Shown one piece after another: positions 1 to 6,966 of a stretch of 6,966 bases of DNA. Each line of letters opens with the position of its first letter. The stretch's first letter is position 1. Below the pieces are notes generated by a model that saw only the letters and a program-made list of their open reading frames with translations, did no database searches and was not told the origin of the DNA. The position numbers and the translations under genes are program-made. The DNA comes from Octopus sinensis. Its lineage: Eukaryota. The DNA lies in assembly GCF_006345805.1 (NCBI RefSeq), contig NW_021829141.1:1-6966 (forward strand), read 5' to 3'.

Positions 1-104
1 CCCTTATATAATGTAATAATTTGAATTCGCCTTGAATGGTCCCTTTGCATACTGAACACTTGGTGAAATTGATTAATAATAATTAATTTTGCCCTCAATT
101 GTTG

Positions 105-108
<4 letters not shown>

Positions 109-168
<60 letters not shown>
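109..168. repeat. Compound microsatellite (TA)15(GA)15
   Basis: Direct reading: TA run 109-138 abutting GA run 139-168. Confidence 0.97.
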
Positions 169-170
<2 letters not shown>

Positions 171-217
171 TATCTCGCTACACACATTAATAACTTACAT
201 ACATGAGTGTACAATGC

Positions 218-275
218 TCACACACACTCACACACACGTACACACGCACGCACGCACACACACACATTTACACAC
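218..275. repeat. Degenerate (CA)n/(CACG)n microsatellite
   Basis: CA-rich run with CG interruptions; explains the His/Thr-rich ORFs 203-406 and 207-395. Confidence 0.85.
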
Positions 276-348
276 AACGAGGTACATACGTATATGTGTA
301 TTATTTTATTCAGTTATTCTATTATTCTCTTGTTTCATTCACCGCACC

Positions 349-371
349 CAGCAGCAGTAGCAGCAGCAGCA
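349..371. repeat. Short (CAG)n microsatellite
   Basis: CAGCAGCAGTAGCAGCAGCAGCA. Confidence 0.85.
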
Positions 372-743
372 TCCAAAGTGTTCCCCTATTTTTAAAGAAA
401 ATATAGTTGGCGAATCAAGGGAGATTTGACTGCTATTTCTCGCAGTCCCAGTGCTCCAACTAAACTTGAATACTCGGATTCACGCTTTTATGAACCTTAT
501 TTAAACCCGAGATCAATTCTGATAAAAATAACTCACGGTCAAATACACTCCAACCGTGACTATCCTCCCTTATATTCCGACAAAGTTTATCTAGGACTAC
601 ATCATTGAATATGTTGTTCATCTTTAAAACGAATATAGGATATGTTTTGAGGAAGATTTGACTATTATTAATACTACGTCAAGTAACAAAGCATATGGGC
701 TCTTGTAAATGTGGTTGTTGTTATTGCGTTTCTCCAAGTTCTT

Positions 744-809
744 GCTGGCCTTATTGTTGTTATTCTTGTTGCTGTCAGGGTACCAAAATTTGAAACTATT
801 ATTATTATA
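744..809 (+). mobile_element. Possible 3' tail remnant of a SINE, interrupted by a short TTG-rich stretch
   Basis: GCTGGCCTT...TACCAAAATTTGAAAC followed by (TAT)n resembles the recalled 3' end of octopus tRNA-SINEs and weakly resembles the tail at 1396-1425 (-). Weak support. Confidence 0.35.
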
Positions 810-816
810 GTCTTTG

Positions 817-930
817 TGAAAGAAAGTCAAAGTCGACCTCAGCGAAATTCGAACTCAGAATATAAACACGGACTATATGTTGTTAAGCATTTTTCCCAGC
901 GTGCTAACGACTCAGCCAGTTCGCCACATT
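817..930 (-). mobile_element. tRNA-derived SINE (family 1), diverged 5' head fragment
   Basis: Homologous to 1480-1540 and 1665-1773 (shared AAAGTCGACCTC.GCG.AATT.GAACTCAGAA). Minus strand has B-box-like GAGTTCGAATTTC (844-856) and A-box-like TGGCTGAGTCG near 909-919. Confidence 0.85.
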
Positions 931-935
931 AGCAG

Positions 936-1298
936 TGTGGTACTCCGTCGGTTACGACGACGAGTGTTCCAACTGATCCGATCAACAGAACAGCTTTGCT
1001 CGTGAAATTAACATGCAAGTGGCTGAGCACTCCACAGACGCGTGTACCCTTAACGTAGTTCTCGGGTAGATTCAGCGTAACACAGTGTGCGACAAGGCTG
1101 GCCCCTTTGAAATACAGGTACTACAGAAACAGGAAGAAAGAGTGAAAGAATACAGCAGGGTTCGCCACCATTTCTTACCGGTGTCTCGTGGAGCTTTTGA
1201 TATTTTCGGTCAATAAACACTCACAACCCCCGGTTTGGGAGTCGAAACCGCGATCCTACGACCGCGAGTTTGCTGCGCTAATCACTGGGTCATGCATT
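936..1298 (-). mobile_element. tRNA-derived SINE (family 2), near full length, about 360 bp
   Basis: Minus-strand head has A-box-like TGACCCAGTGATTAG (1278-1292) and B-box-like GGTTTCGACTCCC (1237-1249) at tRNA spacing, then a non-tRNA body and a 3' stem-loop (946-962). No CCA end or acceptor stem. Body resembles recalled octopus SINE sequence. Confidence 0.8.
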
Positions 1299-1315
1299 AG
1301 CAATAATAACTACAA

Positions 1316-1317
<2 letters not shown>

Positions 1318-1370
<53 letters not shown>

Positions 1371-1395
1371 TAATAATAATAATGATAATAATAAT
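1318..1395. repeat. (AAT)n microsatellite, equal to the (ATT)n 3' tail of the SINE at 1396-1540 (-)
   Basis: About 26 AAT units with GAT variants, directly abutting the SINE 3' end. Confidence 0.95.
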
Positions 1396-1540
1396 CCTTC
1401 CTACTAAAGGCACAAGGGTCCAGTCGGTTAGATCGACCCCAGTACGCTACTGGTACTTAATTTATTGACCCTGAAAGGATGACAGACAAAGTCGACCTCG
1501 GCGGAATTTGAACTCAGAACATAAAGGCAGACGAAATACC
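1396..1540 (-). mobile_element. Family-1 SINE host copy, 3' part (B-box, core, tail)
   Basis: B-box GAGTTCAAATTCC (1503-1515). Core GTCGACTTTG..TCATCCTTTC.GGGTC.AT.AA.TAAGTACCAG is shared with 1541-1773. Its tail differs from that copy and ends in (ATT)n. Confidence 0.88.
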
Positions 1541-1773
1541 TATTTCTTTACTACCCACAAGGGGCTAAACACAGAGGGGACAAACAAGGACAGATAGATG
1601 GATTAAGTCGAATATATCGTCCCCAGTGTGTAACTGGTACTTATTTAATCGACCCCGAAAGAATGAAAGGCAAAGTCGACCTCAGCGGAATTTGAACTCA
1701 GAAGGCAGCGGCGGACGAAATACCACAAAGCATTTCATCCGGCGTGGTAACGTTTCTGCCAGCTCGCCGCCTT
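1541..1773 (-). mobile_element. Full-length family-1 SINE (233 bp) with a Tx1-LINE-like 3' tail, nested in the host SINE
   Basis: A-box-like TGGCAGAAACG (1751-1761), B-box GAGTTCAAATTCC (1687-1699), shared core, and a 3' end ...AGCCCCTTGTGGGTAGTAAAGAAATA matching the LINE end at 4625-4666. Confidence 0.9.
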
Positions 1774-1805
1774 GGCGTTCCAACGATTCTGTCAGCTACG
1801 ACATT
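1774..1805 (-). mobile_element. Family-1 SINE host copy, 5' 32 nt (A-box part)
   Basis: Minus strand AATGTCGTAGCTGACAGAATCGTTGGAACGCC aligns with the first 33 nt of the copies ending at 1773 (AAGGCGGCGAGCTGGCAGAAACGTTACCACGCC) and 930. Confidence 0.75.
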
Positions 1806-1916
1806 GATGTTAATGGTGATGGTCATGATGGTAATCTGTAATCGAACCTAACTTAATCACCAATTAATTAATAATCTTTCTGCCGTATCTTCGATAAATG
1901 ATTCATTCACAAACAC

Positions 1917-1968
1917 TATTTATTTAATTATTTATTTATTTATCTATTTATTTATTTATTTATTTATT
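1917..1968. repeat. (TATT)n microsatellite
   Basis: Direct reading, with a few interruptions. Confidence 0.92.
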
Positions 1969-2139
1969 CTTTTAATGGCTTTAGCCAGAGACGGGCCATG
2001 CTGGGGCACCGCCGTTATGCCGGAGCATATAGTTATGAATTTTATTTCATTTTTGTTTATTTATTTATGTATTTATTTTGAAGTCTTTGTTTTTTTTTTA
2101 TTTATGAATGTATTTATTGCTTGTTCGATGATTTATGTG

Positions 2140-2448
2140 GGGAGAAAGAGGCTGTGTTTGGGGGTGGGCGAGTCGGGTAGGAAGAGGAAGTAATTTGGGT
2201 GTGTGAGGGTCGGGAGAGAGAGAAAGAGAGGGGGAGAGAGGGAGTGCAGAATGATGGATATTTGAGGGTGGGAGAGAATCGGGTATTTTGGGTGTGTGAC
2301 TGGGGCAGGGAGAGGTGGTGTTTTGTTGGAATGAGGATGGAGGGAGGGAAAGAGTAAGAATATATTGAGTTTATCAGGGTGGAGAAGAAGAGGGTATTTG
2401 GTGGTGTGAGCGGAGCAGGGAGACGAGTTGTTTTGCGCGAGCGAGGAT

Positions 2449-2510
<62 letters not shown>

Positions 2511-2830
2511 ACACACACACTCAGAGAAAGAGAACTTATATTTAATATCTAAGGGTATGGAAAGGTATGAGAGCGAGGCACTATTTGGGGTGTGTAGGTG
2601 TGAGGGAAACCGGGTATTTTTGGGTGTGTGTGGTATTTTGTATGTGCTTGAAGATACGGGTGTATTTTCAATATTTGTAAGTGGAAGAGAAGGAATATTA
2701 GAAACTTGCGAAAGTGAGGAAGAGGTTAATTTGGGTATATAAGGGTGGGAGAGAAAGGGGGGAATGTACGGGGCGGAGGGTGGTGTGAATTTGGAGAAGA
2801 GAGTGTAAGCGTGGGTACGTGTGATACGGG
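2140..2830. repeat. G/A-rich, C-poor degenerate tandem/low-complexity region
   Basis: Recurrent (T/A)ATTT(T)GGGTGTGTG-like motif, plus about 60-nt imperfect direct repeats at 2281-2340 and 2392-2450 (period about 111). Confidence 0.6.
2451..2520. repeat. (AC)n microsatellite
   Basis: (AC)29 at 2451-2508, then TT, then (AC)5. Confidence 0.97.
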
Positions 2831-3080
2831 TATATTAGATGGCTTAGTTATTCACTTAATTATAGAGATCTGTGTAGATTACATCAACAGATCCACCGAC
2901 CATTCCTACAAATGGCAGCATGGCGGCCGATATTCGTACATAAAGACATACCGACACATTTAAATACACATAGATATGCACAAACTAGACATTGTAAATG
3001 CCAGAAGGCAAATTTCAGAAACCTATTTTTGACCCTGTAAGTGTGTCTCTCTCTCCTCCTCTTTCTCTCTGTATATATCA

Positions 3081-3106
3081 ATATCTATCTATCTATCTAT
3101 CTATCT
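3081..3106 (+). repeat. (TATC)n tract, left target-site duplication of the LINE
   Basis: ATATCTATCTATCTATCTATCTATCT ends exactly where ORF2 homology (GGT CCG GAC CTC; GPDL) begins. Confidence 0.8.
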
Positions 3107-4272
3107 GGTCCGGACCTCCAAGTGGAGAAGAACTGGAACGAGATAACGAGTAGGGTGGTCACTCTCTCGCCCGGCCAATGGGCCGAGAGGAAACTGTCCC
3201 TAAAAGGTCGAGCGGAGGTGGCGAACACGTACATCGCGTCCGTCATCTACTACCGCCTGACCGTCGTACCTTGTCCCGACCCTACCATCACCAAACTACA
3301 CTACAATCCCTCTTTCGCTTCTTGTGGAAAGGATGCGTCCCGATGGTCAGGCGATCCATTTGCTGTCAACACCCGTTAAAAGGAGGGCTGGGCATGCCGT
3401 GGTTGATGATGCGCAGACACGCGCTGAGACTGCGACATCTCTGGCTCTATGTAGACGACGGTGGACAGGTGTGGTCGCCGTTTGTGAGGCACGCTTTCCC
3501 GCAGCTCGTCTCCATGACCGAACTGCAGTCGTGGATCAAAAAGAGGCCGAGGAAGGCGAATGGCACCGCGAGTGTCGCGTTGCTCTCAAGCAACTCTGCC
3601 GTCCTGGGTCGACCTTAAGTGACTTCAACACAACCAAAGCATTCTATAGGGGTTTAGTGGAGGGGAGGTACGACGACGAGCTCGGGGCGAACCTGGACGT
3701 CGACGAGGAGTACCTGACCCGCCTGTTCGGGACGACTTTCGGGCCAGGGCCCATGGACAACTTCCAGAGATCCCTGGCCTGGCAGTGCTACCGAGAAGCG
3801 CTACCCGTTCGGGATAAGCTCTACAGACACGGCTCGAGAAACACGGGGCGACCTGCCCGAGATGCGGTCAGAGCGACGAAACCGTTCTGCACGCACTCGT
3901 TCAGTGTCCAACAATTTCCGACCTGTGGGCTTATGTCGACAACTGCTGTCACGTTTGGGACGAGTCGGTTTATCAGCCGAGTCTATTGTCAATATTGTCA
4001 CGCCTCCTTCCTTCAAACGAGAAGGAACAGCTATTTTCATCATCCTTGTGGCTATGGCGAAAGAATGTATCTGGTGGACGCGTCTGAAAGGATTGGAGAC
4101 AAACACTTTCCTCTCTGGTCAATCTCTCATCAACTTCTTCAAGTACCACTTGAAAAGGAAAGTGAGAGTAGAGAGGCAAGTTTTGTCTAGCGAATGTTTT
4201 AAAAAAAGATGGGTGAATGTAGCAAGAATGGCACGTATGAATGACGAAGCCACCTTGAGCATAGTCCTATGA
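3107..4272 (+). pseudogene. ORF2 C-terminal part (RT thumb, zf-RVT-like region, CCHC knuckle), four frameshifts, about 385 aa reconstructed
   Basis: Joined frames read NW..I...W..RKLSLKGRAEVAN.YIASVIYYRL, then LFRFLWKG..PMVRRSICCQHPLKGGLGMP, then FQRSLAWQCYREALPVRDKLYRHG, then TCPRCGQSDETVLHALVQC (C-x2-C-x8-H-x4-C at 3854-3907, in a frame absent from the ORF track), then QLLSRL...RWVNVARM..SIVL-stop at 4270-4272. These motifs are characteristic of L1/Tx1 ORF2. Confidence 0.9.
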
Positions 4273-4656
4273 ACCCAGAAATCGAAAACAGAGAGTTGCT
4301 TATTTGCAAAAAAAAAAAAAAAAAAAAAATAATATAAAATGTGACTTCATTGACCGAGGTTACCGTGGTCTTTTCCGCAGGCTTTTCTTTCCACGGGTAA
4401 ACCTCACCTGTCCTCCCCTTTACACTTCATATTGACATTTCTGTGATAACGATCCCTATTGATCATTTTTTTTTTCTCTCCCCCCCCCCTTTTTTTTTTT
4501 TTTTAACCCCCCTTATTTTTGTCTCTTTCTCTCCTTTTACGATCCCTTTTGATCGAACCTCCCCCTTCCTTTTTTTTTTTTTTTTTTTTTTTTAATACCT
4601 TCAAAGAAAAGCTCTACCTGGTAATTTGTTCTATCTGTGTGCAGCCCTGTGTGGCT

Positions 4657-4662
4657 AATAAA
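4657..4662 (+). promoter_or_regulatory. Putative polyadenylation signal AATAAA at the LINE 3' terminus
   Basis: AATAAA 5 nt before the element end; no poly(A) follows, the target repeat does. Confidence 0.5.
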
Positions 4663-4667
4663 GAAAC

Positions 4668-4689
4668 ATATCTATCTATCTATCTATCT
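4668..4689 (+). repeat. (TATC)n tract, right target-site duplication of the LINE
   Basis: ATATCTATCTATCTATCTATCT (22 nt), identical to the start of the left tract, which has one more unit. Confidence 0.8.
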
Positions 4690-4797
4690 AACTACATATA
4701 AATATATATATACAGTGAGAATTAAAAAAAAAAAACCAAGACGGGTGTGTAAACAACAAACAGATGTATTACTTCAGCGCTCGGGAAGTGAGAAAGT

Positions 4798-4833
4798 CTT
4801 TTACGTTTCGAGCCTACGCTCTTCGACAGAGAG
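4798..4833 (-). ncRNA. Minimal type-I hammerhead ribozyme-like motif (variant core)
   Basis: Minus strand CUCU-CUGUCGA-A-GAGC(GUAG)GCUC-GAAA-C-GUA-AAAG: perfect 4-bp stem II, GAAA, loop-less palindromic stem III (ACGU), NUH = GUA, stem I 3/4 paired. Core deviates from CUGANGA at A6. Confidence 0.55.
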
Positions 4834-5105
4834 GAACACAGAAATAAACAGGGAAAGAAAATAGAAAAAGGTTTAATGGCTAGTGATCTATCATGGCAAA
4901 TGCTGGACAGATGGGTGACACAGGAGAGCTAGGAAGAAGGGGAGATAATAAAGTAGTGGTGATCCCAAAACTAAGGTGCGTGAGCGTTTGTATGAGAGGG
5001 TGGAAGGGAGAAGGTGGGTAGGAGTGAAGAGACGAAGTAGGTGCCAGAACAAGATAGGAGTGGTGGGTGGGAGGAAGTAGGTGTGTGAGGGAGAGAGGAA
5101 GAGGG

Positions 5106-5301
5106 TTAGATGAATAGGGGAGGAGAGTTGAGCCCATATGGCGCAAAAGAGTGAAAAGATTAATCCCTGTTCGCGGCGAAGACGGGAGTCCGGATGGCCC
5201 CCGTGCAAGGACAGTCCGAACACAGACAGGTGTTGTAAAGAGTGACCGGTAGAGCAGAAATGGAGCGAGACTGGAGTGTCATTGCCAAGTCGGATTAATC
5301 T
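5106..5301 (-). pseudogene. C-terminal fragment of a Penelope-type GIY-YIG endonuclease
   Basis: Manual translation RLIRLGNDTPVSLHFCSTGHSLQHLSVFGLSLHGGHPDSRLRREQGLIFSL, frameshift near 5148, then FAPYGLNSPPLFI-stop. Fits the PLE pattern IR..D.PV..HF...GHS...L.V.GL....R...EQ.LIF.L....P.GLN. Confidence 0.78.
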
Positions 5302-5937
5302 AGGTTGTGTTGTGCATGTAATAGATATTGTTTCATTGTATGATCAATTGGCCCATTGTATGTGAATGGTTCTAGAAGATGTCATTAATGTCTGTCGGAG
5401 AAATTATGGCTTTTTATTTAAGCTGTTATACTTTGGAATCTCGATAAAAAAAAAACGGAATCAATCAATTTTTACAGACACCTCCATCGACCTCGTTATT
5501 CATTGTAGACTTTACCTCTACCAATCAGTTACCGGTTCTTAGCGGAATGTTTTTCATATGCAGAGATGTGGTACCATTAATTTATTCATCACCAAATTAC
5601 ACTTCCACTGCTCACTTCTGTTTTTAAGCATTGCACTGAAGAGATAAAACCATCATTTATTTTTTGCACGTGATAAGATGGCAATATCACGTGTTTTCAC
5701 GTACAGTAAAGATTGGATAGATTTGACGTTCATTTTCTAATGGTTCGTATGAAGATTTTTCAATGCATTTTTGACTGAACTCATTTCGATATATTTGATA
5801 ATATTTTTGTCTCTCTATATATTGTCAAGTTGCTCTTTTACTCCAGTCGTTTGAACAATCGAAAACGTTAAACTTGGAATTTCAGTTTAAAAACCTACAG
5901 CTTATAAAATATATGTTCTCTTCTTTATGGATTGAGT

Positions 5938-6017
5938 ATTCTATTGACTGCAAACAAAAGCGTATTCTATCGTCTGTAAACACAAATGGATTCTATCGTC
6001 TGCAAAATTACAAGCGT
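5938..6017. repeat. Three imperfect 26-bp tandem units (ATTCTATCGTCTG core)
   Basis: Units start at 5938, 5964 and 5990. Confidence 0.8.
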
Positions 6018-6029
6018 CCACCAGTGTCT

Positions 6030-6519
6030 ACACATACGTATATATACATGCACGTGCCATCTTACATACATTACTTAAGCACATACACACCTATATCTAG
6101 ACCTACAAATATACGCATGCAAACTAATTCACATAAATAAGGACACTGAGGCGCTCACATGCACACACTCGCATACACACACACACACACACATACACAC
6201 ACACGCACATGCACGCATTTACACACACACACACATTCTCTCTCTTTTACTCTCTCTCATACACACATATACGTCCATATAAACTGAAAGAGTGATACGC
6301 TCAAACATATCTACAAACATACATACACACATACACACGCACACATACGTATACACAGACACACACATACCGACATATGCACACACCTACACATGTACAC
6401 ACTCACACACCGACCTATATGCATAACCCTATGAACATACATAAACACATACATACGCACACACACACACACAGACACACACACATATATATATAACCAC
6501 ACACACGCATGAATATATT

Positions 6520-6551
<32 letters not shown>

Positions 6552-6637
6552 AACATGCATTTAGGAATACAAGAGATACATGCACTGACATACTCGCCAC
6601 ATACACATGCTTTCATAGACACACACACACACACACA
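6030..6637. repeat. Long degenerate (CA)n/(CATA)n field
   Basis: Interrupted CA/CATA/CACG runs; explains the Cys/Val-rich minus-strand ORFs. Confidence 0.9.
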
Positions 6638-6642
6638 TGAAG

Positions 6643-6721
<79 letters not shown>

Positions 6722-6752
6722 GTCATCGTCGTCGTCGTCGTCGTCATTATTA

Positions 6753-6800
<48 letters not shown>
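6643..6800. repeat. Compound trinucleotide microsatellite (CAT)26-CGT-CAT-(CGT)6-(ATT)n
   Basis: Direct reading; gives the poly-Ser/poly-Tyr ORF 6555-6851. Confidence 0.97.
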
Positions 6801-6802
<2 letters not shown>

Positions 6803-6966
6803 CTCCTTCTTAGTCAAATCGATCAAGGGCGAATTCATTAAGGCACATTGAGGGCTACCCCTCAGGCTTAATAGCTGATGGGTGGATAGGTGGGTGGGGA
6901 ATGGCGATGGTGCTGGTGGTAGGTTAAGGTCGGGGTAGGGCTTGTTGGTCGGTCGGTCAGTGGGTG

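Follow-up and report, generated by a model that had tools for sequence, protein, structure and literature searches.

A SINE tail homologous to the 3' terminus of an L1-superfamily, probably Tx1-type, LINE: a candidate SINE/LINE partnership in octopods

The window, by which is meant the whole 6,966-nucleotide stretch of Octopus sinensis DNA that was analysed, contains three related SINE copies and the 3' part of a LINE. One of the SINEs, here called SINE A, runs from a head with a box-B-like motif (GAGTTCAAATTCC) through a conserved core (..GCCTTTCATTCTTTCGGGGTCGATTAAATAAGTACCAG..) to a LINE-like tail, and is 81.5% identical over 119 nt to an older SINE that surrounds it. The elements are arranged as follows.

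Positions 1302-1395, minus strand: (ATT)n repeat ending the older host SINE (TRF: period 3, 31 copies)
Positions 1396-1540, minus strand: 3' part of the host SINE, with core and short tail GGACCCTTGTGCCTTTAGTAGGAAGG, starting at GGTATTTCG
Positions 1541-1773, minus strand: SINE A, approximately 233 nt, with an approximate 5' boundary
Positions 1543-1612, minus strand: putatively LINE-derived tail of SINE A, approximately 60-70 nt, including the 42 nt at 1543-1584
Positions 1774-1802, minus strand: 5' head part of the host SINE (..TCGTAGCTGACAGAATCGTTGGAACGCC), cut off from the remainder by the SINE A insertion
Positions 3082-3106: (TATC)n at the 5' junction of the LINE, one copy of the flanking repeat
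Positions 3107-4272, plus strand: C-terminal part of LINE ORF2, 5'-truncated and frameshifted, read by three-frame translation and including a zf-RVT CCHC domain
Positions 4273-4667, plus strand: LINE 3'UTR, colinear with the sequence after the ORF2 stop of the independent copy L029
Positions 4611-4667, plus strand: conserved LINE terminal module, including 4625-4666
Positions 4668-4692: CATATCTATCTATCTATCTATCTA at the 3' junction of the LINE, second copy of the flanking repeat

Joining the two host flanks rebuilds one SINE that lacks 16 nt (GGATGAAATGCTTTGT) at the junction, and thus SINE A is nested in the head of the host, having replaced 16 bp of it in a small target deletion that left no duplication. 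The possibility that SINE A and the host are a single template-switch chimera was rejected on the same grounds, as a fragment of the host head lies upstream of SINE A and the flanks belong to one element. The last position of the LINE is 4666/4667, after which comes ATATCTATCTATCTATCTATCTA, repeating the (TATC)n of the 5' junction, an arrangement that could represent either a long duplication of the target site or a microsatellite target. The zf-RVT domain of the ORF2 part is recovered by Pfam at 8e-09, and protein homologues of this part are 59-78% identical, annotated proteins of Argonauta hians among them; a 36-residue stretch is 97% identical to a protein of Octopus bimaculoides.

The architecture of the LINE family is best seen in L001, a nearly full-length copy from Argonauta. 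Its ORF1 encodes 476 amino acids with a CCHC knuckle (CFICQKPGHLKSVC) that scores 17.7 bits against Pfam zf-CCHC, under the cut-off of 20.8, and that is accompanied by neither a Transposase_22 nor an RRM match in Pfam. ORF2 is interrupted by a single frameshift, with APE on one side and RT plus zf-RVT on the other, and has Pfam matches to Exo_endo_phos (4e-12), RVT_1 (1.9e-31) and zf-RVT (4.3e-06). The best PDB match of the RT is human L1 ORF2p (approximately 3e-51), with R2 proteins at 1e-26 or weaker. The CCHC knuckle of ORF1, the APE, RT and zf-RVT domains of ORF2 and the match to human L1 ORF2p place the family in the L1 superfamily. The tail-bearing LINE, with its ORF1 and APE+RT+zf-RVT, is of neither the Dong/R4 type, with a restriction-like endonuclease, nor the RTE type, with a single APE+RT ORF that lacks the CCHC C-terminus.

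The first-pass annotation had called the LINE Tx1-like. The L1-superfamily part of that description is borne out by the architecture, whereas membership of the Tx1 type is probable, a placement drawn from ORF1 and the literature rather than from an RT tree. The literature is relied on here because the homologues carry no informative names: among the 120 matches listed, seven are named, and none of these identifies a LINE clade. L1-Tx1 is listed among the LINE superfamilies of Octopus vulgaris, together with RTE, Dong-R4, CR1, Hero and R2 (PMC13282606), Tx1 is recovered in RT trees of mollusc LINEs (PMC10294476), and ORF1 proteins with RRM/zf-CCHC domains in non-mammalian animals have been described as consistent with Tx1 (PMC5203782).

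The match between the two elements in the window lies at their 3' ends. The reverse complement of 1543-1584 reads TTTGTCCCCTCTGTGTTTAGCCCCTTGTGGGTAGTAAAGAAA, and the plus strand at 4625-4666 reads TTTGTTCTATCTGTGTGCAGCCCTGTGTGGCTAATAAAGAAA. The ungapped identity of 33/42 claimed for these stretches in the first-pass annotation was reproduced exactly, as was their position at the termini of the respective elements, with SINE A ending at 1541-1543 and the LINE at 4666/4667. A further match that had been claimed just upstream (TCTATCTG/TCTACCTG) is present, but only if a 2-nt indel is admitted. When gaps are allowed, the last 60 nt of SINE A and the window LINE have 42 matches over 57 aligned positions. 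It had also been proposed that the true partner of SINE A is a sister LINE family, and this is borne out by the better fit of the SINE A tail to the Argonauta LINE L031 (36/43 in the last 45 nt) than to the window LINE (34/45). Over the last 60 nt, the SINE A tail has 42-45 matches with each of four LINE tails and 38 with a fifth, L001a.

The five LINE 3' ends in this comparison, which come from Octopus-like contigs and from Argonauta hians, are those of the window, L002, L031, L001a and L001b. All five carry a terminal module of the form TCTGTGT..GGCC-CTTGT-GGCY-TAATAAAGAAAT, and end as follows.

Window LINE: ..TCTATCTGTGTGCAGCCCTGTGTGGCTAATAAAGAAA
L002: ..TTTCCGGGCCCTTGTGGCCAATAAAAGAAATC(ATT)n
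L031 (Argonauta): ..GTCCCCTCTATGTTTTTGCCCTTGTGGCTAATAAAAGAAATA(ATT)4
L001b (Argonauta): ..ATTCTGTGTCGGCCCTTGTGGCTAATAAAGAAATCTAT
L001a: ..TTCTGTGTCAGCCAGGTGGCTAAGAAAGAAAT

Averaged over the 10 pairs of the five copies, identity is 0.80 when the terminal 35 nt are taken and 0.77 when 45 nt are taken, as compared to 0.53 in the remainder of the UTR. Stronger conservation of the terminus than of the UTR before it is the pattern that marks 'stringent' LINEs (PMC3472496). The tail match is therefore not a peculiarity of single copies, and the prediction that it would be retained in the family holds across LINE subfamilies and two octopod genera, in each case at the terminus. Four of the contigs consulted for LINE sequence (L002, L029, L032 and L033) are short contigs from metagenome assemblies; L030 and L032 stop short of the LINE terminus, and L033 retains CTCTTGTGGCCAAT and diverges beyond it. 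A relaxed, mammalian-type poly(A) end is absent from the LINE and SINE copies: in all of them ..AAAGAAAT leads into TCTAT, (ATT)n or a comparable stretch. A scan of viral and metagenome contig collections with the tail pattern CCYTTGTGGNTANTAAAGAAA returned 25 matches, all of them unrelated chance occurrences in other contexts.

The same module terminates many short elements in Argonauta. A relaxed motif search of L001 and L031 (35 kb) found 17 termini, belonging to three LINEs and 14 short non-coding elements, the latter ending in ..TTCTGTGTTCGGCCCTTGTGGCTAATAGAGAAATCTAT. One of the short elements, SINE_Arg3, matches the LINE L001b at 38/40 positions in the last 45 nt and at 50/53 in the last 60 nt. 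This near-identical SINE/LINE pair is from Argonauta and not from the species of the window, for which a single long-tailed SINE copy and a single LINE copy, 76-79% identical, were compared. The long form of the SINE A tail (TCCATYTATCTGYCCTTGTTTGWC...) is also carried by the Argonauta elements Arg4 and Arg5, and the SINE A tail is therefore an old shared module rather than a one-off acquisition. Elements of the SINE A type are short, non-coding and multicopy, and three of the Argonauta copies, approximately 140-260 nt in length, are bounded by target-site duplications.

Several of the Argonauta elements have a head with a box-B-like motif (GTGTTCGAATCCC) and share with the window SINE a core of the form ..GCCTTTC.TTTC.GGATCGATAAAACAAGTACCAG..GGGGTCGATGGTATCGAC.., and the SINE core (..GGGGTCGATAAATTAAGTACCAG..) has what we take to be a resemblance to the Deu domain. 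Neither ARAGORN nor Rfam found a tRNA match in the SINE heads of the window, L001 or L031. Since no tRNA model matches the heads, a pol III/tRNA origin rests on the visible box-B-like motifs of the two kinds and on the class given to such elements in the literature. Rfam matches to mir-297, CrcZ and isrI were set aside as microsatellite artefacts, and a search of the protein collection with the stop-free antisense translation of the SINE gave no match.

The relationship between the tails of SINE A and its host had been read in the first-pass annotation as a tail swap. The two SINEs align through the head and core and then diverge, the host being without approximately 35-40 nt of the long, LINE-like tail and ending in (ATT)31. 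The sequence of the host just before this repeat nonetheless retains the CCCTTGTG hairpin half and loop followed by TAGTA..GAA, in the same order as in the LINE and in SINE A, and its GGACCCTTGTGCC and TAGTAGGAAGG motifs are found at the same distance from the terminal repeat as in the LINE. Moreover, because L002 and L031 of the same LINE family themselves end in (ATT)n, such an end does not mark a different partner. In a genuine swap, the L1/Tx1-type tail would have been captured later by SINEs whose original (ATT)n tail was unrelated to it and which had depended on another LINE, for example Dong/R4 or RTE. SINEs are known to exchange tails (PMC5786205, PMC4824008), and octopus is rich in Dong-R4 elements with (TAA)n as their target (PMC13282606). 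The similarity of the host tail to the LINE tails extends over no more than 10-11 nt and has only modest significance: its score was reached in 13-53 of 2000 shuffles for four of the five tails, and in 431 of 2000 for the window LINE. Given the retained motifs and the (ATT)n-ended LINEs, a swap of this kind is considered unlikely, and the simpler reading is that the host and SINE A tails would be two variants of one LINE-derived tail.

It had further been suggested that capture of the tail brought with it Tx1 target specificity, for GGTATTTCG in SINE heads. Sequence-specific integration of the Tx1 style is judged quite improbable. The observations in its favour are that SINE A sits exactly before GGTATTTCG within the head of another SINE, that the window LINE lies in a (TATC)n microsatellite and L002 adjoins (ATT)n, and that many Tx1-clade LINEs are target-specific (PMC4494074). 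However, this is a single instance of GGTATTTCG, which itself contains TATTT, with (ATT)n and (TATC)n being partial matches, and the window SINE is without a duplication. The three Argonauta duplications (CTATTTCAAGGAA, ATTTGTCAAAC and TTATTTGCTAGCTGG) are at unrelated loci and have a TATTT-like start in common, and, small as this sample is, their position argues against site specificity of the Tx1 kind. The 3' flanks of the 17 Argonauta copies likewise differ past a short T/A-rich start, most of them reading TCTAT(T) and then unrelated A/T-rich sequence. Such an insertion pattern, in a small sample, fits a short preference for TATTT-like sites, or microhomology with them, better than recognition of one long target.

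The comparison also presupposes that 4330-4667 belongs to the LINE. If the LINE instead ended at the A22 run at 4308-4329, a separate, non-autonomous tail-bearing element would lie beyond it, and the comparison would be one of SINE with SINE. The A22 run does begin 36 nt past the ORF2 stop, long T runs break up the region, and a poly(A) end is usual for L1-type elements. Against this, the independent copy L029, with an ORF 78% identical to that of the window, passes from the ORF2 stop, with no intervening A run, into a UTR colinear with approximately 4348-4640 of the window, is contiguous through the equivalent of approximately 4330-4640, and has in common with the window the stretches ATTGACYGAGGTTAMCCGTGGTCTTTT..TTTCTTTCCACGG.TAAACCTC, GATCCCTTTTGAT and AAAGAAAA.CTCT.C. 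In each of the copies L002, L031 and L001a the ORF2 stop is followed by approximately 220-270 nt of UTR and then by the same terminal module, and the (TATC)n flanks bracket 3107-4667 as a single insertion. The assignment of this region to the LINE in the first-pass annotation thus stands, the probability of a separate element is very low, and the A22 and T runs are, as judged from these copies, private to the window copy.

As for a chance or low-complexity likeness, both 42-mers are rich in T and G and have AAAGAAA at the end, both regions are of biased composition and microsatellites are found throughout the window. The runner-up 42-mer on either strand of the whole window scores 22-23, and 500 dinucleotide-preserving shuffles gave best scores with a mean of 22.6 (sd 1.0) and a maximum of 27, none reaching 33 (z of approximately 10). 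An uninformative match therefore has a negligible probability, being ruled out by the shuffles and by the recurrence of the motif as the end of separate LINE copies and, in a second genus, of 14 SINE-like elements, and the homology of the SINE A tail to the LINE 3' end, above chance, is confirmed.

Within the homologous tails, RNAfold predicts a hairpin of 3-4 bp in 17 of 19 cases, several SINE copies having changes that break the stem. The two hairpins in the window are as follows.

Positions 1553-1565, minus strand: predicted hairpin GCCC-CUUGU-GGGU in the SINE A tail
Positions 4643-4656, plus strand: predicted hairpin AGCC-CUGUGU-GGCU in the window LINE tail

The predicted form is GGCC-CUUGU-GGCU in most Argonauta copies, GGCC-CUUGU-GGCC in L002 and AGCC-AGGU-GGCU in L001a. 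Because the variants with 6-nt and 4-nt loops fall out of register in the MAFFT alignment, stems were compared sequence by sequence. The second stem pair is C:G in SINE A and G:C in the LINEs, both sides having changed. Similar structures can be recognised in more distant elements. For instance, UGGC-CUUGU-GCCG is found downstream of ORF2 in the cuttlefish locus L034, whose protein P0125 shares, over half its length, 51% identity with the Argonauta ORF2; L034 has the hairpin without the octopod-type AAAGAAA terminus. In L035 and L036, from a non-octopod eukaryote with an ORF2 that is 43% identical, AGGC-CUUGU-GCCU is present exactly once per element, again downstream of ORF2. In both the cuttlefish and the non-octopod elements the third pair of the stem is reversed, with the CUUGU loop retained. 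Such compensatory changes, in a predicted stem of 3-4 bp, are suggestive of a conserved recognition element.

Taken at the level of families, the SINE/LINE pair is a well-supported candidate partnership. The favoured reading, to which a probability of roughly 80% is assigned, is that the tail module of SINE A (45-70 nt) derives from the 3' end of an L1-superfamily, probably Tx1-type, LINE, that it would be recognised by the ORF2 protein of that LINE, and that the SINEs would be copied in trans without a single long target. The module consists, in order, of a TCTGTGT-like stretch, the predicted 3-4-bp hairpin with a CUUGU-type loop, UAAUAAAGAAAU, and a closing A/T-rich or microsatellite stretch that is short and variable, (AUU)n and UCUA being examples. 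Recognition of this module by the ORF2 protein would be of the 'stringent' type, with target-primed reverse transcription starting there, and SINE transcripts with the same module would be copied in trans. Insertion would then be possible at many sites, with duplications that start with a TATTT-like sequence, which suggests that the 3' end of the RNA has a short microhomology to the nicked target. The direction of transfer may have been from LINE to SINE or from SINE to LINE, as the sequence is compatible with either.

A broader proposal is advanced more tentatively, at a little under even odds. Here, an animal lineage of the L1/Tx1 superfamily would possess stringent recognition of a 3' hairpin, with a CUUGU loop, a 4-bp stem and compensatory changes in relatives that are approximately 43-51% identical in ORF2, and in octopods this lineage, rather than RTE, would be the engine of a SINE expansion that exceeds 10% of genomes. 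In Octopus vulgaris approximately 11.6% of the genome is SINE sequence (PMC13282606), the expansion of SINEs is specific to octopus (PMC8967140), and the focus so far has been on an RTE element expressed in octopus brain (PMC9115989). The papers on octopus repeats (PMC8967140, PMC13282606, PMC9115989) describe abundant SINEs, as well as L1-Tx1 LINEs, and leave the SINE partner unnamed, and the pair may stand in Repbase/Dfam. The common conserved 3' tail points to an L1/Tx1-type LINE as the partner of octopus SINEs, and offers a concrete pair that can be tested. More would be at stake should this LINE prove to drive the SINE expansion of octopus and the CUUGU hairpin prove to be what is recognised.

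SINE A resembles the known SINEs of octopus, which are likewise abundant short elements of octopods whose core is conserved and whose head is of the pol III type, as that of SINE A may be. The OK, OR1 and OR2 SINEs were reportedly described by Ohshima and Okada in 1994. By RepeatMasker, octopus SINEs are classed as tRNA-Deu or tRNA-Core (PMC8967140). The sharing of 3' tails between SINEs and LINEs, with the 3' end being recognised stringently, is well established (PMC3472496, PMC3747384, PMC4824008). In the stringent pairs studied by Ohshima, Okada and co-workers, such as UnaSINE1/UnaL2 of eel and the other members of a set of 58 pairs (PMC3472496), the 3' terminus of the SINE is homologous to that of the LINE, as it is in the octopod pair. 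Both have in common a tail that is more conserved than the remainder of the LINE UTR, a small stem-loop, predicted in the octopod tails, before a short, repeat-like end, and the presence of one tail in several SINE families. The partners in the stringent pairs are mostly L2, CR1 and RTE elements, whereas the octopod partner has an L1-superfamily architecture and is a putative agent of trans-mobilisation.

The unusual point is the clade of the partner: L1-clade tails account for only three of the 58 SINE/LINE pairs, all from plants or algae (PMC3472496). For ZmSINE2 and ZmSINE3 with LINE1-1_ZM in maize and sorghum, and SINEX-3_CR with L1-1_CR in Chlamydomonas (PMC3472496), the LINE is of the L1 superfamily and shares a 3' end of approximately 45-80 nt, with a hairpin, with the SINE, as in the octopod pair, where the hairpin is a predicted one. 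As in the octopod LINE, the last 45 nt or so of these L1-clade LINEs are conserved relative to the whole element. The plant and algal pairs end in poly(A), whereas the octopod pair ends in AAAGAAAT and a short A/T-rich or microsatellite stretch, and is from an animal and probably from the Tx1 branch. An animal parallel is SINEU/Tx1-Mar of crocodilians (PMC4494074), the single case in which a SINE has been proposed to depend on a Tx1-type LINE. SINEU elements have snRNA-derived heads and poly(A) tails, and their partnership was deduced from a common target, Mariner-N4_AMi, and from common 5' heads rather than from the 3' tail; in the octopod case the evidence is the common 3' tail, with no specific target. 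The octopod pair would add an animal case to the few L1-superfamily LINEs that share a specific 3' end with SINEs, and is relevant to the question of whether the L1 group inherited stringent 3'-end recognition from its ancestor.

A second type of SINE-like element, distinct from SINE A (1541-1773, minus strand), lies on the minus strand at positions 935-1290 of the window, with a head that runs from GCATGACCCAGTGATTAGCGCAGC to GGTTTCGACTCCC and a 3' part that ends in TTAATTTCACGAGCAAAGCTGTTCTGTTGATCGGATCAGTTGGAACACTCGTCGTCGTAACCGACGGAGTACCAC. The L1/Tx1-type tail of SINE A is absent from this element, and at least two SINE tail types are therefore present side by side in the window. A partial third copy, related to both SINE A and the older SINE in which SINE A is nested, is found at 818-933 on the minus strand; it shows 73% identity over 116 nt, spanning the head and box B, and stops early, in TATAATAATAATAG.

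Tracts of (ATT)n also occur in the window apart from SINE tails, as in the compound microsatellite at 6643-6800, where (CAT)28 is followed by (CGT)n and then by (ATT)19. In addition, degenerate G-rich repeated units (GGGTATTTGGGTGTGTGAGGGTGGGAGAGA...) are located at 2140-2830 and 4880-5110, on either side of a (CA)35 run. These units are not among the TRF reports, and have the appearance of either a minisatellite in decay or some unclassified repeat.

The 3'UTR of the window LINE includes an A22 run (4308-4329) and T-rich runs (4570-4593 and 4478-4504) that are mutually complementary. The related copy on an independent contig, L029, has none of these runs, which are expansions private to the window copy.

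In the Argonauta hians locus L001, a 229-nt copy consisting only of 3'UTR (8420-8648) is found 140 nt downstream of the nearly full-length LINE copy, and thus 5' truncation can be extreme in this L1-superfamily family. A more distant relative is also available:

L035/L036, ENA ERZ21867824, contig ctg88761c: related LINE from a eukaryote

Here, the LINE copies are arranged in a head-to-tail tandem with a period of 6821 bp, and an Rfam search between them found no RNA-gene target. The element encodes an ORF1 of ~719 aa and an ORF2 of 1155 aa, the latter being 43% identical to the Argonauta ORF2.

Four protein homologues of the window LINE ORF2 (P0006, P0001, P0002, and P0004) are cephalopod-type ORF2 fragments filed under bacterial or metagenome labels, for instance 'MAG: zinc-binding domain-containing protein [Herbaspirillum sp.]', and most likely represent assemblies contaminated with host DNA.
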